The notes below the pieces were generated by a model. It had not been told where the DNA came from and did no database searches. It was given only the letters and a program-made list of their open reading frames with translations. Positions 1-64,000 of a stretch of 64,000 bases of DNA are shown one piece after another. The translations under genes were made by a program, and so were the position numbers. Positions within the stretch are counted from its first letter, which is position 1. Every line of letters starts with the position of its first letter. Where the stretch lies: IMG/VR virus record IMGVR_UViG_3300042482_000702, positions 248,001-312,000 of that record; one strand, written 5' to 3'.

Positions 1-308
1 GTTCCTGTATAATTTATGGTGGTAATACCACCACTATTATCAATCGTATAACTTTTACAAGTTTGACCATTTATTCCCGATGTTCCACTAGTTCCCGATG
101 TTCCACTAGTTCCTGATTCACCACTAGTTCCTGATTCACCACTTGTTCCCGATGAACCGCTAGCTCCCGAAAATTGTTGAGTTAAGGCTGAAAAATAAAT
201 TGAATTGGTTTCTCCTGACGGGATAACATCGTAGTTTACAATAACCATCAACGAGTCTGATTGACCGGATGATACTAATGGTAATTGTGATATAGGTAAA
301 TTAGGCAT
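1..308 (-). CDS. Partial virion/fibre protein with collagen-like G-X-S (GTS/GES) repeats; runs off the window
   Basis: Manual translation from ATG at 308: MPNLPISQLP...SGASGSSGTSGESGTSGESGTSGTSGTSGTSGING..., with no stop before base 1. Confidence 0.75.
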   Translation of the reverse strand, partial: MPNLPISQLPLVSSGQSDSLMVIVNYDVIPSGETNSIYFSALTQQFSGASGSSGTSGESGTSGESGTSGTSGTSGTSGINGQTCKSYTIDNSGGITTINYTG

Positions 309-310
309 AG

Positions 311-985
311 TTAATTGATTAGAATTTTATTATTATTTTCTTGGTCTAATGTAAAATAATTCTCTTGTAATAAATAGTTTGTATCTTCAATTTGTGTGGG
401 TGTGGGTGTGGGTGTTGGTGTTGGTGTTGGTGTTTCAGTATTTGTCGGAGTAGGAGTATTAGTTGGTGTTTGGGTGTTTGTCGGAGTAGGAGTATTAGTT
501 GGTGTTTGAGTGTTTGTTGGTGTTTGAGTAGGCGTATTAGTTGGTGTTGGCGTATTAGTAGGCGTTGGTGGTGGTGGTAAATAACTTAAAACACAAGTCT
601 TATTTAATTCAGTGATACATATAACATATTGACCATAATAATATTCTGTATAATATACATAGGGTAATACTACAGAACCTAAATCTATTGTACCTCCTGT
701 TAGAGGGTTATAGGTTATATTTCCGCAATATCCGCTGTAATTATTTGTCGATATTGTAAATTTAGGTGTAGGAATTAATTCAAAACTACCAGTAAAATCA
801 CAATCAATTATAAATGCCGGTGTTGGTGTTACCGGAATTTTACGGTAAGAATCATTATCTTGTTTACTACTTAATTTATTAAAACCTGGTGGGATAACCT
901 GAACATTAAAGATATTTTGTCCATCAACAACTAGTCGTGAACCCCCAATAATATTCCCTGATTTTTTTCTATTAACAAATCCCAT
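311..985 (-). CDS. Pro/Thr-repeat structural protein
   Basis: TPTNTP repeats; the segment NNYSG...TGGTIDLG...YYG is shared with the N-terminus of 30744..32855. Confidence 0.7.
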   Translation of the reverse strand: MGFVNRKKSGNIIGGSRLVVDGQNIFNVQVIPPGFNKLSSKQDNDSYRKIPVTPTPAFIIDCDFTGSFELIPTPKFTISTNNYSGYCGNITYNPLTGGTIDLGSVVLPYVYYTEYYYGQYVICITELNKTCVLSYLPPPPTPTNTPTPTNTPTQTPTNTQTPTNTPTPTNTQTPTNTPTPTNTETPTPTPTPTPTPTQIEDTNYLLQENYFTLDQENNNKILIN

Positions 986-1005
986 CTTCTTTTAATTAAT
1001 AAATA

Positions 1006-2775
1006 TTATCTTCCACCAAATAACCAACCATATTTCATATAATCGTCTTTAGAAACTTGACTGGAACTAAATTGGTTTATTCTTTCGGTTAAATTTGGCA
1101 TAACCGGATTAAAAGAAATGGATTGTCCTATGTTCTGATTATTACTAACCGACCAAGAATCAATCATCGCTTTGGTATGTTCTGTTACTTTGGTTAAATT
1201 ACTAAATGATGATTCAGCCACATATGTTGCCATAGCAATTGACATAATTAAATCATCGTGGTGTCCTTTCTGGTGGTCAGGTCTACCATTCATATAGATA
1301 AAAGTATTCATTTCCCCACATAAACGAGTACTATAAATTTTAAATCCGTGTCTTAATACTTCTTCAAAAGACGCAATAATTTGAACCCTTTTATTATTAA
1401 AATTTATTCCTGGTATTTTATCTAAAGCTTTTGGGTCGTATTTCCATTTATTTGATGAGTCAACCCCATCAATATATAAATTTCTATATCCCATCTCTTG
1501 CATTTTTCTCGCTGTTGATACGCCCATTCCTCCGGTAATATCAATAACAACAAAACACGAATACATTGTCGCCCATTTATAGGCGATTTCTGCCATAACA
1601 TCGGGTGGTATTTTCCCCACATATTCGGCAACTTGTTCATTAGTGTCAAAATCTACAATTTGGAATGAACTAAAATCTTCACTATCACCCCTAGATACAT
1701 CACAACCCATAATATATTTATGACCGATAACTGGTTCTTTCCAAATCCAAAGGGCGTTACCCATCATTTTACTAATAGGGTCTTTAACCATATTTTCATG
1801 GATTCCTTGCATCATTTTAGAATCAAATACATTATCACCTGACCCAAGGAAATTACATTCTAACTCCTGAGATACTTTACGTTTGTCGTATTTTAATTTT
1901 TTAACCATCGCTTCAAACCAAGAAGAACAAGGTTTGTATCCATCATCCATTAAAACTCTTAATTCTTTATAGTCTCTTTCATATGGTGATATGTTAGCCC
2001 AACTAATGGTTTCTTTTTCATCATAATCTTCTTTATTTAAAAGGTAATGAATAATATCCTCAGTTTTAACCATATATAAATCTTTAGTATAACGAGGGTC
2101 ACGATACCAATACATTTCGGTAATCTTGAAGTCGTTCATACCTCTTAAAGCTTGGTCATAAATTTCATAGTAAATTGGGTCATATCCATTGGGTGTAGAA
2201 ACCACAATTACTTTACCCCCCGTAGATAGGGATGCCATACAGGCAGACCAGAAGTCATTGTCGGCTTCAATAAACGCCGCCTCATCAAATATTAATATTG
2301 TAGGTGTAAATCCACGAAGTGCATCCTTTGATGTTGCAACGGCTTTTACTTCACTACCATTAAGTAATTTATAATGTTTTTGAGCGTTTTTATCAGGGGA
2401 AAATCCAATACCAACCCAGTCAGGCCATTGAGCAACAAATGCTCTAATCTTGTTCGCCATTTCAATAGATGTATCAAGTTTGTTGGCAATAATTAAGACT
2501 TTCTCGGGTTTTGTTTTTTTGGCAAACGATAATTTCATTGACGCCCAAGCTGCGGTAACGGTTGTTACACCCGCTTGTCTGTATTTTAACGCAATGTTTT
2601 CGTTGTTGTTTTCGTAATCCTCAAGTAAGGTTATTTGGTCGGGGAATAATTCTAATGGGACATATTTTGATACAGTATTGTCATAAGTTTGTAGATACGT
2701 CTTTAACGCGTAACTTACATCCTTATGACATTTTACATATTCTATTAATACTTGCTCTCTTGTTAAATTTGACAT
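1006..2775 (-). CDS. terL: Terminase large subunit (T4 gp17-like)
   Basis: Walker A-like KYRQAGVTT, Walker B IFDEAAF, coupling motif VSTPNG, nuclease GCDVSRG and HHDDLIMS. Confidence 0.95.
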   Translation of the reverse strand: MSNLTREQVLIEYVKCHKDVSYALKTYLQTYDNTVSKYVPLELFPDQITLLEDYENNNENIALKYRQAGVTTVTAAWASMKLSFAKKTKPEKVLIIANKLDTSIEMANKIRAFVAQWPDWVGIGFSPDKNAQKHYKLLNGSEVKAVATSKDALRGFTPTILIFDEAAFIEADNDFWSACMASLSTGGKVIVVSTPNGYDPIYYEIYDQALRGMNDFKITEMYWYRDPRYTKDLYMVKTEDIIHYLLNKEDYDEKETISWANISPYERDYKELRVLMDDGYKPCSSWFEAMVKKLKYDKRKVSQELECNFLGSGDNVFDSKMMQGIHENMVKDPISKMMGNALWIWKEPVIGHKYIMGCDVSRGDSEDFSSFQIVDFDTNEQVAEYVGKIPPDVMAEIAYKWATMYSCFVVIDITGGMGVSTARKMQEMGYRNLYIDGVDSSNKWKYDPKALDKIPGINFNNKRVQIIASFEEVLRHGFKIYSTRLCGEMNTFIYMNGRPDHQKGHHDDLIMSIAMATYVAESSFSNLTKVTEHTKAMIDSWSVSNNQNIGQSISFNPVMPNLTERINQFSSSQVSKDDYMKYGWLFGGR

Positions 2776-2794
2776 ACATTGTCGTTTTGTTTGT

Positions 2795-4153
2795 TTAGAA
2801 CCCTAGTTCTGACAAATCAAAATCATCAAAGTCGTCATCACCGTAGTCTTCGTTATCATCATCGGAACCCATTTTTTCATCGTATTCGTCTTTTTTCAAA
2901 TCTTCAGTAATTTCATTTACCATTCTTTGAATAAATTCACCGCCTTTTGGGTCACCTTCTAAAATTAATTTAGCTACTCTCATAAATTCTGCTGCCGATA
3001 ATTTTGAAAATCTAACAAATAAGTAATGTTGGATATGTTTCATATCATCTTCAAATAATTTGTCCGGATATGATTCTATAAATTTCTCCCAAAATATTGG
3101 ACCTAATCTAGAATCCCATACCTCAGCAGGTAAAGTATCTTCAGAACCTAAAACCATTTCAGCTTGTCTTGGGTCATCAGGTAAACCGTGAGTACCAAAA
3201 ACTTCATAAACACCTTTCACTAATTCGTGAATTAATAAAGGGAATGTCATTGCTTTTGCTTTAACTGTTGGTGGGTCGGTTTCTTCATCAACTTCACTTT
3301 GACCCATTTGACCACCACCTCCGGCTGCCATACCTTCCATATCAGGATATAACCAATATAAATGTTCCATTAAGGATTGTGTGACACCATAAAGGTTTAA
3401 TAAATTAGGGTCTAATCTATTAATTTCATCACTAAGTAAAACATACATATGTCCACCTTTAAATGCTGCTCCTTGTATAAGAGAATTAATCATTCTTCTT
3501 TTTGCCTTCTCTAAATTGAATTGTTCAAATTCGTCGGCAAAATCTTGTAATTCTTCACTATGTTCTTCAGCCTTTTTGAAGGCGTCTTTAACTTCTTCTT
3601 CACTAGGTTGTGTTGGTTCTGCTTGCATTCCTTGAGCGGCACCCATTGGTCGTTGGATAAGTTGAGCGTCAAATTGTAAAGACCCTTCAGGTATACCCAA
3701 TTCTTTTTTAACCAAATTAACAGCCAAATTCTCAAGATATTCTTTATTTTGAGATTCAACTCTCATAATTTGTTGTAGACTATTCATTACGGTTTGCATA
3801 ATGTTCATCATAGGGTTATTTCCTTGTATAGCGGAAGTATCACCCAAATAACGTCTTACCTTATCTACAGAGTCTTTAAAACGTTTTGAGGATATAACCT
3901 CAATATAATCAGTTTCACCATCGTTTGGTAATGCCGGATGTTCAGCGTAAGGAGTTTGTCTTGAAGTTATTTTTCTCTCGATTCCCGGTTCCATTCTTTC
4001 CGGACCTTCATAGCTAATAGGAGCCTCTTTTAAATTAGATTTAATTTCATTTAAAATTAACTGTTCTTTTTTTGTTAAACCTTCGTTAACTAATTTTTTT
4101 TCTAAATTCGCCTTTGATTTCAATATCTTTTCCATTTTTAAATTTACACTCAT
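2795..4153 (-). CDS. Hypothetical protein, probably virion-associated
   Basis: 452-aa ORF in the same-strand block upstream of terL; acidic tail. Confidence 0.7.
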   Translation of the reverse strand: MSVNLKMEKILKSKANLEKKLVNEGLTKKEQLILNEIKSNLKEAPISYEGPERMEPGIERKITSRQTPYAEHPALPNDGETDYIEVISSKRFKDSVDKVRRYLGDTSAIQGNNPMMNIMQTVMNSLQQIMRVESQNKEYLENLAVNLVKKELGIPEGSLQFDAQLIQRPMGAAQGMQAEPTQPSEEEVKDAFKKAEEHSEELQDFADEFEQFNLEKAKRRMINSLIQGAAFKGGHMYVLLSDEINRLDPNLLNLYGVTQSLMEHLYWLYPDMEGMAAGGGGQMGQSEVDEETDPPTVKAKAMTFPLLIHELVKGVYEVFGTHGLPDDPRQAEMVLGSEDTLPAEVWDSRLGPIFWEKFIESYPDKLFEDDMKHIQHYLFVRFSKLSAAEFMRVAKLILEGDPKGGEFIQRMVNEITEDLKKDEYDEKMGSDDDNEDYGDDDFDDFDLSELGF

Positions 4154-5100
4154 TACCCTTTAAGTTTAATACCTATTTCATTAAAAGACAACCAACTTGG
4201 TAAATTCTTTTTAATTGCTTTTGGAGCTGGTTTAGGTCCTGGTTTTGGACTATATGGTGACCCCGGTTTTTTAGGTTTTGTTCCCGGTTTAACCGTTGGT
4301 CTTGCCGGAGCAATTTCAGGAGATTGTTCACCAATTTCTTTTTTCGCCTTTGGAGCTGGTTTAACACCAGGTTTAGGTTTGTATGGAGAATCAGTTCCCG
4401 GTTTTGTTGTTGGTTTAACTTTTGGTTTTGCAGGGGCAGTTTCTGACCCTTCATCTAAAAGACTTAAAAAATCTTTTTTACTCATTTTTGGAGTAATGTG
4501 TTTCTCAACTAATTTTGTAATTCTATTTTCCAATTCACTTACAAATTTAGGGTTTGGTTGGACTTGTCCTACTTTATTTGACATAATTTTAGTGTGTGCG
4601 TTTTGTACCATATCTAAATAACCTTCTTTAGTTTCTGTTTTCTTTTCGGGTAGTTTAGCAAAGTTAGTATCTTTTGAGAATTCATCAGCCATTTTACACC
4701 ATTTTTTTTGTTCTTTGGTTTTTCCATCACCACATTTAGCGAAGAAATATTTTTGTTGTTTTTTAGATTCAAATTTTTCATCTACTTCACCTTCAACCGT
4801 TTCGTCTTTTTCAGACACAACTGTTAATTTTTTAGTTGCCGGGTCTATACTCATTGGAACACCTTTTTTAGCCATCAAATCTTGAGCTGCTTTTCTATCA
4901 GTATCTACCGCTGGGTCAAATGTAGTTGTTGTGGAGGTTTTTGTAACTGATTCTTTAGTATCTTTTTTAGATTCCGCTAATTTACCAAATAATAAATTAA
5001 CTTGAGATTCACTTAAATTTTCTAAAGTGGATGGTTTTAATCCGTGACCAATTAACTTTAATTTTTTTTGATTAGTGTTCATATATAATTGTTTTTTCAA
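4153..5100 (-). CDS. Hypothetical Lys/Pro-rich protein with duplicated SPYxPKPGxKPAPKA
   Basis: ORF track; internal repeat; the true start may be the second Met. Confidence 0.65.
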   Translation of the reverse strand: MKKQLYMNTNQKKLKLIGHGLKPSTLENLSESQVNLLFGKLAESKKDTKESVTKTSTTTTFDPAVDTDRKAAQDLMAKKGVPMSIDPATKKLTVVSEKDETVEGEVDEKFESKKQQKYFFAKCGDGKTKEQKKWCKMADEFSKDTNFAKLPEKKTETKEGYLDMVQNAHTKIMSNKVGQVQPNPKFVSELENRITKLVEKHITPKMSKKDFLSLLDEGSETAPAKPKVKPTTKPGTDSPYKPKPGVKPAPKAKKEIGEQSPEIAPARPTVKPGTKPKKPGSPYSPKPGPKPAPKAIKKNLPSWLSFNEIGIKLKG

Positions 5101-5482
5101 ATTCTAAAACGATATCTCGTTCATATAATTTATTTTTAACCGATTCTTCGGTTTCTCCAAATTTAAAAACCAACCTTTTTTGGTGGTTAAAATCAACATC
5201 ATCGTTTTCATTTTCCCAAGACAATGATATAATACCATCAATAGTATCAATCATCGAGAAATAGTCAGAGTTTTGAATTACTGACATTGTTATAACGTCA
5301 TTCTTCAAAACTCCTACTTTTTTTATATGTTCTAAATCAGGTGGTAACGGGTAACCATTAGATGGTTTTGAATCCCAGTTTTCCCCCCAAATATCTTCTG
5401 AACTATCCGAAAAAATAAATTCATATATGTTATCACCCTTATAATTTGGACCTAATTCATTAACATATATTAAATAATTCAT
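5072..5482 (-). CDS. Hypothetical protein
   Basis: ORF tightly coupled to its neighbours. Confidence 0.65.
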   Translation of the reverse strand: MNYLIYVNELGPNYKGDNIYEFIFSDSSEDIWGENWDSKPSNGYPLPPDLEHIKKVGVLKNDVITMSVIQNSDYFSMIDTIDGIISLSWENENDDVDFNHQKRLVFKFGETEESVKNKLYERDIVLEFEKTIIYEH

Positions 5483-7059
5483 TACAATATTTGACCTTTG
5501 GTGTTTACTCTTAATTGTTTATTGTTCATTTCAAACACTAAATTATTTTTGTTAGTTTTACCAATTAATTTTGCTTCAGGATATTTGTTAATCACTTTAG
5601 TTGATGCAACTTCTTGAGAAATACTTTCAGAAAGTTTTTTAATATTACTAATTTTTTCTTTTCTAACTTCCTTTAATGAAGTTGATTGTTGTATTTTAGA
5701 TTCTAAAATTTGTTTTTCTTTCTCATTGATTTTAAAATATTTTTCCAAAATACTATCAACTTTTGATTCGCTAAACAATCCTTCTATCATTTCTTCCATA
5801 CGACTAGAATGGTCGTCACTCATAGAATGATGTCTATTTTTACGCTTTGGATAGTTTGGTAATTCATCGTAGATATCATCCGGGTTTTCATCATTAACAT
5901 CATCATAACTAAATCCTTCACCCATCTCATCTTTTCTAGTTTTAACTTTAAATGGTTTACCTGTTGTTTTTTTATAGTAATTAAAAGCGTTTTCACCATC
6001 ATTTGGTCCAAACCAGTTTTGTTTATCACCATATTTGTCGTGTAATTGTTTAAAAGTTTCAAATTCTTCAGTATCAAAATCATCACCAGCTATTCCATAT
6101 AACTCAGAATCTTTAGGTGTTCTATCTTTTTCATCAAAATATTTATCACCTTTGAAATCTTTTCTATCTAAATTACCAAATGAACCATACATTCCTTCAC
6201 CCATTTCACCACTTGGTACTTCAGGTTGTAATTCTTCATCACCCATTTCGTCAGAACCCATTTCGTCTTGACCTTCATCATTTCCACCATCAAAAGGATT
6301 TTCATCTTCAATACCTTCTAATTTATTCATAATATCTTCTTTATCTTCTTCTTCTAAAGATTCTAAATCTAAAGCCGATAAAATAGAGTTGATAACATAT
6401 TTTACATCTTTTGATGAAAGATTTTCTTCTTCACTATCTTCAAGGATTCTTAATTTTTGAGCTAATTTCCCTGTTAATTTTTGAATAACTTTAAGGTTAA
6501 CAACCTCATCGTCCATTTCTTGGTCATCTCCTAAATCCATATCTTCTTCCGGTTCAGGTAAATCTAATTCTTCTTCAGGTGCAGGAGCGGGGGCAGGTGC
6601 CGGTGCAGGAGCGGGTGCTGGTGCAGGAGCCGGAGCAGCTGCCGGTGCTACTTGTTCTGTCGCATCTATTTTTAAAATATATTTCGTAGCGTCATTATCG
6701 CTTTCAAAAAATAAATTAACATTATTTTCTTGACCTTCATTAACATTAATTTCTTTTGCAATTAAGTTAAGTCTTTTAAAGGCTTGTGAATATGATGAAT
6801 AATATTTTCTATTTTTCATAGGGTCTAAATAATCACCTTCACCGGTAGATTCGGATATTGTTTTTTTAATTACATAACCATTTCTTTCTTTAACAATTTG
6901 ATAATTGTTTCCGTCAGCCAATACTTTATTATATTCAACTGATTTATTCTCATTAATTGAATTTGGAGTATTTTCTTTATATCTGGCAATTTCCATTATA
7001 CGAGTAATTTTTTCCATACCCTCTAATTTTTCACTACCAACTGGTTTTAATTTTCCCAT
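5482..7059 (-). CDS. Acidic, PA-repeat protein (possible head scaffold/core)
   Basis: Very acidic, APAPAP linker, many (I/L)xE motifs; TATTTAT motif upstream. Confidence 0.55.
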   Translation of the reverse strand: MGKLKPVGSEKLEGMEKITRIMEIARYKENTPNSINENKSVEYNKVLADGNNYQIVKERNGYVIKKTISESTGEGDYLDPMKNRKYYSSYSQAFKRLNLIAKEINVNEGQENNVNLFFESDNDATKYILKIDATEQVAPAAAPAPAPAPAPAPAPAPAPAPEEELDLPEPEEDMDLGDDQEMDDEVVNLKVIQKLTGKLAQKLRILEDSEEENLSSKDVKYVINSILSALDLESLEEEDKEDIMNKLEGIEDENPFDGGNDEGQDEMGSDEMGDEELQPEVPSGEMGEGMYGSFGNLDRKDFKGDKYFDEKDRTPKDSELYGIAGDDFDTEEFETFKQLHDKYGDKQNWFGPNDGENAFNYYKKTTGKPFKVKTRKDEMGEGFSYDDVNDENPDDIYDELPNYPKRKNRHHSMSDDHSSRMEEMIEGLFSESKVDSILEKYFKINEKEKQILESKIQQSTSLKEVRKEKISNIKKLSESISQEVASTKVINKYPEAKLIGKTNKNNLVFEMNNKQLRVNTKGQIL

Positions 7060-7135
7060 TTTTTTATTTTTGTTTTTTAAATTAATTTATATATAAATAT
7101 ATTCAGAATTAAAAATGTTGAGATTTTAATTCTTT

Positions 7136-7882
7136 TTATTGTATTTCATTTAAGGATAATGATTTATCAATGTACTCATTTTGAAAATCAAACAATTTTT
7201 CTAGGTATCCATTTCTTCTTAATACCTTGAAAACTAAATTTTCATTTGATAGTTCCCCACCTTTTTCTAACCCTGAAGTTCTATACTTTTTTAACTTATC
7301 TTTATACCTATCTATTAATTTTTTCGCATCGTCCAATGATTCATCTTTAGCGTTTTCAATAACATCATCAATGGTTTTCATCCATTCTTCTGATTTTATT
7401 TTAACTGATTGGGTATCAATTTCTACATTTTCTTTTTTTGGTTCGCTAACCCATTCATCAAATAAAACAGAATATTCACCACTACTAAAATGTTTTTCTA
7501 CATCATCCTGAACATACAATTCAACATCATATCCATATATGGTTATATTATGTTTGTCATTATATAAAGTTTTTTTTAATCTAAACAATTCTTCATACAA
7601 TGGTAATTCTTTTTCCGAAAATTGTTTAAAATCCACAATTATATGTAAATCAACATCAGAATATTTTGACCAATTAAAATTTGCCAACGAACCGGTCATA
7701 ACCACATCGGAGACAATTACATCAACACCCAAAAAATCAATGAACTCATAAGCAATTTCTAAAAGACGTTCCCTTACTTTGGGAGCCATCGTTTCTACTT
7801 CATCTTCTTGTGAGTTCCAAAATTTAGGATTTAGTTCGTCTTGTAATCTAAAACTGGATAATATACTTTTTAAATTGCTCAT
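7136..7882 (-). CDS. Pol-beta-family nucleotidyltransferase
   Basis: GS...SDVDLH signature (hG[GS]x9-13DhD) and downstream VELY. Confidence 0.8.
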   Translation of the reverse strand: MSNLKSILSSFRLQDELNPKFWNSQEDEVETMAPKVRERLLEIAYEFIDFLGVDVIVSDVVMTGSLANFNWSKYSDVDLHIIVDFKQFSEKELPLYEELFRLKKTLYNDKHNITIYGYDVELYVQDDVEKHFSSGEYSVLFDEWVSEPKKENVEIDTQSVKIKSEEWMKTIDDVIENAKDESLDDAKKLIDRYKDKLKKYRTSGLEKGGELSNENLVFKVLRRNGYLEKLFDFQNEYIDKSLSLNEIQ

Positions 7883-7912
7883 TAACTATAAATACTTAAA
7901 TATTTATAATTG

Positions 7913-8155
7913 TTACAATTTTTTGTATTTGAATACCTTTGAAATATCTGTGGTAAAAAACTTACCTTGTGATTCCGCCATTCTGAATTTTGTATATACA
8001 TTATGAGGAACTGCCTCATACTCGTATTTCATACCATTTTTAAACTCAGCGATTAATTTTTTAGTTTCGGTATCGTATTCAGTTTTTACGATATTTGTTG
8101 ACTCAATTTCATTAATAATTTTAGTCCCGTCTATTGTTTCTTTTTTTATTGCCAT
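7913..8155 (-). CDS. KTSC domain protein
   Basis: S.NI...YD......L..EFKNG..Y.Y..VP..VY..F..AES.GKFF pattern. Confidence 0.9.
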   Translation of the reverse strand: MAIKKETIDGTKIINEIESTNIVKTEYDTETKKLIAEFKNGMKYEYEAVPHNVYTKFRMAESQGKFFTTDISKVFKYKKL

Positions 8156-8453
8156 TTTTTAAAGGTGTTTCTAAATCAATTATTTGTAATTTATCCATAA
8201 GATAAGCGTTAAACTCATTATTATCAACATCACCAAAAAAACTTCTTAATTCTGAATAAACATTATTCTTTAATGTTGAGAATTTTTGAAAGTTTCTCAT
8301 AATATCATTTGGGTAATATGGGGGTTTTTTAATATCCTCGTCAGACCAACCTTCCCGTTGGAATGACAATCTAAGATTCCTATAAGTTTCTGTTAGTTCA
8401 TTATCAATACCTAAAGTATCGATATATTTCATCCAAGCATTTTTATAATCCAT
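8121..8453 (-). CDS. Hypothetical protein (start re-called at MDYKNAW)
   Basis: The longer ORF call overlaps clpC; a TATTTAT motif sits just upstream of ATG 8453. Confidence 0.6.
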   Translation of the reverse strand: MDYKNAWMKYIDTLGIDNELTETYRNLRLSFQREGWSDEDIKKPPYYPNDIMRNFQKFSTLKNNVYSELRSFFGDVDNNEFNAYLMDKLQIIDLETPLKNGNKKRNNRRD

Positions 8454-8565
8454 TTTTATAAATATATTAAAAAAATGTTTTGGTAATCTAAAAATATGTA
8501 TTACTTTTGTCCAATCATTTGAAATAATGAAATTAACCCCTATACTTAAATAAAACAAATTAATT

Positions 8566-10617
8566 ATGATAGAATCTATGGATGGTAACGAAGGAAGAGG
8601 TAAGAACACAAGTGTTTCCGAATCAGCAACACCAGTGTTAGACAATTTTAGTCGAGATTTAATAAAATTGGCTGAAGAAGGGAAATTAGACCCTGTTATT
8701 GGTAGAGAAAGTGAAATAACGAGAATTGCTCAAATTCTTTCTCGTAGAAAGAAAAATAACCCAATTATTATTGGAGAACCTGGTTGTGGTAAAACCGCCA
8801 TTGTTGAGGGTCTCGCAATTAAAATCTATAATGGGGATTGTCCAAGAAATTTAATGGATAAAAGAATCGTATCATTAGATATGACATCAATCGTTGCCGG
8901 AACAAAGTATCGTGGTCAATTTGAAGAACGAATGAAAGTAATTATAGAAGAATTACAAAACGCACCAAACATCATCGTATTCATTGATGAGATTCATACC
9001 ATTGTTGGAGCGGGAAATTCATCAGGTTCAATGGACGCATCAAACATCTTTAAACCAGCTCTTGCTCGTGGAGAAATCCAATGTGTTGGAGCAACAACAT
9101 TAGATGAATATAGAAAAAACTTTGAGAAAGATGGAGCGTTAGAAAGACGATTCCAAAAAGTTGTTGTTGATTCACCAACCAAAGGGGAAACATTACTTAT
9201 CTTGGAACAATCAAAGGAAAAATATGAATCTTACCACAAGGTAACTTATTCCAACGAGATTTTAAATCTATGTGTGGATTTAGCAGAAAGATATATCACC
9301 GATAGAGAATTTCCGGACAAGGCGTTTGACATCTTGGATGAGGTTGGGGCGAGAAGTCAGGTTGAAATTAAAATGCCGGATTCAATTGAAAAATTGAAAT
9401 TACAAGCGTCCGATATTAAACAACAAAAAATGGATGTTGTTAAACGACAAGATTACGAAGAAGCGGCAAATTTACGAGATAAAGAAAAGAGAGTTTTAAC
9501 CAAACTTGAAACTGAAAAGAAAAAGTTTGAAGAGGAACTCTTAACTAATAAAAAAGAGATTACTGTTGATTTGGTTTATGAGGTTGTATCCAATATTACC
9601 AAAATTCCAATCACCAAATTAAACTCTGATGAGACTAAATTATTATCCGAAATGGAAAATAATTTATCCGATAAGGTTATTGGACAATCTGATGCAGTTT
9701 CAAAAATTGCCAAGTCAATTAGAAGAAGTAGAATCGGGATTAAAGACCCAAACAAACCAATTGGTTCATTTATCTTTTTAGGTTCAACTGGTGTTGGTAA
9801 AACATATCTAGCAAAACAACTCGCCAAACAAATGTTCGGTAGTGAGGATAATATGATTCGTGTGGATATGTCGGAATACCAAGAAAAACATACCATATCA
9901 AGATTAATCGGAGCTCCTAGCGGATATGTTGGGTATGAAGATGGGGGACAACTAACCGAACAGGTTAAAAATAAACCATATTCTGTTATTCTATTTGATG
10001 AGGTTGAGAAAGCTCATAAAGATATTTTCTCCACACTTCTTCAAGTATTGGATGAAGGACACTTAACCGATAGTTTAGGTAAGAAAATCAATTTCAAAAA
10101 TTGTGTGATTATTATGACCTCAAATGTTGGTGCCAAAAAATTACAAGATTTTGGTTCAGGTGTTGGTTTTAAAACGGGGGGAAGTGCTTATGTTGAGGAG
10201 GAATATCGTAGAGATGTTTTGAAAAAGGAATTAAAGAAATTCTTTACTCCGGAATTCTTAAATCGTGTGGACGAAATTGTAATCTTTAATTCTTTAGTGA
10301 AAGAAGATGTTAAAAAAATTGTGAAATTAGAATTGGATATTCTAACTAAACGATTAACCGGAATGAAATATAACATCACTTTTGATGGTAGTGTTTTAGA
10401 TTTAATATCTGATGTTGGATTTGATGAGACATACGGAGCAAGACCGATTAAAAGAGCTATCCAAGATAAACTTGAGGATTTTGTATCTGAAGAGATTATA
10501 AAAGGAAATGTTGTAGAAAACACTCCATACACAATCACCTCTGTTGATAAGGAAATTAAATTTCAAGAGGTTGTTGAAGTTGTGAAAAAGACAAGAAAGA
10601 AAAAGGGGGATTTATAA
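8566..10617 (+). CDS. clpC: ClpC-type AAA+ unfoldase lacking the N-terminal Clp-repeat domain
   Basis: Two Walker A motifs ([16 protein letters not shown]), pore loops KYRG and GYVG, UVR-like [11 protein letters not shown], ClpP-docking-like GVGF. Confidence 0.9.
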
Positions 10618-10670
10618 TCCCCTCTTTAAATACCAAAAAAATAACCCCACCTTTCGGAGGGGTTTTTTAT
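10602..10670. terminator. Convergent intrinsic terminator hairpins
   Basis: GGGGGAT...ATCCCC and AACCCC..TTTCG..GGGGTT with A/T tracts, between convergent genes. Confidence 0.7.
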
Positions 10671-11174
10671 TTAATTTTTGTCATTTGAATTATTCTCACC
10701 ATATTTATCTATAATTTGTTCAACACGATGATAAGACTTTCTTCCCATATTAAATTTGATTGTTTTGTTACTCCCATCGTTAATTCTGTAAGATAAATCA
10801 ACATTACCATCACTGTCAATTGTTATATTAACAGGTAATTTAATATTATCACGATGTTTAAAAATGTGAGACCTATTTCCATCAATATGTAAATCAATAC
10901 TGTTATCAATTTTTTCATACGATAATTTATAATCATTGGGATTAGTTTCAAATTCTCTGAACATTTTTTTGAACACCGTTTTATCATCAAGTTTTAATCC
11001 AGACATTAATATGGATTCAAGTATTTGACGACCAAACAATTTCATAAATATATGTACACCTAATGTCATTAATAAAAATTCCCCAAAATTTTCATTTATG
11101 GTTTTTTTTCCTGTGTGCATCTCAAGGATTCTACTTTTTTCTTCTTGAGAAATATTATTAAATAAATTTTTCAT
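10671..11174 (-). CDS. Hypothetical protein with N-terminal EEKSRILEMH...INE motif
   Basis: ORF; motif family shared with 52790 and 57347. Confidence 0.65.
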   Translation of the reverse strand: MKNLFNNISQEEKSRILEMHTGKKTINENFGEFLLMTLGVHIFMKLFGRQILESILMSGLKLDDKTVFKKMFREFETNPNDYKLSYEKIDNSIDLHIDGNRSHIFKHRDNIKLPVNITIDSDGNVDLSYRINDGSNKTIKFNMGRKSYHRVEQIIDKYGENNSNDKN

Positions 11175-11223
11175 ATTAATTTTTATTATAAATATATTAC
11201 AAAAAAAAAGAGACCGAAGTCTC

Positions 11224-12045
11224 TTAAAATTTATAAAAATATTTTGAATCCGTTTTGTATAAATATTTTTTATACCCCAAATCCTGAATCATCTTTTTAC
11301 CGGTCTCTATTCCATTATAAACATCCTCAACAACCACATACTCATTTCTTGTGTGATAGTCGTAATAACCTATCGCAAAATTGATACAGGAGAAGTCAAA
11401 TAAGTTCTTCAGAGCATAAACATCAGTATATGGGTTTGAAAAGTATTCTTGTTCACCCTTAAAGTTTTCTGTTAAGACATTATCACATGTCTTAAAAAAA
11501 TCACTCTCTCGGTCAAACAATTGTGTTCCCATACAAAATTCTGTAACCATTCTGTTTCCCGGAGCATCAAATTGAATTCCGTATCCTACATTTATAAAAA
11601 AATTGGGGTCAGCCTTTTTGGACCCGTGACATCCGGTTTCTTCAGATACAAAGAAAGCCGCCTTTAGATTTGGCAATTCTTTTAATAATTCCAAACAAGC
11701 ATAAACACCACATTTATCATCACCACCAATACCGGTTGGATTTCCAAAATCGTTATAAGCCTTTAACGCTGGTTTGAGTTCATATTGATTGTTCTGTAAC
11801 ATTTCCTCACGAATATTTATCGTGTCTATGTTATGAACCGTATCTGTATGAGCAATTACACAGGGAAAATAATCGATAAATTCGTCTGTTTGTTTTATAG
11901 CGTAGATATTTTTATGTTCATCCACATTGAAGGGAATCCCATTTTCCTCTAACCAGTTGATTAGAAAATCTACCATTCTGTCCTCTTGATATGTTTTTGT
12001 CGGAACCGACAATACATCTTTTAATAATTGATAATTTCTTTCCAT
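11224..12045 (-). CDS. M20/M28-family zinc peptidase
   Basis: AHTDTV, GGDDKCG, SEETG, and YHT metal ligands. Confidence 0.85.
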   Translation of the reverse strand: MERNYQLLKDVLSVPTKTYQEDRMVDFLINWLEENGIPFNVDEHKNIYAIKQTDEFIDYFPCVIAHTDTVHNIDTINIREEMLQNNQYELKPALKAYNDFGNPTGIGGDDKCGVYACLELLKELPNLKAAFFVSEETGCHGSKKADPNFFINVGYGIQFDAPGNRMVTEFCMGTQLFDRESDFFKTCDNVLTENFKGEQEYFSNPYTDVYALKNLFDFSCINFAIGYYDYHTRNEYVVVEDVYNGIETGKKMIQDLGYKKYLYKTDSKYFYKF

Positions 12046-12086
12046 AGCACAAATATAAGGAAAATAATTAACATAAAAACATTATT

Positions 12087-13454
12087 TTAATTTATTCTAA
12101 CAAAACCCTCAAATAATTCAGGTGAAACTAAAAAGTTATTAAATTCTTCTTCGGTATAACTTCTACGAGCAACACCATTTTTAGTGAAAACATCCATATG
12201 TATTCTATTTGTTGCCGGGTCAATTTCTCTAATAAAAAATTCTCTACCATACGAAGTCTTACTTCTAGTGTTAGTCGGGTATTTAGATATAACTCTATCG
12301 TAGATATCTGAGTATTCTAAAATATCAACATACTTATCGGATTGTTCTAATTCCTCAAGTATTTCATCTAATTCTTCCCCTATAACAAGATTAAGTCGCT
12401 CATCATCAAAATCGTTACATTGTATTTCATATCTATATTCATCCCACCCACCAGTGTTAAATGTGTGTCCAATATCTGTTAAAACACCCTTAATGTCTTT
12501 AGTGGGGTCTTGACTAATCTTAAACATTGATAATAAAAGACCAACAGTGGTATAATAAGTTCTAAAACAATCTATATTGATTAACCCATAATTTTGAAAA
12601 ATTTCACAAATTTCATCGTTAATTTGTTTTTTAGCCTCATCGTGACGACAATTATTTTCAAGGTCTACATACTCTTCTAACATACTTTCAATTTTACCCG
12701 CAAACATATCCGACAATTTTTCAGCAGCCTTTTCTTTCTTTTCATCATCGTCTAAAGAAATTAAATCAGGTGAAATATATTTTAAAATTTGTTTTAATTT
12801 ACCCTTATTTTCATCTGAAAACCAACCGAAAAAATACCCCCCATTCCAATCATCAACCGCTGTTTCATAATCAATATAATCATATCCATTATCATAATAC
12901 GAAAATAAACTACTAACATAATAAACATCATCTTCTTCAACCTCAAATAATTTAACATAATCTTCTATATCATCAAAATGTAATTTGATTGTACTTTTAC
13001 CCGGATTTTTTTCGTTGTAATTAAATTTATAAATTAAATTGTCAGCACGTTCCATTTCATTAGATGATACCTGTTCACCATTCTTAATCTTAACTAACAA
13101 GTCATAAATTGGACTATAACCAATTATGGGTTCAAGTTCTGATTTAACATCATTAGGTAATTCGTGGAATAATTCATTTCTAGTTATGACTCTATTTCTC
13201 ATAACCTCACTACCAATATATTCTATCTTATGGTCGGTATCATTTCTAAAAATAGTGTATGTCTGAATCGGTTCTTTATCCTTATCAATAACAAAATAAA
13301 CATCACCATCCCTAAATTTATTAGTCCATTCTGGTTTAAGTTTTTCCGGTGCAAAATATTCAAACGCCAAACCTGTCATTGGCTCAACTATCATCCAATC
13401 TTCAGTGTTTAATATAGTTTGACTTTGCTCGTAAGCGTCGTTTTTAGTGGGCAT
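12087..13454 (-). CDS. Hypothetical acidic protein
   Basis: 455-aa ORF with TATTTAT motif upstream. Confidence 0.7.
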   Translation of the reverse strand: MPTKNDAYEQSQTILNTEDWMIVEPMTGLAFEYFAPEKLKPEWTNKFRDGDVYFVIDKDKEPIQTYTIFRNDTDHKIEYIGSEVMRNRVITRNELFHELPNDVKSELEPIIGYSPIYDLLVKIKNGEQVSSNEMERADNLIYKFNYNEKNPGKSTIKLHFDDIEDYVKLFEVEEDDVYYVSSLFSYYDNGYDYIDYETAVDDWNGGYFFGWFSDENKGKLKQILKYISPDLISLDDDEKKEKAAEKLSDMFAGKIESMLEEYVDLENNCRHDEAKKQINDEICEIFQNYGLINIDCFRTYYTTVGLLLSMFKISQDPTKDIKGVLTDIGHTFNTGGWDEYRYEIQCNDFDDERLNLVIGEELDEILEELEQSDKYVDILEYSDIYDRVISKYPTNTRSKTSYGREFFIREIDPATNRIHMDVFTKNGVARRSYTEEEFNNFLVSPELFEGFVRIN

Positions 13455-13485
13455 AGATATTTATTTTAATAATAAATATATTTTT

Positions 13486-13518
13486 ATTTGGAATTATCTA
13501 AAAATGTATTATCTTTGT
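13486..13518 (+). promoter_or_regulatory. Bacteroidota sigma-A promoter for tmRNA
   Basis: TTTG (-33) ... TATCTTTG (-7 TAnnTTTG) just upstream of the tmRNA 5' end. Confidence 0.75.
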
Positions 13519-13531
13519 AGAGTTAAAATAT

Positions 13532-13940
13532 GGGAGTGACACGGAATTGACTATTCGTAATAGTTATTCGGGGCACGTAGTGAGATGTTCTCTATCACTT
13601 AAATCTATGGGTACAACAATTTAGACGGAAACGTTTTAAACAAAATGGCTCTAGTAGGTCTTGTACGTCAAGATGAGCTTGTGAACGTAGCGTAAGCAAA
13701 CACACATTGGGGTCGACGGATATGTGTACCTAGCAACAGAAATATCTTAAGGTGTGATACCACCCGAAGAGTGTCAAGGTCTCGTTTGAGGGTCTACCTA
13801 TTAAAGTGAACCTCCCACAGTTGTAGGTAATGATGGAAAAATTAGAACCTTCTATTTGTCAGTTGAGAATTAACTGAATAAACGTGTAGTCCTTAATAGG
13901 TAATACAAATAACACTTGGGTTCGAGTCCCAACACTTCCA
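13532..13940 (+). ncRNA. ssrA: tmRNA
   Basis: Acceptor GGGAGTG/CACTTCC with G3-U70; 5' GGAATTGAC; T-arm TTGGG-TTCGAGT-CCCAA; internal tag ORF 13627..13695; smpB nearby. Confidence 0.92.
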
Positions 13941-14065
13941 CGTCCACTGGAGAGTCCCAACACCTCCACACAAAAAAGAGACCTAAATGGTCTCTTTTTT
14001 TATTGATAATCACCAATAAAAAAACCACCCGAAGGTGGCTTATTATCAGTTCAAATGTTTATTTT

Positions 14066-14431
14066 TTAATCTTTTAATACTTGTTTATCCCCAACCGGAG
14101 ATGTGAATTTGGATGTTAATTTATCTAATCTTGAATCAAAATTTCTATATACATCACTAAACATTTTATCTACGTCATCCATTCTTTTGTTGGTGTACAT
14201 ATTTGTTTCAGTATATAATCTATCAACCCTATCAATCTCCCCATCAATACGACGGTTTAGAGAATCTCCACCACTATTAATATCATTAAAGATATGTCCT
14301 TGAACTTGTTCTAATTGTTTGCATTTATTTTTTAATCTGTTAATCTGAATGCACATTATAACCATAACCACAACTCCCAGTACCCCGAGAACCAAACCTA
14401 TACCCATAATGAACGATGTTAAATCTACCAT
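14066..14431 (-). CDS. Membrane-anchored coiled-coil protein
   Basis: N-terminal hydrophobic helix followed by heptads. Confidence 0.6.
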   Translation of the reverse strand: MVDLTSFIMGIGLVLGVLGVVVMVIMCIQINRLKNKCKQLEQVQGHIFNDINSGGDSLNRRIDGEIDRVDRLYTETNMYTNKRMDDVDKMFSDVYRNFDSRLDKLTSKFTSPVGDKQVLKD

Positions 14432-14492
14432 AATTTCTGTTTTTTTATTTGTTTATTATTGAACTGATAATTAATTATAATAAAAAAAGGGA

Positions 14493-14930
14493 CTATTTCA
14501 AGTCCCTTTTCATATCTCTTTCGATGTCCCGAGATTTGATGGTATCTCGTTTATCGTATGTTTTCTTCCCTTTGGCAAGAGCAATTTCCATTTTAATTAA
14601 TCCGGTGTCGTTTATGAAGATACGATAAGGAACGATGGTTACACCATTGATTAACTCATTCTCCCACTTATTAAGTTCTTTTCGTTTGGCTAATAGTTTT
14701 CTATCCTTTACGGTCTCGTGGAAGGACCCAAACCCATAATCGGAGATATTCATCCCCTTTATAAATAACTCCCCCTCATTGAAATAACAATACCCTTCAG
14801 AGATGGATACCTTTCCCTGACGAATGGACTTTACCTCTGAACCAACTAGTTTGATTCCCACAATTAATGTCTGTAGGAATGAATACTCAAACTTGGCTTT
14901 CTTATTGACTATGTTAATTGAATTTTTCAT
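14493..14930 (-). CDS. smpB: SsrA-binding protein SmpB
   Basis: NKKAKFEY, GIKLVGSEVKSIR, RKLL, AKGKKTYDKR motifs. Confidence 0.97.
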   Translation of the reverse strand: MKNSINIVNKKAKFEYSFLQTLIVGIKLVGSEVKSIRQGKVSISEGYCYFNEGELFIKGMNISDYGFGSFHETVKDRKLLAKRKELNKWENELINGVTIVPYRIFINDTGLIKMEIALAKGKKTYDKRDTIKSRDIERDMKRDLK

Positions 14931-14962
14931 ACGACAAAGATAATATAAAAATTGATATAAAC

Positions 14963-14998
14963 AAAAAAAGGTGATACAAATTAATGTACCACCTTTTT
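14963..14998 (-). terminator. Intrinsic terminator ending the large ncRNA
   Basis: AAAAAGGTG..TAC / GTA..CACCTTTTT hairpin with U tract. Confidence 0.75.
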
Positions 14999-15883
14999 GG
15001 CTTAATACGATGAGAATACTCGTCTTATTGAGAATCTTCGGAAGGATTATTGTTTCCCTTCGTTTCCACCATCTTTTGAATGGTAACCCTCATTGCCGAT
15101 TGGTTAGACCAATCACTCCTTGAGATATCATCTACTCTCTCATTATTCAACTCTCTTTAACCTTGCGAGCTAACTCCGGATTCGACTCCGTAGAGGTTTT
15201 TGGCGAGAATACATTCAGACTTGCGGTCATCCTGTGCAACGAACGGCTCGTTACTATGTAGGCAACTTGTCGACGATACCTGGTAAACATTTTTGCTATT
15301 GTCTATTTAGTTTTTCACCATATGAAAATAGTTAATGTGTTGTGGATGTATTCAGGAAGTAGTTTACCGTAAGCTCCCTAACCTTTTGGGTTAAAGAATA
15401 CTAAACTTCCCGATGAGATATCCCTATCTCCAAATTTCAAGAATTCTTCAAATCAATATCTTGGTAGATATTTGATAGGGATAAAGTCAGCACCACCTGT
15501 TACTTAATCTTGCCTTTCGGCGTTAAGATTCCTTTTATTTTGGAACCCGCAATTATAAGGTCGGATAACCCTATTTCTTACTTGATTCCTATGGGTTCTT
15601 CTTATCTTGATTCCTCAATCAACCGGACAATCCACATTGCCAAGTTAGTATTCCATTTCCCTACGAAGTTATCCTCGGTACTACAGGACTACTAATATCC
15701 CACTTGCTTACTCGAGTTCGGTTTCCCAAACCACAAAATCACTAACACAAATGATTTCATTTTATCCCCGTTTCCGGGATTATTTAAAGATGATAAGCCA
15801 CCTATTATCTTTGATACAACACCGAAGTGTTATAATGGATAATCTAAAATTTCTAAGAACGTCTTTAAGGTTTCCCTTAATTG
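14963..15883 (-). ncRNA. Large (~920 nt) structured ncRNA, GOLLD-like candidate
   Basis: No credible ORF; own TAnnTTTG promoter (15889-15896) and terminator; many minus-strand GNRA/UUCG-capped hairpins. Confidence 0.7.
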
Positions 15884-15947
15884 TTTTACAAAGGTAAGTG
15901 ATTTTTTTCTAAAGTCAAATATTTTTGTAATTTTTTTTTAAAAAATA

Positions 15948-16041
15948 AAATGTGTTGTGTAAGCTCTACCACTGCAGCTAAACCTTGGTCACCAGGATTA
16001 CGGTTGTTGGAATCGAACCAACGACTCTACACGACACATTT
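15948..16041 (-). ncRNA. Circularly permuted tRNA mimic (YrlA/Y-RNA-like) #1
   Basis: Order is terminal helix, T-arm (GTTGG-TTCGATT-CCAAC), loop-closed acceptor-like stem, D-arm (TAGCTGCAGTGGTAGAGC), terminal helix. Confidence 0.75.
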
Positions 16042-16044
16042 ATA

Positions 16045-16136
16045 GTGGTATCAGATGGATTCGAACCACCGGCACAGGGTTTTTCAGAACCCTTGCTCTA
16101 CCAAGGAAGATAAATCTCCCACTGAGCTATAATACC
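16045..16136 (-). tRNA. Atypical tRNA-Phe-like (GAA) with a hairpin inserted in the D-loop and an irregular anticodon loop
   Basis: Acceptor GGTATTA/TGATACC, normal T-arm, D-loop insert GGGAGATTTATCTTCC, anticodon arm AGGGT-TCTGAAAA-ACCCT. Confidence 0.6.
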
Positions 16137-16147
16137 ATATAAAATAA

Positions 16148-16222
16148 TGTGGGTGTATGCTCTACCATCTGAGCTACGGATTTGAAACCGGAGGGATTTG
16201 AAACCTCGACACAACACCCACA
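16148..16222 (-). ncRNA. Circularly permuted tRNA mimic (YrlA/Y-RNA-like) #2
   Basis: GTGGGTGT/ACACCCAC terminal helix; T-arm-like GAGG-TTTCAAAT-CCCTC; CGG-loop-CCG; D-arm TAGCTCAGATGGTAGAGC. Confidence 0.7.
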
Positions 16223-16300
16223 CCATTAATTCAATGAACTTATTTTCTTCTACAAAGATAATACATTTATTTTAATCTGTCAAATCTTTTTTGATTTTTT

Positions 16301-16510
16301 TTAATTCATATTATCCAAGAACATTTCGGTAATCTCATCTTCCTCTTCATCTGTCCCTTCGGCTCCGTTATGCCACTCTATATTATCTACAGTATAATCG
16401 TCCCAAGTATCCCAAAACGCGTGAATTGTAAATTCTCTTCCATCCTCTGTTTGACCATCATAATCGTAATTTGCTGAAGTTAGAACTTCGCTTGAATAAT
16501 TTATTTCCAT
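16301..16510 (-). CDS. Small acidic hypothetical protein
   Basis: ORF track. Confidence 0.6.
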   Translation of the reverse strand: MEINYSSEVLTSANYDYDGQTEDGREFTIHAFWDTWDDYTVDNIEWHNGAEGTDEEEDEITEMFLDNMN

Positions 16511-16530
16511 TTTTTCTTTTTTTTAATTAG

Positions 16531-16607
16531 TAGTCAGAACAGGATTCGAACCTGTGTACCCTCGTATGAGTTCGTCATACCGTGCATCTCCAATGTGCTA
16601 CCTGACT
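16531..16607 (-). ncRNA. tRNA-like RNA with non-canonical anticodon arm
   Basis: Acceptor AGTCAGG/TCTGACT and perfect T-arm ACAGG-TTCGAAT-CCTGT; anticodon arm TATGA-CGAAC-TCATA lacks U33. Confidence 0.55.
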
Positions 16608-16755
16608 ATGTTTCGTTAATGTTAAAAACTGTTCAATCACTGTAAAAACACATCAACTTGGTACTTACTATCTCGGCTCCCCCATCCTAACTATATAGTT
16701 TACCTGAAACTTCAGCGGGTTGTTGATTGACCACTCCCACCTACTCAAGTAGTTT

Positions 16756-17010
16756 TTACACACTCATCATCCAACCCATTCGGTTTTGAGATTGATACTC
16801 ACTATAAGTACATCTTCTCATTGAGGAATAGTCGGGTCTCAACTTAACATGAGTCGGATATTTCTTCTCGTGTTCTTTACTCTCTCTCACCACCTTAGCG
16901 TAAGCTTCTCTTTTACTTGAAGCCCACACATCATTAAATCCACCACCTATCCAATTAAACAAATAAAGGTATTCACCGTTAACACTTCTATACAATTTCT
17001 CTTTAGCCAT
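16756..17010 (-). CDS. Hypothetical protein (start likely MAKEKLY)
   Basis: A TAnnTTTG promoter lies inside the longer ORF call. Confidence 0.6.
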   Translation of the reverse strand: MAKEKLYRSVNGEYLYLFNWIGGGFNDVWASSKREAYAKVVRESKEHEKKYPTHVKLRPDYSSMRRCTYSEYQSQNRMGWMMSV

Positions 17011-17187
17011 AATGATTAGTTTTAAATCCGATACAAAGATAAGCATTAAATCCACACTTCCAAACTTTATTTCATTTTTTTTTAAAAAATTTTTTTACGA
17101 TAACGATTCCGTGAATTTATTTACTATTTTTCTTGACATGACGATGATATTTATCTATAATTTTACAGAATTAAAAAACAAACTATT

Positions 17188-17364
17188 ATGAAAAAGTTAT
17201 TATTGGCGATTGTTATCGCAGGGTCTTTGTCTCTAACTTCTTGTTGGAAAGGTACAAAAAATGAAGAATCAACTACAGAAGTTGCAACTGATACCACACA
17301 AGTGGATTCAATACAGGTTGATTCAGTGGAAGTGGATACAGTAAAAGTAGATACTGTTAAGTAA
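17188..17364 (+). CDS. Small lipoprotein (58 aa, not in ORF track)
   Basis: MKKLLLAIVIAGSLSLTSC lipobox, then VDS/VDT repeats typical of Bacteroidota. Confidence 0.75.
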   Translation: MKKLLLAIVIAGSLSLTSCWKGTKNEESTTEVATDTTQVDSIQVDSVEVDTVKVDTVK

Positions 17365-17384
17365 TCAAGGTTAATGGGACTAGT

Positions 17385-17924
17385 ATGGTAACAATTAACA
17401 ATGACATATCATTTACTAAAGAATTTATAAATCAATTAGTCCCATTAATTCCAAAAGAAGTACATGAATTTTGGAAACCAAATTATTCTAATACTGGTTT
17501 AGTTAGATTCGTTAACAACAAATTTGATGCAGTATATATCGCATCTCCTAGCATATATGGACAACATAACTTAATTAAGTTCAATGTTGTTAAAGATAAG
17601 TATATATTTGATTCTGTATATTCTCATTATGATGTTATTACTAAAAAGGATATTCATCCATGGGAACATAGATACGATAAAGATTTAAATGTAATAGCAA
17701 CATATAAATTTGCTGAATCTGAATATGAGGGGTTTTTATCTATACAATACAAAGATGGTAAAAAGTTAAAAGAATATTTATATCAGACTGAATTATTTCA
17801 ACCAGAAGTATTCAAAGACTTATGGAACACAAATACAATAACCACCAAGGTTAAAAATATTTACAATATTAATTGTTTAAGAATTAATGGAAATAAAGAA
17901 ATTGGGTATTATTGGATTAGATAA
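17385..17924 (+). CDS. Hypothetical protein
   Basis: ORF track. Confidence 0.6.
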   Translation: MVTINNDISFTKEFINQLVPLIPKEVHEFWKPNYSNTGLVRFVNNKFDAVYIASPSIYGQHNLIKFNVVKDKYIFDSVYSHYDVITKKDIHPWEHRYDKDLNVIATYKFAESEYEGFLSIQYKDGKKLKEYLYQTELFQPEVFKDLWNTNTITTKVKNIYNINCLRINGNKEIGYYWIR

Positions 17925-17995
17925 ATTTATAAAAAAATTCAGTAAATGTAGACACTATTAAGTAATCAGAAACCCCTCTTAACGGAGGGGTTTTT

Positions 17996-18565
17996 TTATT
18001 TTAAAAGTTGTTTAATTCTAATTATATTTTCGTTAAGGTCATCGTCTTTTTTCTTTTTTTTCGGTTTGTCGGACAATGATTTATTAATAAACGATATTGG
18101 ACTTAAAAGTATATCGGAAAAAATATCAGACCCCCCAATTCTAGGTTCATTTGATTTTACAATAGGTTCTTTGGTTTTAGGTTCTTTGGTTTTAGAGTCT
18201 TTAACATTTTTGTTAAATTGATGACCACTTAAAAAATTATCAACATTTTGTTTTGATTTGTTTTTATTTAGTATTGAGAATGATATTTCTTTATCGGAAA
18301 AATATCCAATAGTGTGTCCTTGTTTTACTGTACTACCAATTCCAACAATAACTCTACCTATTTCACAAAAATCTGAATAAAATGTCTCCCCATTAACATT
18401 ATGCTCAATACTAAGATTTCCATCACAACGATTAAAGGATGGTACAACTATACCATCATAAGGACTAACTAATCTATCGTTATCGTATGATGAAAGACCG
18501 ACAGTTTTTGATAACATACCTTGGTTTAAGTTACCATTAGGTGAAGGTGAGATGAAATGATTCAT
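17996..18565 (-). CDS. Degenerate M23-peptidase-like protein
   Basis: SPYDGIV...IEH...VKQGHTIG fold pattern, but the HxH metal motif is absent. Confidence 0.5.
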   Translation of the reverse strand: MNHFISPSPNGNLNQGMLSKTVGLSSYDNDRLVSPYDGIVVPSFNRCDGNLSIEHNVNGETFYSDFCEIGRVIVGIGSTVKQGHTIGYFSDKEISFSILNKNKSKQNVDNFLSGHQFNKNVKDSKTKEPKTKEPIVKSNEPRIGGSDIFSDILLSPISFINKSLSDKPKKKKKDDDLNENIIRIKQLLK

Positions 18566-19191
18566 TATAATAAATTTTTTATACGATTAATACTCTCAAG
18601 TATTCTTTTATTTTTAAAAAAATTTTCATTATTTAGCGACATTATTTTTGATAATCCAGCAGATAATAAATCACCTCCAAGTTCCGGTTTTCCATCAACA
18701 TAGGTAGTAGTTGTTGTGTCATCATTATTGGTTAAACCACTTTCTGTTGAACTATTTTTTTTTGACCCTTCTGGTTGACCACTTCTATATGAAATATGAA
18801 AATGTCCTCCGGTGGCTTTGGCTGTTGGATTTGTATATTCATCAATATATGAAAATCCATTATATTTTGTTTTATATGAATCTAATAATGACTTAAAAGA
18901 TGAATGACATGAACTATCTAAAGTCACATCAACCGCTTCACCTTTGGTATGACGACTAGTATAACTAGTAATTTTTTTATGGAAAGCGTCATTACCGGAT
19001 GTGAAAGTTAAAGGACAATTACTCTTTAGTTTTTTCCAATCATCCATGAATTTAGATAATATATCTAAAAAATCAGATTGTAATTCACCCCCTGAAGTTA
19101 ATTCATTTCCTTTTTCAGCATTCCCAACACTTTTAAGTTTAGATTTAAATTCTGATGATGAAATTTCCAATAATGTTATTAATTTTTTCAT
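18565..19191 (-). CDS. M15/LAS-type zinc peptidoglycan peptidase
   Basis: SRH-x6-D (SRHTKGEAVD) and HFH motifs. Confidence 0.7.
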   Translation of the reverse strand: MKKLITLLEISSSEFKSKLKSVGNAEKGNELTSGGELQSDFLDILSKFMDDWKKLKSNCPLTFTSGNDAFHKKITSYTSRHTKGEAVDVTLDSSCHSSFKSLLDSYKTKYNGFSYIDEYTNPTAKATGGHFHISYRSGQPEGSKKNSSTESGLTNNDDTTTTTYVDGKPELGGDLLSAGLSKIMSLNNENFFKNKRILESINRIKNLL

Positions 19192-19192
19192 A

Positions 19193-19798
19193 TTATTGTT
19201 GTAGATGGTTCATTAAGACACCACCCAATGAGGCTGAATACATTTTTAAATGTTGAATATCGTCTTCATCAAGTTTAGTTTTTCTTTTTGTATAATCTAA
19301 ACCCAATGTTCCAATATACTTTCCGTCAATGGATTTGATTGGGAATAAGTATCCGGATTTACATCCGGTATCTTCGGCAACATATTTTAATCCAAAAGTT
19401 GCTATTGTCTCATCTTTGTAATCAGCGATTTCAATAGATTCGTTTTCTAATAAATAGTTGATAGATTTTGAAAATAAATTAACGGGGATATTTTGGAAGT
19501 TTGACTGAATGGATGAGACACCGGTTCTTACTGTTTCGTAAATAACGCTAAACTTAGCCATTGATTTACCTGTTGGGTAGAAATTACCTCCATTATGGAA
19601 TTGGGTTACCCAAACTCTATCAGGTTTTAATTCGTCTTTGATACGGTCCAATTTAGACATTACAAGTTCACTAACTTTTAAGGTTTCTATAACCATATCA
19701 GGTTTTTGACTCCTTTTATCTAATTTATTTTTAATAAATAATAATATAACAGGACCTAAAACCCCCGTGATAAACGCTACTATTACCGATGTATTCAT
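19193..19798 (-). CDS. N-terminal TM plus GAF-like domain protein (T4 holin T-like architecture)
   Basis: Single N-terminal TM; DRVWVTQFHNG...PIKSIDGKYIGTLGLDY GAF pattern; adjacent to a PG peptidase. Confidence 0.55.
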   Translation of the reverse strand: MNTSVIVAFITGVLGPVILLFIKNKLDKRSQKPDMVIETLKVSELVMSKLDRIKDELKPDRVWVTQFHNGGNFYPTGKSMAKFSVIYETVRTGVSSIQSNFQNIPVNLFSKSINYLLENESIEIADYKDETIATFGLKYVAEDTGCKSGYLFPIKSIDGKYIGTLGLDYTKRKTKLDEDDIQHLKMYSASLGGVLMNHLQQ

Positions 19799-19874
19799 AA
19801 TTTGTTAATATATCAAAATAAATAGTTTAAAAATAAAAAAAGTGAGGACAATTCCTCACTTTTTATCTTTTTTC

Positions 19875-20900
19875 TTACAACTTTTTAAATTCCGGTCTGA
19901 TTAAATTCCATATAATCTCGGAGTAATCCTTACGGTCAAACATTCTAAATAAAATACCTGATAAATGTTTAGGTTGTTCTGACACCCACTGAGCAAATTC
20001 TTTTCTATCTGTGATGGGTTCTTTATCGTTATACTTACCATACATTTTACCATCAAATCTTTTACCAGCATCTTCGGATATTGACATAAAAAAATATCGC
20101 AATTCTTTTACATAATTTTTAATTTTAGTGTAAAATTCATCCGGAACATCTTTTAATAATTCCATCACATCTTCACCATTTTTTAAATACTCCCAAATAC
20201 CTGTTGTAGATACATTAGTCATGATTTTGTGAAGACGCAAATATTCAATACCTTTAACCTTAACCCTATCCCCATTTGAGAACTTCACCACAAACCCCTC
20301 TTGGTCGTTTTTAACCATTTCTTTTAATTGTTTGTAGTCATTGATACCATCGTATTTTTTAACGACATCAAAACCCCATTCATCCCAATCTGTGATGTCA
20401 TAATCTTTACCCCAATTATCGAATGCTCCCAATAGGACCAGTTTCTCTTCACCTTTATAATCCAAAACAATTCTGTTTTCCGGGTAGATAATCTCAAAAC
20501 AAAATGTCATATGTCTGAACATTATGTCAGTGTTGTATTTCTGTAAGAGTTCGGTAGCCTTGATTGCTTGGTCTGATGTAAATGAACCACGAGTGGCAAC
20601 CACCCATTGACCCTGATACCAAAATACGATACCTAATGAACCATCCATTTTTTCATAAACCTCAAAGGTTTCAGTTGGAGTATATTTTCCTTCTTCTATG
20701 TTAAAGAATTTTTTGAATGGTGTTGCAACAATGTCTCCTTTGTCGTCAGTAACTAAACCTCTACACATAAGGGTCACCTCATCCCATAGGTTCTCGTACT
20801 GAACTTTTTCAGAGTAGTTCCATATGGTTAATGGAAGTGTTGGATGTACTTGTTTGTAAAGTAATCCGTCTTCGTAATATTTGTTTAGTTTTTCTAACAT
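19875..20900 (-). CDS. T4 Rnl1-like RNA ligase
   Basis: Motif I EKMDGS, KKFFN, FEII, EGFVV, VKVK. Confidence 0.9.
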   Translation of the reverse strand: MLEKLNKYYEDGLLYKQVHPTLPLTIWNYSEKVQYENLWDEVTLMCRGLVTDDKGDIVATPFKKFFNIEEGKYTPTETFEVYEKMDGSLGIVFWYQGQWVVATRGSFTSDQAIKATELLQKYNTDIMFRHMTFCFEIIYPENRIVLDYKGEEKLVLLGAFDNWGKDYDITDWDEWGFDVVKKYDGINDYKQLKEMVKNDQEGFVVKFSNGDRVKVKGIEYLRLHKIMTNVSTTGIWEYLKNGEDVMELLKDVPDEFYTKIKNYVKELRYFFMSISEDAGKRFDGKMYGKYNDKEPITDRKEFAQWVSEQPKHLSGILFRMFDRKDYSEIIWNLIRPEFKKL

Positions 20901-21038
20901 AATTTTATTTTTTCTTTTTCTTTTTTTTAATAGGTCTTTCAGGTCTTTCTAAATATCTTGGGGGTAAAGGGATTTGTCTTCCCCCTTTGAATACATTCCC
21001 ATTTCCCATCATGAGGAAGGACCAAATAAGCCACCCTA

Positions 21039-21422
21039 TCATAATTTTATTTCAAACCTATCTTTCATTTGTACTAATTTATCCTCCGGAACTCCATGTT
21101 CATTAACACCACCGTGTCTATTTTCTACAATGATGGAGAATACCTTATATCCGTATTCTTTTGCCAAGTCATAGTAAGGTTGCATCTCCCATTCCTGAGT
21201 AAATGTGTTTGATACTACCACTCTTTTGCTTTTGTTTCCCATAAAAACTCTCACAGCGTTTTGACACCAAGCATGAGCCTCTTTTAATTTAGAACCATCA
21301 AATTCGTACTTACCTTCGTAGGTAAAGTATTTATCTGCTTCCATATGCAACCCCCCTAATGATTCCGCCAATGTTGTTTTACCTGAGCCGGGACAACCAC
21401 GAACTAAAAATAATTCTTTCAT
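21039..21422 (-). CDS. P-loop kinase (polynucleotide-kinase-like, AAA_33)
   Basis: GCPGSGKTT, EAD, VVSNT, HGVP. Confidence 0.85.
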   Translation of the reverse strand: MKELFLVRGCPGSGKTTLAESLGGLHMEADKYFTYEGKYEFDGSKLKEAHAWCQNAVRVFMGNKSKRVVVSNTFTQEWEMQPYYDLAKEYGYKVFSIIVENRHGGVNEHGVPEDKLVQMKDRFEIKL

Positions 21423-21423
21423 A

Positions 21424-21705
21424 TTAATTTTTTAAATATTTTACAATCTTTTCAAATTTTTCGGTATCATCCGAATTAATAATAAACTCATCAAACGCTC
21501 CGTACCTACATTGATAACCAAAAATATATTTCAAACCATAACTAACTCTTTCCCAAAAAGGTCGTTTAGTTAAATGAGTATGGATATATACCATCGGATA
21601 TTTCACACCATCAATCTCGTCTTCATCATACATTACCACCATTTGATGTTCTGTGTTATGACAAGAACAGATGAATAAATCTTTTTGTGTTTGAGTAATT
21701 TTCAT
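21424..21705 (-). CDS. Hypothetical protein
   Basis: ORF in operon. Confidence 0.6.
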   Translation of the reverse strand: MKITQTQKDLFICSCHNTEHQMVVMYDEDEIDGVKYPMVYIHTHLTKRPFWERVSYGLKYIFGYQCRYGAFDEFIINSDDTEKFEKIVKYLKN

Positions 21706-21706
21706 A

Positions 21707-22369
21707 TTATTTTCTTTTTCGACCTTCGTCGGTTATCATATCATCTGTGTGATGGTCATCATCCATGTTTGATTTAATTTCTCTCAATTTTACAATCTTA
21801 ATAACATTGTCTAATGAGTATGGTGCAAAAAACAATGAACCATCAATACCAACATCCATTCTACGACCTTTACCAAAGATTTTACCCGTTGGGAGATGTA
21901 CATGTCCATGGAGGTGAATATGACCCTTATTTAACCCATCCCAAGAATCAATAGGGTAGTGCATTAAAACCAAAGTATCAAATTTATACATCAATTTTGT
22001 GTAGTGATTGACACTTGAAAACAATTCCTGACAATCCCCTCGGTTATTTTCAATGTGATGGTCATGATTACCCAATATAAGGTGAATCTCTTGACATACA
22101 ATTCTATCTCTAAAAATTTTCACATTTTCAAATCCGCCAAAACTCCAATCACCCAAATGAATCAAAACATCATCTTGACCAACAACACTATTAATACCGT
22201 TTACGATAGCGTCGTTCATCTCCCCAATATTACTAAAATCTCTTGTTTGAGCAATTGGAACACTCCCATCCGGAAGTCTCCATTCTGTTACACCACGACA
22301 TATATTCTTATGTCCAAAGTGAGTGTCGGATATAATCCAAACTTTTCTATCTTTATCTATCTTAATCAT
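21707..22369 (-). CDS. Calcineurin-like metallophosphoesterase
   Basis: SDTHFGH, HLGD, GNHD, HGHVH. Confidence 0.9.
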   Translation of the reverse strand: MIKIDKDRKVWIISDTHFGHKNICRGVTEWRLPDGSVPIAQTRDFSNIGEMNDAIVNGINSVVGQDDVLIHLGDWSFGGFENVKIFRDRIVCQEIHLILGNHDHHIENNRGDCQELFSSVNHYTKLMYKFDTLVLMHYPIDSWDGLNKGHIHLHGHVHLPTGKIFGKGRRMDVGIDGSLFFAPYSLDNVIKIVKLREIKSNMDDDHHTDDMITDEGRKRK

Positions 22370-22859
22370 ACTGCAAATCTAATTCTTTTTTTCCAAACCA
22401 AAAAGGTTTTTCTCTGTTTTTCCAAGACGCTAAATTAATTTTAGCACCCATATAATAATTTCTATAAGATTCCACAACAGAATCCACCTTAAACTCATCC
22501 GGCATTGCCATTGCTGGTTGAGTAAAACCAATATCCGGGATGTTAGGTCTATTTAAAATACACCATAAAACCACTTCAATTGATTTATGTTTTTTACCAT
22601 ACCTGTGGGTATATTCTTTACCTAATTCCAAACCCAATTCACACAAATACAAATAATTTGATAAACTCTGACGAGTCCATACCGCACAAGGGTGATTTTT
22701 ATGAGACAACTTGTACGGTACTTGGTCGTTAACTTGGTCGGTTACGTGATGAACCGAACATAATAATTGAGCGGTTTCCAAAATCATTTTAACTACGTGT
22801 TTATCTACGTGGTATTGAGCCGATAGTTTAGGATTCTCATCCAAGAAAAATATATTCAT
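22362..22859 (-). CDS. Pyrimidine-dimer DNA glycosylase family protein
   Basis: MNIFFLD...DKHVVKMILETAQLL...HKNHPC...EYTHRYGKKH. Confidence 0.8.
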   Translation of the reverse strand: MNIFFLDENPKLSAQYHVDKHVVKMILETAQLLCSVHHVTDQVNDQVPYKLSHKNHPCAVWTRQSLSNYLYLCELGLELGKEYTHRYGKKHKSIEVVLWCILNRPNIPDIGFTQPAMAMPDEFKVDSVVESYRNYYMGAKINLASWKNREKPFWFGKKELDLQYD

Positions 22860-23037
22860 TATTTATTTTTAAATATTACGGGACAAAGATACAACTATTT
22901 TTTTTTATTCCAAGGGATTGAACCTTTTTTTCTTCCTGTTTTTTCTATACAGATTTCATCAATTTTATCAAATTTATGATATCTCCAAATAAAACCTCCG
23001 GAACTTTTTGACTTACCTAACGAACAATAATGTTTGG

Positions 23038-23496
23038 TTATTTAATAGGTATTCGAACCCTAACACAGGTCTCAGGTTGTTTTTCATTTTTTAAGAAATT
23101 GTTAATCCAACCACAAATATTATGTGCTCCAACAGGATTTGCTGAATGAACATATATCGTTGGAAAAGTAAATTTACCGTCTTTTTTTTCATTTCTTGTC
23201 ATATTAATTCTTTCCGGAAATTCATAATAAAATTGATTAACCAAGAATTTAGCAGCATCATATCCAGTTTTCTCGTTAATATTGTTATAATCCAAAGTGT
23301 AATTTGGCGAGACATTATCAAAATACTCTTTCATAGCTGAATCACCCAAATCGTGGTCTAAGGAGATTGTGCTAATATTTTCTAACCCAATTTTATTAAT
23401 TTCATTAACAAAATCGTCGTAATCTCTTACAACAATCCAATCATCTCCGGTTGGAGTTCTTACATCATCGAGATAAATTCTACAGAGTGTTTTCAT
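23038..23496 (-). CDS. Cyclic-phosphate-processing receiver-domain protein
   Basis: YLDDVR, ISLDHDLG, TGYD, HSANPVG. Confidence 0.8.
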   Translation of the reverse strand: MKTLCRIYLDDVRTPTGDDWIVVRDYDDFVNEINKIGLENISTISLDHDLGDSAMKEYFDNVSPNYTLDYNNINEKTGYDAAKFLVNQFYYEFPERINMTRNEKKDGKFTFPTIYVHSANPVGAHNICGWINNFLKNEKQPETCVRVRIPIK

Positions 23497-23566
23497 ATTA
23501 TTTAATTTTAAGGCAAAGATAATGTTTTTTTTTGTTAAAAAAAAGTATTTATATAAAAATAATAAT

Positions 23567-26500
23567 ATGAAAGGTCAAAAATTAGAAATTAGAAATAACG
23601 GTAATTCAAACACAACAATAAAATATCAAAATTTTAATGATTCTATATGGAGAAATGGTGTGATATTAAGAGCTAACCAAATCATGAAAATATGGTGTGT
23701 TAAAGGAACTTTTTCTTCCGTATCAAAAAATGTTGTAATTTTATCATCCCTTGATTGGCCACTGGCTAAACCACCAGTAATTGGAACATCTAACTGTGTT
23801 TTACCAGATGGGTTAATCTCGATTAATGTTTTAACATCAATCGTACTTGAGAATCCAAGTGAAATTATAACATTTGATTTAACATTTGACCCAATTAATG
23901 ATTGGATGTATTTAAAATCAGACCCAAATTACATTAATAGAAATGAAATAAGAACGTACACCTCAATTTATAGTTACAACCCTCAACGAATGGTTTTATA
24001 TGATAGACGTACCGGATGTAAAGCAATTAATGGTTTTTATGTGTCTACTAACATTGTATACGTTACAAATGGTGTAATGGAAATAACTGACGATACTGGT
24101 ACGAGAAATCCAACACCAACACCAACGAAATCTTTACCACCAACACCAACACCAACAGAAACTCCAACACCAACACCAACGAAAACATTAACGCCTACGC
24201 CTACCCCAAGTTTAACCCCAAATTTCACACATAGTTTAAGATTAACATTTGACACTACTGAAAATATAAATTTATTAGTTGGCGACCCTACCAATGTTTT
24301 AAATTGGAATGTTTTTTTTGATTCATGGAATTATGGTAACTCATTTTCATCTGTAACTATTGACGATGTTAATGTTATATTATTTGGAGGTGGTAATCTC
24401 ACAATAAAAAATAATTTATTTGAAGGGAATAATTCTTTAATAGGGATTGTCGACGAATTTAATTGTGTAATTAGTTTAGGTGATTATGTTTTTTCTTCTT
24501 GTTTAAATTTAACAACAATAAATTTACCAAGTGTTACATATTGTGGCGAATATTGTTTTAATAACATCCCAAAAGTTGAGGTTATTAATTTACCGAATTT
24601 AATGGTGGCACTTTCAAATTCATTTAACGGAGAATCAGTTTTAACCGAATTATCTTTACCTAGTTTAATAAATGCTGGTTCATATTGTTTTAATTCTCGT
24701 AGTAATGTAACAAAATTTTATTTACCAAATTTAATATCAATAGAGAATTACGGATTTAATAATTGTACATCAATAACTGATTTATACATCCCTTCTATAT
24801 TGGCATTTGGGGAAACTTTTGATAGTTATGAAATTTTTGACGGTACAACGGGAAATACGATAAATTTAACTGTATCATCATATGTTATGACGGGTAATAC
24901 AGGTCTTCCGGATACCGATATTCAATATCTTATAGATAATAATAACATTACGTTAACAATTGTAGATGTACAGACATCAAGTTTTACACAACCATCTCTT
25001 ATGTTGGTTTTTGATGATATATCTAACGCAGAAACTTTAATGGGTTATTCCTTATCGGTCAGAGATTGGAACACATTCTTTGATTTACCAACTTATGGTT
25101 ATCCATTTACTAGCGTAGAAGTAAGTGGTAATACAGTTAGTTTATTTGGTGGTTCTCAGATTATTATTAAAGATGAATTATTCTTAAATAATATTCATTT
25201 AATTTCTGTAAGTGATACTTTAGGTTGTGTTATGTCAATCGGTAATTATAGTTTTCTAGGTTGTACATCCGCACTAACCTTTAATTTCCCATCAGTAGTG
25301 AGCGTAGGAATATACGGAGGTTGTTTTGAACAGTGTGTGTCATTAACAACAATTAATTTACCGTTAGTCACAATTATAAGTGATGATTGTTTTTACAATT
25401 GTACTAGTTTAATAAGTATTAATTTACCATGGGTTACAACTATAGGTATTTCTTCTTTTGCTTATTGTTCTTCATTAACAACAATGAATTTACCTTTATG
25501 TACTAATTTAGGAGAAACTGTTGTGAATAATAATGTGTTTGCTAATATAACGGGACAAACTATAACATTAACAATACCTTCTGAACTAATGACGTGTAAT
25601 GAAGGACTTCCCGATGGAGATGTACAATATCTTATAGATAATAATGAGGTGACAGTCGTAGAAATATCGACTTCAGCTGAGATATACTTATCTCTAAATT
25701 TAACATTTGATAATATCACTAACGCCGATTTACTTGTTGGGGATGTATCATTAATAACAAACTGGAATACTTTCTTTGACCTTCCCACTTATGGAAATCA
25801 ATTTATTAATGTAGAAGTAAGTGGTAATACGGTTAGTTTAATGGGTGGTTCTGAAATAACTATTAAACATAATTTATTTTATAATAACATTAATATAATA
25901 TCTATTTATGATACAGGTAGTGTTATAGCTTTAAACAATTCTAGTTTTGATTCTTGTACTAATTTAACAACAATAAATTTACCTTCTTGTATTAATTTAG
26001 GTGGTTCAGTTTTAAATGATGATGTTTTTAATTTTATTGTAGGACAAACAATAACATTAACTATTCCAAATATATTAATGACATGTAATGGGGGATTTCC
26101 TGATGGTGACATTCAGTATCTTATAGATAATAATGATGTGACAGTTATAGAAATAACAATCCCTATCCCAACACCAACCCCAACACCAACCCCTATCCCA
26201 ACACCAACACCATCAAATGATTTGACATACATGTTATTACCGGATAATGATTTATACTATGAATTGATTGAACCGACACCGACACCAACACCTACACCTA
26301 CACCAACAGCAATTTTTGTGGATTGTGTGAATGAAGGTTTACTATATAATTGGCAAGCCGCGACATATAGTGGTACAGGTAATACCACAATTGCACCAGC
26401 TGGATGGCACTTACCAACAATTGAAGAATTTAACACTTTAAGAACATTCTTGTCAAACAGTTCTTATGATTTAATTGATGGTACAAAATGGGTAGATTAT

Positions 26501-28426
26501 CAGGACACACAAGATTGTACAAACTCATTAAAGTTTAATGTTTGGAATAATAGAGAAAGAACTATATCGGGAGAATTTCAAATGAGTTATTCTGTTTATT
26601 TTTGGGCATCACAAGATGATAATAATAAAAGAGCTTTTGAAGTTTATGGATGTTGTGGTGATATGTACACTGCAAGTGAATCAATCAACCACGGACATTC
26701 TATCAGACTTATTAAAGATAATTCTGATAACACAGGAACAATGACTGACTATGATGGTAATGTTTACTCAACAGTAAAGATAGGAGACCAAGTATGGTTA
26801 GCACAAAATTTAATGGTTACACATTACAATGATGGTACACCTATACCTTATGCGGAAGACAATACCACATGGGCGGCTAGTTCTGATGCTTTTTGCGCAT
26901 ACGAAGGAAATTGGGCTAATGTGGGGTGTGACGCACCAACACCTACTCCAACCCCTACACCAACAAATGAACAATTACCAACACCAACAGTAACTACAAC
27001 CTCAACACCTACACCAACTCCGACAAAGACACCAACCCCTACACCATTACCACCTACAGAATTTATATCTATATGGAGAACAACATCTCTTGATGAATCT
27101 ATAACACTTCCTTATAACTTATCTGGAGCATACACAGGAACTATAGATTGGGGTGATGGTAATATATCTAGTAATTCTTATTCTAACAGAACTCATACTT
27201 ACCTTACACCTGGTGATTACACAGTAACTGTATTTGGAACAATAAATGGATGGTCTTTTGGAGTTAGTAGTACTCTAAATAACGCTGTTAAAATACGAAG
27301 TATTAGTCAATGGGGAAGTTCATTTAGATTAGGTAATCAAACTCAGTGTTTTAGTAATTGCTCTAACTTAAACTTAAGTGGAGTTACAGACATACTGAAT
27401 TTAGATGGAACTACTACTCTTTCTAATATTTTTAATGATTGCACATCATTAACCACAGTTGGTAGGATGAATGAGTGGGATGTTAGTCGGGTAACTAGTA
27501 TGTTATTTATGTTTGTAAATTCCACATTCAATCAAAACATAGGAAATTGGAATGTTAGTAATGTTACTACTATGAATGGTATGTTTTATAGGGCGACATC
27601 ATTTAATCAAGATATTAGTTCTTGGAATGTTGGTAATGTAACTAATATGGATAATATGTTTAATATTGCACCCTCATTTAATCAAGATTTAAGTAGTTGG
27701 TGCGTAACTCTTATTCCAACAACGCCCGCAGATTTTGACACACAAGCAACATCTTGGGTATTACCAAAACCAATATGGGGAACTTGTCCGGGACCAACAC
27801 CAACACCAACAATAACTCAAACACCAACAAGAACACCATTACCACCGACAGAAGTTTTTATAGGTACACAAATCTTTACTAATAGTAACCTTGATGTTAC
27901 AACGTATAGAGATGGTACTGAAATACCACAAGTAACTGGTCAAACAGCTTGGGATAATTTAACCACTGGAGCTTGGTGCTATTACGCAAACAATACAGCT
28001 AATGGAGTTGTTTACGGAAAGTTATATAATTGGTATGCTGTTGCAGGAATAGATGGTAGTGGAATACCAAGAAATTTAGCACCTTTAGGTTATCATATTC
28101 CAACAGATGCAGAATGGACTACATTAACAACATATTTAGGAGGAGAAAGTGTAGCAGGAGGTAAAATGAAATCAACAGGAACATCGCTTTGGACAAACCC
28201 TAATACAGGAGCAACTAATGAGAGTGGTTTTACAGGTCTTCCTGGAGGGGGTCGCTACAGCAATGTGTCGTTCAACGCCATTGGCATCTTCGGTTTTTGG
28301 TGGAGTTCGTCAGAGGACATTTCTACTAGAGCCTGGTACCGCAACCTGAGTACCAACAATAACGATGTTAGCAGAAGCACCTACAATAAGAAAGACGGTT
28401 TCTCAGTAAGATTAATAAAAGACTAA
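23567..28426 (+). CDS. Large mosaic virion/receptor-binding protein: BspA-type LRRs, two Fib_succ_major domains, PKD-like and DUF285 repeats, PT linkers
   Basis: CxxLTTINLP LRRs; GKLYNWYA/GYHIPT/WWSS/GFSVRLIKD; IDWGDG; FNQDISSWNV; start re-called at MKGQK after TATTTATA. Confidence 0.8.
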   Translation: MKGQKLEIRNNGNSNTTIKYQNFNDSIWRNGVILRANQIMKIWCVKGTFSSVSKNVVILSSLDWPLAKPPVIGTSNCVLPDGLISINVLTSIVLENPSEIITFDLTFDPINDWMYLKSDPNYINRNEIRTYTSIYSYNPQRMVLYDRRTGCKAINGFYVSTNIVYVTNGVMEITDDTGTRNPTPTPTKSLPPTPTPTETPTPTPTKTLTPTPTPSLTPNFTHSLRLTFDTTENINLLVGDPTNVLNWNVFFDSWNYGNSFSSVTIDDVNVILFGGGNLTIKNNLFEGNNSLIGIVDEFNCVISLGDYVFSSCLNLTTINLPSVTYCGEYCFNNIPKVEVINLPNLMVALSNSFNGESVLTELSLPSLINAGSYCFNSRSNVTKFYLPNLISIENYGFNNCTSITDLYIPSILAFGETFDSYEIFDGTTGNTINLTVSSYVMTGNTGLPDTDIQYLIDNNNITLTIVDVQTSSFTQPSLMLVFDDISNAETLMGYSLSVRDWNTFFDLPTYGYPFTSVEVSGNTVSLFGGSQIIIKDELFLNNIHLISVSDTLGCVMSIGNYSFLGCTSALTFNFPSVVSVGIYGGCFEQCVSLTTINLPLVTIISDDCFYNCTSLISINLPWVTTIGISSFAYCSSLTTMNLPLCTNLGETVVNNNVFANITGQTITLTIPSELMTCNEGLPDGDVQYLIDNNEVTVVEISTSAEIYLSLNLTFDNITNADLLVGDVSLITNWNTFFDLPTYGNQFINVEVSGNTVSLMGGSEITIKHNLFYNNINIISIYDTGSVIALNNSSFDSCTNLTTINLPSCINLGGSVLNDDVFNFIVGQTITLTIPNILMTCNGGFPDGDIQYLIDNNDVTVIEITIPIPTPTPTPTPIPTPTPSNDLTYMLLPDNDLYYELIEPTPTPTPTPTPTAIFVDCVNEGLLYNWQAATYSGTGNTTIAPAGWHLPTIEEFNTLRTFLSNSSYDLIDGTKWVDYQDTQDCTNSLKFNVWNNRERTISGEFQMSYSVYFWASQDDNNKRAFEVYGCCGDMYTASESINHGHSIRLIKDNSDNTGTMTDYDGNVYSTVKIGDQVWLAQNLMVTHYNDGTPIPYAEDNTTWAASSDAFCAYEGNWANVGCDAPTPTPTPTPTNEQLPTPTVTTTSTPTPTPTKTPTPTPLPPTEFISIWRTTSLDESITLPYNLSGAYTGTIDWGDGNISSNSYSNRTHTYLTPGDYTVTVFGTINGWSFGVSSTLNNAVKIRSISQWGSSFRLGNQTQCFSNCSNLNLSGVTDILNLDGTTTLSNIFNDCTSLTTVGRMNEWDVSRVTSMLFMFVNSTFNQNIGNWNVSNVTTMNGMFYRATSFNQDISSWNVGNVTNMDNMFNIAPSFNQDLSSWCVTLIPTTPADFDTQATSWVLPKPIWGTCPGPTPTPTITQTPTRTPLPPTEVFIGTQIFTNSNLDVTTYRDGTEIPQVTGQTAWDNLTTGAWCYYANNTANGVVYGKLYNWYAVAGIDGSGIPRNLAPLGYHIPTDAEWTTLTTYLGGESVAGGKMKSTGTSLWTNPNTGATNESGFTGLPGGGRYSNVSFNAIGIFGFWWSSSEDISTRAWYRNLSTNNNDVSRSTYNKKDGFSVRLIKD

Positions 28427-28500
28427 TCAACACCGACACCGACACCTACACCAACATCAACATAAAATCAATAAAATAACTATTTATAAATAAAAACATT

Positions 28501-30639
28501 ATGAAAGGACAAAGATTAATAATTAAAAATAACGGCACAACAAAAATTACATTAAAATATATAAATTTAAGTGATTTTTTGTTAAGAGACAACGTATCTT
28601 TAAATCCAAATCAAGTTAGGCACATATGGTGTGTTAAAGGAACTTTTAGTCACACATCAGGTGATTTATCAATTATTTCAGATATTGGTTGGCCACCTAA
28701 GAAAATAATTCAAAAACCAACACCTACACCAACGCCTACTAAAACATTTGTGCCAACTCAAACCCCAACTCAAACCCCAACAAATACCCCAACTAACACA
28801 GAAACACCAACTCAAACACCAACACCAACTCAAACACCTACACCAACAGATGTGTCGTTAATAACCCCTACCCCAACACAAACTCCAACACAAACAATGG
28901 AAGCAGGATATCACTATATTGCAAATTTATATGATTGTACATATGATTGTGCTCTTGCAGGTCCAAGTTTACCAGTTAAATCAACAACAACACCTTTAGA
29001 AATTGGTAAATTTTATAAAGACCCAGGTAGCCTTTCAGGTGGTACAGGATATTGTTGGGAAATTTTATCAGTAGGTAATGAAATGACAATAGTCGATTTA
29101 GATTTAATGACACCATATGACACTTGTTCAGATTGTTGCGCCTTTTTATCTCCAACTCCAACAGCTACTCCTACGGAAACACCGACACCTACTCCAACAG
29201 CTACTCCTACGGAAACACCGACACCTACTCCTACTCCTACGGAAACTTCAGCACCTGCACCCAATGTTACATTTATAAATAATTCCACAATTGCATCTAT
29301 AGATGATTTTATTGATAATTCAGGGTTTATATCATTAACTAACTTAACTGGTTCATTCCCTGTGACTTCAGGACAAACACTTTCAGGGTATCACTCTATT
29401 ATAACGGATGGACAACCTAGTACAACTATATCTGGTCAAGGAGTTATTAATTACTTAATAGAGATTAATGGTTTAGTGGTTTCTTCAGGTTCTACAGAAA
29501 TCCCTGTTGGATTGGGTCTTGGTACGGGATTACCTTTAGATATTACCGATATTTTAGTGATAACAATAATTAACGAACCTATACCCCTTACTATTTCATT
29601 AGAAGGATTTTACTTTTCAGGTTCGGTAGGTGCTGGATATCAAGCAATTGCTAACCAACCATTAATCGATGATGTAACTATTAATTTTACTAATATATTA
29701 GGAACTATTACAGGACCACCGCTAGTAATTAGTGGTTCTGTTGAAATCTTATCAGGACAAACAAGTGGTTTTACTCAAACATTTATTGATTACGACTATA
29801 ATAATTTAACAGAAGAAAGTTCATTCACTGGAATAACGTTTGAAGAGGTAGGGTTACCACAATATATTTTTTCAGGTGAAGTATCAGGTTCAACATTTAA
29901 TGTAACACCTACACCAACACCAACGAATGAACAATTACCAACACCTACACCAACGGCGGAAGCAATAACAGGTGTTACACCAACAGTAACCTCAACACCG
30001 ACACCTACACCAACAATAAGTCCCGTAATGGCATCGTTATTTATTGATATAGTTGAGGGTTATAACGGTATTTCATTTGATGGGGTTACATATACATCAG
30101 ACACAACAATCAATGTTATTAAAAATCAACAATATACTATTATTGCGTTTAATGGTAGTGGGTTGTTCCAAAATTGGGAGGGTACTAATGTTGATTTACC
30201 TGTACCTAATTCATCTAATACCATTGTAACTGTCACCGGTAATACCGCAACATTAAAAGCTGTGTTCCCTGAAGTAACACCAACTCCAACTCCAACAGAA
30301 ACACCAACACCTACTCCAACCCCAACAGTTGTCTCAAATGTGTTTAATGTAACTGCTGATGGTTCCTCTGCTTATATAATAAACGGACAATCAAACCCTA
30401 CATTAAGTATAACTGAAGGGGAAACTTATACATTTAACATATCAGCAATTGGACATCCGTTTTGGATTAAAACAGTAAATTCAACAGGCACAGAAAACTC
30501 ATATAATGATGGAGTAACTAATAATGGAACTGATGACGGGACAATAACGTTTACAGTCCAATATGGTACACCATTTATCCTTTATTATAATTGTCAATTC
30601 CATGCTAGTATGGCGGGTACTATAAATTTAACGCCTTAA
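28501..30639 (+). CDS. Pro/Thr-rich virion protein with C-terminal cupredoxin-like domain
   Basis: N-terminal domain paralogous to 23567 (IWCVKGTFS); C-terminal GHPFWI...YNCQFHASM. Confidence 0.7.
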
Positions 30640-30743
30640 TATAAAAATATAGATAAATTATTCTCTAATACCAAACAATGATTTGGATATAGAACTATTA
30701 TATTAAAAACAAATAACTTAACAATAAAAAAAAAACAAAAATT

Positions 30744-32855
30744 ATGGCAATAGGAGCAAGAATATTAAGTAACAATTTAAGTGGTGAAACCGTAGATGTT
30801 ACTTTTTTACCATTTACAGGTGGAACAATTGATTTGGGAGAACAAACAATCCCATTTAATAACTTAACACCATACCCTTACGGTACGTATGAAGTGTATG
30901 TACCATTATATGACCAGACATATGAGGTGGTAATAAATCAAGGAGCTAGTGGTCAAACATTTAGTTTTGTGTCTAAATTAACCGGAAGCAATAATCACGG
31001 AGCGGTAACATTAAACTTTACTGATTTAACTGCTCAAATTATTGATTTAAATGTTGATTACACCGGATGGTACATTAATGATATATACCCAATTACAGAT
31101 TATGGTTATGGATACTTTTTTCAAAATGATAGTACTTGTAATTTACAATGGGTTATTTTTGCAGATGTATTAGGTAATATAATGGAAAGTTTCCAAACAA
31201 ATTGTGATTGTGATTACGGTTATGACGATTTAGGTGGAAAATGGATATATTTTAATGACCATTTTAACGGTATATTAAAATATTTTAATGGTAAAGATGT
31301 CTATACATTAACTGCCGACACATCAAGTGAATATATTAATGTTAATGATTCTTGGGACGGTGTTATGTCAAATGATAACTTTAGTATAACTATTTATAAT
31401 ACAATTAGTGGTACCGCAGTTAGTTATATTGTTAACGGTTCAACTTTAATACCATTTAATGAATTTAATAGTTCAGGATATAACCAAAATATTATCACCT
31501 ATTTTAGTGGTAGTTGGATAGCTGAAACGATTTACTCCGCTGGTCCTCCTATTCCTGAATCGATTTACGCCGTTGGTTCTGATAATTATGAAACATTAAA
31601 GTTTTATGATGGAACCGACGGAACTTTATTACAAACATTAAACCTAACAGGGGATACTTACACAGATTACGATATAAGCCCTTACGGTGATAATAAAATA
31701 GGTGGTTTATTCTATAAGGATGGTGACCCATTAGTTGATTATCTTATCTTCCAATATGACGGTAACACCGATACATTAATCACAACAACACACGCATACG
31801 CAAATTATGATTATAGAAATATATCCTCAAGAGATAATTTTTTCCCAAATCCTGGAGGTTCAGAAGCTTTGGTAATAAAACTTCAAAATACGGCGAGTTA
31901 TAACAATATTGGAGAGGTTGTTAATTACTGTGATTTAATTTATATGTTAAGTGGTGATACTGATTTTACCACATATGTCTTCCAAGATAGTGGGACTGGA
32001 GATAAATCAATACGTAATTCGATGCGTGTAAGTGATATAGTTAATGGAATTTGTGATAATGGTGATGGATATGTTTCTTCATTAGTTATTAATTCAAGTG
32101 GTGTTACAATCACTTCAAGTGGGATTTTAACATCTGATAATGGTGGAAATGAAGTTTATGATGTTGGCAACGGAGTTGTTAATTTATTTTACACAGATAA
32201 TAATTCAACAGGTTGTACCCTTACATACATTAACGGAGAAGGTGTTGTGAGTGATACAATCTCAGGAATTACATTTGGAATAGGAGGAGCATTTGATGCT
32301 AATAATACCGGAGGATTATTTCAGTTTAGTAATTCTTTAGGTGATGATTATTATATTACCGAAATGTCTGACTTATTTCAAACAGGTAATACTTTAGTTA
32401 ATTCAGGGACAACCCAAGTTTATTACGTTCAAGGCAAATTCAGACCAGATTTTTTACTTCCTAGTTTACTATTGTCTGTTGATTATGTTACTAAAGAATA
32501 TAATATATTATCATCAACAGGTTATACACAACACTTTGATTTATATGAGATTGGTGAATATGGTAGTTCATTTAATATTGCTGTTGGAGATGATAAATTT
32601 ATGTATACATTTTTCGATTTAAGTGGTAATACAAATATTAGTCTATATGATTTTAATGGTAACCGATTAAATCGTCTTGTAACATCACATACAACTTTTA
32701 ATATTCCACGAGCTTGTGGAAATAGTTTTGTACAAAGAATTAATGAGAATGGTAATTACTACATATATTTGGTAAGTGAAACCGAAATATCACCATCAAT
32801 ACTTACAGATGATAATAATTATTATACATTTAACGACTATATTTGGTGGGACTAA
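30744..32855 (+). CDS. Beta-rich virion protein
   Basis: 703 aa, rich in Y/N/D/G/T; N-terminal domain shared with 311..985. Confidence 0.65.
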   Translation: MAIGARILSNNLSGETVDVTFLPFTGGTIDLGEQTIPFNNLTPYPYGTYEVYVPLYDQTYEVVINQGASGQTFSFVSKLTGSNNHGAVTLNFTDLTAQIIDLNVDYTGWYINDIYPITDYGYGYFFQNDSTCNLQWVIFADVLGNIMESFQTNCDCDYGYDDLGGKWIYFNDHFNGILKYFNGKDVYTLTADTSSEYINVNDSWDGVMSNDNFSITIYNTISGTAVSYIVNGSTLIPFNEFNSSGYNQNIITYFSGSWIAETIYSAGPPIPESIYAVGSDNYETLKFYDGTDGTLLQTLNLTGDTYTDYDISPYGDNKIGGLFYKDGDPLVDYLIFQYDGNTDTLITTTHAYANYDYRNISSRDNFFPNPGGSEALVIKLQNTASYNNIGEVVNYCDLIYMLSGDTDFTTYVFQDSGTGDKSIRNSMRVSDIVNGICDNGDGYVSSLVINSSGVTITSSGILTSDNGGNEVYDVGNGVVNLFYTDNNSTGCTLTYINGEGVVSDTISGITFGIGGAFDANNTGGLFQFSNSLGDDYYITEMSDLFQTGNTLVNSGTTQVYYVQGKFRPDFLLPSLLLSVDYVTKEYNILSSTGYTQHFDLYEIGEYGSSFNIAVGDDKFMYTFFDLSGNTNISLYDFNGNRLNRLVTSHTTFNIPRACGNSFVQRINENGNYYIYLVSETEISPSILTDDNNYYTFNDYIWWD

Positions 32856-32884
32856 TAAAAAAAATTAAATAAAAAATTATAAAT

Positions 32885-33130
32885 ATGAAAAAACCAGTAA
32901 GAATTACAATAGATAAAGAATCACCAAAAGGTGAACTTACATCATACTTAACTCAGTTTGATGTAACTGAAACTACAACAGTTTTAGAACTTAAAACAAC
33001 AATAAAAGACTCAATTAAATTTCCATATGAACTTGTTAAAGAAACATTATGGGGTAGTTCTACTGAGTTAAAAGATGTTGATTTAATCCCAAAAAACGGA
33101 AGACTTGAATACAACCTTTTAATTAAATAA
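32885..33130 (+). CDS. Small protein, possible ubiquitin-like beta-grasp fold
   Basis: FDVTETTTVLELKTTI and ELKDVDLI resemble ubiquitin-fold patterns. Confidence 0.45.
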   Translation: MKKPVRITIDKESPKGELTSYLTQFDVTETTTVLELKTTIKDSIKFPYELVKETLWGSSTELKDVDLIPKNGRLEYNLLIK

Positions 33131-33189
33131 TAAGAAACCCCTCTTAAACGGAGGGGTTTTTTTATGAAACCTTGTTATTTGTTTATTTT

Positions 33190-34026
33190 TTAAAATTTAG
33201 TTCCACAAGAAGAACAAAATTTATCAGAATCTTTTTTTCTTTTTTTACCACAATTACCACAATAAACTTTTAAATCTTTATTGTTGTATTGTTTTTGTGA
33301 TTCAGGTAATATCTTCCATATAGAAGTAGAACATGCGTAGTGATTAAACGATTTATTCACCGTTTGGAATGATTGGTCACTTTTACCACCTTTCTCAACT
33401 CTACCGGTCTCTAATGAATCCATAGTAACCTCTTTTTTACCACTAATATTGATATTTCCTGATGAGGTATTAAACATAGCTGAACTAATTCCCGCAGTTA
33501 ATGTACTGTATGATGCCGTTCCGGTTGTTGAACCCGCAAATCCATTAGTTGTAAATGTAATTCCTCCAGTATTTGTTGTGTGGGTAGGTGGTTGAAATGA
33601 CCCACCCGTGTTTGTAGAATAAGTTGGTCCACCAAATGAACCCCCATAACTAATATTGTTTGTCCACACCGGTTGTTTATACTCATCAAAGAAGTCAATA
33701 ACAACATCCCCATTTCCGGAGATGGCATCCAACACCTCATTTGATGTTCCGTCAACCTCATAAGTTTCAAACTTGAATTTACGAGCATCGTCAAGATATC
33801 TCTCAAGGAAAATTCGTTGTCCCGGTTTAAGAACAATTCCTCCTCCGGAGATATAATTTCCGTCAAGTTTAATTTTAGATAATACTGTGTTAGTGGAGGG
33901 GTTAAATAATTCTAGTTGGAATTCATCCCCATTTTTAAGATAGACATTTTGTCCAACTTGTTTAAGACGTTTTTTGTCTTTTGTGATATACGCACAAGGC
34001 GTACCTGTTTTTGTTTGGTAATACAT
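33190..34026 (-). CDS. Hypothetical protein with C-terminal zinc ribbon
   Basis: YCGNCG...FCSSCG. Confidence 0.75.
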   Translation of the reverse strand: MYYQTKTGTPCAYITKDKKRLKQVGQNVYLKNGDEFQLELFNPSTNTVLSKIKLDGNYISGGGIVLKPGQRIFLERYLDDARKFKFETYEVDGTSNEVLDAISGNGDVVIDFFDEYKQPVWTNNISYGGSFGGPTYSTNTGGSFQPPTHTTNTGGITFTTNGFAGSTTGTASYSTLTAGISSAMFNTSSGNINISGKKEVTMDSLETGRVEKGGKSDQSFQTVNKSFNHYACSTSIWKILPESQKQYNNKDLKVYCGNCGKKRKKDSDKFCSSCGTKF

Positions 34027-34308
34027 AATTTCCTTATTTTATTTTTTATGTTTATTGAACTTCTCTTCGTTGGTATCAATTCCAACTCAAATGCCACTTT
34101 GGACACGAGAACCTCAGCAACAAGGTTTCATTTATAAATATAAGGATGTTTTGTTTTATTGTAAATAAAAAACCCCCAAGTTTCCTCGGAGGTTCTATGT
34201 AGGAGTTCTCGGGTATCTACACTGATTAACGACAATCAGACCATCGTTCGCGACCTGTAAGAGTCCAACGACTGATATTATACTATACTTACACTCAAAT
34301 ATCTATTG

Positions 34309-34381
34309 TGGTCCCGGAGAATTACGATATCCCGACTTCTACATTATGAGTGTAGCACTCTAACCTCTGAGTTACGAGACC
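34309..34381 (-). tRNA. tRNA CAT (Ile2 or Met)
   Basis: Cloverleaf; loop CTCATAA; T-loop ATCGTAA. Confidence 0.8.
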
Positions 34382-34421
34382 AATTATGGGTTTTTAATGA
34401 ACCCATAAAACATATGTCAAT

Positions 34422-34655
34422 TTATTGGTGGTGCTTAATGTACCTCCCAAATTTATCAACCCTCACAGAGAGTTTCTCCAATCTAAAGTTCCAATTATCG
34501 AACTTTCCTAAGCCAGATTTTACTCTCGCCTGTTTAACCGCAGATACTTCTGCCTTCTCACGTCCTTCTTCCGTAGTTTCTACGAAAAAAGTGGGAGCCT
34601 GAACACCAGTCTTACTGGTAGGGACTACTCTCCAAATTCTCAATTTCTGAGTCAT
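34422..34655 (-). CDS. Small hypothetical protein in tRNA array
   Basis: ORF track. Confidence 0.55.
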   Translation of the reverse strand: MTQKLRIWRVVPTSKTGVQAPTFFVETTEEGREKAEVSAVKQARVKSGLGKFDNWNFRLEKLSVRVDKFGRYIKHHQ

Positions 34656-34830
34656 AAATTTTAGCTAATAGCTAAAACTATGTGGAGTTGGGTTGGTTGT
34701 TTTTCATATTAATTAGTTTAATTTTTTAAATAAAATGATGTTTAAATCTCCAAGTAAAAAAAAATACTGTTATTAGTAGTATTATCTTTATTACCTTAAT
34801 AATCTTTTTTCCCATATTGATAATATTTTG

Positions 34831-34915
34831 TATCCGGAGAGGGACTTGAACCCTCAATCTCCTTTCGGAAAACTAGATTTTAAGTCTAGCGTGTATACCA
34901 TTTCACCACCCAGAT
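34831..34915 (-). tRNA. tRNA-Leu(TAA)
   Basis: Loop CTTAAAA; long variable arm with GAAA. Confidence 0.9.
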
Positions 34916-35135
34916 GTGTTCCCCCAATGAGATTAGTTTGGGGTAGAATTTTTTCGGTTTTTCTATTCAAAAGTCGAGACGGTCTTACCCGCACATAAAA
35001 GTCAACTATTACTTGGAGGTGAGTTAGTATGCTCCCTTTTTTCCAAAGACCTCATCTATCAAACCGTTTGAGGCGTCAGCTACATCTTTGTTTAAGAAAC
35101 GATGCCAAATCTCTTGAGTATCTCTATCTCAATTG

Positions 35136-35216
35136 AGCTTCCGGTTGGATTCGAACCAACGTGCCATTCGGTCCTACTTACAAAATAGGTGCAATCAACC
35201 ACTATGCGACGGAAGC
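35136..35216 (-). tRNA. tRNA-Thr(TGT) with enlarged variable region
   Basis: Loop TTTGTAA; 12-nt variable region. Confidence 0.85.
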
Positions 35217-35426
35217 CTGTTGCAGAGTATTTTTTTTAAGTAGAAGTCAACTCTGTCTCTTAAACTACTAAAAGAAACTGTCCAAGGTCTATCCTGCTTT
35301 CGCTGTCCAGATTTTTCTCTGTTTCTTAAAACATCATCACTTCGGCCACATTGGGAGAACCGCAGTTCCCACGTTGTTTAAGGAGGTAGTTGGCGGTGTA
35401 TCACACCGAGTTATGATAATGTATTG

Positions 35427-35500
35427 TACCCCCAGTGAGAGTCGAACTCACAAAACTCTTCATCCTAAGTGAAGCGACTTTCCCGTTTGTCCACAGGGGT
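35427..35500 (-). tRNA. tRNA-Leu(TAG) with short variable loop
   Basis: Loop CTTAGGA; variable region AGTTTT. Confidence 0.85.
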
Positions 35501-35562
35501 AAATTGATGGGACTTTAACCCATCTGTTGACTATAACAAAAACATAAAGAAAGAAAAATTAG

Positions 35563-35684
35563 TAGTGTAGATAGGAATCGAACCTACCTCGATGAATTAC
35601 TTGTAATATGCACCAACTCTTCTCTCCAATCCTAGTATTAAGGAGTGTTACCTACAAATTACCATCACTCAACCCTTTTACACC
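35563..35684 (-). ncRNA. tRNA-like RNA: acceptor and T-arm, no D-stem, long irregular helix in place of the anticodon arm
   Basis: GGTGTA/TACACT; GTAGG-TTCGATT-CCTAT; GATG GTAATTTGTA ... TACAAGTAATT CATC. Confidence 0.6.
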
Positions 35685-35689
35685 ATTTG

Positions 35690-35761
35690 TGACTCCACAG
35701 GGATTCGAACCCCGATAATTTCCTTAGAAGAGAAATGTCCTATCCGTTGAACGATGGAGCC
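35690..35761 (-). tRNA. tRNA-Arg(TCT)
   Basis: Loop CTTCTAA. Confidence 0.9.
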
Positions 35762-35766
35762 AATTT

Positions 35767-35984
35767 ATTCTGTTACCGACATAGATTGGTAATTAAGTGT
35801 GAAAGCCCAAACCCTTTCACTCCCGTATTATCATCCTGCCACATTCTTGACGAATGCCGACGTTTTCACTTAACCTTCCGTTAGACATGCGAATCTATGT
35901 TTTCTGTATGTGGTGAGTAACTTCCTTCCCCACTTGTGTTTCCGAGATATCGAGGGCACCATACTGTCTAACGTCAAACAGAAT
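35767..35984 (-). ncRNA. Candidate ~220-nt pseudoknotted ncRNA
   Basis: Terminal 8-bp stem plus two crossing 9-bp helices. Confidence 0.55.
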
Positions 35985-36194
35985 ATAATTTTTAAAATAG
36001 TTTGACCAAATTTTTCACCATTGCGGTCTTAAGGAGCTATGACTTCATCTCCATGTCCGTTATGGGTAATTACTCCCAGATGGATGACCGGTGCGCCGTT
36101 GTCTTTCATCATACTTTTCACCAACCTATGTGTTAAAGGGTTCCGGCAGTGTCCCCGAAGGTTACTTCATATAATTACTTTTTCACTATTTTTG

Positions 36195-36266
36195 AGCGAA
36201 TGGAGGGAATCGAACCCTCATCCCTTGATTGGAAGTCAAGAGTAATGACCATTATACGACATTCGC
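36195..36266 (-). tRNA. tRNA-Gly(TCC)
   Basis: Loop CTTCCAA; U73. Confidence 0.92.
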
Positions 36267-36399
36267 AGTTTAGATGAACTTCGGACTTGTGTACCGAAAT
36301 GAGACCCAATAATTAAATCACTAACCCCGGGTGTGGTCTATTCATCTATTTTTTTAAGCTTATACCTTTAAAATAAATTTTAATTTTAAGCTTATAAGC

Positions 36400-36573
36400 T
36401 TAAACTTTCGTTTTAAGGTTGTTAATCTCCTTCTCGATTCTTTTCTTATCAGAATCAGTTAAAGGAATCTTGGTATTCATAGTACCCTTTTCGGTTTTTA
36501 CACCATTTTTTAATTGTTTCTCCAACACTTCAAGAACTCTTTGTTGTCTTGACCTTTTCGCTGCTGTTGCCAT
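36400..36573 (-). CDS. Small basic protein (57 aa, not in ORF track)
   Basis: MATAAKRSRQQRVLEVLEKQLK...INNLKTKV. Confidence 0.55.
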   Translation of the reverse strand: MATAAKRSRQQRVLEVLEKQLKNGVKTEKGTMNTKIPLTDSDKKRIEKEINNLKTKV

Positions 36574-36595
36574 ACGGATTTAGTTATTAAATTAG

Positions 36596-36668
36596 TAGCG
36601 TAGGGCAGGTAACGCTCCTGCTTTGGTCGGCTTATGAGACCGATGAGATACTATACCTCCCCCTCGCG
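36596..36668 (-). tRNA. tRNA-Met(CAT), initiator-like
   Basis: C1 mismatched with position 72; loop CTCATAA; T-loop AGCGTTA. Confidence 0.7.
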
Positions 36669-36683
36669 ATGTATTATTTTTTG

Positions 36684-36755
36684 CGGTCTATGAGAGAATC
36701 GAACTCTCATCTCTACCGTGACAGGGTAGCATCCTAGCCGTTGAACGAATAGACC
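36684..36755 (-). tRNA. tRNA-Asp(GTC)
   Basis: Loop CTGTCAC; G73. Confidence 0.92.
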
Positions 36756-36896
36756 AAAATTTTCAATCCAAAGGTGACAAACCTATAACAATTGAAAGAG
36801 AAAGAACCGTGTTTCCCGGGTAGTGACTTCCCGTATTCTGTCTTCCTGTTTTGTTTTACAAAGATAGTTATTAAATCTTTAATAACCAATTTTTTT

Positions 36897-37502
36897 TTAC
36901 ACCATTTTATTAAGTGTTGGTAAATACCATTTAAATCTCACCGCCATTACTCTAACTGATATAATCACTAATGAAGTGGTTAAATATAACACATCTGAGT
37001 TTAGGTTAAATTTCCTAAGTATGAAGAACACAATCCCCCCTAATATACAAATGGTAGCATATATTTCTTTTTTAAAGATAACCGGTATTTCAGCACATAG
37101 AATATCTCTAATCACACCACCAAAACAAGCGGTCATTGTACCTAATGCGATACATATAATGGGATGTAGACCAATGTTTATTCCTTTTTCTAACCCAATC
37201 AATGTGAATACCCCTAAACCGATTGTATCAAATATAAAAAGATATATTTTAAATTTCTCTATTAGTTGTTTGAATAATAATGTTACTATAAACCCTGTTA
37301 TTATTACATAGATATAATCTATGTTGAGCATCCATCCCACCGGTGTTCTTCCAATCATTACATCTCTCAGTGTTCCTCCACCTAATGCGGTTACGAATGT
37401 AATTATAAACACACCAAATAAATCCATTTTTTTATCTATGGATACTAAAGCTCCGGATATGGCAAATGCCAGTGTTCCTATTAGGTCTAATAAATTAAAC
37501 AT
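36897..37502 (-). CDS. TRIC/UPF0126 (YadS-like) membrane protein
   Basis: Duplicated GTLAFAISGA...GGGTLRD and GLGVF...FGGVIRD repeats. Confidence 0.9.
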   Translation of the reverse strand: MFNLLDLIGTLAFAISGALVSIDKKMDLFGVFIITFVTALGGGTLRDVMIGRTPVGWMLNIDYIYVIITGFIVTLLFKQLIEKFKIYLFIFDTIGLGVFTLIGLEKGINIGLHPIICIALGTMTACFGGVIRDILCAEIPVIFKKEIYATICILGGIVFFILRKFNLNSDVLYLTTSLVIISVRVMAVRFKWYLPTLNKMV

Positions 37503-37549
37503 TAATCATTTATTTTAAATTAATTGGTCTTAACAATAGACCTTTTTTG

Positions 37550-37621
37550 TGGAGCTACACGGTAACGCTCCGTGTTCTATGATTTGCAAAACCATTGTAA
37601 TTGCTTTTATACGACAGCCCC
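37550..37621 (-). tRNA. tRNA-Ala(TGC)
   Basis: G3-U70; loop TTTGCAA; T-loop AGCGTTA. Confidence 0.85.
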
Positions 37622-37682
37622 AATTTTGGATAGATGAGGTTCTATCCGGACCAGTACCTTCTCCCTTGGGAGATGTCAGTTG

Positions 37683-37754
37683 TAGCCCCACCGGGAGTCG
37701 AACCCGACTTTTATGGATGAAAACCATATGTCCTAACCGATAGACGATAGGGCC
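37683..37754 (-). tRNA. tRNA-Glu(TTC)
   Basis: Loop TTTTCAT. Confidence 0.9.
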
Positions 37755-38108
37755 GTTTTGTATTACCAATATGTCAATTAACTTGTTTGTTTTTGATGGT
37801 ACAAAGATAATGCTTTATTTCATTCCACCAAACTTATTCTTCAATAATATTATTCAGAACCAAATCTAATGCGTGGTCTTCATCCCACTCTGATTCATCA
37901 ACAACATTTTTTAATCCGTAGGTTACTCCCAATATCGGTGAGTAATCCATAACCAATTCTTCTCTAATCATACCTGTTATTATTTTTTAGTTATTTTATC
38001 CACATATTTTTTACCTACGGCTACTAATAAAATAAAACATATCAATAATCCACTAATAATAACCACCAATTGTTCTCCTGTATATTCTTCCATATCTTTA
38101 ATTTGTTT

Positions 38109-38339
38109 TTACCAAGTATTGGTGTTATAAATACAAAACTCTGAACCCACTTGGGCGTTTCTCCAATCATTCGGATATAGATAAAATAATTTATCATCAC
38201 CGGTACATTCATTTCTAATTACAACAGAATAATCTCGTACTCTATTACTAACCACTAAACCACAATTACAACTCACATACTCATTAATAGAACAAGATAA
38301 GAATAGTGGGATAACTATAATTAAAATTAATTTTTTCAT
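38109..38339 (-). CDS. Small lipoprotein-like protein (start MKKLIL)
   Basis: Signal peptide ending FLSC; promoter at about 38357. Confidence 0.6.
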   Translation of the reverse strand: MKKLILIIVIPLFLSCSINEYVSCNCGLVVSNRVRDYSVVIRNECTGDDKLFYLYPNDWRNAQVGSEFCIYNTNTW

Positions 38340-38395
38340 AACCCTTTTATTTTTGACAAAGATACAACTTAATTTCATTCTACCAAATATAAATC

Positions 38396-38532
38396 AAAAA
38401 AAAAATCCACCTTTTTTTGAAGATGGATTTTTAAATATTTTTTTACTTAAATATATATCATACCATCGTCTTCCAAGTTGTATCTCTACCCTCAGTTCCC
38501 GCTATCGTAAGTAATATGTTTAAAGTTTGCAT
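38396..38532 (-). promoter_or_regulatory. Leader peptide (38458..38532) plus terminator: putative attenuator
   Basis: 24-aa ORF MQTLNILLTIAGTEGRDTTWKTMV; GAAGA/GATGG in the ORF can pair with the terminator arm CCATCTTC. Confidence 0.5.
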
Positions 38533-38662
38533 TTTTTGTGTTATTGTAATTTCTAATAAATATACGACATTTTGTGAAAGTGTCAAGTGGTTTTAAAATT
38601 ATTTTTTAAACTTAATCATAATTTAAGATATTTATAGTAAATAAACTTTTAAAAATTCAATT

Positions 38663-38833
38663 ATGAATAAAGAACAAATTTTTGGTGTTATTCGCCACGT
38701 ATTCACTGCCATTGGTGGTATTGTCATTGCACAAGGTTACATATCTGATAGTATGTACACTGAATTATCCGGAGCGATATTAACATTAACTGGTGTAATT
38801 TGGTCAATTGTTGCTAAAAAATCTACAGTATAA
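38663..38833 (+). CDS. Small two-TM putative holin (56 aa, not in ORF track)
   Basis: MNKEQIFGVIRHVFTAIGG...GVIWSIVAKK; TATTTATA upstream. Confidence 0.65.
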   Translation: MNKEQIFGVIRHVFTAIGGIVIAQGYISDSMYTELSGAILTLTGVIWSIVAKKSTV

Positions 38834-39597
38834 TAAACAGAAAAAGGTTAGAGAAATCTAACCTTTTTTTATGCCTTTAAGTTAAATAAAAAAAAGCTTA
38901 ACAACCCCGCCCTCGGGTCGTAGCGGGCAACTTGAGAATTACTTCTCGTGGGAATTCCGGAATTGGTTGTGTTCCTCACCGGCGTACCAGTCCTTATCTA
39001 TCCTTTAACCGTATTTCTACGGTGCTACTGTTGGGAGGTCACCCCTATCAACACACCTAGTCCATTAGTTTTTTAGAGTATGGACACCCCGGTTGTTAAA
39101 CTTTTTAATTTAATATTCTCTTACATAACGGCGATTATCGCCGGTATTAACCTAATTGGTAAATAAAAAAACAGACAATGGGGATTCTCCGATATTTCAG
39201 TCTTAGGGGACTAGACGGGCATCATACCCGTGTTTACCCTCGGCGGTCTCTTGGTTTGGTTGATTACTCCAAACCTCACCCCTACACTACCACTGACGTA
39301 AGTTATAGGTCTGTTTTTAATTCTTTGTAAAACAACAGACGGCTTTGAAGTACATCCACACCAACAATTATGACCGACTTCACCTTATGTGGAAGTTTAG
39401 TTTTACAATATCTATCAAGATTTACCCCAGTCTTTAGGTCGCTATTAATACCTTTAACCCATACTCTCGGAACACTATGGAGATGGAATCAAACCATCTA
39501 ATAACCCGTCGGTTATAGCGTCAGCCTTATATTTCCTATCTTTTGGAGATAACTTTCGTCTGTCACCTTATTCAACCTTATATGAATAAATCTTTTG

Positions 39598-39704
39598 CCC
39601 TTCCAGTGGGAATCGAACCCACATACTCTTAATACATTCTTGGAATGGTTACCGGAGGGAGATGTATTCGTCTCTGTGTTTTGCTCTTTTTAAACTACAG
39701 AAGG
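39598..39704 (-). ncRNA. tRNA-like RNA with an expanded anticodon arm
   Basis: Acceptor CCTTCTG/TGGAAGG; D- and T-arms present; about 55-nt central region with AATACAT/ATGTATT helix. Confidence 0.55.
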
Positions 39705-39710
39705 ATTTTG

Positions 39711-39781
39711 CACGTTTGATAGGTCTCGAACCCATACAAATTCTTTTGGAGAGAATTATGCTACCATTACATCACAAACGT
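39711..39781 (-). tRNA. tRNA-Trp(CCA)
   Basis: Loop CTCCAAA. Confidence 0.9.
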
Positions 39782-39782
39782 A

Positions 39783-40430
39783 TTATTTTAACCATTTTCT
39801 AACAGCGTTATCACTAACACCATATTTACGACCTGTTCCTCTATACCCAAGATTAATAATATCTTGTTTTATTTGTTCTATGGACGGTCTTTCAACTTTT
39901 CTATTTTGTTTATTTGAACATTTAATACATTTATCACTTTTTTTATCTTTTGTACTACCACATTCACAATGATATTTAATTTTATTGGATTTCCCGGAAT
40001 ATGTACTAGTTTGGGAGTGACAATTAGGACATAAAAATCTTAAATTTTCTATTCTATTATCATTATTAACTCCATTTATATGGTCTAAATGTAGACTAAT
40101 ATTTTTACCATTCCACACCCCATTATTACCACATTCAATACATTTATATTCAAGTAAATTTTTCTTTAATATTCTATTTTTAATTTTTTGTCTTGGAAAT
40201 GTTGAATTTTCAACAAAAACATCCTCATCTAATCTAACCTCTTTAGGTCCAGTCCCATAATAATTATATTTAGGAATCTCTAATCCCAATTTAATTATTC
40301 TATCTTTAATGTTCCTATAACCACCCGAACCATTTGGTGATAAATTAAATAATAAAATAACCTCTCTCATAGATTTTGAATTATTCAAAATTTCAAATAA
40401 CTCTTCTTTTGTAATAGTTTTTAAGTTCAT
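39783..40430 (-). CDS. HNH homing endonuclease inside the tRNA array
   Basis: CIECG...LHLDHINGVNNDNRIENLRFLCPNCHSQT; C-terminal HTH. Confidence 0.9.
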   Translation of the reverse strand: MNLKTITKEELFEILNNSKSMREVILLFNLSPNGSGGYRNIKDRIIKLGLEIPKYNYYGTGPKEVRLDEDVFVENSTFPRQKIKNRILKKNLLEYKCIECGNNGVWNGKNISLHLDHINGVNNDNRIENLRFLCPNCHSQTSTYSGKSNKIKYHCECGSTKDKKSDKCIKCSNKQNRKVERPSIEQIKQDIINLGYRGTGRKYGVSDNAVRKWLK

Positions 40431-40661
40431 ATTATGTCTTTTATTATAAATATCTTAAAAAATACCAAAGTTCACCATAACCTATGTTTTACCAAAAATA
40501 ATAACATAATCATTCGTAGTCCCCTGCCGGGCAACCCTCCTACTTTTTCACACAATCCGGATGCCTCCAAATCTAATTTTCTTTTTTACCCCTATTAAGA
40601 AACGCGTTTTCCGTTCGGTAGTTCAAGCCCATTTTCGTGAGTTAAATAATTATGTTATTTG

Positions 40662-40744
40662 AGTTCAGGGTCGGATTCGAACCGACGAGGACTTTCGTCA
40701 TTGGTTTTGCAGACCAATCTAATCAACCACTCTAGCACCTGAAC
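40662..40744 (-). tRNA. tRNA-Cys(GCA) with long variable arm
   Basis: Loop CTGCAAA; U73; GAC-GAAA-GTC variable hairpin. Confidence 0.88.
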
Positions 40745-40805
40745 ATTTAAAGTAAAATATAATTTACAAATACACCCATTTTTGTAAATTATATTTAATG
40801 TTAAT

Positions 40806-41186
40806 TTAATAACCTATTTCATCTTTAACCTCCCATTGTTTATCAATGGGGATTCTTTCAATCTTTTCCACCGGAACAAATCCGTCAAATCCTTTGTCTT
40901 TAACATCTTCAAAATGTTCTATGGTGTCCAAGTAAAATCCAAATTGATATCTAACGTATTGGAACTTCTCTCCGTCCCAATAAGCGACGTGGTTGTTTCT
41001 ACAGAAACCATTATACCACCCCTCAACCATTTCATTTTTTGGTATCATCATTTCTATTTTTATATTAGCACCCTTGTCTATATAGCCTGAATCTCTCAAG
41101 CGCCATGCCTTATTAGGGTCTCTATATAAACTTAGGGTCACGTAGTTACTGGATGAACCCAAATAACTTACTTGCTGAGAACTCAT
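40806..41186 (-). CDS. Hypothetical protein (true start probably downstream, near MIPKNEM)
   Basis: ORF; the annotated 5' end overlaps an RNA motif. Confidence 0.55.
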   Translation of the reverse strand: MSSQQVSYLGSSSNYVTLSLYRDPNKAWRLRDSGYIDKGANIKIEMMIPKNEMVEGWYNGFCRNNHVAYWDGEKFQYVRYQFGFYLDTIEHFEDVKDKGFDGFVPVEKIERIPIDKQWEVKDEIGY

Positions 41187-41250
41187 TTGTGTTGATAGAG
41201 GCGTTCTCTATACGTTTAATTTACCTATTCCTTTCTCAAGGGAACAACAC
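41171..41250 (-). ncRNA. Pseudoknotted scaffold RNA, copy A
   Basis: GTGTTGTTCCCTTGAGAAAGGAA-[insert]-AACACAAATGAGTTCTCAG. Confidence 0.65.
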
Positions 41251-41547
41251 ATCTACCATTTCTGATAGTATCTTTATGTAAATAACCAAGACAATTGTAC
41301 AAATGCTACCACGTATTTCTTTGGTTCACTTATTATTTACAAAGGTTTCAATGTTTAACCTATTTTTACAACGATACAATTACATTTCTACTTTTGAGAA
41401 TCTTTCTCAAAAAAACTAATCTTTTTCTATGATTAACATACTCATCAGCATCATTGGCTTTATGACCTCTAAATATTGATTCGGTTATCTCACAATCCAA
41501 TTTAATAATTTCGGTTATTATCTCCTCCGTGGTTAAATTACTTTTTT

Positions 41548-41871
41548 TCATATCTTCTCAAATTCGTCTTCAAATCCGTACCACTCATCACCATTTTCAT
41601 CTTCGTACCAACATTTGTATTCTCGCTCGTACCGATTCCAATCAATTCTTGTTAATTCAACTTCATTTCCCCCATCTTTGTTTATAACCACTTCACCCAC
41701 TTGGAATGTTTGTGGTGCGTAATTGTCGATTGTTTTACTTTGAATAATTAAATCTCCAACACTTTTAACCTCATCGGTTTGGATATTGGTGTAATTTCCT
41801 CCGGATGATAATTTCCACCCTTTACTATACAACCAAATCGTAAAATCTAAAATTTCTTTTTCTAATAACAT
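41548..41871 (-). CDS. Hypothetical protein
   Basis: ORF downstream of a TAnnTTTG promoter at about 41893. Confidence 0.55.
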   Translation of the reverse strand: MLLEKEILDFTIWLYSKGWKLSSGGNYTNIQTDEVKSVGDLIIQSKTIDNYAPQTFQVGEVVINKDGGNEVELTRIDWNRYEREYKCWYEDENGDEWYGFEDEFEKI

Positions 41872-41903
41872 AATACATCTGTTTTGTGAGTACAAAGATA
41901 ATA

Positions 41904-42236
41904 CTATTTTTTACCCAATCCTACAATCGTAACACTTTTAATCTTTTTTTTACCTTTTTTAACTTTTTTCTCAACTTTTGGTTGGGAAACTCTACTTTGT
42001 TTCGCCAATACCTTCCTTGTTCTTTTACACATTTTTTCTAAAATCTCCAATGATTCAAGATTCTTAAAGAAAACAGTTAGAAGTTCTTCCGATTCGTCTG
42101 AAGAATAAATATTATCACCAATCATTCTTGGTTTTAATAATTTATTAAAACTAATAAATGGTGTTTGAGTAATATTCTCAATTCCCGCACCCATAGACAA
42201 TTCTCCCAATCCCGCAACAACAATACTTTTTTTCAT
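41904..42236 (-). CDS. Hypothetical protein
   Basis: ORF track. Confidence 0.55.
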   Translation of the reverse strand: MKKSIVVAGLGELSMGAGIENITQTPFISFNKLLKPRMIGDNIYSSDESEELLTVFFKNLESLEILEKMCKRTRKVLAKQSRVSQPKVEKKVKKGKKKIKSVTIVGLGKK

Positions 42237-42297
42237 AATTTTTATATATTTAATTTCGACAAAGATAATACAATTTTTTAAACTACCAAACTTTATT

Positions 42298-42807
42298 TTA
42301 AAAAAATAAATAAGGTTCCCATTCTTTTGGGATATCGTGATGAACTTGTTTCATTAACATCAGATAATGTGGTCGTCTTGGTTGAGGTATGTCTTTACCA
42401 TATTCCTCTAACGTCAAATTGGACTTCTCACCGTTACATCTCCTACAAGCGGTAACCAAGTTGTCCCAACTATCTTTACCCCCCTTAGATTGGGGTACTA
42501 CATGGTCTAATGTTAATGTCTTTCTGTTATTACACCCACAATATACACATTCAAAGTTATCTCTACGATAAACATTCTCTCTATTTAAAGGAACTTTTTG
42601 TATGATTTGATTAACATACTTATATACCCGAATGATTGATGGTTTTTTGATGTCCAATTCAGGATTTACTAATTTGAATGATTCCGGATGTTCGTTTATA
42701 ACATCGGCATTACCTTTATAAGAAATGACGAAAGCCCTCTCTGTGGAAATAATACTCCTCGCCATGAAACTTGAATCTAAAACCAAAGTTTTTTGGTAAC
42801 TACTCAC
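42298..42807 (-). CDS. HNH endonuclease (McrA-like)
   Basis: RDNFECVYCG...TLDHVVPQSKGGKDSWDNLVTACRRCN. Confidence 0.9.
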   Translation of the reverse strand: MSSYQKTLVLDSSFMARSIISTERAFVISYKGNADVINEHPESFKLVNPELDIKKPSIIRVYKYVNQIIQKVPLNRENVYRRDNFECVYCGCNNRKTLTLDHVVPQSKGGKDSWDNLVTACRRCNGEKSNLTLEEYGKDIPQPRRPHYLMLMKQVHHDIPKEWEPYLFF

Positions 42808-42837
42808 GATTTCTAATTTTTAATTAAACATTTTTTT

Positions 42838-43437
42838 TTACTCTAAACTATCAGGATAGTATAAAAGTGTTGGATTTTTCTTTTGGATGTCTATCTCCGG
42901 AAATTTTTCTTGGAATTTTCTAACATCAAATTTTCTGGTAATTAAATGAACACCATTTTTTGTTGGGATGACAGCCTCAACTTTATCACCAACCGGTTGT
43001 AAAACAATTAGAAATTTTGACACTTCAAAAAGAGTATCAAAATCTTTAGTATCAATATCTACAATCCATCTTTTTTCCTGTGTCTTAATTTGACCCACAA
43101 CCGAATCAAATAAACCTTTTTGGTTTTGAACCCCATTTTTGATTCTCTCAGCAAGAAGTGCTAACATATCCAAAGATACATCACGATGATTTTGTTTTTG
43201 GATGTGGATGTAAGCTCTCGCTTTAAACATCTCACATAATTGGATAATCTCATCATACCTTTTCTCCAAATGCTCAATACTATCAATACAGTAAGTTTTA
43301 ATTGTTCTTACTGATTGGTGATTGTCCCTCTCATCGATGGGTTGGTCTTTTTTACGCTTAAAAACATATAACATATAAAAATCACCCTTTTCGGAGAAAT
43401 TTAACAATGGTTTCAGTTGTTCGATGTTGTTTATCAT
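42838..43437 (-). CDS. Conserved phage protein with AEP/PrimPol-like DxD and TxxGxH motifs
   Basis: WIVDIDTKD and PTKNGVHLI. Confidence 0.5.
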   Translation of the reverse strand: MINNIEQLKPLLNFSEKGDFYMLYVFKRKKDQPIDERDNHQSVRTIKTYCIDSIEHLEKRYDEIIQLCEMFKARAYIHIQKQNHRDVSLDMLALLAERIKNGVQNQKGLFDSVVGQIKTQEKRWIVDIDTKDFDTLFEVSKFLIVLQPVGDKVEAVIPTKNGVHLITRKFDVRKFQEKFPEIDIQKKNPTLLYYPDSLE

Positions 43438-43453
43438 TATTTCTATTTTTTTG

Positions 43454-43524
43454 TTCCCCCAGGTGGTATCGAACCAACTTCCCGATATTAAAAGTATCGT
43501 GCTTCACCTTAAAGCTTTGGGGGA
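43454..43524 (-). tRNA. tRNA-Lys(TTT)
   Basis: Loop CTTTTAA. Confidence 0.88.
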
Positions 43525-43606
43525 GTTTGAGCTCATTTCACTTTGTTATTTGGCTCAAAACATAACTAATTTGAGCTTAATAATCAAAGTTTGTGAGCCA
43601 CATTTG

Positions 43607-43678
43607 TTGTTCCGGTAGGATTTGAACCTACGACCGCTGAAGTATCAGTTCAGAACTCTACCGCTGAGTTACGGAACA
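43607..43678 (-). tRNA. tRNA-Ile(GAT)
   Basis: Loop CTGATAC. Confidence 0.9.
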
Positions 43679-43684
43679 ATATTG

Positions 43685-43756
43685 TCGGGATAGCAGGGGT
43701 CGAACCTGCCGCCTCTTGGTCCCAAACCAAGCGTCTCACCCCAAGACTATATCCCG
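43685..43756 (-). tRNA. tRNA-Pro(TGG)
   Basis: C1-G72; loop TTTGGGA. Confidence 0.9.
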
Positions 43757-43827
43757 AATAATAAACTACCACCTGACTCTTTTCGAACTTTGCAGGCTCG
43801 TATCATTCCCTAATGGTAGTTATTTTG

Positions 43828-43901
43828 TCTAAATGACTGGACTCGAACCAGCGGTCTCTACATTCCAAGTGTAGCGGATTAACCAACTTTCCCACATCTA
43901 G
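43828..43901 (-). tRNA. tRNA-Pro(TGG), second copy
   Basis: Loop CTTGGAA (A37 instead of G37). Confidence 0.85.
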
Positions 43902-43920
43902 ATTTTAATTTTATTTTCTG

Positions 43921-44006
43921 CGGAGAGCAGAATACTTGAAATCCATCCCTTTTACAGAACCACTCGCTTAGCAGGCGGTGACAATACCCTGATTGTTTTA
44001 CTCTCC
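43921..44006 (-). tRNA. tRNA-Ser(GCT)
   Basis: Loop CTGCTAA; long variable arm; G73. Confidence 0.8.
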
Positions 44007-44012
44007 ATTTTG

Positions 44013-44084
44013 TGTCCCCAAGAGGATTCGAACCCCTATCTCTGATGCCGTAAATCAAAATTCTATCCGTTGAACTATGGTGAC
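44013..44084 (-). tRNA. tRNA-Arg(ACG)
   Basis: Loop TTACGGC. Confidence 0.8.
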
Positions 44085-44088
44085 AATT

Positions 44089-44208
44089 TGAGGTTGAGAA
44101 CTCCTCTGTGTTGTGTGTTTAAGACTAACTTTTTATACACTAAATAGGACTTACGCAAGTAGGTTGGCCTAATTTTAATACTTAATTCCCCTCTCACAGG
44201 AACAACAC
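44089..44208 (-). ncRNA. Pseudoknotted scaffold RNA, copy B
   Basis: GTGTTGTTCCTGTGAGAGGGGAA-[~73 nt]-AACACAGAGGAGTTCTCAACCTCA. Confidence 0.65.
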
Positions 44209-44213
44209 GGCTG

Positions 44214-44303
44214 TGAGGTTGAGAACTCCTCTGTGTTAGTCTTTACTAGTTAATTGCAATAACCGTGTAGCCACTCTATTTTCCCCTCTCACAGGAACAA
44301 CAC
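44214..44303 (-). ncRNA. Pseudoknotted scaffold RNA, copy C
   Basis: Same 23-nt and 24-nt flanks as copy B, with a different ~43-nt insert. Confidence 0.65.
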
Positions 44304-44306
44304 ATT

Positions 44307-44495
44307 TTACTTCCATTGAGTTTTTCGGTTATACTTCCAAGTTTTATGTTCTCTGTATTTGTGAGAGAACTGACCTCTTCTATAATGAACACCCTCATCC
44401 CAATAAGGTGGATATTCAAACTTTAACCAAATTACTCTGTAATCTTTGGAACAAGTTGCCTTGTTCAGTTTCATTCTGTTTGTGTTTACACTCAT
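44307..44495 (-). CDS. Small basic hypothetical protein
   Basis: C-terminal TWKYNRKTQWK. Confidence 0.6.
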   Translation of the reverse strand: MSVNTNRMKLNKATCSKDYRVIWLKFEYPPYWDEGVHYRRGQFSHKYREHKTWKYNRKTQWK

Positions 44496-44545
44496 AATCT
44501 TGAGTCTGTTGTTTAGCAGACCTCAAAGATTATCCAATACCTTTT

Positions 44546-44803
44546 TCATAACCGTAATTTATAAATTCTTTTATAATCATCCATCGCCGACTTCAGATTT
44601 ACAATACATTCTCGGTAATTAACATTATCACCAAGATTAAATCTTTCATTTTCTTGTTCCCTCTTGAATAACACTTTCAATGAATTATCAATGTTAGATA
44701 GAATGTCCAAGTAAATCATTTCCTTATCTTTGGATTTTTTTAAATCAAATTTCAAATCAACAATTAGACCTTCTAATTCTTCAATTTTTTTATCTTCATC
44801 CAT
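44546..44803 (-). CDS. Small coiled-coil protein
   Basis: ORF track. Confidence 0.55.
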   Translation of the reverse strand: MDEDKKIEELEGLIVDLKFDLKKSKDKEMIYLDILSNIDNSLKVLFKREQENERFNLGDNVNYRECIVNLKSAMDDYKRIYKLRL

Positions 44804-44817
44804 AACAAATAATTTTG

Positions 44818-44890
44818 GGAGTTAGTTCGGTATCGAACCGAATTCTTTGGTACCACAAACCAACGCTTCACCGTTAAAGCTTCAAACTCC
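44818..44890 (-). tRNA. tRNA-His(GTG)
   Basis: Encoded G-1 pairing with C73; loop TTGTGGT. Confidence 0.9.
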
Positions 44891-44954
44891 ATATTACCCC
44901 ACTTCCCCGGCTTAACGGACCGAGTGCCATATAGGAGGTGTGGGGGTAACCTCG

Positions 44955-45026
44955 CTCCTCCGGGTGGGATTGAACCACCATGATTTGATTAACAGTCAAA
45001 CATAATTACCATTATATGACAGAGGA
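44955..45026 (-). tRNA. tRNA-Asn(GTT)
   Basis: Loop CTGTTAA; G73. Confidence 0.9.
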
Positions 45027-45176
45027 AGATATGACCACTATGTTATTTTGCGAACGTATGAAGCTCGTATCATTGTTAAGTCATAGTAGTCCAAGGCGTT
45101 ACGCACCCATCTGGTAACTTTACTTCTCTTGAGTCCGGGTAAGCGCTTACCAACTCGGGGGTTGTTTCCTTGTTTG

Positions 45177-45249
45177 TGGGGACTACCGGTTACGCTCCGG
45201 TCTCCTTGATTCTTCAGACCAATGCTTTCACTAGATTAGCTTAATCCCC
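45177..45249 (-). tRNA. tRNA-Phe(GAA)
   Basis: Loop CTGAAGA; T-loop AGCGTAA. Confidence 0.85.
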
Positions 45250-45392
45250 AATTAAAATGATGGTGAGATACCCGTTTCGTCTCACTCTTGACTGCTTAAT
45301 AGTAGTTTTACTGTGCACAGGCAGAGGGTTATAATTTCGTTTATTGTAATCAGAATTGTCGACATTCTTTCATACAGAAATTCATCATTTTG

Positions 45393-45473
45393 TGGGACAC
45401 TATGGAATCGAACCATACCCTACTACAGAACGGTGTTACAGACCGCTTATCACACCAGTGACTGAAGCATCCC
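45393..45473 (-). tRNA. tRNA-Tyr(GTA)
   Basis: Loop CTGTAAC; variable arm. Confidence 0.85.
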
Positions 45474-45479
45474 TTTTTG

Positions 45480-45550
45480 TACCTCGTGATGGTTATGCTC
45501 CACCGCCATTTGTATGTAAAACAAATACGCTCCTATTACGCCAACGAGGT
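45480..45550 (-). tRNA. tRNA-Val(TAC)
   Basis: Loop TTTACAT; T-loop AGCATAA. Confidence 0.8.
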
Positions 45551-45643
45551 AAATAAAATTAACAATTGCTATCAGGATTTAAACGTCGCTCAGAATACTT
45601 ACTGACGCCCACCGATTGGGTACGATGACTAGTTAATTTTTTG

Positions 45644-45715
45644 TACCGATGGGTGGGATTGAACCACCGACACCTTCCGTATGAAAGAAGTGCTCTACCA
45701 CTGAGCTACATCAGT
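45644..45715 (-). tRNA. tRNA with CAT anticodon (Met/Ile2)
   Basis: Canonical cloverleaf; loop TTCATAC. Confidence 0.8.
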
Positions 45716-45769
45716 ATTTTGGTGGATATAGGCTCATCACCTATTCGTGGGTTTCCACCGAACCCCTCG

Positions 45770-45841
45770 TTACCCCTAATGGAATCGAACCACTCCCGCA
45801 TGGACCAAAACCATGTGTACTAACCGATATACGAAGGGGCA
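45770..45841 (-). tRNA. tRNA-Gln(TTG)
   Basis: U1-A72; loop TTTTGGT. Confidence 0.88.
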
Positions 45842-45847
45842 AAATTG

Positions 45848-45929
45848 CGGAAGAGACAGGATTCGAACCTGCAAAGCTGTTACACCCGATAGTTTTCAAG
45901 ACTACTTAACGACCACTGTCCACTCTTCC
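45848..45929 (-). tRNA. tRNA-Ser(TGA)
   Basis: Loop CTTGAAA; long variable arm; G73. Confidence 0.88.
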
Positions 45930-46019
45930 ATTTTATTCTTACCAATATGTCAAATAACTAATTCCTTTATTTTGATGGGACAAAGGTAATCCTTTTTTTT
46001 TAACTTCCAAACTTTTTTA

Positions 46020-46201
46020 TAAAAAAAAATCCCGAACTTTTTGAGTTCAGGATTTTGGTTATATTTTATGTTTAACTTTTATATTGTCGTTAAATCATTT
46101 AATAAACTATCTGAACTTGTATGCGAAATACGCGGATACGAACAATTACTAAATTGTTGGTTCCAAATCACGACATTCATATGTTTATTAGTATTTTTCA
46201 T
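46020..46201 (-). promoter_or_regulatory. Leader peptide (46079..46201) plus terminator/antiterminator: putative attenuator
   Basis: 40-aa ORF; AGTTCAG in the ORF is complementary to the terminator arm CTGAACT; upstream TTTG...TAAGTTTG promoter. Confidence 0.55.
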
Positions 46202-46428
46202 TTTTCTTTTTTTTGTGGTATCTCTACCTGTGTTTCTTATAATTATATCAAACTTACGAAAAGTTTAAATAGTTGTCAAATTTTTTTCAATAATTTTATT
46301 TAACTCCTCTATGTGGTACTCCTCCATCCATTCAGCAATTTTACTGTTGGTATCAGCAAAAACACCAAATTCCTTGAAATGTTCCTCTTGTTTTTTATCT
46401 AAAAAAATTTTAGCATTAATGTCGTCCA

Positions 46429-46689
46429 TTACGGTAATTTTTTTGAAATAGTGAAAATGATGTCTTCATCTTCTTTTGTCAATACCATTTTTGAATGATA
46501 TAATTTATTTAAAGCCTCATACCACTCATCATCTATTCCATCTTTACTCGATAATTTAACCTTCCCGTTGAATGAATTTAAATGTCCTTCTTCAATAAGA
46601 ATCTCAATTAATTCTATAATCTCACTACGAGAACACTCTGATACATATTCTGAAGGGTCAACATCAATATAAGTACTAAAATCCGCCAT
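46429..46689 (-). CDS. Hypothetical protein
   Basis: ORF track. Confidence 0.55.
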   Translation of the reverse strand: MADFSTYIDVDPSEYVSECSRSEIIELIEILIEEGHLNSFNGKVKLSSKDGIDDEWYEALNKLYHSKMVLTKEDEDIIFTISKKLP

Positions 46690-46692
46690 AAT

Positions 46693-46953
46693 TTATAAAT
46701 TTTCTAATCTGTTAATAATTTTTGTTACTTCTTCTTTTGTGTTCCACCCTGATTGATTATCACCATCTTCAAATGGAACAAATTTATTGAGAGTTTTGTA
46801 GAACGCGGCAACTTCAAAAGTTGTTATACCATCTCCATATAATCCCTCTCCACCAACCACAGAAACTAATATATCGTTTCCTAAATCCAATTTTGCTTGG
46901 ACACCTTTTCGTATTGGATATGGTTTAAACTCTAAATCGTCAAATGTTTTCAT
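46693..46953 (-). CDS. Conserved small phage protein (MKTFDDLEF type)
   Basis: VSVV...GLYGDG...FEVA pattern. Confidence 0.65.
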   Translation of the reverse strand: MKTFDDLEFKPYPIRKGVQAKLDLGNDILVSVVGGEGLYGDGITTFEVAAFYKTLNKFVPFEDGDNQSGWNTKEEVTKIINRLENL

Positions 46954-47111
46954 AGGACAAAAGTAATATAAATTATTTAATAAACAAAACTTATTTTAAA
47001 AAAGTTTTAGGCAACAAAAAGATGTCCGAAGACATCTTTTTGCTAGATGTGGTATTTTCCCCTTTCTTTTTAAATGGTTAATACCATCCGGTTTCTACAC
47101 CGGAGGTAAGT

Positions 47112-48719
47112 TTACTTACTTAACACTTTTTCTTTCATTTTATCAGTAGCTGTCTCTATTTTAGTTTTAACACCACCTAATAGGGGACATATAAGAGTAG
47201 ATAAATTTCTCTCAACAGATTGTCCGAAATCGGAATGTTCTACCATTTCAGCCAATGAGTTTCTTAATATATCATAAAACGGACCTGTCATACCAACAGA
47301 TTTTTTAATTTTATCCGCAGCTTCTTCAACAATTGATTTAGTTAGAACAGGCACTAGAAAATTACAATTAGTTAATTTACCGATATCTGTAAGACCAACG
47401 TTACCTACCGCTTTAACAACTATACCACCAATCCATCCATCAGTATCTAACGGTGTTAATTTAGTAATAAGTTGTTTTGCCAAATATTCTTTAAAGTATT
47501 GGAATGTTCCTTCAGCACCAGTTCCGAATAAGCCTTTTAATGCGTCCCAGAATTGCTCGTTAATTAATTGTTCTCTGAATCCTTGAGAATTTAAATAATT
47601 CGATTCAATAAGTATTTCATTGAAGAATTTATCTCTTTGAGATTCTGTTTCAAGTATTCTATTCTCAATTAAAAATTTGGTTCTATTTCCAATAATATTA
47701 GATTCTGTGATTAAATTTTGTTTTTTAAGTTTAGAACTTTGATATAGACTTTCTTTAATCATTGTTTTTAATTCGTTTTGAACTGACTCATTTTGTATTC
47801 CTCCGATGTAAAACAAATAAGGACTTGGTGATGGTAAATATTTGGGTTTATCACCTCTTAATAATTTTACAATGAATTCAAATCTTAATTTATTTCTAAA
47901 TAATTTGAAAGGGTTTTTATCATTAGGAACACCTGGATAATCAGCTTTATCTATTCCGGAGAAACTATTGTACTTACCACTACCATAACAACTATTAATT
48001 TGACCTTGCATTTTTAAAACATCCGGTCTTGCATCTAAATTATTGTATGAGTATTGGAATGCGGAATCTAAATAAGTTTTTAATATGGTATTACAAGTAG
48101 TCTCGTCTAATTTCATATCCACAGTAGTTGGTGTTTCCATTGCTGCTTGTGGTAAATAAATTGAGATGTTCTTCCATCCATAATCAGAATTTAATTGTTC
48201 TGACATATTTGGTTGATACTTGATTTGTAAATCAGAAGTTTTAGCCGGTAATGAGTTTTCAGGTTTTATTTTTAATACTTCTGTACTTTTAAACACATTA
48301 GTTAAAACATCATTCCATTTTTGGAATATGTCCGACACGGCATTTTGGTCAATTAATCCTCGTAATGTTGTTGTAATTTGTTTTGCCTTTTCAGTATCAG
48401 TTTTGGTTATACCAAAATTTGCTAAAATATCATTGTATTTTCCTCCAACGGTATCACAAGACCATCCTCTTTTTTCTTTTGTTGAAATATTTTCAGCAAC
48501 CATTCTTCCACTACCATCAGGAATTAAATCTAAATAAAAAACAATATCTTGATTTTTACTATTTTTACCTGACCAAACTCTCTTATTTTTGTAGTCTGAG
48601 ACAGTACCGCCAACTAACCATTTCGGAAAACATCCCGCACGATTAAATTCAATCAATTTAGCTCTATCGGCAATTTTTGGGTCCGACACTTGTTCTTTTA
48701 TAATCTCTCTCTTTTTCAT
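47112..48719 (-). CDS. Putative head-packaged/ejection protein
   Basis: IIKEQ, LITES, LINEQ motifs; hydrophobic C-terminal helices; start likely MKKREII. Confidence 0.55.
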   Translation of the reverse strand: MKKREIIKEQVSDPKIADRAKLIEFNRAGCFPKWLVGGTVSDYKNKRVWSGKNSKNQDIVFYLDLIPDGSGRMVAENISTKEKRGWSCDTVGGKYNDILANFGITKTDTEKAKQITTTLRGLIDQNAVSDIFQKWNDVLTNVFKSTEVLKIKPENSLPAKTSDLQIKYQPNMSEQLNSDYGWKNISIYLPQAAMETPTTVDMKLDETTCNTILKTYLDSAFQYSYNNLDARPDVLKMQGQINSCYGSGKYNSFSGIDKADYPGVPNDKNPFKLFRNKLRFEFIVKLLRGDKPKYLPSPSPYLFYIGGIQNESVQNELKTMIKESLYQSSKLKKQNLITESNIIGNRTKFLIENRILETESQRDKFFNEILIESNYLNSQGFREQLINEQFWDALKGLFGTGAEGTFQYFKEYLAKQLITKLTPLDTDGWIGGIVVKAVGNVGLTDIGKLTNCNFLVPVLTKSIVEEAADKIKKSVGMTGPFYDILRNSLAEMVEHSDFGQSVERNLSTLICPLLGGVKTKIETATDKMKEKVLSK

Positions 48720-48720
48720 A

Positions 48721-49752
48721 TTAAAATTCATTATTATCAACATTATTTACATAAGCCTCAGCATCAGGTATTGGTCTTTCTTCTGGTGCTGGTGCTGGTC
48801 TTTCTTCTGGTGCCGGAGCTGGTGTTGTTCCACCACATATTTTACTAACATCAGCATCGGTAAATCCATTTGGAAAACCTTTAGCAACTAACGCCGCTTG
48901 TGTTTTAATCCAAAATTTACCGTCTTGGATTAACCCTAAACATGCCTGAACTTGTCCAATAACACCTGTTGGTGATGTTTTACACCCTTTTTTATAAGTA
49001 CCTCTACCTGTACAATCAATATATCTATTTGTACCAGGGGGTGTTACAGGTGGTGTTACAGGTGGTGTTACAGGTAAATCGTCCGGAACTGTGCTCATAG
49101 TTGATAAAATCCACCAAGCAATCAATCCCGCGGCCAAAAGACCGACACCCCATTTAGCAGCGGAAGATTTAACTATTTCTTTAAATGATAACCCTTTCTT
49201 TACCATTACTTCAACTTCTTCAGACCCACCTTCTCTAACAACTTTTTCTAACCCTTCTTTACTAGCCTTAGCAAAGTCGTCGGCACCGGCCTTTATTGTT
49301 TTACTAGCACCTCCTCTAGTTCGTTTGGTAATACCATTAACTATTTGTCTAGAGTTGTTTCTAAGTTGATTTGTAATATTGATAACAATACCCCTATCCG
49401 CCAATTCTTTACTACCCTGTTTTGCCGCTGCTTCAGCCTCTTCTTGAGCTAATCTAATTAATTCCGCTTTAATACCGCTTTTTTGGGTGTCGGTTAATGA
49501 TTGTAAACCCGCTTTTTTCATAACAGATTTTTGAGCTGCGCGTTCTACTGATGAGTAAACTTTTCCTTGTTTTGAAATCACCCCGACACCCTTCATGGCG
49601 GCTTGAACTTCAGCCCTTAAAATAGATAATATTTCTGTTTCGGCCACGTTTTTAAATAAACTACCTAACGCACTTTCGTTTAAAGTGAATTTATTTTCAA
49701 TACCGATAAGTTCCGATATTCTATGTATTTCTGTAATTAAATTTTTTTCCAT
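48721..49752 (-). CDS. TM protein with C-terminal peptidoglycan-binding-like domain
   Basis: TM WGVGLLAAGLIAWWIL; VTPP repeats; QVQACLGLIQDGKFWIKTQAAL. Confidence 0.6.
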   Translation of the reverse strand: MEKNLITEIHRISELIGIENKFTLNESALGSLFKNVAETEILSILRAEVQAAMKGVGVISKQGKVYSSVERAAQKSVMKKAGLQSLTDTQKSGIKAELIRLAQEEAEAAAKQGSKELADRGIVINITNQLRNNSRQIVNGITKRTRGGASKTIKAGADDFAKASKEGLEKVVREGGSEEVEVMVKKGLSFKEIVKSSAAKWGVGLLAAGLIAWWILSTMSTVPDDLPVTPPVTPPVTPPGTNRYIDCTGRGTYKKGCKTSPTGVIGQVQACLGLIQDGKFWIKTQAALVAKGFPNGFTDADVSKICGGTTPAPAPEERPAPAPEERPIPDAEAYVNNVDNNEF

Positions 49753-49773
49753 TTTTATAATATAATAATATTT

Positions 49774-51201
49774 TTATGTTGTTGGTTGTTTTGCAACCTT
49801 TGATAAACTTTTTTTAAGAAAATCAGTACCTTGTTTAGCCATTTTACCCATAGTTTCTTTGGCTTTAGGTGGGATATATTTTGAAATTCCTCTCTCATCC
49901 ATTGTTAGACCCATGGCCATTAAACCACCATTATCTAATTTTCCATCAGTTCTTAATTTTTCGTATTTACCTGTTTCAGGGTCATTATTGAAACAAGTTG
50001 CAAATTTTTTAACACCGTCCTCAGTTTCTTTGGTAAATGTATTTCCGTTAGGTATTTTTGTAATATCAACTTTACACGCAGGAAACATTATATTATGAAT
50101 GTCTCTAAAATACTTATTCACGTTTGAAACATCATCTCCGGTGTCGTTAATTCCTAACACAATTGGTCTAACTAATAATCCAACACCGACACCCGTAACA
50201 ACTGCTGTAACACCTTGTTTAGAAAATAGTTGAGATATAAATGTATCAACACCCTTAATAATAGAATTAAAACCTGAGATTACTTTAGTAACGATTGTTT
50301 TTGCTCCCGGAATATGTTTAATAATTAAATTACCAAATGATGATAGTGATGATGAAATGCCCGGTAAAGATTTTGATAATTTTGTTAGGGTATTTTTCAA
50401 AAATCCACTAGCCGGTTTACCCGCTTTGACCGCTCTTAAAGCAGTCTTAGTTGTAAGACCTGCGGCAGCGGCAAATACAAATGAAATTAAATCAATTAAT
50501 AACCCTGAATACGGGTCTTGTTGTCTTTCGGGGTCAGCTGGGTCAAAATTACCTGAAATAATCTCAAATACATCTAAAATAACTATCATTGCCCAAACTA
50601 ATTTATTTGCTCCCGTTGTAACAGGTATCATTGCCGTTACAACATCTATAACAGTCCCCGCTACGGTATAAACATTTTTTCTTATCCATCTTAATGCCGG
50701 TAAAAACCCATTCATTAAGGCTTTCTTGGCTAACTCAGCCGCACCACTCGCAATGGTACTACCAACTTTTTTGGTTGCATTCCAAGCCGACTTAGCGGTA
50801 TTTTTTATCCAATCTGATTGTTCATTAATTAATTCATCATCATTAATTAAAGATAACGACTCTAAAAATAAATCTTTAGTCCATCTAATAGAATTTAAAA
50901 CACTTTCTTCAATAATATTAGCACTATTTTTATAATTTTCTTTAATTATTTCATTAATAACCCAAGTATTTTCCCATATATTACCAATAAAACCTAATTC
51001 TTTAGAAATTAAATTATCCGCCCAAATTAAATATTTTTCATCTTCAGTAATGACAAAATCAAAAACATAACCTTCCTCAATCATTGGTAAAAATTCTTGA
51101 TTTTCAGTTAAAGTTTTTCTACTATCATAGTTCATCATAAGAAGAGCGCGATTAAGGACTTCATTCCTTTCATTTAAATTATATTTGTTATTATAAGCCA
51201 T
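49774..51201 (-). CDS. Multi-helical hydrophobic protein with PG-binding-like C-terminus
   Basis: N-terminus paralogous to 51191 (LNE...RxLLMMxYDxxKTLxEN); GDDV...FTKETEDGVKKF...DG. Confidence 0.55.
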   Translation of the reverse strand: MAYNNKYNLNERNEVLNRALLMMNYDSRKTLTENQEFLPMIEEGYVFDFVITEDEKYLIWADNLISKELGFIGNIWENTWVINEIIKENYKNSANIIEESVLNSIRWTKDLFLESLSLINDDELINEQSDWIKNTAKSAWNATKKVGSTIASGAAELAKKALMNGFLPALRWIRKNVYTVAGTVIDVVTAMIPVTTGANKLVWAMIVILDVFEIISGNFDPADPERQQDPYSGLLIDLISFVFAAAAGLTTKTALRAVKAGKPASGFLKNTLTKLSKSLPGISSSLSSFGNLIIKHIPGAKTIVTKVISGFNSIIKGVDTFISQLFSKQGVTAVVTGVGVGLLVRPIVLGINDTGDDVSNVNKYFRDIHNIMFPACKVDITKIPNGNTFTKETEDGVKKFATCFNNDPETGKYEKLRTDGKLDNGGLMAMGLTMDERGISKYIPPKAKETMGKMAKQGTDFLKKSLSKVAKQPTT

Positions 51202-51727
51202 ACCTAGATTTAACAACACAAAGGTTGTTTTTTTTATTTTTAGGGTCTTGACACCAAGTTTGTATTTGAGTTTTAACAGGATTAATAACTGAATCTTTTA
51301 AATCATCTGCAAACCATTCACCTTCAATTGCTTCCCAAAATGTTTCACCTCCTACAGCAGGATACGATTTAATCATTGCAACACTATTCGGTAATATGTT
51401 AAATGTTTTTGAAATAATGGAGGGTAATCCTTGGTCAGGGTCCATATCTCTCGTAATACTACCAATACCTCTCTTTCTATCATTACTAATAGCCATAAAA
51501 AACGCTTTAGCATTTACCTCAGGCTTTATTGTTGGGTTTCCAAAAATATTAGGAATTTGCTCAGGATGAGCCATAAAACTTTTGGTTAAATTTGTGAAAT
51601 ATTCATCTTCAGTTTGTTCAAATATTAAAGAAGTATTTTCAACTAAAGTTTTTTTATTATCATATTTCATCATAAGAAGAACTCGTTTAAGAGCATCGTT
51701 CCCCTCATTTAAATTAAATTTTTCCAT
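51191..51727 (-). CDS. Hypothetical protein, LNE-motif family
   Basis: ORF; shared N-terminal motif. Confidence 0.6.
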   Translation of the reverse strand: MEKFNLNEGNDALKRVLLMMKYDNKKTLVENTSLIFEQTEDEYFTNLTKSFMAHPEQIPNIFGNPTIKPEVNAKAFFMAISNDRKRGIGSITRDMDPDQGLPSIISKTFNILPNSVAMIKSYPAVGGETFWEAIEGEWFADDLKDSVINPVKTQIQTWCQDPKNKKNNLCVVKSRYGL

Positions 51728-51787
51728 ATTATTGTTTTGTTATAAATATCATTAATAATATAAATATTATTTTATTTTAATAAACCA

Positions 51788-52030
51788 TTACGTTAATGGG
51801 TTTGCCTTTCCCCTCGTTAACCCTGATTCCCATTTTTCACCTTTTAATCCTAACATATTTGCTGGACCTCTAGTTAAACCTGTTGTCCATTTTGTTACGG
51901 TATTAGTTGAACCACCCTCGGAACTAGCACCATCGACAGGAGCTTCTTCTTGTTCCCCAAGTTCTTCATTTGAATTTGTTGTTGTGTATTCTTTCATTAA
52001 AGAAATAATACGGTCAATATCTGTAATCAT
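51788..52030 (-). CDS. Small protein with duplicated KWxxGLTRGxAN
   Basis: Internal repeat. Confidence 0.6.
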   Translation of the reverse strand: MITDIDRIISLMKEYTTTNSNEELGEQEEAPVDGASSEGGSTNTVTKWTTGLTRGPANMLGLKGEKWESGLTRGKANPLT

Positions 52031-52035
52031 ATTTG

Positions 52036-52344
52036 TTAAAATAGTTGGGTATTGGGTAATCTTTTAGGGTAAATTAGGTAATATTCATTTAAAAATGATA
52101 TTATTTCTTCTTCTTCAAAATCTTCATCAAAAAACTCATCAAAATAATCTTCCTCTTCCTCTTCCTCTTCATAAAAATTATCGGACTTATTTTGGGTTAA
52201 TATATATCCAAATGTTTTAGATTCTTCTAAATCTATTTGGTCTGTTCTAATTTCATCCTCATTATCGGAATGAATTCTAAATGTAACTTCTAAAGTTTGA
52301 GATGTTTCATTTATATAAAATGATTCTAATTCTTTAATTTCCAT
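52036..52344 (-). CDS. Acidic hypothetical protein
   Basis: ORF track. Confidence 0.6.
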   Translation of the reverse strand: MEIKELESFYINETSQTLEVTFRIHSDNEDEIRTDQIDLEESKTFGYILTQNKSDNFYEEEEEEEDYFDEFFDEDFEEEEIISFLNEYYLIYPKRLPNTQLF

Positions 52345-52410
52345 TATATTCTATTTTTCATTGTAAAATGCGTCGTGGAATTCACCTCTTCGCTTATATA
52401 GATTTTTTTT

Positions 52411-52788
52411 TTAATTGATTGGTAAATTTGGGGATGTTAAAACATCAATCATTTCTGATAATCTTTCCGATTCTATTTCACTTTGAAATCCTTTTGTATA
52501 CCAATTACAATCACCTTTAATACACGATTGTTTTAATTTAAATTGCACGATAATTTTATTACTAGGTTTTAAAACTTTTAAGACAGCACCATCTTTCTTA
52601 AATTCAAAAAAGAAATTTCCCGCTCCTTGTATTTTTTTAACTAATACTTTTCTACCTCCGGTGTTATTGGCATCGGTGTATCCCCTACTTCTTAATTTTG
52701 TTTCCAAATTTGAATTGGATTGTTCATTAATAAGTCGTTTTATAATACTAATTAAATCACTTTCTTTTAATCTAATAATTTTTTTCAT
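52411..52788 (-). CDS. Hypothetical protein, INEQ-motif family
   Basis: MKKIIRLKESDL...LINEQ. Confidence 0.6.
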   Translation of the reverse strand: MKKIIRLKESDLISIIKRLINEQSNSNLETKLRSRGYTDANNTGGRKVLVKKIQGAGNFFFEFKKDGAVLKVLKPSNKIIVQFKLKQSCIKGDCNWYTKGFQSEIESERLSEMIDVLTSPNLPIN

Positions 52789-52789
52789 A

Positions 52790-53422
52790 TTAATTATATT
52801 TCATAAATCTTTTGAACATATCTAAAGATTCGGTAATGTTTGAAATGATGTCATCTTGTTCACCTTGTTCAAACTCATCAACCTCATCTTCAAGACCAAA
52901 TAAATCCATAATATTTAAATCAAAATCGTCATCACTATCATCAGGATTGGTTAACGCCATTATATCGTCATCATCGTCAAATAATTCATCGTCTAATTCC
53001 TCAAAATCATCATCTTCAAATGTTCCGTGGTCTAAATCATCATCACCATCACCAATCATATCTAATTGTTCCCCTAATGAAACATAATGTCCTTCGTCTT
53101 CTTCACTTTCAAAGGATTCTTCCGGTTCATATTGAGAACCTGGTGATATATGTCCTTGTTCCTTTGGTTCTTCATCAGAAAATAATCCAGTACTTTTTCC
53201 GTCGGCATGCATTTCGTTAATTTTCATAGTTTTATATGATGAAACTTCGCCTTTATTGTTAACGGTAACACCTTCTTTATCGTTTGCGTAATCTTGCGTA
53301 TATAAAGGTTGGTTTTTCTCTGGTTGAGCGTAACTAGTTACGTATCCATCATAAATCTCTTTATGTTGGTCAAGGATATTATTTCTTTCCTCGTTGGTCA
53401 TTTTGAAAAAATATGCATTCAT
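52790..53422 (-). CDS. Acidic hypothetical protein
   Basis: EERNNILDQH N-terminus; NITES C-terminus. Confidence 0.6.
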   Translation of the reverse strand: MNAYFFKMTNEERNNILDQHKEIYDGYVTSYAQPEKNQPLYTQDYANDKEGVTVNNKGEVSSYKTMKINEMHADGKSTGLFSDEEPKEQGHISPGSQYEPEESFESEEDEGHYVSLGEQLDMIGDGDDDLDHGTFEDDDFEELDDELFDDDDDIMALTNPDDSDDDFDLNIMDLFGLEDEVDEFEQGEQDDIISNITESLDMFKRFMKYN

Positions 53423-53453
53423 AATTTTTGGTTTTTATATATAAATATATTGT

Positions 53454-54059
53454 TTAATGTAAGTGTATGTAATTTTCAAGAACTTTTGATGAATAAACTC
53501 TAAGATACTTATTAAGATTTTCTAAAGTATCTTCTATACCTTTAGATTCTAAAACATTAATAACCCCATTTATCATTTCTGCTTGGGCTTGGTTAGCTAA
53601 ATCTAAAACTTGGTTAAATGCTTCTTCATTGTGAATATCCTTATATTTAAATTCGTGTTCAATTCGTTCTTTACCCATATAAAGATATGGTGCTGCCCCA
53701 AACATATTAACAATTGCCGACTTTTTAATTAATATAAGGTATTTGTATAAAAATTTCATATTAAATGATTTAAATACATCCCCATTTTTACCTAATAAAA
53801 TATCAAAACTTTTGTTAGATGTTTGTTCTTTTATCTTCTTTTTTTCCCCTTGTTTTTTTAATGGTTCAAAACCCCACATATCCTCACCACCTATTAACAT
53901 TAACGTACTACCATTATCCCAATTAACACTATAATGGTCTTCACCAAATATGTGTTGGGCTTTGGTGACCGTTCCATAAGTATTTACCGGTATTGAATAT
54001 TCGTTGGGCATATAGTAGAGACACACTCTATCACCGACTTTTAATCTAGGGTTTAACAT
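53454..54059 (-). CDS. Protein with N-terminal DUF4314-like SH3 domain
   Basis: LKVGDRV.L..M......P..T.GTV....VNWDNGSTL.LI.GED. Confidence 0.6.
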   Translation of the reverse strand: MLNPRLKVGDRVCLYYMPNEYSIPVNTYGTVTKAQHIFGEDHYSVNWDNGSTLMLIGGEDMWGFEPLKKQGEKKKIKEQTSNKSFDILLGKNGDVFKSFNMKFLYKYLILIKKSAIVNMFGAAPYLYMGKERIEHEFKYKDIHNEEAFNQVLDLANQAQAEMINGVINVLESKGIEDTLENLNKYLRVYSSKVLENYIHLH

Positions 54060-54111
54060 ATTTTTATTGATTCTATTTAACAATAAATATAATTAAAGTA
54101 TTTATTATCAT

Positions 54112-54741
54112 ATGAAAAGGTTATTAATAATTAACGAGCAACAAAAAAAATTGATTTTAACTGAATCAATTATCAATGAATTTACAAAATCAATAGAAGA
54201 AGGGTATGACTATACCTCTAAAGTATTGAAAGAAGTGAATGAAAATTATAAATTAAATTTTGAGTTTCTTATAACCTGGGGAGCTAGTATTGGAGGTTTT
54301 ATCTCTCCAATAAGTGAATTTTTGCAAGGTAGATTCCCTGAAATTTCTGATTTAGATTTGAGTTTAATTTTAACGGGTATTATTGCGGTTAATTATATTG
54401 ATAATAGAAAAAGTGTAGAAAAAGTACTTAAACTAATTAGAGAGGAGGGATTATCCGATATTTTTAAAGTTGGGTTAGATAAATCAATTGAGTTGAAAGA
54501 GGTTATGTTTAAATTTTTAGAGAGTTTGAATATAACATTATTTAAAATCACAAAAATGATGTCTTATGCTTTTATCATACCTATTTTAGTTATGTTATAT
54601 ACAATGGTGATAAATAAACAAATTAATGAGTCTGATGCTAAAGAAATAACTTTAAGAATTTTAGGTAGTGGATTAGTTAATGTTGGTGGAATTATGATAA
54701 AAGATTTAATTAGTAAATTAATTGCTCGTTTTAAAGGTTAA
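54112..54741 (+). CDS. Membrane protein, INE-motif family
   Basis: Several hydrophobic helices; TATTTAT upstream. Confidence 0.6.
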   Translation: MKRLLIINEQQKKLILTESIINEFTKSIEEGYDYTSKVLKEVNENYKLNFEFLITWGASIGGFISPISEFLQGRFPEISDLDLSLILTGIIAVNYIDNRKSVEKVLKLIREEGLSDIFKVGLDKSIELKEVMFKFLESLNITLFKITKMMSYAFIIPILVMLYTMVINKQINESDAKEITLRILGSGLVNVGGIMIKDLISKLIARFKG

Positions 54742-55505
54742 AATTCTCCATTAATAAAATCACACATTTTACCACTAAAAGTGCTCTGACTAACGTAATT
54801 ATAACTATCAATCGGAATATCATTTATAGTTCCCATGTTAACATATGTGTGAGTCCAAATTTCACAATCCATTAATTTCATATATTCATTTGTTTCATCC
54901 CAAATAGCTTCATCCAGACTTTGTTTAATAGTATCCATTTCCACAATATATCCGGTTATCATCCCAAGTATTTCTTCGTTTGTTATATTAATTAACACAC
55001 CATCCAACGCAATTCCGATGCAATCCAGTGTGATATTACTAACAATACCATCATCAATGTACATATCGGAACCATAATATCTTAAATATAATTTTAATAT
55101 TCTTTTTTGATTTCCACAATAAAAATATGTTTCAACAGATTTTACAGTGTTAGCTTTAAACAATTCGTGAGCTTTATCTTCAAACCATTTCGGAATATAA
55201 CCCCCATATCTTTCAATTTTTTTAACACCCAAATATGTATCATTATGATTTCCTTTAACTTTCCCAAAATCAATACCGATAAATTCACAAGCACTTTCTA
55301 TTATATGGTTTGATTTACAATGAAAATAATCCCATAACCACGGAATGTCTTTTTGCTCATAATTTATATATAAATCATAATCAAATATTAATTTATCATC
55401 ATTAATTCTTGATTCTTTAATATCAAAATTAAATTTGAAACTATCTACCTTGTTGGTACTTCTAGTTAGATACATTTTTAATGCGGTTGCGTCTGATTGG
55501 GTCAT
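54738..55505 (-). CDS. Hypothetical protein
   Basis: ORF track. Confidence 0.6.
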   Translation of the reverse strand: MTQSDATALKMYLTRSTNKVDSFKFNFDIKESRINDDKLIFDYDLYINYEQKDIPWLWDYFHCKSNHIIESACEFIGIDFGKVKGNHNDTYLGVKKIERYGGYIPKWFEDKAHELFKANTVKSVETYFYCGNQKRILKLYLRYYGSDMYIDDGIVSNITLDCIGIALDGVLINITNEEILGMITGYIVEMDTIKQSLDEAIWDETNEYMKLMDCEIWTHTYVNMGTINDIPIDSYNYVSQSTFSGKMCDFINGEF

Positions 55506-56458
55506 TACTTATTTAATAATGTGTTTATTACGATTTTCACTTCTTCATCGTTTAAATTGTGAATTTCTTTATGAGTGTCGAACCAATCTTGAATAACCTG
55601 TTTATATGGTAATTTTCTTAATTTAGCGACTCTTCTAAATCCGACTCTTTGAGATTTAATTTCTTGGGGTTGTAGATAATATTCGATACCTTTTGGTGGT
55701 TCATTATAAACATGCTCACCTTTAAAATATTGGTGTAAATGTTCTAATTCGTGAGCAATAATATCATTTAATTCTCCAATAATATTGTAGAAATTTTTCT
55801 TTAATGTTTTAGGATTAAACCTAATTAATAATTCTATAACATCATTTTCAGCATGGTTAGCATTTGTCTCATAACCCTCCAATTCATTATCTATTTTAAG
55901 TGTTAAATCCACCGTATAACTAAAAGGTAAATTTGTAAACATATATTCGTCATCATTATTTGGTAAACGAAATTCACCAGATTTACCATCCTTTAATTTA
56001 TACACCACATCCTTAACCGTTGTTCTAACTGCCACCCGACTCATTCTTGATTCAGTAATATTTTCAGATTTAGGTAAATCAAAACTAAGATTATTAATTG
56101 TTATTCTAACATAATCATTATCAAAAAATCTTAAATAACTTGCAATTGCCTGATTTAACCCATTATAAAAAGGGTATAGTTGAGTTTTAAACATTTTTTC
56201 AAAATCAAAATGCTTGTTATTTTCATCAAACCCAAACACTAATCTAGATAATGGGTCATTAAGACCGGTAATTGTCACATCAATTAATAAATAATCATAA
56301 TATTCACCAACGCTTATCATTTGTTTAACACCGGTTATTTTAAATCTATATTCTATATTTATAATAGTTGTTGCCCCAGGAATTAATTCACCACTGTATT
56401 TAAAGGTTTTATCCCCTACCAACTCATTAATTTTTTCTATTAAATTTTGACTTATCAT
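55505..56458 (-). CDS. Protein with C-terminal HExxH zincin-like motif
   Basis: IIAHELEHLHQ...YYLQPQE. Confidence 0.6.
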   Translation of the reverse strand: MISQNLIEKINELVGDKTFKYSGELIPGATTIINIEYRFKITGVKQMISVGEYYDYLLIDVTITGLNDPLSRLVFGFDENNKHFDFEKMFKTQLYPFYNGLNQAIASYLRFFDNDYVRITINNLSFDLPKSENITESRMSRVAVRTTVKDVVYKLKDGKSGEFRLPNNDDEYMFTNLPFSYTVDLTLKIDNELEGYETNANHAENDVIELLIRFNPKTLKKNFYNIIGELNDIIAHELEHLHQYFKGEHVYNEPPKGIEYYLQPQEIKSQRVGFRRVAKLRKLPYKQVIQDWFDTHKEIHNLNDEEVKIVINTLLNK

Positions 56459-56718
56459 ACCTATAAATACTTTTATTATTAATTAATTTAGTTATATTGA
56501 TAATAAAATAGATTATTATGTCACATTATAAAGAATTACTTAATTGGATTGAGTCAGAGCAGGAGAAATTTCCGGATGAAGATATTCAAAATGCTGAAAT
56601 GGTTGCGTACGCAACTTTAGAATTAGTTAAAAGAAAAATAATGGAATTGGAAGAAAACAATGAAAATCATAAATAATTACATTTATGACGATATTTATAA
56701 TATAAAATTAATTCAGTT

Positions 56719-57231
56719 ATGAAAAAAATAGTTATAAACGAAAAAGAACTTCGTAAATCAATTAGACAACACCTATTGGAGCAATCACAGGTAGACGCTA
56801 AAGACAATAGAGAAGAAAAACAAAGATGTGTTGCCGGTAATGTTATTCCGTTAGACACAATGATTGGCCCATCCAAAAATTTTAACAATTATACTTCTAC
56901 CGTTCTTAAAAGAGATGGTGGTATTCACGGAATGGTTGATACTTTAGATATGTTAAAAACATTAAGATTACACCAAGGAATCGAAGATTCTGGAGAACAT
57001 TTATCGTACAATCTAATGAACCATTTAAATACTTTTAGAAATAAAAATTATTTTGACGAAACAAACAGTGAATGTCAAAAAGCTATGGATAAAGTTATTG
57101 AATTGTATAAAGAAAATGACCACGGTGAAGACCTTGTTAAAGACATTGAAAAGGTGTTAAGACATCCTGACCCTTCACCTAGAGCTAAAGAATACCTTAA
57201 AAGATGTTTAATCTTAGTTAAGGAAAAATAA
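56719..57231 (+). CDS. Hypothetical protein, INE/LLEQ-motif family
   Basis: ORF with TATTTATA upstream. Confidence 0.6.
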   Translation: MKKIVINEKELRKSIRQHLLEQSQVDAKDNREEKQRCVAGNVIPLDTMIGPSKNFNNYTSTVLKRDGGIHGMVDTLDMLKTLRLHQGIEDSGEHLSYNLMNHLNTFRNKNYFDETNSECQKAMDKVIELYKENDHGEDLVKDIEKVLRHPDPSPRAKEYLKRCLILVKEK

Positions 57232-57346
57232 ACCTCATTTAATTGGGGACATTTAGGACCGTTATCAGTGATGGTAACAAAATAAAGGGGAAGTTCGCTA
57301 CTATCCCCTTTTTTATTTTTTGTGATATTTATGAATAAAAAGTATC

Positions 57347-57982
57347 ATGAAAAAACACATAATCACCGAACAAGAAAAAAATAGAATACTTAAATTACAT
57401 TTAAGTGAAAAAAATATTAACGAGGATTTAACATCTTATTACGGTGGAGATGAATTTAAAAAAATGTTAGATAAAATGAGTGAACCGAGTCCAATGTTTG
57501 ACTACACCTCTGAAACTTCTTTATCTCCAAAAAAGTTTAATGAATTTTATGATAAAATAGAGGGAAAATTATTTGCATCATTTGGGGGTTTAGGTAAATA
57601 TGTTGAATTTATTAGGGATTATCCCGCGTCACCTGAAATGAATTTAATTTTAAAAAAACATCCCGTGATTGATACGTTTTCATCTTATGATGACTATAAA
57701 AATTCGCCATATTATGAAATGTCAGAAATTTTTTTTAAACCTAATAGGTATCATACTGAAAACGATAAACGCAGGTCTTTTGACCATTTTATAGATAAAT
57801 TTGGAGACCTTATAATTAAAAAAGGGGGCGACTTTAATAAAGAAAATGTTAAAACATATAGAGATAAAACAGAAAAAATGTCACCTGAAGATAAAACCCG
57901 AGAATACACAGTAGGTATTAACAAAGTTCATCAAAATTTTGATGATGAAGGAAATGTTATCAGTAGAAAAAACATTAATTAA
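57347..57982 (+). CDS. Hypothetical protein, ITEQ/INE-motif family
   Basis: MKKHIITEQEKNRILKLH. Confidence 0.6.
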   Translation: MKKHIITEQEKNRILKLHLSEKNINEDLTSYYGGDEFKKMLDKMSEPSPMFDYTSETSLSPKKFNEFYDKIEGKLFASFGGLGKYVEFIRDYPASPEMNLILKKHPVIDTFSSYDDYKNSPYYEMSEIFFKPNRYHTENDKRRSFDHFIDKFGDLIIKKGGDFNKENVKTYRDKTEKMSPEDKTREYTVGINKVHQNFDDEGNVISRKNIN

Positions 57983-57990
57983 GTAGTATT

Positions 57991-58278
57991 ATGAAAAATA
58001 AAAAGTATTTTTTTGGGTGGGGAAACATTAGATGGTTCATTACTGAAATTGGAAAACAATACAGTAATTCAAAATCTTATTTTTCTAAAAAACGGGTTGA
58101 GTCCGGAATCGCATTTGGCGTGGGACAATTAGGTATGATATTTTTTTTAATTAAAAAATATGAAACATTAACAATGTCAGATGTCCTTATGTGGGCGGCG
58201 GTAGAATTCGCAATTGCCGGGTATATCGTAAATCAAATTCAAAAAGAAAAAAAGGAAGAAGAAGAAATTGTAGAATAA
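57991..58278 (+). CDS. Small two-TM membrane protein (holin-like)
   Basis: Two hydrophobic segments and a charged C-terminus. Confidence 0.5.
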   Translation: MKNKKYFFGWGNIRWFITEIGKQYSNSKSYFSKKRVESGIAFGVGQLGMIFFLIKKYETLTMSDVLMWAAVEFAIAGYIVNQIQKEKKEEEEIVE

Positions 58279-58305
58279 CAAATAACCCCCAATTAAGGGG
58301 GTTTT

Positions 58306-58959
58306 TTATTTATTGTTTTTAATCCTATTTTTCAACTCTCGTAATGCCGATATGGCTAATTCAGTATTATCAATATTACCATCTGGAGTCACTCTTATTG
58401 AGTCAACATCAGTAATACTAATGGGTGTTCCATCCGAAACCGGAACATCTTTAAATTTAGACACTCGTATTAAACTTTTTTTCTTATCTCGAATTTTAAG
58501 ATTATCTAACATTACTTCAGGACAACCGTTGTTTTCAACTGAACCTTTTACCGTTGGGCATTTATCGTCTTTATCTAAAACTCTGTCTCCATCAGTGTCG
58601 GGCCATGATATTGAGTAAGGTTTGGAATTTCTTATTATCTTTTCTAACTCATCAATTTGAGCAATTATTTCTTTTTCTCTCTCTATTCTTTTATTCGTAC
58701 ACTGTGATTGTCCATTAATCACTTCTTGGGTTAAATTACCGATTTTAAAGGACAAAGTATCCAATTGAGTATTCAGAGTTATTATTTCTTTTTTTTGTCT
58801 CTTAACGACTAAAATCAGTTGTGATGGGTCTGGTTTTAAAACCTCAATTATATCCGAACCAAATGTTATAAAAAAGGTTGATACACATAGAATAGTCAAA
58901 ACCCAAAGTCGTTGAGTGATTGAGAATAGCGAGATAATATCTTTAAAATACTGCATCAT
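58306..58959 (-). CDS. TM plus coiled-coil protein with a thrombospondin type-3 repeat
   Basis: [27 protein letters not shown], as in Bacteroidota OmpA-family proteins. Confidence 0.65.
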
Positions 58960-58970
58960 ATTAATAAATA

Positions 58971-59564
58971 TCAGTCATTCAGATATTCTAATAGTTTTTC
59001 TTTAACTCCGGATTGTTTGATTCCCTCATTTTCTCTTGGCGTATGAACAAAATTGGATAAACCCCATTTTCTATCAAACCCGTAAGAATCTTTTTCACCT
59101 AACTCTAAATCGTCGATACAAGCCCAATGTGTGATATCGGGATGGTCGGTTAGATATTGTCTAACTTCTATACATCTTTGTTGTTCATACATTGTACTTC
59201 GTTTCCATTCAAATTCATCTGGTTTATCACAACCGATGTATCGTTTGGTAAATGCGATTGGGGCTTTTAAGATTCCTTTTGATAGGTAGTATTCTCCGAT
59301 TTCTTCTAATGTTGCGTGTAATCTCCAATCAGATGAAACAACAAGTTCTGCTCCGGTTTCTTCTAATACTTGATTTAACACCTTAACCGCCTTCTTATCA
59401 AAATCATCAAATCGTACCTCAACTGGAGCCATTGTGTCGCTGGTAGCTTCAGGATTAAGTTTTTTATACTTCCTCCATTTTTTCATGCGACCACCCCAAT
59501 TATTGGAGAGACAGATAACACCATCGTTATCTAAAAATAGTACCGCTTTTTTATTTGTTTCCAT
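58971..59564 (-). CDS. HAD phosphatase (Swiss-Army-knife RNA-repair type)
   Basis: FLDNDGV, VVSSDWR, CIDD. Confidence 0.8.
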
Positions 59565-59937
59565 TTATATCTCTTTCCCAAATGTATTTTTTATACTCAC
59601 CTATTATTCTAATTTCATAAGGAACTCTTAAAACTGCTATTCCTACATTTGAAAAATGATTAACAAAATCCTCCATTCCTTCAGGAGACAAAGATAGTGA
59701 ACTTCTTCTACGTATCATCAACCATTCTAATTTATATTCTTCAATATATAGATATTTTCGTCTTTCTATTAAATCCCACAATAACTCGGGTGTTAAAAGA
59801 CCTATTTTCTCTAATGTTATAATCGCATTATGAATTGACCTATTCAAGGATTTTATATTTATAATTTTTCCTTTTGCTCGTTTATAACTCAATTTCTTTA
59901 TTGAGTCAAAACTTCTTACTTTAACAATTCCTTTCAT
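59551..59937 (-). CDS. Hypothetical protein
   Basis: ORF track. Confidence 0.5.
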   Translation of the reverse strand: MKGIVKVRSFDSIKKLSYKRAKGKIINIKSLNRSIHNAIITLEKIGLLTPELLWDLIERRKYLYIEEYKLEWLMIRRRSSLSLSPEGMEDFVNHFSNVGIAVLRVPYEIRIIGEYKKYIWERDINGNK

Positions 59938-60221
59938 TCTTCATTAAATTTACTTATTTCGTCCCAAATTTCTTGTGATGTTGAAACTTCACCCATTTCC
60001 ATAGTAAAACTCTTTAAACCTCTTCTATAATCATTACTAAACCATTTACCCTCACCATTTAATCTGACATAGGTTCTGAAACTATTTAAGTTCCAATGTG
60101 GTTTAATTTCACTATTTGGGTTATGAGCGCAATCACCATACCAAACATCAATACATCCCTCAACACAAGGAACTCTAGTGAATTTAACCCACCCTTCTTC
60201 TATTCTTTCCGGTGTTATCAT
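59934..60221 (-). CDS. Hypothetical protein
   Basis: ORF track. Confidence 0.55.
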   Translation of the reverse strand: MITPERIEEGWVKFTRVPCVEGCIDVWYGDCAHNPNSEIKPHWNLNSFRTYVRLNGEGKWFSNDYRRGLKSFTMEMGEVSTSQEIWDEISKFNEE

Positions 60222-60643
60222 AATTGAATAGGTTTAGCTAATTTCCAATAATCAATTGACCTAAATTCCTCATCAGTATCTACACAGGTTTTTATACTAT
60301 TTGATGTTACAAAAGTCCCTTTTGATATTGCAATTACATTTCTTCTTTTCCAATTTATACCATCCATACTAACCATCATTGGTATATTAACTAATTCAGG
60401 TAGTGTTTCTTTTTTTGATATAGGCATCGGCACTTCAAGTATACCCAATTCTTGAATGGGTTCTCTCTCCATAAAATACATAAATTCAAGACATTTATAA
60501 ACACTAACATTTTTTTCATAACAATCAAAAATATGATAGATGTAGTTTTTAAAATCCTCATCAGTGTATTTGGAATTGAGTTCAGTTCGTCTATCTTTTA
60601 ATCTCTGTAAGTATTCTTCAAATGTTTCTTTTTCCATTTCCAT
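60218..60643 (-). CDS. Hypothetical protein sharing a domain with 62387..62968
   Basis: ETFEEYLQRLKDRRTE...SVYKCLEFMYF. Confidence 0.6.
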   Translation of the reverse strand: MEMEKETFEEYLQRLKDRRTELNSKYTDEDFKNYIYHIFDCYEKNVSVYKCLEFMYFMEREPIQELGILEVPMPISKKETLPELVNIPMMVSMDGINWKRRNVIAISKGTFVTSNSIKTCVDTDEEFRSIDYWKLAKPIQL

Positions 60644-60853
60644 ATTATTAATTATCCTCCTCCCATTCGTCTTCTTCTTCCTCTTTAAGTTCGTTCGCCT
60701 TAATTATTTTTTCCTCCTTTAAATTATAAAGGACATCACCCAAACTATCCTGTGATAGGATATAGTTTTTAATTTCATCTATTGTAAATGTTCTGCTCAT
60801 AATGTATGTTATTTAAATCATTATATCGGTTTAGTGTCCGGAATAACGGACAT

Positions 60854-61111
60854 TTATATGTATGTATTAACTTTATACGCCTCATAATTATAGAGGTTTG
60901 ATGAATAATGGGGATACTTGGGGTCGACCAAATAATTAATAATATTACCCGTCTTCAGATTCTTACTTTCCCAAATGTATTGACCGGTTTCATTTAATTT
61001 TGGTAAAGTCATTACCTCACATTTAATTCCAACACCCAATTCATATTCATAATGAATATCACCAATTTTAATCTCCTCAACAATTACGTCTCCTTTTGTG
61101 TATGTCTTCAT
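60854..61111 (-). CDS. Hypothetical protein
   Basis: ORF track. Confidence 0.55.
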   Translation of the reverse strand: MKTYTKGDVIVEEIKIGDIHYEYELGVGIKCEVMTLPKLNETGQYIWESKNLKTGNIINYLVDPKYPHYSSNLYNYEAYKVNTYI

Positions 61112-61114
61112 ATA

Positions 61115-61606
61115 TTACGAGTTTAATATTCTTATTGCTTTATTTGTACATTCGTTTGTTAATCCATATCCGATATCTATTGAGTCGGGATGATTGATAT
61201 TATTTGCTGTCCTAACAAAATTTCCTCGTTGATGAGTTAAAAAATCGTTATCATCATCCAATATAACATAATTGGTAACATTTGGGTTCTCATCCAACCA
61301 TTGTTCTACTTCGTGACCTCTTTCAACATTGTCGTAAAATTCTGCTCTACCCTCATCAACAATCTGAACACAATCAACTGTTACATCAATTAATTCACCA
61401 GGAAGATTTCGGTCAATCCACATTTGTTTCATTCTTTCAAGTCCTGCAAATCTCCAAGTTGAGCTCATCACGATTTTGGCTCCCGTTTCATCAACGATTC
61501 TTTTAAGATTATCTACGAACTCGGGATGAAATAAACGACCATAATCATCGTGTCCGGGATACCCGACATTTAAAACACCATCTATATCTAAAAATATTAC
61601 TTTCAT
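61115..61606 (-). CDS. HAD phosphatase (Swiss-Army-knife RNA-repair type)
   Basis: IFLDIDGVL, IVMSSTWR, RGHEV, VILDD. Confidence 0.85.
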   Translation of the reverse strand: MKVIFLDIDGVLNVGYPGHDDYGRLFHPEFVDNLKRIVDETGAKIVMSSTWRFAGLERMKQMWIDRNLPGELIDVTVDCVQIVDEGRAEFYDNVERGHEVEQWLDENPNVTNYVILDDDNDFLTHQRGNFVRTANNINHPDSIDIGYGLTNECTNKAIRILNS

Positions 61607-61838
61607 TGTTTAACTCTTTTAAAATAACATTTTCTTAAAGCTACCGCATCATTTGTCTCAACAGCAACTAATTCCCACCCATCATCACCGAGTTTATTTA
61701 ATTTATCTGTACTAATAATACCCCATTCAATTTTATACTCCCACTTTACCATAACTTATTTCTTTTTAAATGGTTCAATAATAACAAATCTTATAAATAA
61801 CCCTGCAATTATTCCTAATAGACCAAACATAACTTCTC

Positions 61839-62099
61839 TCATATCTTATTTCTTTTTTCAAATAATTCTTTAGTGGTGAATGATGTAGCTTCGTCAAAAT
61901 CAGGTCTATCAAACCACACACCTTTTTGAGAACTTGGATAAAAATTATCCTCACACCAATCAACAAAATTAATACACTCTTTTTTTGAATACTCGAGAGC
62001 AATTGATTCAAGATGGTCAATTGTTTCTTTCGCCGATAATCCTGAATGGGCAAAAAACCCTAATTGCATTCCTAATCTATTTCTTAATTTTGAATCCAT
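61839..62099 (-). CDS. Hypothetical protein
   Basis: ORF track. Confidence 0.5.
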   Translation of the reverse strand: MDSKLRNRLGMQLGFFAHSGLSAKETIDHLESIALEYSKKECINFVDWCEDNFYPSSQKGVWFDRPDFDEATSFTTKELFEKRNKI

Positions 62100-62102
62100 A
62101 TC

Positions 62103-62390
62103 TTATTTATTTTTAAATTTTAAATATTGTTCATTATGTTCTTCTTCTAATTTTTCAGGGGCAAACTCTTCCCAATGCTCCACAATTCTTTGAGCACATA
62201 CCTTGTGTAATTCTTCCAAAAACGCAACACAAACATTACCTTCTAAAGCGTCAATATATCGATTGGCTTGTTCTTCGTAATCTGTATATGAACCGGTTTC
62301 ATTTGATATAATAGCTTCTTCTAATGATTCTTGTATCTGATGAAGAAATATATGAACATATATACGACTTCCTAATTTAATTGATTTCAT
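62103..62390 (-). CDS. Hypothetical protein
   Basis: ORF track. Confidence 0.5.
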   Translation of the reverse strand: MKSIKLGSRIYVHIFLHQIQESLEEAIISNETGSYTDYEEQANRYIDALEGNVCVAFLEELHKVCAQRIVEHWEEFAPEKLEEEHNEQYLKFKNK

Positions 62391-62926
62391 ATCTTATTTC
62401 TTTTTAAGTAGCCGATTTCCTCTCTTAATAATTGGATATCCTTTGCACCCTGCTCTTGTTGCCATTTAGCACCCATTAAAAATATATCATATTCTTCCAT
62501 TTTATAAGGGAACATTCTTTCAGCAGCTTCTTCAAGTGTTTCTTTTTTATGGTCTTGTATCAATTGCTTTATACCTTTCTTTTTTTCTTCGTTCCAAACT
62601 TGTTCTGGTTGAATCTCTTTTTCAGCAAAATACATAAACTCAAGACATTTATACACACTCATTCCACATCTCCAACTATCCATAATGTATTCATCGTACT
62701 TTTCAAAATCCTCGTCGGTATATTTGTAATTGTCCTCTGTTCGTCTATCTTTTAATCTTATCAAATATTCGTCAAATGTTTCATTATACAAACCTAAATC
62801 CTCGTCATCGTTCATCATATCAATTAGATGTTGTTTTTGTTCATCTTTAAGTGGAGAATGTTCCCAAGTATTTTGAAGACCATTTCCTAAATCATCGTAT
62901 TCCGGATTGTCATAACATTTACTCAT
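62387..62926 (-). CDS. Mosaic hypothetical protein (start likely MSKCYD)
   Basis: Domain shared with 60218, plus a KETLEEAAE...GAKWQ module. Confidence 0.55.
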   Translation of the reverse strand: MSKCYDNPEYDDLGNGLQNTWEHSPLKDEQKQHLIDMMNDDEDLGLYNETFDEYLIRLKDRRTEDNYKYTDEDFEKYDEYIMDSWRCGMSVYKCLEFMYFAEKEIQPEQVWNEEKKKGIKQLIQDHKKETLEEAAERMFPYKMEEYDIFLMGAKWQQEQGAKDIQLLREEIGYLKRNKI

Positions 62927-63008
62927 AATTATTTCTTTTATGGGACAAAGATAAACAAAAAACCCCAATAAAAAAATTATTGGGGTTAAAAATCATCATT
63001 ATAATTTA

Positions 63009-64000
63009 TTATTCAGATTTTATCTCTTCAAATTCAACATCAGACACATCAATATCGGATTCTGAACCATCACCTTCATTAACACTTGAGTATAAATCTT
63101 GAGATATTTGTTGGAACTTTTGAGACAATTCTTCCGACAATACCTTAACATTTTCAATATCTCTACTTGAATGAGCTTCTTTCAATTTATCCATTGATTC
63201 AGTTATTGTTGTTTTTTGTTCTTCAGAAATTTTATCTTCCAAATCCGTCAAAGATTTACCTGTTTGGAAAATCAGGTTGTCAGCAGAATTTAATGTATCC
63301 ACATCCTCTTTAAGTTTTTTGTCCGATTCAGCATTTTCTTCAGCCTCCAATTTCATTTTTTCAATTTCCTCTTGAGATAATCCTGAAGATGCCTCAATTC
63401 TGATTGATTGTGTTTTGTTTGTTGCTTTATCCACAGCGGAAACATTAATAATACCATTCGCATCAATATCAAAAATCACTTCAATTTGAGGTGTTCCTCT
63501 CATTGCCGGTGGTAACCCATCTAAATGGAATCTACCGATTGTTCTATTGTCTTTTGCCATTGGTCTCTCACCTTGTAATACATGGATTTCAACAGATGGT
63601 TGGTTATCAACAGCCGTTGAGAACACTTGAGATTTTTTAGTTGGAATTGTGGTGTTAGATTCAATAAGACGAGTTAAAACTCCCCCCATTGTTTCAATAC
63701 CTAATGATAGAGGAGTAACATCTAACAATAATACATCTTTCACATCACCAGCCAACACACCACCCTGAATAGCCGCTCCTAAAGCAACAACCTCATCCGG
63801 ATTAACACCTTTTGATGGTTCTTTACCGAAGAACTTTTTAACAGCTTCCTGTATTGCAGGGATTCTAGTAGAACCACCAACAAGGATAACCTCGTCAATA
63901 TCAGTAATCTTTAATTTAGCATTTTTCAATGCCGATTTACACGGAGCAATAGTTCGTTTAATCAAATCACTCGCAAGTTGCTCAAATTTAGCCCTTGTTA
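63009..64000 (-). CDS. dnaK: DnaK/Hsp70, C-terminal part (N-terminus outside window)
   Basis: [35 protein letters not shown]. Confidence 0.97.

What the first reader, a model, noticed from the sequence alone, without database searches (positions are those of the whole stretch)
38898..39563. Three back-to-back multi-branch ncRNA candidates ending the second array
38898-39099 (TTAACAACC/GGTTGTTAA), 39167-39318 (AAAAACAGAC/GTCTGTTTTT) and 39335-39563 (ACAGACG/CGTCTGT, with an internal T-arm-like AGATGG-TTTGATT-CCATCT). Each is GC-richer than the genome, ORF-free and full of hairpins. Together with the others, the tRNA arrays act as a polycistronic carrier for about ten unknown RNAs.
Basis: seen in the sequence. 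Interest (0 to 1): 0.65.

Follow-up and report, generated by a model that had tools for sequence, protein, structure and literature searches.

The report
Unknown structured RNAs in phage tRNA island
At the end of a tRNA gene cluster, an uncultured 322-kb lake phage encodes two conserved, intricately folded non-coding RNAs that match no catalogued family, plus a third patchwork element; they resemble phage T4's long-unexplained small stable RNAs, and their function is unknown.

Summary

- **c1 (38898-39099):** a real structured RNA of about 205 nt. I found 45 distinct homologs in lake viromes and metagenomes. 98.8% of cells pair, and 21 pairs carry compensatory changes against 6.7 in shuffles. 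The fold includes two pseudoknots. Two independent RNA libraries hold contigs that match c1 almost end to end.
- **c2 (39167-39318):** also conserved and structured, with 17 variants and 10 covarying pairs, though its inner fold is unresolved.
- **c3 (39335-39563):** not one conserved multi-branch RNA. It is a mosaic of a variable 5' part and an 84-nt 3' core that is 100% identical in every context. The terminal stem is not consistently kept.

None matches Rfam 15, deposited phages or cellular genomes. In relatives the modules occur independently, always within tRNA arrays and sometimes 4-10 nt from a tRNA. Four complete related phages lack c1.

The best reading is that these are accessory stable RNAs matured from the tRNA operon transcript. 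They are analogous, not homologous, to T4 rnaC/rnaD and to GOLLD/ROOL near tRNA islands. Their function is unknown.

The parts
38896..39101 (-). c1 RNA, about 205 nt. P1 closing stem 39101-39091 with 38906-38896. H-type pseudoknot: S1 39090-39086 with 39079-39075, and S2 39085-39080 with 39065-39060. P3 hairpin 39053-39029. Long-range pseudoknot PK2 39028-39024 with 38924-38920. Variable hairpin P4 39023-39008. P5 38982-38979 with 38960-38957, plus a covarying 2-bp P5b. Variable GNRA hairpin P6 38947-38934. A U-tract follows P1.
   Evidence: 45 distinct homologs; 98.8% of cells paired; 21 pairs with changes on both sides, 0 of 500 shuffles reach this. Model R1 scores 257 bits on minus and 16 on plus. 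RNA-library contigs at 38910-39095 (X16) and 38908-39139 (X18).
39129..39143 (-). Conserved palindromic spacer hairpin (CGGCGAT-t-ATCGCCG) between c2 and c1
   Evidence: Present just upstream of c1 in many relatives, including L082, L358, L350, L276, L002 and L088. One spacer variant repeats the sequence of c1's P4 hairpin.
39167..39318 (-). c2 RNA, about 152 nt. P1 (ACAGAC/GUCUGU extended by A/U runs), a P2 two-part hairpin with a D-arm-like loop, long-range P3 (GGGG/CCCC), and two hairpins with covariation. The central fold is unresolved: two alternative pairings fit equally well.
   Evidence: 17 distinct homologs; 97.1% of cells paired; 10 pairs with changes on both sides against 4.6 in shuffles, 0 of 500. 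RNA contig 39187-39378 in X16.
39330..39413 (-). c3 invariant core: 84 nt, identical in every context found
   Evidence: 100% identity in L002/L003, L082, L221, the L088 group and L358, while neighbouring c2 and c1 differ by 12-15% in L088 and L221. Folding is no better than shuffles, z = +0.3.
   Evidence: L002, L082 and L221 carry a tRNA-like insert with a canonical TTCGATT T-loop in its place. The L088 group carries a 65-nt hairpin module. In L358 tRNA-Trp abuts the core directly.
39597..39700 (-). Non-canonical tRNA-like gene ('tl') between tRNA-Trp and c3
   Evidence: Has an acceptor stem, a D-arm and a canonical T-arm, but an aberrant central hairpin. ARAGORN and the Rfam tRNA model do not call it. 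Homologs occur in L002/L003, L350 and L276.
39710..39781 (-). tRNA-Trp (CCA), the tRNA that precedes the RNA modules
   Evidence: ARAGORN and Rfam. The order tRNA-Cys, tRNA-Trp, [c3], [c2], [c1] is kept in relatives.
38841..38868 (.). Bidirectional intrinsic terminator just downstream of c1. It is shared with the converging + strand gene 38663-38833.
   Evidence: Terminator-like site with 12 pairs. This terminator follows c1 in the relatives that hold this flank (L082, L002, L358, L276, L287, L264); the ORF and terminator stretch is an insertion present in about 18 loci.

Best explanation
**What they are.** c1 and c2 are two independent genes for stable, intricately folded non-coding RNAs that belong to no family in Rfam 15 or in the literature I could search. 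c3 is a mosaic that carries an invariant 84-nt RNA segment. All three are encoded on the tRNA strand at the 3' end of a tRNA sub-cluster in an uncultured freshwater jumbo phage.

**How they are made (inferred).**
- They are transcribed with the tRNAs as one precursor.
- Their 5' ends arise when the upstream tRNA or tRNA-like RNA is cut out by the host's tRNA-processing nucleases.
- Their 3' ends arise either from cleavage at the next tRNA or from termination at the U-tract that directly follows the closing P1 stem.
- P1, lengthened by flanking A and U runs, clamps both ends and should protect the RNA from exonucleases.

**How they act (speculative).** The mature RNAs probably act in trans during infection as accessory factors. 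The likeliest mode is binding a protein, a host RNA machine (translation or RNA processing) or a defence factor through their invariant junctions and pseudoknotted core. This is the same unresolved role as T4 rnaC/rnaD and GOLLD/ROOL.

**Status of each step.**
- Shown: conservation, structure, strand, modular synteny, and presence in RNA libraries.
- Inferred: co-transcription and the maturation route.
- Speculative: the molecular function.
For: **Structure**
- c1: 45 variants, 98.8% of cells paired, 21 compensatory pairs in 12 helices. These include S1/S2 (an H-type pseudoknot) and PK2, which has four different complementary versions. 0 of 500 shuffles reach the observed values.
- c2: 10 compensatory pairs, 0 of 500 shuffles.

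**Strand**
- The c1 model scores 257 bits on minus and 16 bits on plus.
- Helix S1 relies on G.U pairs that would be C.A mismatches on the other strand.

**Not coding**
- Hairpins of 7 and 15-16 nt come and go between relatives.

**Context**
- The order tRNA-Cys, tRNA-Trp, [c3], [c2], [c1] on the tRNA strand is kept in about 20 contigs, and each module is present or absent independently.
- c1 starts 9-10 nt after a tRNA 3' end in many relatives. In L164/L205 it ends 6 nt before tRNA-Ser.
- In L005, c2 ends 4 nt before tRNA-Tyr.
- A U-tract directly after P1 is kept in 40 of 45 c1 sequences. In several relatives a promoter-like TTGACA box or a gene start follows within about 20 nt.

**Expression**
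- In metatranscriptome X16, contigs lie on c1 (38910-39095, depth 21.5), on c2 with the c3 core, on the c3 5' part with tl, and on tRNA-Asp. None lie on the flanking ORFs.
- Transcriptome X18 holds only c1.

**Precedents**
- T4 has rnaD and rnaC directly after tRNA-Arg at the end of its tRNA cluster, with a homing endonuclease gene in the cluster.
- GOLLD and ROOL are phage RNAs often near tRNA islands (PMC12286853).
- This same phage also carries a GOLLD RNA and a tmRNA.
Against: - Nothing here reveals a function or a binding partner.
- The RNA evidence consists of assembled contigs. They show neither strand, ends nor abundance, and DNA carry-over in RNA libraries cannot be excluded. X15 covers every part of the stretch.
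- Four related jumbo phage genomes, at least 90% complete, lack c1 altogether. It is therefore dispensable for this phage group.
- Most c1 and c2 homologs are close relatives: the effective sequence number of the c1 model is 1.37. Many compensatory cells may trace back to few evolutionary events.
- c3 does not behave as a structured RNA in any test.
Confidence: 0.6

Rival explanations
1. The elements are cis-acting parts of the tRNA operon. They would serve as terminators, insulators or processing scaffolds that end the transcript (P1 plus U-tract) and guide nuclease cuts, with no role as free RNAs.
For: c1, c2 and c3 each end in a stem followed by a U-run. In most relatives c1 is the last element before a promoter-like box or a new gene. 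The modules are dispensable.
Against: Two covarying pseudoknots, about 23 invariant junction nucleotides and covarying internal helices far exceed what a terminator needs. In L164/L205, c1 sits inside a tight tRNA array 6 nt before tRNA-Ser, where termination would be harmful, and there its U-tract is interrupted. In X16, c1 has a higher contig depth than the upstream c2 and c3.
Confidence: 0.15
2. c1 and/or c2 are ligand- or RNA-sensing attenuators (riboswitch-like). Folding of the core would let P1 zip up at the U-tract and so set read-through into downstream genes.
For: The pseudoknotted core with invariant junctions is aptamer-like. P1's 3' strand abuts a U-tract. In many relatives a gene start follows c1 within about 20 nt on the same strand.
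Against: In the window, c1 is followed by a separate terminator and a converging gene. The downstream genes differ between relatives. There is no alternative anti-terminator pairing with covariation; the one competing hairpin is broken by the change that preserves P1 in L139. No known riboswitch class matches.
Confidence: 0.08
3. The elements are decaying remnants of tRNA genes or other junk between tRNAs, kept only because the phages are closely related.
For: The 5' part of c3 does hold a degenerate tRNA-like piece. A non-canonical tRNA-like gene lies next door. c2's P2 loop resembles a D-loop.
Against: c1 and c2 keep their pairing through compensatory changes and hairpin swaps at 77-88% identity, and in distant contigs where the flanks are unrelated. 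The c3 core is invariant where its neighbours diverge by 12-15%. The Rfam tRNA model gives no hit.
Confidence: 0.05
4. One or more of the elements is a self-cleaving ribozyme that helps cut the polycistronic tRNA transcript.
For: The fold is a compact pseudoknotted one with invariant junction nucleotides, and the elements sit in a transcript that must be cut many times.
Against: No match to any ribozyme family in Rfam, even at E up to 10. The topology (an outer P1 enclosing everything) resembles none of the known small self-cleavers. tRNA-processing enzymes already explain the cuts.
Confidence: 0.05
5. The elements are miniature mobile DNA elements (MITE-like) with terminal inverted repeats, inserted between tRNA genes.
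For: They have terminal inverted repeats of 7-16 bp and show presence/absence polymorphism between relatives.
Against: Each occurs as a single copy in the 322-kb genome. I saw no target-site duplications when reading the c1 flanks. Internal helices and pseudoknots covary, and G.U pairs make the signal strand-specific.
Confidence: 0.03

Closest known systems
Phage T4 rnaC and rnaD (species 1 and species 2 small stable RNAs)
   Same: Both are small stable RNAs of unknown function. Both are encoded on the tRNA strand directly after the last tRNA of the phage tRNA cluster, and in both cases a homing endonuclease gene lies inside the cluster. In T4, rnaD starts 1 nt after tRNA-Arg and rnaC 6 nt after rnaD. 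That they are matured with the tRNAs is my own recollection of the 1970s T4 literature; I did not check it here.
   Different: No sequence or model similarity: blastn finds only chance 7-13-mers, and model R1 finds nothing in the T4 region. T4 rnaC has a tRNA-like T-arm and acceptor at its 3' end, and the annotated rnaD gene ends in CCA. c1-c3 have neither. The neighbouring element 'tl' is the closer analogue of rnaC.
GOLLD and ROOL RNAs
   Same: Both are ornate, pseudoknotted phage or prophage RNAs of unknown function, often beside tRNA islands (PMC12286853). This phage carries a GOLLD RNA 24 kb away at 15007-15413.
   Different: c1-c3 measure 150-230 nt, against about 580 to over 800 nt. They do not match the Rfam models. 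Whether they oligomerise is untested. c1 does hold an invariant self-complementary AAUUC (GAAUUC in about a third of the variants) in its P5 internal loop.
Bacterial Y RNAs (YrlA) with Ro/Rsr
   Same: Both have a long stem formed by the 5' and 3' ends that closes a complex domain. Y RNAs also occur in some phages (my own recollection).
   Different: The phage genome has no TROVE (Ro) or RtcB gene. There is no Rfam match. c1 and c2 have no tRNA-like domain.
tRNA and tRNA-like RNAs
   Same: They share the operon and the strand. c3's variable part contains a T-arm-like hairpin, and relatives carry a tRNA-like insert with a canonical T-loop at that place.
   Different: c1 and c2 have no cloverleaf. 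c3's hairpin has UUUGAUU in place of UUCGAUU and does not adjoin an acceptor stem. Neither ARAGORN nor the Rfam tRNA model calls any of them.
Catalogue of about 8,500 candidate structured RNAs from IMG/VR (PMC10690425)
   Same: It draws on the same data source (IMG/VR intergenic regions) and uses the same kind of evidence (covariation).
   Different: Its candidates are 29-151 nt long (mean 67), so shorter than c1. Its alignments are not held here, so I could not check whether pieces of c1 or c2 are listed.

Membership tests
Any Rfam 15 family (4227 models, including 6S, SRP, RNase P, tmRNA, riboswitches, ribozymes, ROOL, GOLLD, HEARO, raiA, Y RNA) | Covariance-model match at the gathering score, or at least a weak match | tested here: not met
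   No match on either strand of 38898-39563, either at gathering score or at E up to 10 with lax filters.
tRNA | Cloverleaf with acceptor, D, anticodon and T arms, detected by ARAGORN or RF00005 | tested here: not met
   No call within 38898-39700. The T-arm-like hairpin at 39481-39499 is isolated and degenerate.
T4 rnaC/rnaD-type stable RNAs | Encoded on the tRNA strand directly after the tRNAs at the end of the phage tRNA cluster | tested here: met
   T4 layout; window layout; relatives.
T4 rnaC/rnaD-type stable RNAs | Sequence or structure homology to T4 rnaC or rnaD | tested here: not met
   blastn finds only 7-13-nt chance matches. Model R1 finds nothing in the T4 region.
T4 rnaC/rnaD-type stable RNAs | tRNA-like 3' end (T-arm and acceptor, encoded CCA) | tested here: not met
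   c1, c2 and c3 end in P1 plus a U-run. T4 rnaC and rnaD end in T-arm/acceptor and CCA.
GOLLD / ROOL | Match to RF02032 or the ROOL model; length over 500 nt | tested here: not met
   GOLLD matches only at 15007-15413. Nothing matches in the finding. The elements are 150-230 nt long.
GOLLD / ROOL | Homo-oligomeric RNA-only assembly | not testable with these tools
   Needs native gels or cryo-EM.
Bacterial Y RNA (YrlA) | Ro/Rsr (TROVE) gene, usually with RtcB, in the same genome | tested here: not met
   PF05731 and PF01139 are absent from the 322-kb genome, while the control genomes gave matches.
Retron or RT-templated ncRNA | Reverse transcriptase gene in the genome | tested here: not met
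   PF00078 is absent.
Intrinsic terminator | Stem directly followed by a U-tract | tested here: inconclusive
   P1 of c1 is followed by 6-8 U in 40 of 45 variants. However, P1 closes a domain of about 190 nt, and in L139/L205 the tract is interrupted. A canonical terminator follows at 38841-38868.
MITE-like mobile element | Many dispersed copies with terminal inverted repeats | tested here: not met
   Each element is a single copy in the whole genome.
Riboswitch | Consistent position in the 5' leader of a functionally related gene set | tested here: not met
   In the window, c1 is followed by a terminator and a converging gene. Relatives have differing downstream genes, or tRNAs.

The most novel reading that the evidence does not exclude
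c1 (and perhaps c2) is a new class of functional RNA with an activity of its own. Candidates are a decoy or inhibitor of a host defence or RNA-processing enzyme, a ligand-binding or catalytic RNA, or a self-assembling RNA particle like ROOL and GOLLD. Jumbo phages would deliver it by hitch-hiking on tRNA processing. The 84-nt c3 core, invariant at every base, would be a third RNA whose whole length is constrained by a partner.
Probability: 0.15. Interest if true: 0.8.

Novelty: new member of a known kind. Interest (0 to 1): 0.55.

Why it matters
Phage tRNA islands are known to hold enigmatic RNAs: T4 rnaC/rnaD for fifty years, and GOLLD and ROOL more recently. None has a known function. c1 is compact (about 205 nt), has two pseudoknots and is supported by covariation. 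It is expressed in lake metatranscriptomes. It is small enough for structure probing, cryo-EM and pull-downs.

c1, c2 and the c3 core behave as shuffled modules inserted between tRNAs. This suggests that tRNA operons act as a general expression and maturation platform for accessory RNAs in large phages. If a function were found, such as counter-defence, takeover of translation or RNA assembly, it would probably bear on the older unexplained cases too.

Tried and rejected
- **Rfam:** searches at gathering score and at E up to 10 found nothing in the region.
- **Deposited phages (INPHARED):** no DNA match to the region or to 20 kb around it. The 543-aa neighbouring protein has no match. The terminase is only 28% identical to Microcystis, Flavobacterium and huge-phage terminases, so the host remains unknown.
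- **Paralogs:** none of c1-c3 elsewhere in the phage genome. The c1 model does not detect c2 or c3.
- **c1 model on other loci:** nothing in 84 further related loci.
- **Cellular genomes:** a 17-mer c1 pattern gave 35 hits in 185,579 species genomes. The c1 profile confirmed none of them.
- **c3 core in Bacteroidota:** only 19-24-nt chance matches in 401 genomes.
- **More divergent c3 cores:** a 15-mer scan of viral contigs found none.
- **Partner genes:** Ro/TROVE, RtcB and reverse transcriptase are all absent.
- **Alternative terminator hairpin** at c1's 3' end (38921-38901): rejected, because the substitution that preserves P1 in L139 breaks it.
- **RNAalifold's hairpin CCCGC/GCGGG** near c1's 3' end: set aside in favour of PK2. 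Only PK2 explains the coordinated changes in the upstream GUAGC segment, which has four complementary versions.
- **Two pairings for c2's centre** (local hairpin against YUYGG with CCGAG): both stay paired and neither shows double changes, so this is unresolved.
- **A shared 10-nt string** between the c3 core and the 3' region of 16S rRNA as I recall it: judged chance, not tested.
- **The IMG/VR candidate-RNA catalogue:** its supplementary files are not held.

Full report
**Setting**

The window is bases 248001-312000 of a 322,477-bp IMG/VR virus record that CheckV rates complete. It is a jumbo phage with 31.5% GC. Its large terminase is only 28% identical to those of Microcystis and Flavobacterium phages and of metagenomic huge phages. 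DNA runs that hold the stretch come from lake and freshwater metagenomes.

About 25 tRNA genes in the window all lie on the minus strand. The phage also carries a GOLLD RNA (15007-15413) and a tmRNA (13532-13943).

Read on the minus strand, the finding sits at the 3' end of one tRNA sub-cluster. The order is:
1. tRNA-Cys
2. an HNH endonuclease ORF
3. tRNA-Trp (39781-39710)
4. a non-canonical tRNA-like gene (39700-39597)
5. c3 (39563-39335)
6. c2 (39318-39167)
7. a small spacer hairpin
8. c1 (39099-38898)
9. a bidirectional terminator (38868-38841), shared with a converging + strand gene

**The observation**

- All quoted inverted repeats and the hairpin are at the stated coordinates.
- GC is raised: 0.485, 0.461 and 0.389, against 0.315 for the genome.
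- The terminal repeats alone are no better than chance. The window has 90 inverted 9-mers at that spacing, against 98.6 +/- 12 in shuffles.
- Single-sequence folding is only mildly better than shuffles: z = -1.9, -2.0 and -1.0.
- Mechanical ORFs of 42-50 aa overlap each element on the + strand.
- The case therefore rests on comparison with relatives.

**Relatives**

- Nothing similar exists among 50,697 deposited phages or elsewhere in the phage's own genome.
- I fetched related contigs from IMG/VR through two neighbouring proteins and through short conserved DNA patterns, also in JGI metagenomes.
- Profile searches gave 45 distinct c1 sequences, 17 full-length distinct c2 sequences, and six further contexts for c3.
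- A c1 pattern scan of 185,579 prokaryote species genomes gave only chance 17-mer hits, and the c1 profile confirmed none.

**c1**

The alignment shows a highly conserved core. Two hairpins are swapped or deleted between relatives (P4, and P6 with a GNRA loop). That is the classic signature of a structured RNA and is incompatible with coding.

Five divergent members supply compensatory changes in almost every helix. They are L139, L205, L356, L302 and a second copy in L221.

| Helix | Versions seen |
|---|---|
| P1 | a compensatory pair deletion and U-A to C-G |
| S1 | GGGGU/ACUCU, AGAGU/ACUCU, AAGGU/ACCUU, GAGGU/ACCUC, UGGAU/AUCCA |
| S2 (its 5' strand is the loop of S1, hence an H-type pseudoknot) | GUCCAU/AUGGAC, GUCUAU/AUAGAC, GUUUC/GAAAC, UCUGU/ACAGA |
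| PK2 (a long-range pairing into a 3' hairpin loop) | GUAGC/GCUAC, GUGAC/GUCAC, GUAGG/CCUAC, GUACC/GGUAC |
| P5 | CCGG/CCGG, GUGG/CCAC, GGAG/CUCU |
| P5b (2 bp) | five pair types |

On the 45-sequence alignment:
- 98.8% of 2,227 cells form standard pairs, against 93.9% in shuffles.
- 21 of 55 pairs changed on both sides, against 6.7 +/- 1.5. None of 500 shuffles reaches the observed values.
- Sliding the partners by 1-3 columns gives 26-46% pairing and at most 7 such pairs.

The functional strand is the minus strand. The covariance model scores 257 bits there and 16 bits on the + strand, and S1 depends on G.U pairs.

Caveat: most sequences are close relatives. The effective sequence number of the model is 1.37, so the independent evolutionary events are fewer than the cell counts suggest.

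**c2**

- 17 distinct sequences share 88% mean column identity.
- The closing stem, a two-part hairpin with a D-loop-like loop, a long-range GGGG/CCCC helix and two hairpins are kept. GGGG/CCCC becomes GAGG/CCUC and GAUG/CAUU.
- 97.1% of cells pair. Ten pairs changed on both sides, against 4.6 +/- 1.2 in shuffles (0 of 500).
- The centre is unresolved. A local hairpin and an alternative long-range pairing both stay paired without double changes.
- One contig (L228) carries a c2/c1 chimera, probably a deletion between short repeats.

**c3**

This is not one conserved RNA.

- Its 3' 84 nt (39330-39413) are identical in every context found. That includes the L088 group and L221, where c1 and c2 differ from the window by 12-15%.
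- The 5' part varies between contexts:
  - L002/L003, L082 and L221 hold a tRNA-like insert with a canonical TTCGATT T-loop.
  - The L088 group has a different 65-nt hairpin module. In other contigs that module stands directly before c1 or c2, without the core.
  - In L358 the core follows tRNA-Trp directly.
- Folding energies are unremarkable: z = -1.0 for the whole element and +0.3 for the core.
- The total invariance of the core is unexplained. It is not found in 401 sampled Bacteroidota genomes, and its + strand ORF is not conserved beyond the core.

**Context and maturation**

- In about 20 contigs the order tRNA-Cys, tRNA-Trp, [c3], [c2], [c1], then ORFs and tRNA-Glu is kept on one strand. 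Each module is present or absent independently.
- In many relatives c1 begins 9-10 nt after the 3' end of a tRNA. In the distant L164/L205 clade it lies 46 nt after tRNA-Arg and 6 nt before tRNA-Ser. In L005, c2 ends 4 nt before tRNA-Tyr.
- A run of 6-8 U follows P1 of c1 in 40 of 45 variants. In several relatives a TTGACA/TATATT promoter-like box or a gene start follows within about 20 nt. P1 plus the U-tract therefore probably ends the tRNA operon transcript there.
- I infer that the RNAs are made as part of the tRNA precursor and freed by tRNA-processing nucleases and termination, with P1 clamping both ends.

**Expression**

- In freshwater metatranscriptome X16, contigs lie on c1 (38910-39095, one mismatch, depth 21.5), on c2 with the c3 core (39187-39378), on the c3 5' part with the tRNA-like gene (39426-39674), and on tRNA-Asp. 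There is nothing on the flanking protein genes.
- A separate transcriptome, X18, holds a single 245-nt contig covering c1 (38908-39139).
- Contigs do not give strand, ends or level, and DNA carry-over cannot be excluded. This is supportive rather than decisive.

**Function**

- Nothing identifies a partner.
- The genome lacks Ro/TROVE, RtcB and reverse transcriptase.
- Four related jumbo phage genomes at least 90% complete lack c1, so it is an accessory element.
- Features worth testing in c1:
  - the A-rich strand crossing S1;
  - a purine-rich junction of about 23 nt that is nearly invariant;
  - an invariant self-complementary AAUUC (GAAUUC in about a third of the variants) in the P5 internal loop, a possible dimerisation site;
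  - a 7-nt P3 loop whose central URR varies among UGA, UAG and UAA.

**Comparison with known systems**

- The closest analogue in layout is phage T4. There rnaD and rnaC (species 2 and species 1 stable RNAs, function unknown) follow tRNA-Arg at the end of the tRNA cluster, and the segB homing endonuclease gene lies within the cluster.
- There is no homology to those RNAs. The T4 RNAs have tRNA-like or CCA 3' ends that c1-c3 lack. The T4 RNAs are not in Rfam either.
- GOLLD and ROOL are larger ornate phage RNAs, often near tRNA islands and also of unknown function (PMC12286853).
- A catalogue of about 8,500 short candidate RNAs from IMG/VR exists (PMC10690425), but its alignments could not be checked.

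**Verdict**

- c1 and c2 are new RNA families of a known kind: accessory stable RNAs of phage tRNA islands.
- c3 is a mosaic with a puzzling invariant core.
- A crude pass suggests that other inter-tRNA spacers in the window are also conserved and show some compensatory pairs.

Noticed in passing
window 39597-39700 (-): A non-canonical tRNA-like gene. It has a 7-bp acceptor stem with two G.U pairs, a D-arm and a canonical T-arm, but its anticodon/variable region is a long odd hairpin. ARAGORN and Rfam do not call it. Homologs occur in L002/L003, L350 and L276, where the central part differs. It resembles T4 rnaC in having a tRNA-like 3' domain.
   Followed up: partly
window 39783-40430 (-): An HNH endonuclease ORF lies between tRNA-Cys and tRNA-Trp. 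In relatives the two tRNAs are 7-9 nt apart, and a contig in run X15 skips 39714-40659. This looks like a mobile homing-endonuclease insertion, parallel to segB in the T4 tRNA cluster.
   Followed up: partly
window 39330-39413 (-): The 84-nt c3 core is 100% identical in six other contexts, while adjacent RNAs diverge by 12-15%. It has no notable predicted structure and no match in 401 Bacteroidota genomes. Unexplained.
   Followed up: partly
window 38400-38590 (-): A compact unit just downstream of c1: a near-consensus sigma-70-like promoter (TTGACA, 16 nt, TATATT at 38586-38559), a 24-aa ORF and a strong terminator (38432-38401). It is conserved in more than 70 related loci. It could be a small protein gene or an sRNA.
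   Followed up: no
window 38663-38868: A + strand 56-aa membrane-like ORF with a bidirectional terminator. It is present in only about 18 related loci, while both flanks occur in more than 70. This is an inserted gene cassette between c1 and the next unit.
   Followed up: no
window 41109-41275: Very high contig depth (3228) in metatranscriptome X17, and 16-44 in X16, over the start and 5' leader of the 126-aa gene (40806-41186). No Rfam match there. The cause is unknown and may be another organism's sequence.
   Followed up: no
window 34382-34829, 34916-35134, 36267-36682, 45250-45391 (-): Other spacers between tRNA genes are conserved in 7-19 relatives. A crude RNAalifold pass shows 6-16 predicted pairs with compensatory changes. 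These may be further RNAs of the same kind.
   Followed up: partly
L228:13833-14007 (-): A chimera of the first ~115 nt of c2 fused at a shared TAG to the last ~45 nt of c1. It is probably a deletion between adjacent c2 and c1 genes.
   Followed up: no
L093:10398-10462, L313, L148, L346, L272, L191 (upstream of c1): A hairpin module of about 65 nt (GAAGACGGAGAG ... CUCUCCUGAAGAA) follows tRNA-Trp and precedes c1, c2 or the c3 core in different relatives. It is another shuffled RNA module and is absent from the window.
   Followed up: no
window 15007-15413 (-) and 13532-13943 (+): The same phage encodes a GOLLD RNA (288 bits), with tRNA-Pro genes at 16045-16136 and 16531-16607, and a tmRNA (62 bits).
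   Followed up: no

What the first reader, a model, noticed from the sequence alone, without database searches (positions are those of the whole stretch)
41171..44303. Three-copy pseudoknotted RNA scaffold carrying interchangeable inserts
Minus-strand consensus: GTGTTG-TTCC-(Y)KTGAGAR(R)-GGAA-[34/73/43-nt unrelated insert]-AACAC-ARAKGAG-TTCTCA. GTGTTG pairs with (C/T)AACAC, TTCC with GGAA, and the loop TGAGA forms a pseudoknot with the 3' TCTCA. Copies B and C are tandem with identical flanks, and copy A is diverged but keeps the pairings. A constant scaffold with a variable loop is the layout of guide or antisense RNAs, and an McrA-like HNH and an AEP-like gene lie between copies A and B. The insert of B also has 9 nt complementary to copy C (AAGACTAAC/GTTAGTCTT). 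I recognise no family.
Basis: partly seen in the sequence, partly recalled or inferred. Interest (0 to 1): 0.85.

Follow-up and report, generated by a model that had tools for sequence, protein, structure and literature searches.

The report
Phage pseudoknotted RNA beside tRNA genes
The three repeats are copies of a compact, knotted RNA fold that occurs hundreds of times in uncultured phage genomes, usually just in front of phage tRNA genes or inside a longer abundant phage RNA; it matches no described RNA family and its job is unknown.

Summary

The element belongs to a large, phage-restricted RNA family. No Rfam 15 family matches, even with the laxest filters.

It comes in two forms:
- Type 1 (window copies B and C) is a roughly 90-130 nt unit. 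A 3' hairpin loop kisses the conserved loop. The unit sits 4-8 nt upstream of a tRNA-shaped gene in 47 of 76 unique cases, and often 4 nt after another tRNA.
- Type 2 (copy A) has the same core embedded in a 233-478 nt structured RNA (window 41361-41065). Its homologue in Cellulophaga crAss-like phage phi14:2 lies in an intergenic region reported as an abundant, persistent long non-coding RNA.

The "inserts" are a hypervariable peripheral stem, not guides. They fold, they covary, and they have no targets. No protein partner is conserved nearby; the common neighbours are homing endonucleases.

My best reading is a stable RNA cut out of tRNA-island transcripts that acts through its invariant pseudoknot face. 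The function is inferred, not shown. A new self-cleaving ribozyme is not excluded.

The parts
44213..44303 (-). Copy C, a type 1 unit. P1 5' strand 44303-44298; P2 hairpin with loop L2 (TGTGAGAGG) 44297-44281; variable P3 region 44280-44239; P1 3' strand TAACAC 44238-44233; linker A 44232; P4 hairpin GAGG/CCTC with loop AGTTCTCAA 44231-44215.
   Evidence: Sequence, pattern match, CM hit of 63.4 bits. The same P3 insert occurs in L089 (type 1) and L024 (type 2), with an A-U to G-C compensatory change in its hairpin.
44088..44208 (-). Copy B, a type 1 unit immediately upstream of tRNA-Arg. P1 5' strand 44208-44203; P2 hairpin 44202-44186; long P3 region 44185-44114; P1 3' strand CAACAC 44113-44108; linker A 44107; P4 hairpin 44106-44090; tail AA 44089-44088. 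Three further nt (44087-44085) separate the unit from the tRNA.
   Evidence: Sequence and pattern match. The default CM filter missed it because of the 72-nt insertion. The tRNA starts at 44084.
44012..44084 (-). tRNA-Arg(ACG). Its 5' end lies 5 nt after the P4 stem of copy B. It is the first of a five-tRNA run (Arg, Pro, Pro, Ile, Lys).
   Evidence: ARAGORN; Rfam tRNA model, 50.4 bits.
41174..41250 (-). Copy A, the core module of the long type 2 RNA. P1 5' strand 41250-41245; P2 hairpin with consensus loop CTTGAGAAA 41244-41228; P3 hairpin region 41227-41195; P1 3' strand 41194-41189; linker AAATGAG 41188-41182; pseudoknot 3' strand TTCTCA 41181-41176.
   Evidence: Sequence, CM hit of 68 bits. 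The same P3 insert occurs in both a type 1 and a type 2 element of contig L028.
41065..41361 (-). The whole type 2 RNA (about 297 nt). 5' hairpin with conserved loop AAACATTGA 41361-41343; stem TGTAAAT/ATTTACA enclosing a variable region 41341-41277; GNRA hairpin CTATCA-GAAA-TGGTAG 41268-41253; core (copy A); stem P5 41172-41141; long stem P6 ACCCT.../...AGGGT 41138-41070; 3' tail GCTAA 41069-41065.
   Evidence: Thirty-four unique full-length relatives of 233-478 nt share the same ends and order of parts. All six GNRA-hairpin pairs covary. The P5 and P6 stems and the 5' hairpin stem change in a compensatory way between loci. The homologue in phage phi14:2 is at L121 2912-3360.
40806..41186 (-). 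A mechanical ORF whose first roughly 40 codons lie inside the type 2 RNA. It is probably not translated from this ATG; a later ATG at 41051 is the more likely start.
   Evidence: ORF list. The ATG sits in the conserved linker AAATGAG, and the reading frame after it is not conserved in relatives. No Pfam hit.

Best explanation
The repeats are genes for a phage-specific structured RNA.

The core fold has these parts:
- A 6-7 bp closing helix P1.
- A 4-bp hairpin P2 that follows P1 directly. Its 9-nt loop (CUUGAGAAA) is nearly invariant.
- A 3' segment UUCUCA, 1-7 nt after P1, that pairs with the P2 loop within the same molecule.

In type 1 units (B, C) that 3' segment is the loop of a small hairpin, so the contact is a kissing loop that closes the fold. 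In type 2 (A) the same core is buttressed by extra 5' and 3' domains, giving an RNA of about 300 nt.

Biogenesis (inferred from anatomy): the units are co-transcribed with the phage tRNA island. They are released by the enzymes that mature the flanking tRNAs or tmRNA. RNase P cutting at the downstream tRNA 5' end makes the unit's 3' end. Trimming of the upstream tRNA's 3' end makes the unit's 5' end.

Action (inferred, not shown): the released RNA is a stable molecule. It works through the invariant pseudoknot face by binding a conserved partner, most likely a host factor, because no phage protein travels with it. P3 is a tolerated decoration, not a targeting sequence.
For: The CM gives 262 hits in 235 loci and 213 unique sequences.

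Structure:
- In the sample anchored only on the 3' hairpin, 97.3% of cells are paired, against at most 59.4% with slid partners. Eight pairs carry double changes, against 1.6 in shuffles. All 4 P2 pairs and 4 of 7 P1 pairs are compensated.
- In the 5'-anchored sample, 93.8% are paired, against at most 53.5%.
- Examples: L198 has P1 AUGCUG/CAGCAU and P2 UCUU/AAGA; phi14:2 has P2 UCAC/GUGG.
- Many one-sided changes give G-U pairs, which fit only this strand.

Pseudoknot:
- L126 and L127 have loop UUGAUAA with partner UUAUCA.
- L130 has UUUAGAA with UUCUAG.
- L111 has two coupled changes.
- L127 and L111 each also carry an unchanged copy, so the compensation is within one molecule.

tRNA punctuation:
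- 47 of 76 unique type 1 units are followed within 4-8 nt by a gene with acceptor and T arms, against 25 of 445 random positions.
- 24 of 80 have a tRNA 3' end about 4 nt upstream.
- No opposite-strand tRNA lies nearby.
- Type 2 is followed by a tRNA or tmRNA in several loci.

Stable RNA: the phi14:2 homologue lies in one of two long intergenic regions reported as transcribed above most genes, early and without later decline (bioRxiv 10.1101/2020.03.07.982082).

No fixed protein neighbour. The element is phage-restricted: only 12 hits in 185,579 species genomes, all in MAG contigs.
Against: - No experiment here shows the ends, the stability or any partner of type 1 units.
- Mapping the published 'g004-g005' region onto GenBank coordinates 2905-3589 is my inference from gene order.
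- About 38% of type 1 units are not directly followed by a recognisable tRNA.
- phi14:2 carries type 2 with no adjacent tRNA, so tRNA punctuation cannot be the only route to the RNA.
- Near-invariance of the stems as well as the loops could also reflect gene conversion driven by the neighbouring homing endonucleases, rather than recognition by a partner.
- A cis role and a catalytic role fit the same anatomy.
Confidence: 0.5

Rival explanations
1. The unit is a cis-acting leader. It acts only on its own transcript. It could keep neighbouring tRNAs from misfolding, present the downstream tRNA to RNase P, shield the precursor's 5' end from nucleases, or let RNA polymerase read through a long untranslated RNA island, as put or nut elements do.
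For: The spacing to the downstream tRNA 5' end is tight and narrow (4-8 nt). Units are wedged between tRNAs. There are several units per island. Many of the downstream tRNA-shaped genes are unusually long (95-190 nt) and might need help.
Against: The same core sits in the middle of a 233-478 nt RNA that is often followed by an ORF. In phi14:2 that RNA is not next to a tRNA. A third of type 1 units have no tRNA directly downstream. A pure spacer or insulator would not need a nearly invariant loop sequence.
Confidence: 0.2
2. The unit is a new class of small self-cleaving ribozyme that cuts tRNA-island transcripts, for example at its own 5' edge 4 nt after the upstream tRNA.
For: The profile is typical of small ribozymes: an invariant pseudoknotted core, a hypervariable peripheral stem, several copies per genome (sometimes in tandem), no associated protein, and a phage and tRNA context. 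There is precedent from established knowledge, not tested here: HDV-like theta ribozymes next to phage tRNAs.
Against: No known ribozyme model matches. Few conserved unpaired nucleotides lie outside the pseudoknot. The core sits in the middle of an abundant long RNA, which cleavage would split. No cleavage data exist.
Confidence: 0.12
3. The unit is a DNA-level element. On this view the conserved 23-mer is a homing-endonuclease target or a mobile repeat, and the RNA structure is incidental.
For: HNH and GIY-YIG endonuclease genes are the commonest neighbours. Identical P3 inserts appear in different contexts, which suggests recombination or gene conversion.
Against: Compensatory changes occur in three helices and in the pseudoknot. 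One-sided changes make G-U pairs but would be A-C on the other strand. Orientation is strictly the same as the tRNAs. Being an endonuclease target could be a secondary consequence of conservation.
Confidence: 0.05
4. The unit is a ligand-binding aptamer or riboswitch-like sensor.
For: It has a compact pseudoknotted junction with invariant nucleotides. In copy A an ATG lies in the linker beside the pseudoknot strand.
Against: Type 1 units precede tRNAs, not ORFs. There is no terminator or start-codon logic in type 1. The ORF after copy A is not conserved.
Confidence: 0.04
5. The unit is a programmable guide or antisense RNA: a constant scaffold presenting a variable targeting insert to an effector.
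For: The inserts are extremely diverse while the scaffold is constant. There is a 9-nt B/C complementarity.
Against: The inserts fold and covary as stems. They have no matches elsewhere in the window or in GenBank phages. No effector gene is conserved nearby, and there is no reverse transcriptase or Cas-like gene. The 9-mer is reached by 2.4% of shuffles.
Confidence: 0.03

Closest known systems
The unnamed abundant 'long non-coding RNA' of Cellulophaga crAss-like phage phi14:2 (Drobysheva et al., bioRxiv 10.1101/2020.03.07.982082)
   Same: By my mapping, this published RNA is the type 2 homologue. It has the same 5' hairpin loop, GNRA hairpin, core with pseudoknot, and GGGUGCUAA 3' end (L121 2912-3360).
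   Different: The paper reports only expression (early, high, persistent). It gives no structure, family or function. The assignment of its 'g004-g005 junction' to these coordinates is my inference.
GOLLD and ROOL RNAs
   Same: Both are phage or prophage structured RNAs of unknown function that lie near tRNAs (PMC5737381). GOLLD is present in this same window (15007-15413) and in related loci.
   Different: There is no sequence or model similarity. The present RNA is much smaller. It is modular, with a roughly 60-nt core used alone or embedded. It abuts tRNA ends directly.
HDV-like 'theta' ribozymes and other small self-cleaving ribozymes (pistol, hammerhead, twister, hatchet)
   Same: They share a compact pseudoknotted core, hypervariable peripheral stems, and multiple copies in phage genomes next to tRNAs.
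   Different: The topology fits none of them. There is no P2 or P1.1 double pseudoknot. The variable stem lies between the conserved hairpin and the P1 3' strand. There is no CUGANGA/GAAA core. No Rfam ribozyme model matches. Cleavage is untested.
Stable RNAs processed out of phage tRNA clusters (T4 species 1 and 2 RNAs; from established knowledge)
   Same: They are small stable RNAs encoded inside a phage tRNA cluster, co-oriented with it, and released by tRNA-processing enzymes. Their function is unknown.
   Different: The T4 RNAs are not known to share this fold.
UG27 reverse-transcriptase ncRNA arrays in Bacteroidota phages (bioRxiv 10.64898/2026.09.22.753630)
   Same: They are phage-encoded arrays of pseudoknotted units of similar size with variable sequence.
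   Different: Those units sit next to a reverse transcriptase and two accessory genes and have little primary-sequence conservation. Here there is no RT, the core is nearly invariant, and tRNAs flank the unit.
Flavivirus-type exonuclease-resistant RNAs
   Same: They share a three-way junction in which a hairpin loop pairs with sequence just 3' of the closing helix, followed by a hairpin, giving a closed ring-like topology.
   Different: A different hairpin supplies the loop, and there is no evidence for the 5'-end pseudoknot. This resemblance is recalled from memory and was not tested.

Membership tests
Any Rfam 15 family | Covariance-model score at or near the family's gathering threshold. 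| tested here: not met
   There is no hit over the three copies at gathering thresholds. At E<=10 over 40700-44700 only tRNAs appear. With the laxest filters on 44085-44310 and 41040-41370, only noise at 11-16 bits, or nothing, is returned. The phi14:2 homologue is also unmatched.
HDV-like / theta ribozymes | Nested double pseudoknot. The P3 3' strand is followed directly by the P1 3' strand. P2 pairs the segment after P1 with the 3' end. The variable P4 comes after P1. | tested here: not met
   Here the variable stem lies between the conserved hairpin and the P1 3' strand, and there is no P2. No HDV-type model matches.
HDV-like / theta ribozymes | Self-cleavage at the 5' edge of P1. | not testable with these tools
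   This needs in-vitro transcription. The 4-nt gap after upstream tRNAs is compatible with it but is not evidence for it.
Pistol ribozyme | A free-standing P1 hairpin whose loop pairs with the internal loop between P2 and P3, with a G-U cleavage site. | tested here: not met
   The conserved hairpin is nested inside the closing helix, and its partner lies outside that helix. There is no model hit.
Hammerhead ribozyme | A three-way junction with conserved CUGANGA and GAAA junction strands. | tested here: not met
   The junction strands are 0 nt, a variable A-rich stretch, and a single A. There is no model hit.
GOLLD / ROOL | A match to the family model. | tested here: not met
   GOLLD is found elsewhere in the window at 288 bits, but nothing is found at these loci.
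GOLLD / ROOL | A phage context close to tRNA genes. | tested here: met
   This is a shared context, not membership.
UG27 RT-associated ncRNA arrays | An adjacent reverse transcriptase plus two accessory genes. | tested here: not met
   No RT domain occurs among the window ORFs or among the ten most recurrent neighbour families I scanned.
Guide RNAs (crRNA, tracrRNA-like, omega RNA, bridge RNA) | A variable segment that is complementary to targets and is presented single-stranded. | tested here: not met
   The inserts fold (mean z of -1.0, and hairpins with compensatory changes). The window's inserts have no match in the window or in GenBank phages. Host genomes could not be searched.
Guide RNAs (crRNA, tracrRNA-like, omega RNA, bridge RNA) | A conserved effector gene next to the RNA. 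| tested here: not met
   No protein family occurs in more than 14 of 122 neighbourhoods.
Stable RNAs released from tRNA clusters by tRNA processing | Co-oriented with tRNAs and separated from them by only a few nucleotides on one or both sides. | tested here: met
   47 of 76 units have a tRNA-shaped gene starting 4-8 nt downstream, against 25 of 445 controls. 24 of 80 have a tRNA end about 4 nt upstream. In the window, copy B ends 3 nt before tRNA-Arg.
Stable RNAs released from tRNA clusters by tRNA processing | Accumulation as a discrete processed RNA. | not testable with these tools
   There is only indirect support for type 2, from published phi14:2 RNA-seq.

The most novel reading that the evidence does not exclude
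The core is a new class of small self-cleaving ribozyme. Phages would use it, alone or embedded in a larger RNA, to cut their tRNA-island transcripts, complementing RNase P at the downstream tRNA.
Probability: 0.12. Interest if true: 0.9.

Novelty: categorically new. Interest (0 to 1): 0.72.

Why it matters
A fold this conserved, this widespread and this phage-specific very probably does something important during infection.

- The loop is invariant in 76 of 77 independently sampled units.
- There are more than 200 distinct copies.
- The element is essentially absent from cellular genomes.
- No described RNA family matches it.

The finding gives a structure and a family to an abundant RNA of unknown function in phi14:2, the model crAss-like phage. 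It adds a third, much smaller and modular member to the unexplained set of phage RNAs that live beside tRNAs (GOLLD, ROOL).

It is also directly testable, because phi14:2 and its host are in culture. If the RNA proves catalytic, it would be a new natural ribozyme class. If it binds a host factor, it would be a new RNA-based takeover or counter-defence device.

Tried and rejected
- Rfam at three sensitivities gave nothing.
- Single-sequence folding gave energies no better than shuffles, so it is uninformative.
- GenBank phage BLAST found only tRNA matches, plus the phi14:2 type 2 homologue.
- Literature string searches for the motifs returned only primers and unrelated sequences.
- The catalogue of 10,006 viral candidate RNAs (PMC10690425) could not be checked, because its supplements are not held.
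- UG27 RT arrays were considered and rejected.
- Gene-neighbourhood clustering found no partner. The commonest unannotated neighbour family turned out to be an HNH endonuclease.
- The window's 199-aa gene is unrelated to that family.
- Trans-kissing between copies, as an explanation for loop invariance, was rejected. Two contigs each hold one consensus copy and one internally compensated variant copy.
- Complementarity of the loop to the 16S 3' end, and resemblance to RNase P, T-arm or tetraloop-receptor motifs, were considered by eye. I dropped them because covarying relatives break the match.
- Sigma-70 promoter and terminator scans gave counts no different from shuffles.
- The short 'ORF' starting in copy A is not conserved.

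Full report
**Observation.** On the minus strand the 23-nt motif GTGTTGTTCC-NN-TGAGA-RR-GGAA occurs three times, at 41250, 44208 and 44303. Shuffles give 0.02 expected. In each copy the sequence allows three pairings: GTGTTG with (C/T)AACAC, TTCC with GGAA, and loop TGAGA with a 3' TCTCA. Copies C (44303-44213) and B (44208-44088) are head-to-tail. B ends 3 nt before tRNA-Arg at 44084. Single-sequence folding is no better than shuffles, so everything below rests on comparison with relatives.

**A large family with no name.** No Rfam 15 family matches at any sensitivity. A second scan used only one common form of the 3' hairpin. It hit the limit again and brought 106 new loci. A covariance model built from 30 seeds finds 262 elements in 235 loci, 213 of them distinct. 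Twenty-three loci have 2-4 copies. In one genome from each of 185,579 prokaryotic species there are only 12 matches, all on MAG contigs. GenBank phages hold a single relative, in Cellulophaga phage phi14:2. The element is therefore essentially confined to uncultured phages. The one cultured host, and several of the MAG bins, are Bacteroidota.

**Structure.**
- The 3'-anchored sample is unbiased for P1, P2 and the loop. In it, 97.3% of cells pair, against at most 59.4% when partners are slid. Eight pairs show changes on both sides, against 1.6 in shuffles. All four P2 pairs and four of seven P1 pairs are compensated.
- The 5'-anchored sample gives 93.8% paired, against at most 53.5%.
- Striking single cases: L198 has P1 AUGCUG/CAGCAU and P2 UCUU/AAGA with the loop unchanged. 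phi14:2 has P2 UCAC/GUGG. L054 has GUGUUC/GAACAC.
- A seventh P1 pair joins the base before P1 to the base after it. It is U-A in 86 cases, C-G in 6 and A-U in 5.
- One-sided changes are mostly transitions that give G-U pairs. These fit this strand only.
- The loop is almost frozen. It is unchanged in 76 of 77 units of the unbiased sample. Three directed scans for loop variants returned nine loci, of which three are real elements.
- Those three, plus one found by the model, all carry the matching change on the 3' partner. UUGAUAA goes with UUAUCA, twice and independently. UUUAGAA goes with UUCUAG. L111 has a double change.
- L127 and L111 each also contain an unchanged copy, so the compensation is within one molecule.

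In type 1 the 3' strand is the loop of a 4-5 bp hairpin that itself covaries (GAGG/CCUC, AAGG/CCUU, GAGGA/UCCUC, AAUG/CAUU). The contact is thus a kissing loop.

**The inserts.** The middle segment is 24-107 nt long. It falls into about 100 sequence families among 131 unique elements. It is modestly more foldable than shuffles. It usually closes with a short helix next to P1 (for example AGUG...CACU). It also shows compensatory changes inside insert families. For example, the hairpin in copy C's insert differs from its L089 counterpart by A-U to G-C. The window's inserts match nothing else in the window or in GenBank phages. Identical inserts turn up in different settings. Copy A's insert occurs in both a type 1 and a type 2 element of L028. 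Copy C's insert occurs in type 1 (L089) and type 2 (L024). I read the insert as a tolerated, recombining peripheral stem (P3), not a guide. The 9-nt B/C complementarity is reached by 2.4% of shuffles and cannot be tested further.

**Two architectures.** Type 1 (B, C) is the core plus the 3' hairpin. Type 2 (A) has the same core embedded in a longer RNA whose parts appear in a fixed order:
- a 5' hairpin with the invariant loop AAACAUUGA and a covarying stem;
- a stem enclosing a variable region;
- a GNRA hairpin in which all six pairs covary;
- the core;
- the linker AAAUGAG and the pseudoknot strand;
- an optional stem P5;
- a long stem P6;
- the 3' end GGGUGCUAA.

Thirty-four distinct full-length examples measure 233-478 nt. 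In the window this RNA spans 41361-41065. The mechanical ORF 40806-41186 starts inside it and is not conserved.

**Expression.** The phi14:2 homologue lies at 2912-3360, under three tiny opposite-strand 'hypothetical' ORFs. Drobysheva et al. report that two long intergenic regions at this end of the genome are transcribed rightward. They are more abundant than most genes, they appear from the earliest time point, and they do not decline later. The authors call them long non-coding RNAs of unknown function. The second region holds a tmRNA-like gene scoring 46 bits against a threshold of 47. Assigning the first region to the type 2 RNA is my inference from gene order.

**Context.**
- All nearby tRNAs are co-oriented with the element.
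- 47 of 76 unique type 1 units are followed 4-8 nt after the hairpin by a gene with acceptor and T arms. The rate at random positions in the same loci is 25 of 445.
- 24 of 80 have a tRNA 3' end about 4 nt upstream.
- Many of the downstream genes are unusually long and score weakly as tRNA.
- Type 2 is sometimes followed by a tRNA or tmRNA.
- No protein family recurs in more than 14 of 122 neighbourhoods. The recurrent families are HNH and GIY-YIG homing endonucleases, a cyclic-phosphate receiver domain and an RNase H-like protein.
- The window's HNH protein is an ordinary HNH. The 199-aa neighbour has no Pfam hit and only an unknown-function PHROG.

**Mechanism.** What is shown is a conserved, intramolecularly pseudoknotted RNA fold, its strand, its two architectures, and its placement against tRNA ends. 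The rest is inferred. I infer that the units are cut from tRNA-island transcripts by the tRNA-maturing enzymes, and that they persist as stable RNAs, as type 2 appears to do in phi14:2. I also infer that they act through the invariant pseudoknot face on a conserved partner. That partner is probably a host factor, since no phage protein co-occurs. I put this at about 0.5. The rivals are:
- a purely cis-acting leader (0.2);
- a new self-cleaving ribozyme (0.12);
- a DNA-level endonuclease target (0.05), which is contradicted by the G-U pattern;
- a ligand sensor (0.04);

Gene conversion promoted by the neighbouring homing endonucleases may contribute to the unusual sequence uniformity and to the shuffling of P3.

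**Comparison and novelty.** The closest things known are:
- the unnamed phi14:2 RNA, which is the same family in its type 2 form;
- GOLLD and ROOL, which share the context but not the fold;
- small ribozymes, which share the style but not the topology;
- T4's tRNA-cluster stable RNAs, which share the likely biogenesis;
- UG27 arrays, which depend on a reverse transcriptase that is absent here.

No defining feature of any named family is met. I therefore rate it a new RNA family and fold of unknown function.

**Limits.**
- Both samples were drawn with exact-match patterns and were capped.
- The type 2 helices other than the GNRA hairpin were judged from inspected examples, not from a formal test.
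- Host genomes could not be searched with the inserts.
- Nothing here measures RNA ends, stability, cleavage or binding.

Noticed in passing
window 15007-15413 (-), 13532-13943 (+), and about 24 tRNA genes between 16045 and 45929: The window carries a GOLLD RNA (288 bits), a phage tmRNA (62 bits) and a large tRNA island. Related loci also carry GOLLD, tmRNA, freshwater-1 RNA and a group I intron. The element therefore lives in a dense island of stable-RNA genes.
   Followed up: partly
L050:4949-5050, L078:10395-10517, L015:481-597, L026:4669-4764 and many others downstream of type 1 units: These are tRNA-shaped genes of 95-190 nt. They have a tRNA-Leu-like start (GTCAGGTGGCGGAATGGTAGACGC) and a normal T arm and acceptor, but an aberrant or greatly expanded middle. 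Some contain a second T-arm-like hairpin. ARAGORN often misses them, and Rfam tRNA scores only 31-42 bits.
   Followed up: partly
L121 (phi14:2, KC821624) 4031-4502 (+): An unannotated tmRNA-like gene, 46 bits against a threshold of 47, lies under four tiny 'hypothetical protein' ORFs (gp011-gp014). It probably accounts for the second abundant non-coding RNA reported for this phage.
   Followed up: partly
L046, L092, L104 (after the type 1 unit); L034, L051, L068, L074, L086, L105 (before a tRNA or tmRNA): There are further conserved modules in the same islands. One is a roughly 90-nt element containing CCCATACCGCTGACGATGGGCTAAG...GGGGAGTAGAA, lying between a type 1 unit and the next tRNA. Another is a short hairpin, AAGTGYCCTCACAYGAGGR, just upstream of tRNAs or tmRNA. 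Neither was analysed.
   Followed up: no
L143 and L211 (3' hairpin matches): The GAGGA-CTTCTCA-TCCTC hairpin occurs on its own directly after a tRNA, with no recognisable core upstream. These may be remnants or a minimal form.
   Followed up: no
window 43902-44011, 43757-43826 and 43525-43605 (-): The other spacers between the tRNAs of this run also look structured. Examples are GGAGAG...CTCTCC spanning about 90 nt, and AACTACCA...TGGTAGTT. The first is conserved in L028. None was analysed.
   Followed up: no
window 41343-41361 (-) and the equivalent 5' hairpin in all type 2 loci: The 5' hairpin, with its invariant 9-nt loop, marks the start of conservation. In phi14:2 this RNA is an early transcript, made by a virion RNA polymerase for which no promoter motif was found. 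Whether this hairpin acts at the DNA level as a start signal, as N4-type hairpin promoters do, rather than only in the RNA, is an open thought.
   Followed up: no
window 42298-42807 (-), 39783-40430 (-); L050:5131-5640 and ten relatives: Free-standing HNH endonuclease genes are scattered through the tRNA islands. One family of 140-200 aa has no Pfam hit, but its alignment shows the CxxC...HH...CxxCH motif. GIY-YIG genes also occur.
   Followed up: partly

Follow-up and report, generated by a model that had tools for sequence, protein, structure and literature searches.

Two short elements in a phage tRNA gene array, here termed E1 and E2, are members of an undescribed family of RNAs of about 60 nt that is found only in the tRNA gene arrays of uncultured freshwater phages. 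The family is based upon a frozen scaffold that displays a fast-changing 7-nt loop in the style of an anticodon loop. It is tentatively read as a mimic of particular tRNA anticodon arms, with a probability of about 0.35. The elements lie in a stretch of 64,000 nt (the window; positions 248,001 to 312,000 of IMG/VR record IMGVR_UViG_3300042482_000702), and all coordinates refer to this window.

The initial annotation described two homologous sRNAs of about 55 nt with a common core and different closing stems, and both elements do exist and are homologous as it stated. The shared 24-base core, AATGATACGAGC-N7-GTTCG, occurs exactly twice in the window, both times on the minus strand where the elements had been placed. 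It is expected 0.06 times, and none of 100 shuffles gave two matches. CGAGC and GUUCG pair as 5 bp including one G.U, closing the 7-nt loops CUGCAAA (E1) and UUCAUAC (E2). As the annotation had claimed, these loops are identical to the anticodon loops of tRNA-Cys(GCA) and tRNA(CAU) encoded in the window. The closing helix proposed for E1 (AACTACC/GGTAGTT) is right, and extends to 8 bp as AACUACCA/UGGUAGUU. That proposed for E2 (TATGAC/GTCATA) requires correction. The two strands are complementary in this window, but homologues read GTCAAA there; the helix that is conserved, and that shows a compensatory change in the homologous locus L026 (C-G to U-A), is GACUACUAUG/CAUAGUGGUC.

The core defines the family. 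Exact-core scans found 79 real loci in IMG/VR and at least 120 in JGI metagenomes, together with one lake MAG contig among 185,579 species genomes, and none in cultured phages or in Rfam 15. A gapped scan anchored on the two strands of the internal loop gave mostly chance hits and only four new real variants. Members always lie within tRNA arrays on the tRNA strand, starting 0–5 nt after the end of one tRNA and ending 4–7 nt before the next, and each phage has only one or two copies. E1 belongs to the common subtype, and its fold matches the family consensus. E2 is a derived subtype with 8 unique homologues, all of which have the UUCAUAC loop.

Starting from the terminus, the structure comprises a closing helix (P1) of 8–10 bp, a 2-bp helix (P1b), an invariant internal loop with AAUGAUA opposite AAARGAGU (consensus AAA-N-GAGU in alignments A1 and A2), and an invariant 5-bp stem (P2) with a conserved G.U pair that carries the 7-nt loop. 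P1 covaries strongly, with 117 double-change cells against 32 in shuffles, and 91.5% of its cells are paired. G.U pairs occur only when the sequence is read on the minus strand, so the structure belongs to the RNA made from the tRNA strand. P1b changes from G-C to A-U in locus L059, and from U-A to G-C in loci L002 and L079. When the scan is anchored only on the 3′ half of the core, 64 of 67 loci keep the 5′ strand of the internal loop and 3 have AAUGACA. The rare variants of P2 keep pairing (CGAGU/GCUCG and CGAAU/GUUCG). Thermodynamic folding alone is only mildly better than that of shuffled sequences (z = -2.6 for E1 and -1.5 for E2), and the support for the structure comes from comparison with homologues.

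Table 1. Coordinates of E1, E2 and adjoining features in the 64,000-nt window
Feature	Position	Strand	Details
E1, complete member, common subtype	43764-43821	minus	58 nt; covariance model R1, 78.4 bits, E 2e-21
E1 P1, 5′ strand	43814-43821	minus	AACUACCA
E1 P1, 3′ strand	43764-43771	minus	UGGUAGUU
E1 P1b	43808 with 43775	minus	G just 5′ of AAUGAUA, paired with C
E1 internal loop, 5′ strand	43801-43807	minus	AAUGAUA
E1 stem-loop P2	43784-43800	minus	CGAGC, loop, GUUCG
E1 P2 loop	43789-43795	minus	CUGCAAA
E1 internal loop, 3′ strand	43776-43783	minus	AAAAGAGU
E1 core	43784-43807	minus	AATGATACGAGC-N7-GTTCG
E2, derived subtype	45033-45091	minus	59 nt; covariance model R1, 29.6 bits, E 4e-5
E2 P1, 5′ strand	45082-45091	minus	GACUACUAUG
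E2 P1, 3′ strand	45033-45042	minus	CAUAGUGGUC
E2 internal loop, 5′ strand	45068-45074	minus	AAUGAUA
E2 stem-loop P2	45051-45067	minus	
E2 P2 loop	45056-45062	minus	UUCAUAC
E2 internal loop, 3′ strand	45043-45050	minus	CAAAAUAA
E2 core	45051-45074	minus	AATGATACGAGC-N7-GTTCG
X element	45092-45176	minus	Joined directly to the 5′ end of E2
tRNA-Pro(UGG)	43827-43901	minus	Immediately upstream of E1, 5-nt gap
tRNA-Pro(UGG)	43684-43756	minus	Immediately downstream of E1, 7-nt gap
tRNA-Asn(GUU)	44954-45026	minus	Immediately downstream of E2
tRNA-Phe(GAA)	45177-45249	minus	Upstream of X and E2; Rfam tRNA model, 42.3 bits; missed by ARAGORN at default settings, found at a relaxed threshold
tRNA-Cys(GCA)	40661-40744		Anticodon loop identical to the E1 loop
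tRNA(CAU)	45643-45715		Anticodon loop identical to the E2 loop
Hairpin with loop GUAUGAA	about 45365-45380		About 300 nt upstream of E2; loop complementary to that of E2

The loop keeps much of the format of an anticodon loop across 109 unique members. Position 1 (tRNA position 32) is always C or U, position 6 (37) is always A and position 7 (38) is A or C, and the 32/38 combinations are only C.A, U.C, U.A and C.C. Positions 3–5 use only eight of 64 triplets (GCA, CCA, CGA, UCA, UGA, GUA, CAU and CAC). The pattern YU-NNN-RN, which had been set beforehand as the test of the anticodon reading, is followed only in part, because position 2 (33) is U in 59% of members, C in 37%, A in 4% and G in 1%. 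U33 is nearly universal in real tRNAs, yet the loop CCCGAAA lacks it in all 18 unique members. Of the loops, 51% are identical to a canonical tRNA loop found in these phage arrays; this includes the unusual UUCAUAC, which is carried by 10 of 79 canonical CAU tRNAs and appears on at least three different scaffolds. The identity to the phage's own tRNA loops seen in this window is not general, however. CUGCAAA elements sit beside canonical UUGCAAA tRNA-Cys in 6 loci, and in 13 to 14 loci UUCAUAC elements accompany a CAU tRNA, the only one detected, that has CUCAUAA. Three triplets (CGA, UCA and CAC) never occur as canonical tRNAs in these arrays. The elements neither replace a missing tRNA nor copy the local loop variant, and a full-size tRNA with the same anticodon is usually present in the same locus.

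The loop is the only fast-evolving part of the element. In 50 close pairs, loop positions 2–5 diverge 2.6 times faster than 200 nt of flanking sequence, while the rest of the core does not change. Mutual information between the loop positions and every column from -45 to +93 reaches a maximum of 0.33 bit, which is only a weak phylogenetic signal. Complements of each locus's own loop are no more frequent in that locus than complements of other loop types (154 against 171.5), and the hairpin whose loop is complementary to that of E2 is present in only some E2 loci. The partner of the loop is therefore elsewhere, and the loop probably acts in trans.

The initial annotation suggested that the elements are anticodon stem-loop mimics or nuclease decoys, and the comparative evidence supports this partly. 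In the favoured explanation E1 and E2 are stable RNAs transcribed as part of the polycistronic tRNA array. They would probably be released by the same cuts that mature the neighbouring tRNAs, that is by 3′ processing of the upstream tRNA or RNase P acting at the foot of P1, and by RNase P at the 5′ end of the downstream tRNA. The scaffold of P1, P1b and the internal loop would hold a stem-loop with the geometry and sequence format of an anticodon arm, in which the loop carries the specificity and is exchanged quickly between closely related phages. The RNA would then be a competitor, decoy or inhibitor for a protein that reads positions 34–38 of the anticodon loop of particular tRNAs (Cys, Trp, Ser, Tyr, CAU-type and UCA), most likely host anticodon-loop nucleases used against phages. 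The family, its structure, its genomic context, the loop statistics and its restriction to phages are established by the analysis, whereas the processing route, the action in trans, the identity of the target and the mimic or decoy function itself are inferred.

Conformity at positions 34–38 with freedom at 33 is what a mimic would need for enzymes that cut in the 3′ half of the loop. VapC toxins cut at about 36/37 and target Cys-GCA, Ser-UGA, Ser-CGA, Trp-CCA and initiator CAU (PMC5175351), corresponding to five of the eight triplets. This overlap is post hoc, comes from mycobacteria and enterobacteria rather than from the unknown freshwater host, and is weak once the fixed NNA frame is allowed for (p about 0.07). 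The phage also encodes an RNA ligase family protein and a CCA-adding-type enzyme, and phage tRNAs have been proposed as a counter to host tRNases (PMC10264068). A sacrificial decoy is a weak defence against a catalytic nuclease unless it binds tightly or resists cleavage. Moreover, the invariant internal loop and stem sequence are not explained by simple mimicry, and point to a second, unidentified partner or activity. Metatranscriptome contigs cover E1 plus its upstream tRNA exactly, and summed depth peaks over E2 and X, although these are assembled contigs without strand information that may include DNA or sum over related phages.

A bolder form of this reading, held with slightly lower confidence, is that freshwater phages carry a programmable RNA module, in which a constant scaffold cut out of the array by the tRNA-processing enzymes displays an exchangeable replica of an anticodon arm. 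By changing one to three loop bases the phage would retarget the RNA against whichever host anticodon-loop nuclease, or other reader of the anticodon arm, it meets, making an RNA-only anti-defence decoy system for tRNA-targeting immunity. tRNA cleavage is emerging as a common bacterial defence against phages, and the countermeasures known so far are nuclease-insensitive phage tRNAs and tRNA repair enzymes. A small RNA that copies only the anticodon arm, and whose specificity loop turns over quickly, would be a third strategy and the first RNA-only one, and its loop repertoire would report directly on which tRNAs are under attack in natural freshwater communities.

Among the alternatives, the one that survives best, though still unlikely, is that the loop is a codon-like antisense probe. 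Its triplet and the following A residues would pair with the anticodon loop of a tRNA in a loop-loop kissing complex, and the scaffold would recruit a protein or shield, sense or mark that tRNA. The complementary anticodons would be UGC Ala, UGG Pro, UCG Arg, UGA Ser, UAC Val and GUG His. AAA at loop positions 5–7 is complementary to U32-U33-U34, which the canonical Ala, Pro and Val tRNAs of these arrays carry (UUUGCAU, UUUGGGA and UUUACAU). In this frame the two odd loops, UUCAUAC and CUCACAA, both read as His codons. Position 2 could pair with the purine at 37 in roughly 79% of members, by a hand count that assumes G37 in tRNA-Arg(UCG), and the triplets are G/C-rich at positions 3–4 and never contain A there, as expected for short pairing. 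The absence of a partner in cis is also consistent with this reading. However, positions 1 and 7 follow natural 32/38 combinations rather than complementarity to positions 38 and 32 of a target; C at position 7 of UUCAUAC cannot pair with a pyrimidine at 32, and C at position 1 faces A38. UGA in this frame has no ordinary tRNA partner, and the phage's own tRNAs would be bound as well.

Less likely is that the element is mainly a processing device for the array, with the loop incidental: a structured spacer, an RNase P or RNase Z guide, or a small self-cleaving ribozyme that would define the CCA-less 3′ end of the upstream tRNA. P1 begins close to the upstream tRNA, right after its discriminator in the cases read, and only 2.3% of 2,857 array tRNAs encode CCA. 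The invariant core and conserved G.U resemble catalytic or metal-binding cores, and the internal loop lies about 12 stacked layers from the end of P1, where the T-loop lies in a tRNA. HDV-like theta ribozymes also begin right at the 3′ end of phage tRNAs, and T4 species 1 and 2 are likewise small non-tRNA RNAs embedded in a phage tRNA cluster; the variable loop has no counterpart in these RNAs. Against this, most tRNA junctions in the same arrays do without the element, a restricted and fast-changing loop repertoire is not expected of a pure processing element, and one metatranscriptome contig runs unbroken through tRNA-Pro and E1. No Rfam ribozyme matches at E up to 10. The nested P1/P2 topology does not fit the double pseudoknot of HDV-like ribozymes; covariation shows that the 5′ end pairs with the extreme 3′ end, which leaves no sequence for P4, J4/2 or P2. 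Nor does it fit the three-way junction of the hammerhead, since only two helices are present and the core reads AAUGAUA ... AAA, with G8 and A9 not conserved, in place of CUGANGA and GAA. Comparison by eye of the internal loop with the hammerhead, HDV-like and hairpin ribozymes, the k-turn and the sarcin-ricin motif found none that fits fully.

It is also doubtful that the mimic is aimed at a tRNA-modifying enzyme or an aminoacyl-tRNA synthetase that reads the anticodon, rather than a nuclease. Of unique members, 83% carry NNA-A-A, and A36-A37-A38 is the determinant of the i6A37 transferase MiaA; mimicry of an anticodon arm to bind a synthetase has a precedent in the E. coli thrS operator, which mimics the anticodon arm of tRNA-Thr. 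However, Ser and UCA loops make up about 45% of unique members and SerRS does not read the anticodon, the CAU and CAC loops are not MiaA substrates, the phage encodes no MiaA-like gene, and MiaA as target would give no reason for the triplet to diversify. The weakest reading is a drastically reduced, armless tRNA that is given a CCA end, charged and used in decoding: the element occupies a tRNA slot and shares with the D- and T-armless mitochondrial tRNAs of nematodes and mites a length of 55–60 nt, a terminal helix (here 7–9 bp), two connectors (here 12–14 nt) and an anticodon-type arm (here with plausible anticodons), and the phage has its CCA-adding-type enzyme, but ARAGORN in its mitochondrial modes (-mt and -mtmam), which detect D- and TV-replacement-loop tRNAs, finds nothing, U33 is missing in 41% of members, the connectors are invariant and the same scaffold carries eight anticodons with no change in terminal helix or stem, so no identity elements track the anticodon, full-size isoacceptors coexist with it, there is no evidence of charging, and bacterial EF-Tu and ribosomes are not known to accept armless tRNAs.

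Neither element matches the Rfam tRNA model RF00005 even at E up to 10, whereas in the same scan 12 neighbouring tRNAs match it and tRNA-Tyr matches the related tRNA-Sec model; ARAGORN at a relaxed threshold also finds nothing over the elements. Compared with positions 27–43 of a canonical tRNA, the stem sequence is the same whatever the triplet, there are no D or T arms, and the arm sits on a different, invariant internal loop. The thrS operator and mascRNA, a tRNA-like small RNA cut out by RNase P and RNase Z, show that an RNA that is not a tRNA can present an anticodon-like arm or be released by the tRNA-processing machinery. Those are cis-regulatory or eukaryotic RNAs of one fixed specificity, while the present family is a free-standing set of phage genes whose loop changes among eight, and Rfam models of tRNA-like RNAs do not match it. 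The setting recalls phage countermeasures to tRNA-targeting defences, such as nuclease-insensitive phage tRNAs and T4 Pnkp and Rnl1 repair, and the inferred decoy logic recalls RNA anti-CRISPRs. Literature searches for the core sequence and for anticodon-arm decoys in phages found nothing, including no phage RNA that mimics only the anticodon arm.

A T-box specifier loop is not supported: a triplet followed by an invariant A is present, but there is no Stem I architecture, antiterminator or downstream gene, since the element sits between tRNAs, and there is no Rfam T-box hit. A protein-coding mini-ORF was rejected. An AUG in the core puts loop positions 2–4 in one codon, but every core position is invariant, including third codon positions, and the frame runs into the covarying P1 strand and ends at different places, in E1 inside the next tRNA. 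A Shine-Dalgarno reading of AAAGGAG was rejected because the G is variable (G, A or U). The neighbouring ORFs encode only HNH endonucleases and proteins of unknown function.

Whatever its function, the family is sharply defined and widespread, with a conserved non-canonical core that makes it a good subject for structural and biochemical study. Rfam scans at gathering and permissive thresholds found nothing over E1, E2 or the other unknown slots of the array, and the 'spacers' of large phage tRNA arrays hold several further unknown structured RNAs. One of these is the X element, a separate conserved structured RNA without an Rfam match that precedes E elements of both subtypes in 26 unique loci. 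Its closing helix is CAAGG/CCUUG, and its two inner hairpins covary.

The window belongs to a 322-kb IMG/VR virus record, and carries a long tRNA array on the minus strand, with 21 tRNAs found by ARAGORN and several more by Rfam, plus a GOLLD RNA (288 bits) and a tmRNA (62 bits). The latter two lie about 30 kb from the elements studied here, next to further tRNAs. Both of these elements (E1 and E2) are on the tRNA strand. Their shared core AATGATACGAGC-N7-GTTCG occurs exactly twice in the window and nowhere else in the genome, and no shuffle of the window gave two matches. The pair of related elements described in the initial annotation is real. The 7-nt loops CUGCAAA and UUCAUAC are identical to the anticodon loops of the window's tRNA-Cys(GCA) and tRNA(CAU), as had been claimed, and the proposed structure of E1 is right. 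For E2 the complementary hexamers TATGAC and GTCATA that were taken as the closing stem do exist, but they are specific to this window. The conserved helix is 10 bp, formed by GACUACUAUG with CAUAGUGGUC, and this sets the limits of E2. Rfam finds four tRNAs that ARAGORN misses at default settings, the array has three tRNA-Pro(UGG) genes, and the tRNA-Cys is unusually long at 84 nt. Two HNH endonuclease genes are inserted within the array, probably as homing elements. The positions of these and other features are collected in the table.

Locations of features of the window, and of two variant members at other loci
Location	Strand	Feature
45033-45091	-	E2
45092-45176	-	X element, fused to the 5′ end of E2
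45250-45391	-	142-nt element between tRNA-Tyr and tRNA-Phe
44085-44306	-	Two tandem units
43525-43605	-	81-nt spacer between tRNA-Ile and tRNA-Lys
44890-44953, 43902-44011, 45551-45642, 45716-45768	-	Four further non-tRNA slots between tRNAs
15007-15413 and 13532-13943	- and +	GOLLD RNA and phage-encoded tmRNA
45480-45550, 45177-45249, 34309-34381, 16531-16607	-	tRNAs found by Rfam only: Val(UAC), Phe(GAA), a second CAU tRNA with loop CUCAUAA, and an odd Phe(GAA)-like gene with a poor D arm
42298-42807 and 39783-40430	-	HNH endonuclease genes
about 20256-20669; genome C1:54616-55035	- (window)	RNA ligase family protein (PF09414) and CCA-adding / poly(A) polymerase family nucleotidyltransferase
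L018:3351-3413	-	Variant member, loop UUCAUAA on a CGAGU/GCUCG stem
L140:518-581	+	Variant member, 8-nt loop UUUUCAAA

The two elements belong to a larger family. An exact-core scan of IMG/VR returned 81 loci, of which 79 are real members and 2 are chance hits inside unrelated sequence, and a scan of metagenomes returned at least 120 rows. Among one genome for each of 185,579 prokaryotic species there were 15 hits, only one of which has the flanks of the family; this lies on a 7.5-kb contig of a lake MAG. No cultured phage in the INPHARED collection has the element, Rfam 15 has no match even at E up to 10, and a full-text search of the literature for the core sequence found no paper. Sequencing runs that hold the region are mostly lake, aquifer and other aquatic metagenomes, plus a few metatranscriptomes. 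A scan anchored on the 3′ half of the core found only three further loci, which have AAUGACA instead of AAUGAUA, and the 5′ core strand is therefore close to invariant in its own right. A covariance model built from 53 members found every known copy and no diverged extra copies in 810 kb of related arrays. Phages have one copy, sometimes two.

Every real member lies inside a tRNA array on the tRNA strand. The upstream tRNA typically ends 15-19 nt before the core, which is 0-5 nt before the closing helix, while the downstream tRNA starts 24-27 nt after the core, which is 4-7 nt after the helix. The neighbors differ from locus to locus (Asn-E-Ile, Pro-E-Pro, Trp-E-Tyr, Thr-E-Asp, Ser-E-Pro and others), and the element therefore moves among slots as tRNA genes do. 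Only 2.3% of 2,857 tRNAs in these loci encode CCA, and the phage has a CCA-adding-type nucleotidyltransferase. In 26 unique loci, including that of E2 in this window, the element is fused at its 5′ end to another conserved structured RNA of about 85 nt, here called X, which precedes elements of both structural subtypes. X has a closing helix CAAGG/CCUUG and two inner hairpins with compensatory changes, and no Rfam match. A pseudoknot between its ACCCC and GGGU sequences is possible.

The consensus structure is based upon a closing helix P1 of 8-9 bp, followed by a small mismatch region and a 2-bp helix P1b. This leads into an internal loop with AAUGAUA on the 5′ strand and AAA-N-GAGU on the 3′ strand, and then the helix P2 (CGAGC/GUUCG, with a conserved G.U pair) that closes a 7-nt loop. 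On 53 distinct sequences 94.5% of cells are paired, against 80% in shuffles and 20-39% when the partner strand is slid, and 117 cells have changes on both sides against 32 in shuffles. Seven of the eight P1 pairs show compensatory changes, and P1b covaries in three lineages. P2 hardly varies, and the few variants keep pairing. G.U pairs occur only when the element is read on the minus strand, so this is a structure of the transcript. E2 represents a small derived subtype with 8 unique sequences, in which P1b is stacked directly on P1, there are seven extra bases in the 5′ connector, and CAAAAUAA replaces AAARGAGU. It scores 30 bits with the model, against 78 bits for E1. The parts common to both subtypes are AAUGAUA, P2 and the following A-run. 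Of two variant members, that in locus L018 lies in a contig that also has a CCA-loop copy, while that in locus L140 has a loop longer by one nucleotide.

The loop was analyzed in 109 unique real members, and is described here with the corresponding tRNA positions. Loop position 1 (tRNA position 32) is always C or U. Position 2 (33) is U in 59%, C in 37%, A in 4% and G in 1%. Positions 3-5 (34-36) use only eight triplets: GCA (21 members), CAU (18), CGA (18), CCA (17), UCA (17), UGA (14), GUA (2) and CAC (2). Position 6 (37) is always A, and position 7 (38) is A or C. The same pair at positions 3-4 is found with different bases at position 2; for example, UCA occurs with all four. The selected unit is therefore positions 3-5 and not 2-4. 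The 1/7 combinations (C.A, U.C, U.A and C.C) are natural 32/38 combinations, and 51% of the loops are identical to canonical tRNA loops in the same set of arrays. This includes UUCAUAC, a minority form of CAU tRNA loop (10 of 79), which appears on at least three different scaffolds. The elements neither replace missing tRNAs nor copy the local loop variant. Full-size Cys, Trp, Ser-UGA, Tyr and CAU tRNAs usually coexist with them, whereas CGA, UCA and CAC never occur as canonical tRNAs in these arrays.

In 50 pairs of closely related loci (3.5% flank divergence), loop positions 2-5 differ at 9% per site and 14 pairs have different loops, while the rest of the core is unchanged. The binomial p is 3e-4, but this is indicative only because the pairs are not independent. 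Examples are GCA against CCA with 4 differences in 300 flank bases, and UGA against GCA with 5 in 300. No other column of the element or its flanks covaries with the loop, and complements of a locus's own loop are not enriched nearby. The variable triplet therefore has no partner in cis. The 142-nt element of this window contains a hairpin whose loop GUAUGAA is complementary to the E2 and tRNA(CAU) loops, but that hairpin is present in only some related loci.

The evidence on expression comes only from assembled contigs of metatranscriptomes. One run has a 149-nt contig that matches 43754-43902 without a mismatch, corresponding to E1 plus the upstream tRNA-Pro, and the summed depth of the run peaks over E2 and X at 855, against 24-38 over the small ORFs. 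This is consistent with abundant RNA but does not prove it, since contigs have no strand, DNA may be present in the library, and conserved segments sum the contributions of related phages. One metatranscriptome run has a 144-nt contig whose two ends coincide with the 142-nt element (45248-45391), which suggests a discrete RNA.

The family, its structure, its context and the loop statistics are shown by the data, and they point to a stable small RNA with a scaffold under extreme purifying selection and a loop that is a trans-acting specificity element in anticodon-loop format. The function of that RNA, including any binding of a protein, is inferred from sequence alone. We tentatively favor an anticodon-arm mimic, and the interpretation of the initial annotation, that the loops are anticodon stem-loop mimics or nuclease decoys, is supported in part. 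Conformity at positions 32 and 34-38 with freedom at 33 fits a reader of the 3′ half of the loop. VapC-type nucleases cut near 36/37, and their known targets (Cys-GCA, Ser-UGA, Ser-CGA, Trp-CCA and initiator CAU; PMC5175351) include five of the eight triplets. The chance of that overlap is about 0.002 among 45 anticodons, but only about 0.07 once the fixed NNA frame is allowed for, and the comparison is post hoc and comes from unrelated hosts. This view does not explain why the internal loop and the P2 sequence are invariant, why 41% of members lack U33, or how a decoy would beat a catalytic enzyme. A plausible setting is given by the RNA ligase family gene of the phage, although its match is right at the cut-off of 27 bits, and by the published idea that phage tRNA arrays counter host tRNases (PMC10264068). 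No RtcB or MiaA homologue was found in the phage.

The alternatives are an antisense, codon-like loop that kisses tRNA anticodon loops, a processing element or ribozyme, and a mimic aimed at modification enzymes or synthetases. The weakest is an armless tRNA, as the arm-reduced tRNA detectors fail to match.

On the favored reading the element would work like an anticodon arm on a foreign scaffold, but it is not a member of any family that could be tested. The tRNA models, the arm-reduced tRNA detectors and all Rfam ribozymes and tRNA-like RNAs fail to match. The closest concepts are anticodon-arm mimics such as the thrS operator, tRNA-like RNAs released by RNase P and RNase Z, armless mitochondrial tRNAs, ribozymes that follow phage tRNAs, and RNA decoys such as RNA anti-CRISPRs. 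We regard the element as a new form of tRNA mimicry, which is itself already known; if the decoy reading holds, it would be a new kind of anti-defense.

The two tandem units (start-to-start spacing 125 and 95 nt) share identical 24-nt and 23-nt ends around different middles, and this stretch has the highest depth in one metatranscriptome run (161, against 0-28 elsewhere), with no Rfam match and unremarkable predicted folding. The four further non-tRNA slots are 53-110 nt in length and none has an Rfam match, so the array holds many uncharacterized RNAs. The 81-nt spacer folds into a long, near-perfect predicted hairpin (-25.2 kcal/mol, z -5.3), with 0 of 200 shuffles as stable.

Follow-up and report, generated by a model that had tools for sequence, protein, structure and literature searches.

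A putative leader-ORF attenuator preceding the tRNA gene array of an uncultured freshwater phage

At the head of the tRNA gene array of an uncultured 322-kb freshwater phage, a conserved promoter, a 40-codon reading frame and an intrinsic terminator are arranged such that the 5′ arm of the terminator can alternatively pair with the reading frame. This arrangement looks like a ribosome-dependent transcription attenuator, which would let more transcription into the tRNA genes when translation falters, although the evidence is entirely computational, and we assign a probability of roughly 0.55 to this reading. The unit is found in 88 related loci, and the alternative pairing is maintained by compensatory changes that are made at the expense of the terminator itself. 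The observation that prompted this analysis, namely a promoter, a 40-codon ORF, a terminator with a U tract and an AGTTCAG segment in the ORF complementary to the 5′ arm, is confirmed in every part. Its interpretation, in which a ribosome stalled early in the leader frees the antiterminator and boosts tRNA output as a sensor of host tRNA destruction, is supported only in part.

Genomic setting and parts of the leader

The window, which is the whole stretch of 64,000 nucleotides analysed here, comprises bases 248001-312000 of a 322,477-bp contig with 31.5% G+C. The contig is a large phage that encodes a T4-type large terminase (1006-2775), a ClpB-like ATPase, a tmRNA, a GOLLD RNA and 21 tRNAs according to ARAGORN, or 24 according to Rfam. 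A comparison with GenBank phages returned no related record but only tRNA-level hits. The leader is located on the minus strand, as are all tRNAs found by ARAGORN, and its parts are collected in Table 1. The promoter P1 matches the Bacteroidota sigma-A −33/−7 pattern, in which TAnnTTTG is the −7 box of flavobacteria (PMC9723704), and it is nearly invariant in 49 distinct copies. The ORF is preceded by an A-rich stretch without a Shine-Dalgarno sequence and is separated from the terminator by a 22-nt spacer.

Table 1. Coordinates of the leader, its flanking elements and the related second cassette (positions in the window)
Feature	Position	Strand	Description
Promoter P1	46249..46280	−	−33 TTTG (46280-46277), 20-nt spacer, −7 TAAGTTTG (46256-46249); overlaps TGaTATAAT at 46250-46242, with TATAAT at 46247-46242 adjoining; also found as a sigma-70-like site TTTAAA-16-TATAAT with TG
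5′-UTR hairpin	46217..46228	−	GGUA-GAGA-UACC, GNRA-type loop, folded in the MFE structure; loop variants GAGA, GAAA and GUGA in relatives; same 11-mer in the second cassette at 38490-38480
Leader ORF	46079..46201	−	40 codons, MKNTNKHMNVVIWNQQFSNCSYPRISHTSSDSLLNDLTTI, ATG to TAA (46081-46079), preceded by A-rich AAAAAAAAGAAAA
HP1	46141..46158	−	Perfect 7-bp palindrome AACAATT-TAGT-AATTGTT inside codons 15-21
Rare-codon cluster	46124..46141	−	Codons 21-26: TCG TAT CCG CGT ATT TCG
Antiterminator 5′ strand (region 2)	46104..46117	−	AGTTCAG (46117-46111, codons 29-31), 2-nt bulge, 5 more nt; perfect complement of AGTTCAG is CTGAACT at 46050-46044; 12 pairs with 46056-46044
HP2	46071..46094	−	Small hairpin TTTAAC / GTTAAA at the apex of the antiterminator, stop codon in its loop
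Intrinsic terminator	46021..46056	−	5′ arm 46056-46044 (region 3), loop CAAAA 46043-46039, 3′ arm 46038-46026 (region 4); arms AAAATCCTGAACT / AGTTCGGGATTTT, 13 pairs including one U-G; U9 tract 46029-46021
Predicted promoter P2	45981..46011	−	TTTG 46011-46008, N19, TACCTTTG 45988-45981; also written as TTTGG (46011-46007), N, TTACCTTTGT ending at 45981/45980
Conserved box	45939..45958	−	GTTATTTGACATATTGGTAA in the pre-tRNA 5′ leader; conserved in relatives, also before tRNA-Glu near 37780
tRNA-Ser(UGA)	45847..45929	−	First gene of the tRNA array
Antisense ORF (rejected)	46041-46268	+	75 aa
Second cassette	38586-38401		TTGACA-16-TATATT promoter; 24-codon ORF (38531-38457); 13-bp terminator (38432-38401); then a P2-class promoter

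Conservation of the unit at the head of tRNA arrays

A search with the neighbouring 543-aa protein found two IMG/VR contigs, in which the stretch from P1 to the tRNA start is identical to the window apart from short indels, while the flanks diverge. A 31-mer of the leader found 10 viral contigs, the peptide has 16 cluster representatives, all unnamed, and back-translated patterns found 76 metagenome loci, mostly from lakes. BLAST showed that the element of about 420 nt aligns at 69-99.5% identity in all 88 loci, and 58 full-length copies were reduced to 49 distinct sequences, which were aligned. One 2.7-kb contig binned as Saccharibacteria carries the core of the leader, which we judge to be a binning artefact rather than evidence on the host. 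The genes upstream differ between lineages, whereas the next gene downstream is a tRNA in 66 of 66 loci with enough downstream DNA, being tRNA-Ser(UGA) in 62 and tRNA-Pro(UGG) in 3, at a median distance of 89 nt. Within the phage's own genome, no second copy of the leader was found and only P2-like promoters recur.

No Rfam family covers the leader at the gathering threshold, and the relaxed hits up to E = 10, such as Thr_leader at 25.5 bits against a cutoff of 55, are terminator-driven noise. In particular, no match to the T-box covariance model was obtained. An antisense ORF across the unit was rejected as a gene because it is open in only about half of the copies.

The leader reading frame

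The ORF is open from ATG to TAA in all 49 distinct copies, with lengths of 35-41 codons, and the other two sense frames are closed. The clean indels inside it are 3 nt long, that is, one at codon 10/11 in the copy from locus L087, an extra codon before codon 29 in L059 and L087, and an extra codon in L065, L066 and L072. In contrast, the spacer after the stop varies from 19 to 32 nt in steps that are not multiples of three. However, the search patterns favoured copies that keep the N-terminus or the core, and selection on the protein appears weak. The NG86 dN/dS is about 0.46, the minimal changes by codon position are 12, 25 and 26, so that positions 2 and 3 vary about equally, and the distinct-state counts are 14 synonymous against 43 non-synonymous. 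These values are too weak to prove protein-level selection. The last five or so residues are free to change, although a peptide core is conserved at the amino-acid level. Codons 15-23 (CAA CAA TTT AGT AAT TGT TCG TAT CCG) behave differently, in that they are essentially invariant at all three positions although synonymous sites elsewhere flip often. Collectively, this is the pattern expected of a leader whose act of translation matters, overlaid with constraints at the RNA or codon level.

The invariant stretch contains the HP1 palindrome, for which the lack of variation precludes covariation analysis, and which could be a pause hairpin, a binding site or a codon constraint. This raises the possibility of a factor-dependent attenuator, riboswitch-like or protein-dependent, in which the core (HP1 plus a small GCG..CGC hairpin) would bind a phage or host protein, a tRNA or a small molecule, and that binding, rather than the ribosome, would decide between antiterminator and terminator, with the ORF being secondary. 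The weak protein-level constraint outside the core is compatible with this view. We nevertheless consider it unlikely, because the ORF, its ATG, its in-frame indels and a stop inside the antiterminator are kept in all 49 copies, no Rfam family including T-box matches, and the core does not overlap the switching helices.

No run of regulatory codons was found in the leader, and its overall codon adaptation is ordinary (40th percentile). The rare-codon cluster at codons 21-26 lies in the lowest 3.6% of 6-codon windows from the phage's own long ORFs, which is not significant after multiple testing. TCG21 and CCG23 are kept in 47/47 copies, and NCG codons make up 4 of 40 in the leader against 2.3% genome-wide. 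Phage tRNAs Ser(UGA), Pro(UGG) and Arg(ACG) can read the codons of the cluster, and a ribosome paused there would end just before region 2. This is suggestive only. CGT and TCG also form the GCG..CGC hairpin, and an arrest peptide (W13..QQFSNCSYP(R)) or a factor binding HP1 are alternatives.

Alternative pairing and its covariation

In the window sequence alone, a complement of 7 nt or more to the 5′ arm occurs in 2.2% of dinucleotide shuffles of the 185 nt upstream, the duplex energy of −9.0 kcal/mol is reached in 2.6% of shuffles, and the whole leader folds with z = −5.5. Comparison with relatives makes the case much stronger. In the alignment, 96.9% of cells of the terminator are paired, with compensatory changes at three pairs in the lower stem. 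The 7-bp alternative helix between AGTTCAG and the 5′ arm, the conservation of which had been named beforehand as a test of the idea, is 99.7% paired. RNAalifold recovers this helix in the consensus and extends it by five pairs across a 2-nt bulge. The resulting 12-pair helix is 97.5% paired, with changes on both sides at 4 pairs and in 21 cells against 5.8 ± 1.8 in shuffles, and it falls to 11-59% paired when the partner is slid.

The most telling case is found in nine copies, which carry GATTCAG in the ORF (Ser29 to Asp) together with CTGAATC in the arm. The first loop base also changes from C to U, adding an A-U pair to the alternative helix, while the 3′ arm of the terminator stays AGTTCAGG. 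The terminator therefore loses its top pair and weakens the next one; pair 181-190 is broken in the 10 copies that carry CTGAATC, and pair 180-191 becomes U-G in 9. The 5′ arm thus follows the ORF segment rather than its terminator partner. Apart from columns tied together by one shared indel, this is the strongest coupling between non-neighbouring columns in the alignment, with a normalised MI of 0.81 against 0.53 or less with any other column. On a tree built with those columns masked, parsimony places three changes of the arm dinucleotide, each together with the ORF dinucleotide, and the single mismatch intermediate, L032 (AGT with ATC), lies within a group that holds both states. The tree rests on about 200 nt with recombination, so the count of three is approximate.

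It could be argued that the complementarity has no function, AGTTCAG being a chance or duplication-derived copy of the terminator 3′ arm and the covariation reflecting linkage within a few recombining lineages. The shuffle frequency of about 2% and the closely related, mosaic nature of the sequences, which makes independent events few, leave some room for this. However, it appears very unlikely, because four to five coordinated substitutions across 75 nt keep and extend the pairing, and they recur in at least two separated groups with one intermediate.

Geometry, energetics and proposed mechanism

In RNA cut just after region 3, the 7-bp core of the alternative helix has a mean predicted probability of 0.85, exceeding 0.5 in 44 of 47 distinct copies. 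The helix is the base of a long irregular hairpin, inside which the stop codon always lies, 15-33 nt after region 2 and 26-39 nt before region 3. In most copies the apex of this hairpin (HP2) encloses the stop, with quite different sequences in different lineages (for example, AAUUUGG/CCAAAUU and UUUAAU/AUUAAA). Column-wise counts for HP2 are blurred by alignment gaps (76.6% paired), and although folding each copy separately shows a hairpin in most copies, it is weak (−2 to −12 kcal/mol). The mean energies are −13.1 kcal/mol for the antiterminator hairpin, −7.1 kcal/mol when a 30-nt ribosome footprint at the stop is held single-stranded, and −14.4 kcal/mol for the terminator hairpin. A possible anti-antiterminator pairing between regions 1 and 2 (ATGAAY with GTTCA) is only 4-5 bp, too short and inconsistent to call.

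The logic put forward in the original prediction fits this geometry and these energies, and the following sequence of events can be proposed. P1 would start an RNA with a well-initiated ORF, and as the RNA emerges, codons 29-33 (AGUUCAG..GAUUU) would pair with the 5′ arm of the terminator. A ribosome that translates smoothly to the end of the ORF would occupy and melt the upper half of this hairpin, removing half of its stability and sitting between its strands, whereupon the 3′ arm captures the 5′ arm and RNA polymerase stops at the U tract. If the ribosome is absent, late, or stalled before about codon 24, which could reflect scarce charged tRNA, possibly at the rare-codon cluster, the antiterminator, which would form first and rival the terminator, would persist and P1 transcripts would run on through P2 into tRNA-Ser and the array. 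The analysis establishes the parts, their conservation, the covariation of the alternative pairing and the position of the stop, while translation of the ORF, the direction of the switch, a response of termination to translation and any effect on tRNA output are inferences.

The RNA evidence consists only of unstranded Logan contigs from mixed relatives. Several metatranscriptomes hold the leader, and several RNA runs cover it but not the upstream genes, with the leader over-represented relative to its flanks (shares of 0.33-0.36 against 0.08-0.12). Some contigs bridge the terminator (46118-45927, 46159-45847 and 46235-45982). However, the leader is conserved among co-occurring relatives while its flanks are not, contigs break in the assembly graph where relatives differ, and DNA carry-over is possible, so that no conclusion on termination or read-through is drawn.

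A predicted promoter after the terminator and a second cassette

A feature missed by the original prediction is the consensus promoter motif P2 directly after the U tract, about 50 nt before tRNA-Ser. It belongs to a class defined by TTTGG, N, TTAYCTTTGT, with 26 pattern matches in the genome, of which about 20 are well placed before protein genes, the tmRNA, tRNA-Pro and tRNA-Glu, often right after a T tract. A terminator followed by a promoter is thus the usual unit boundary of this phage, and the array would not depend on read-through. The device could only add P1-derived read-through to P2-driven basal expression, and could not switch the array on and off.

For this reason, real weight remains for an alternative, albeit a less likely one, in which P1, the ORF and the terminator form an autonomous cassette that makes a micro-protein and/or a roughly 220-nt RNA, the terminator is an ordinary boundary, and the array is expressed from P2 alone. 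The alternative pairing would then serve the cassette itself, for example by affecting the folding or stability of its RNA or translation near the stop. The compactness of the unit, the conserved peptide core and the over-representation of the leader in RNA runs are in line with this. On the other hand, the 13-bp terminator outcompetes the alternative helix in a terminated transcript, so selection for this pairing, kept at the expense of the terminator's top pairs, makes sense only during transcription. Moreover, the C-terminal third of the peptide is free to vary while a hairpin around the stop is kept, and the unit was never found away from the head of a tRNA array (66/66).

A second cassette heads the tRNA-Glu sub-array (Table 1). 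It is conserved in L005, L006 and L012 with its ORF kept open, and a (G/A)GATGG just before its stop is complementary to the terminator 5′ arm, with L012 changing both sides. In L012 the cassette is followed directly by tRNA-Glu-Ala-Asp, whereas in the window an 89-aa ORF is inserted in between. The original prediction counted the two cassettes as independent instances, but they are related in sequence (global alignment z = 6.5), sharing GGTAGAGATAC, AAACATAT and AAAATCC..GGATTTTTTTTT. They are therefore paralogues rather than independent inventions, but both head tRNA sub-arrays, which supports a link to the arrays.

Comparison with known regulators

Leader-peptide attenuation has been reported in flavobacteria (PMC9723704). 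The leader-peptide attenuators of amino-acid operons (trp, his, leu, thr, pheA) and of pheST (pheM) in Proteobacteria likewise have a promoter-proximal short ORF, an intrinsic terminator and an antiterminator sharing the terminator's 5′ arm, with the ribosome position deciding which structure forms, as is proposed here. The phage leader differs from them in lacking a run of cognate codons and a clear 1:2 anti-antiterminator, so that the default without translation should be read-through. It also differs in the stop codon, which lies in the apex of the antiterminator rather than just before region 2, in the predicted second promoter after the terminator, and in the genes concerned, which are tRNAs in a phage.

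The nearest functional analogue is the class of translation-stress attenuators with leader ORFs in Firmicutes, such as bmrB-bmrCD of Bacillus subtilis, in which a leader ORF of several tens of codons contains alternative stem-loops, read-through rises when ribosomes are slowed generally, and rare codons influence the decision (PMC4191407). There, the output is a drug-efflux pump and the signal an antibiotic, whereas here the output would be tRNAs. T-box riboswitches employ, as the present leader may, transcription antitermination that reports on the tRNA pool and controls genes of the translation apparatus, but a T-box binds uncharged tRNA directly and has no ORF, while the present leader keeps one. 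Arrest-peptide leaders (TnaC, SpeFL, SecM) resemble it in a short leader with a conserved amino-acid sequence and possible stalling that changes downstream expression. However, they act on Rho-dependent termination or on translation and have defined arrest motifs, whereas here no known motif is present, the terminator is intrinsic, and the core is conserved at the nucleotide level too.

Implications

The proposal that the leader senses host tRNA destruction remains a hypothesis, the only circumstantial support for which is an RNA-repair gene set elsewhere in the window, comprising an Rnl1-type ligase, an AAA_33 kinase, a metallophosphoesterase and a cREC domain. In a broader but speculative and rather unlikely version, the leader would be a feedback sensor of the phage's own tRNA supply. 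Its invariant codons, including TCG, CCG and CGT, would make ribosome transit depend on the tRNAs that the array encodes, or on host tRNAs attacked by anticodon nucleases, and depletion would open the attenuator and raise tRNA synthesis. Paralogous cassettes would then guard each tRNA sub-array and, together with the RNA-repair genes, tmRNA and GOLLD in the same region, would form a translation-maintenance module.

Large phages often carry tRNA arrays, but how they control them is little studied. If the attenuator reading is right, it would show a phage-encoded leader-ORF attenuator, attenuation applied to tRNA genes, and such a device in a phage with Bacteroidota-type promoters and no Shine-Dalgarno-type leader; full-text literature searches found no earlier report of any of these. 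The element is short and conserved in dozens of natural variants with built-in compensatory mutants. It would couple tRNA production to the state of translation in the infected cell, which bears on current work on tRNA-targeting defences and phage counter-measures.

Related Cassette, Promoter Class and Neighboring Genes

A cassette related to the leader studied here was found at the head of the tRNA-Glu sub-array, and it consists of a TTGACA-16-TATATT promoter, a 24-codon ORF, and a 13-bp terminator with U10, followed by a promoter of the P2 class, named after the promoter that follows the terminator of the leader. The cassette heads the sub-array directly in L012, one of the related loci, whereas an 89-aa ORF is inserted in the window. 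It shares GGTAGAGATAC and other motifs with the leader. Within the leader ORF itself, a perfect palindrome, AACAATT-TAGT-AATTGTT, is invariant in 47 distinct copies, including at synonymous sites, and could be a pause hairpin, an operator or a protein-binding site. The only hit for the leader core in the species-representative genomes is L089, a short contig (CAZLXA010000047.1, 2668 bp) of a MAG labelled Candidatus Saccharibacteria, which is probably a binning artefact from a low-GC phage fragment.

The recurrent promoter class has the form (A)AAGTTTGG, N15-20, TTAYCTTTGT. The strict TTTG-N18-21-TAnnTTTG motif occurs 51 times in the whole genome, compared to about 15 in shuffles, and the narrower P2-class pattern has 26 matches. 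These promoters are often placed immediately after a terminator T tract. In addition, a conserved box, GTTAWTTGACATATTGGTAA, lies in the transcribed leader between the P2-class promoter and the first tRNA, for both tRNA-Ser and tRNA-Glu. It can pair with the preceding CCATCAAAATAA, and it may be a pre-tRNA processing or stabilising element.

Positions of the features in the window
Feature	Position	Strand	Remark
Related cassette	38401-38586	minus	
ORF of the related cassette	38531-38457	minus	MQTLNILLTIAGTEGRDTTWKTMV
Recurrent promoter class	46011, 42290, 38387, 37832, 17064, 16284, 15919, 14965	minus	15919 precedes the GOLLD RNA
Recurrent promoter class	13487	plus	precedes the tmRNA
Conserved box	45939-45958	minus	tRNA-Ser
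Conserved box	about 37770-37790	minus	tRNA-Glu
Palindrome in the leader ORF	46141-46158	minus	
GOLLD RNA	15007-15413	minus	288 bits
tmRNA	13532-13943	plus	62 bits
tRNA near GOLLD RNA and tmRNA	16045-16136		
tRNA-model match (Rfam)	16531-16607	minus	near GOLLD RNA and tmRNA
tRNA-model match (Rfam)	34309-34381	minus	
tRNA-model match (Rfam)	45177-45249	minus	
tRNA-model match (Rfam)	45480-45550	minus	tRNA-Val(UAC) at the matching position in relatives
ClpB/Hsp104-like double AAA+ ATPase	8566-10617	plus	full-length
RNA-repair-like gene set	19875-23496	minus	
T4 Rnl1-type RNA ligase	19875-20900	minus	
AAA_33 P-loop kinase	21039-21422	minus	
Calcineurin-like phosphoesterase	21707-22369	minus	
Cyclic-phosphate-processing receiver domain protein	23038-23496	minus	

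The phage also encodes a GOLLD RNA and a tmRNA, each of which is preceded by a P2-class promoter and both of which lie near further tRNAs. Four tRNA-model matches obtained by Rfam were not reported by ARAGORN. A ClpB/Hsp104-like ATPase is encoded as well, together with a set of four RNA-repair-like genes on the minus strand. Such a heal-and-seal set is typically used against tRNA cleavage.
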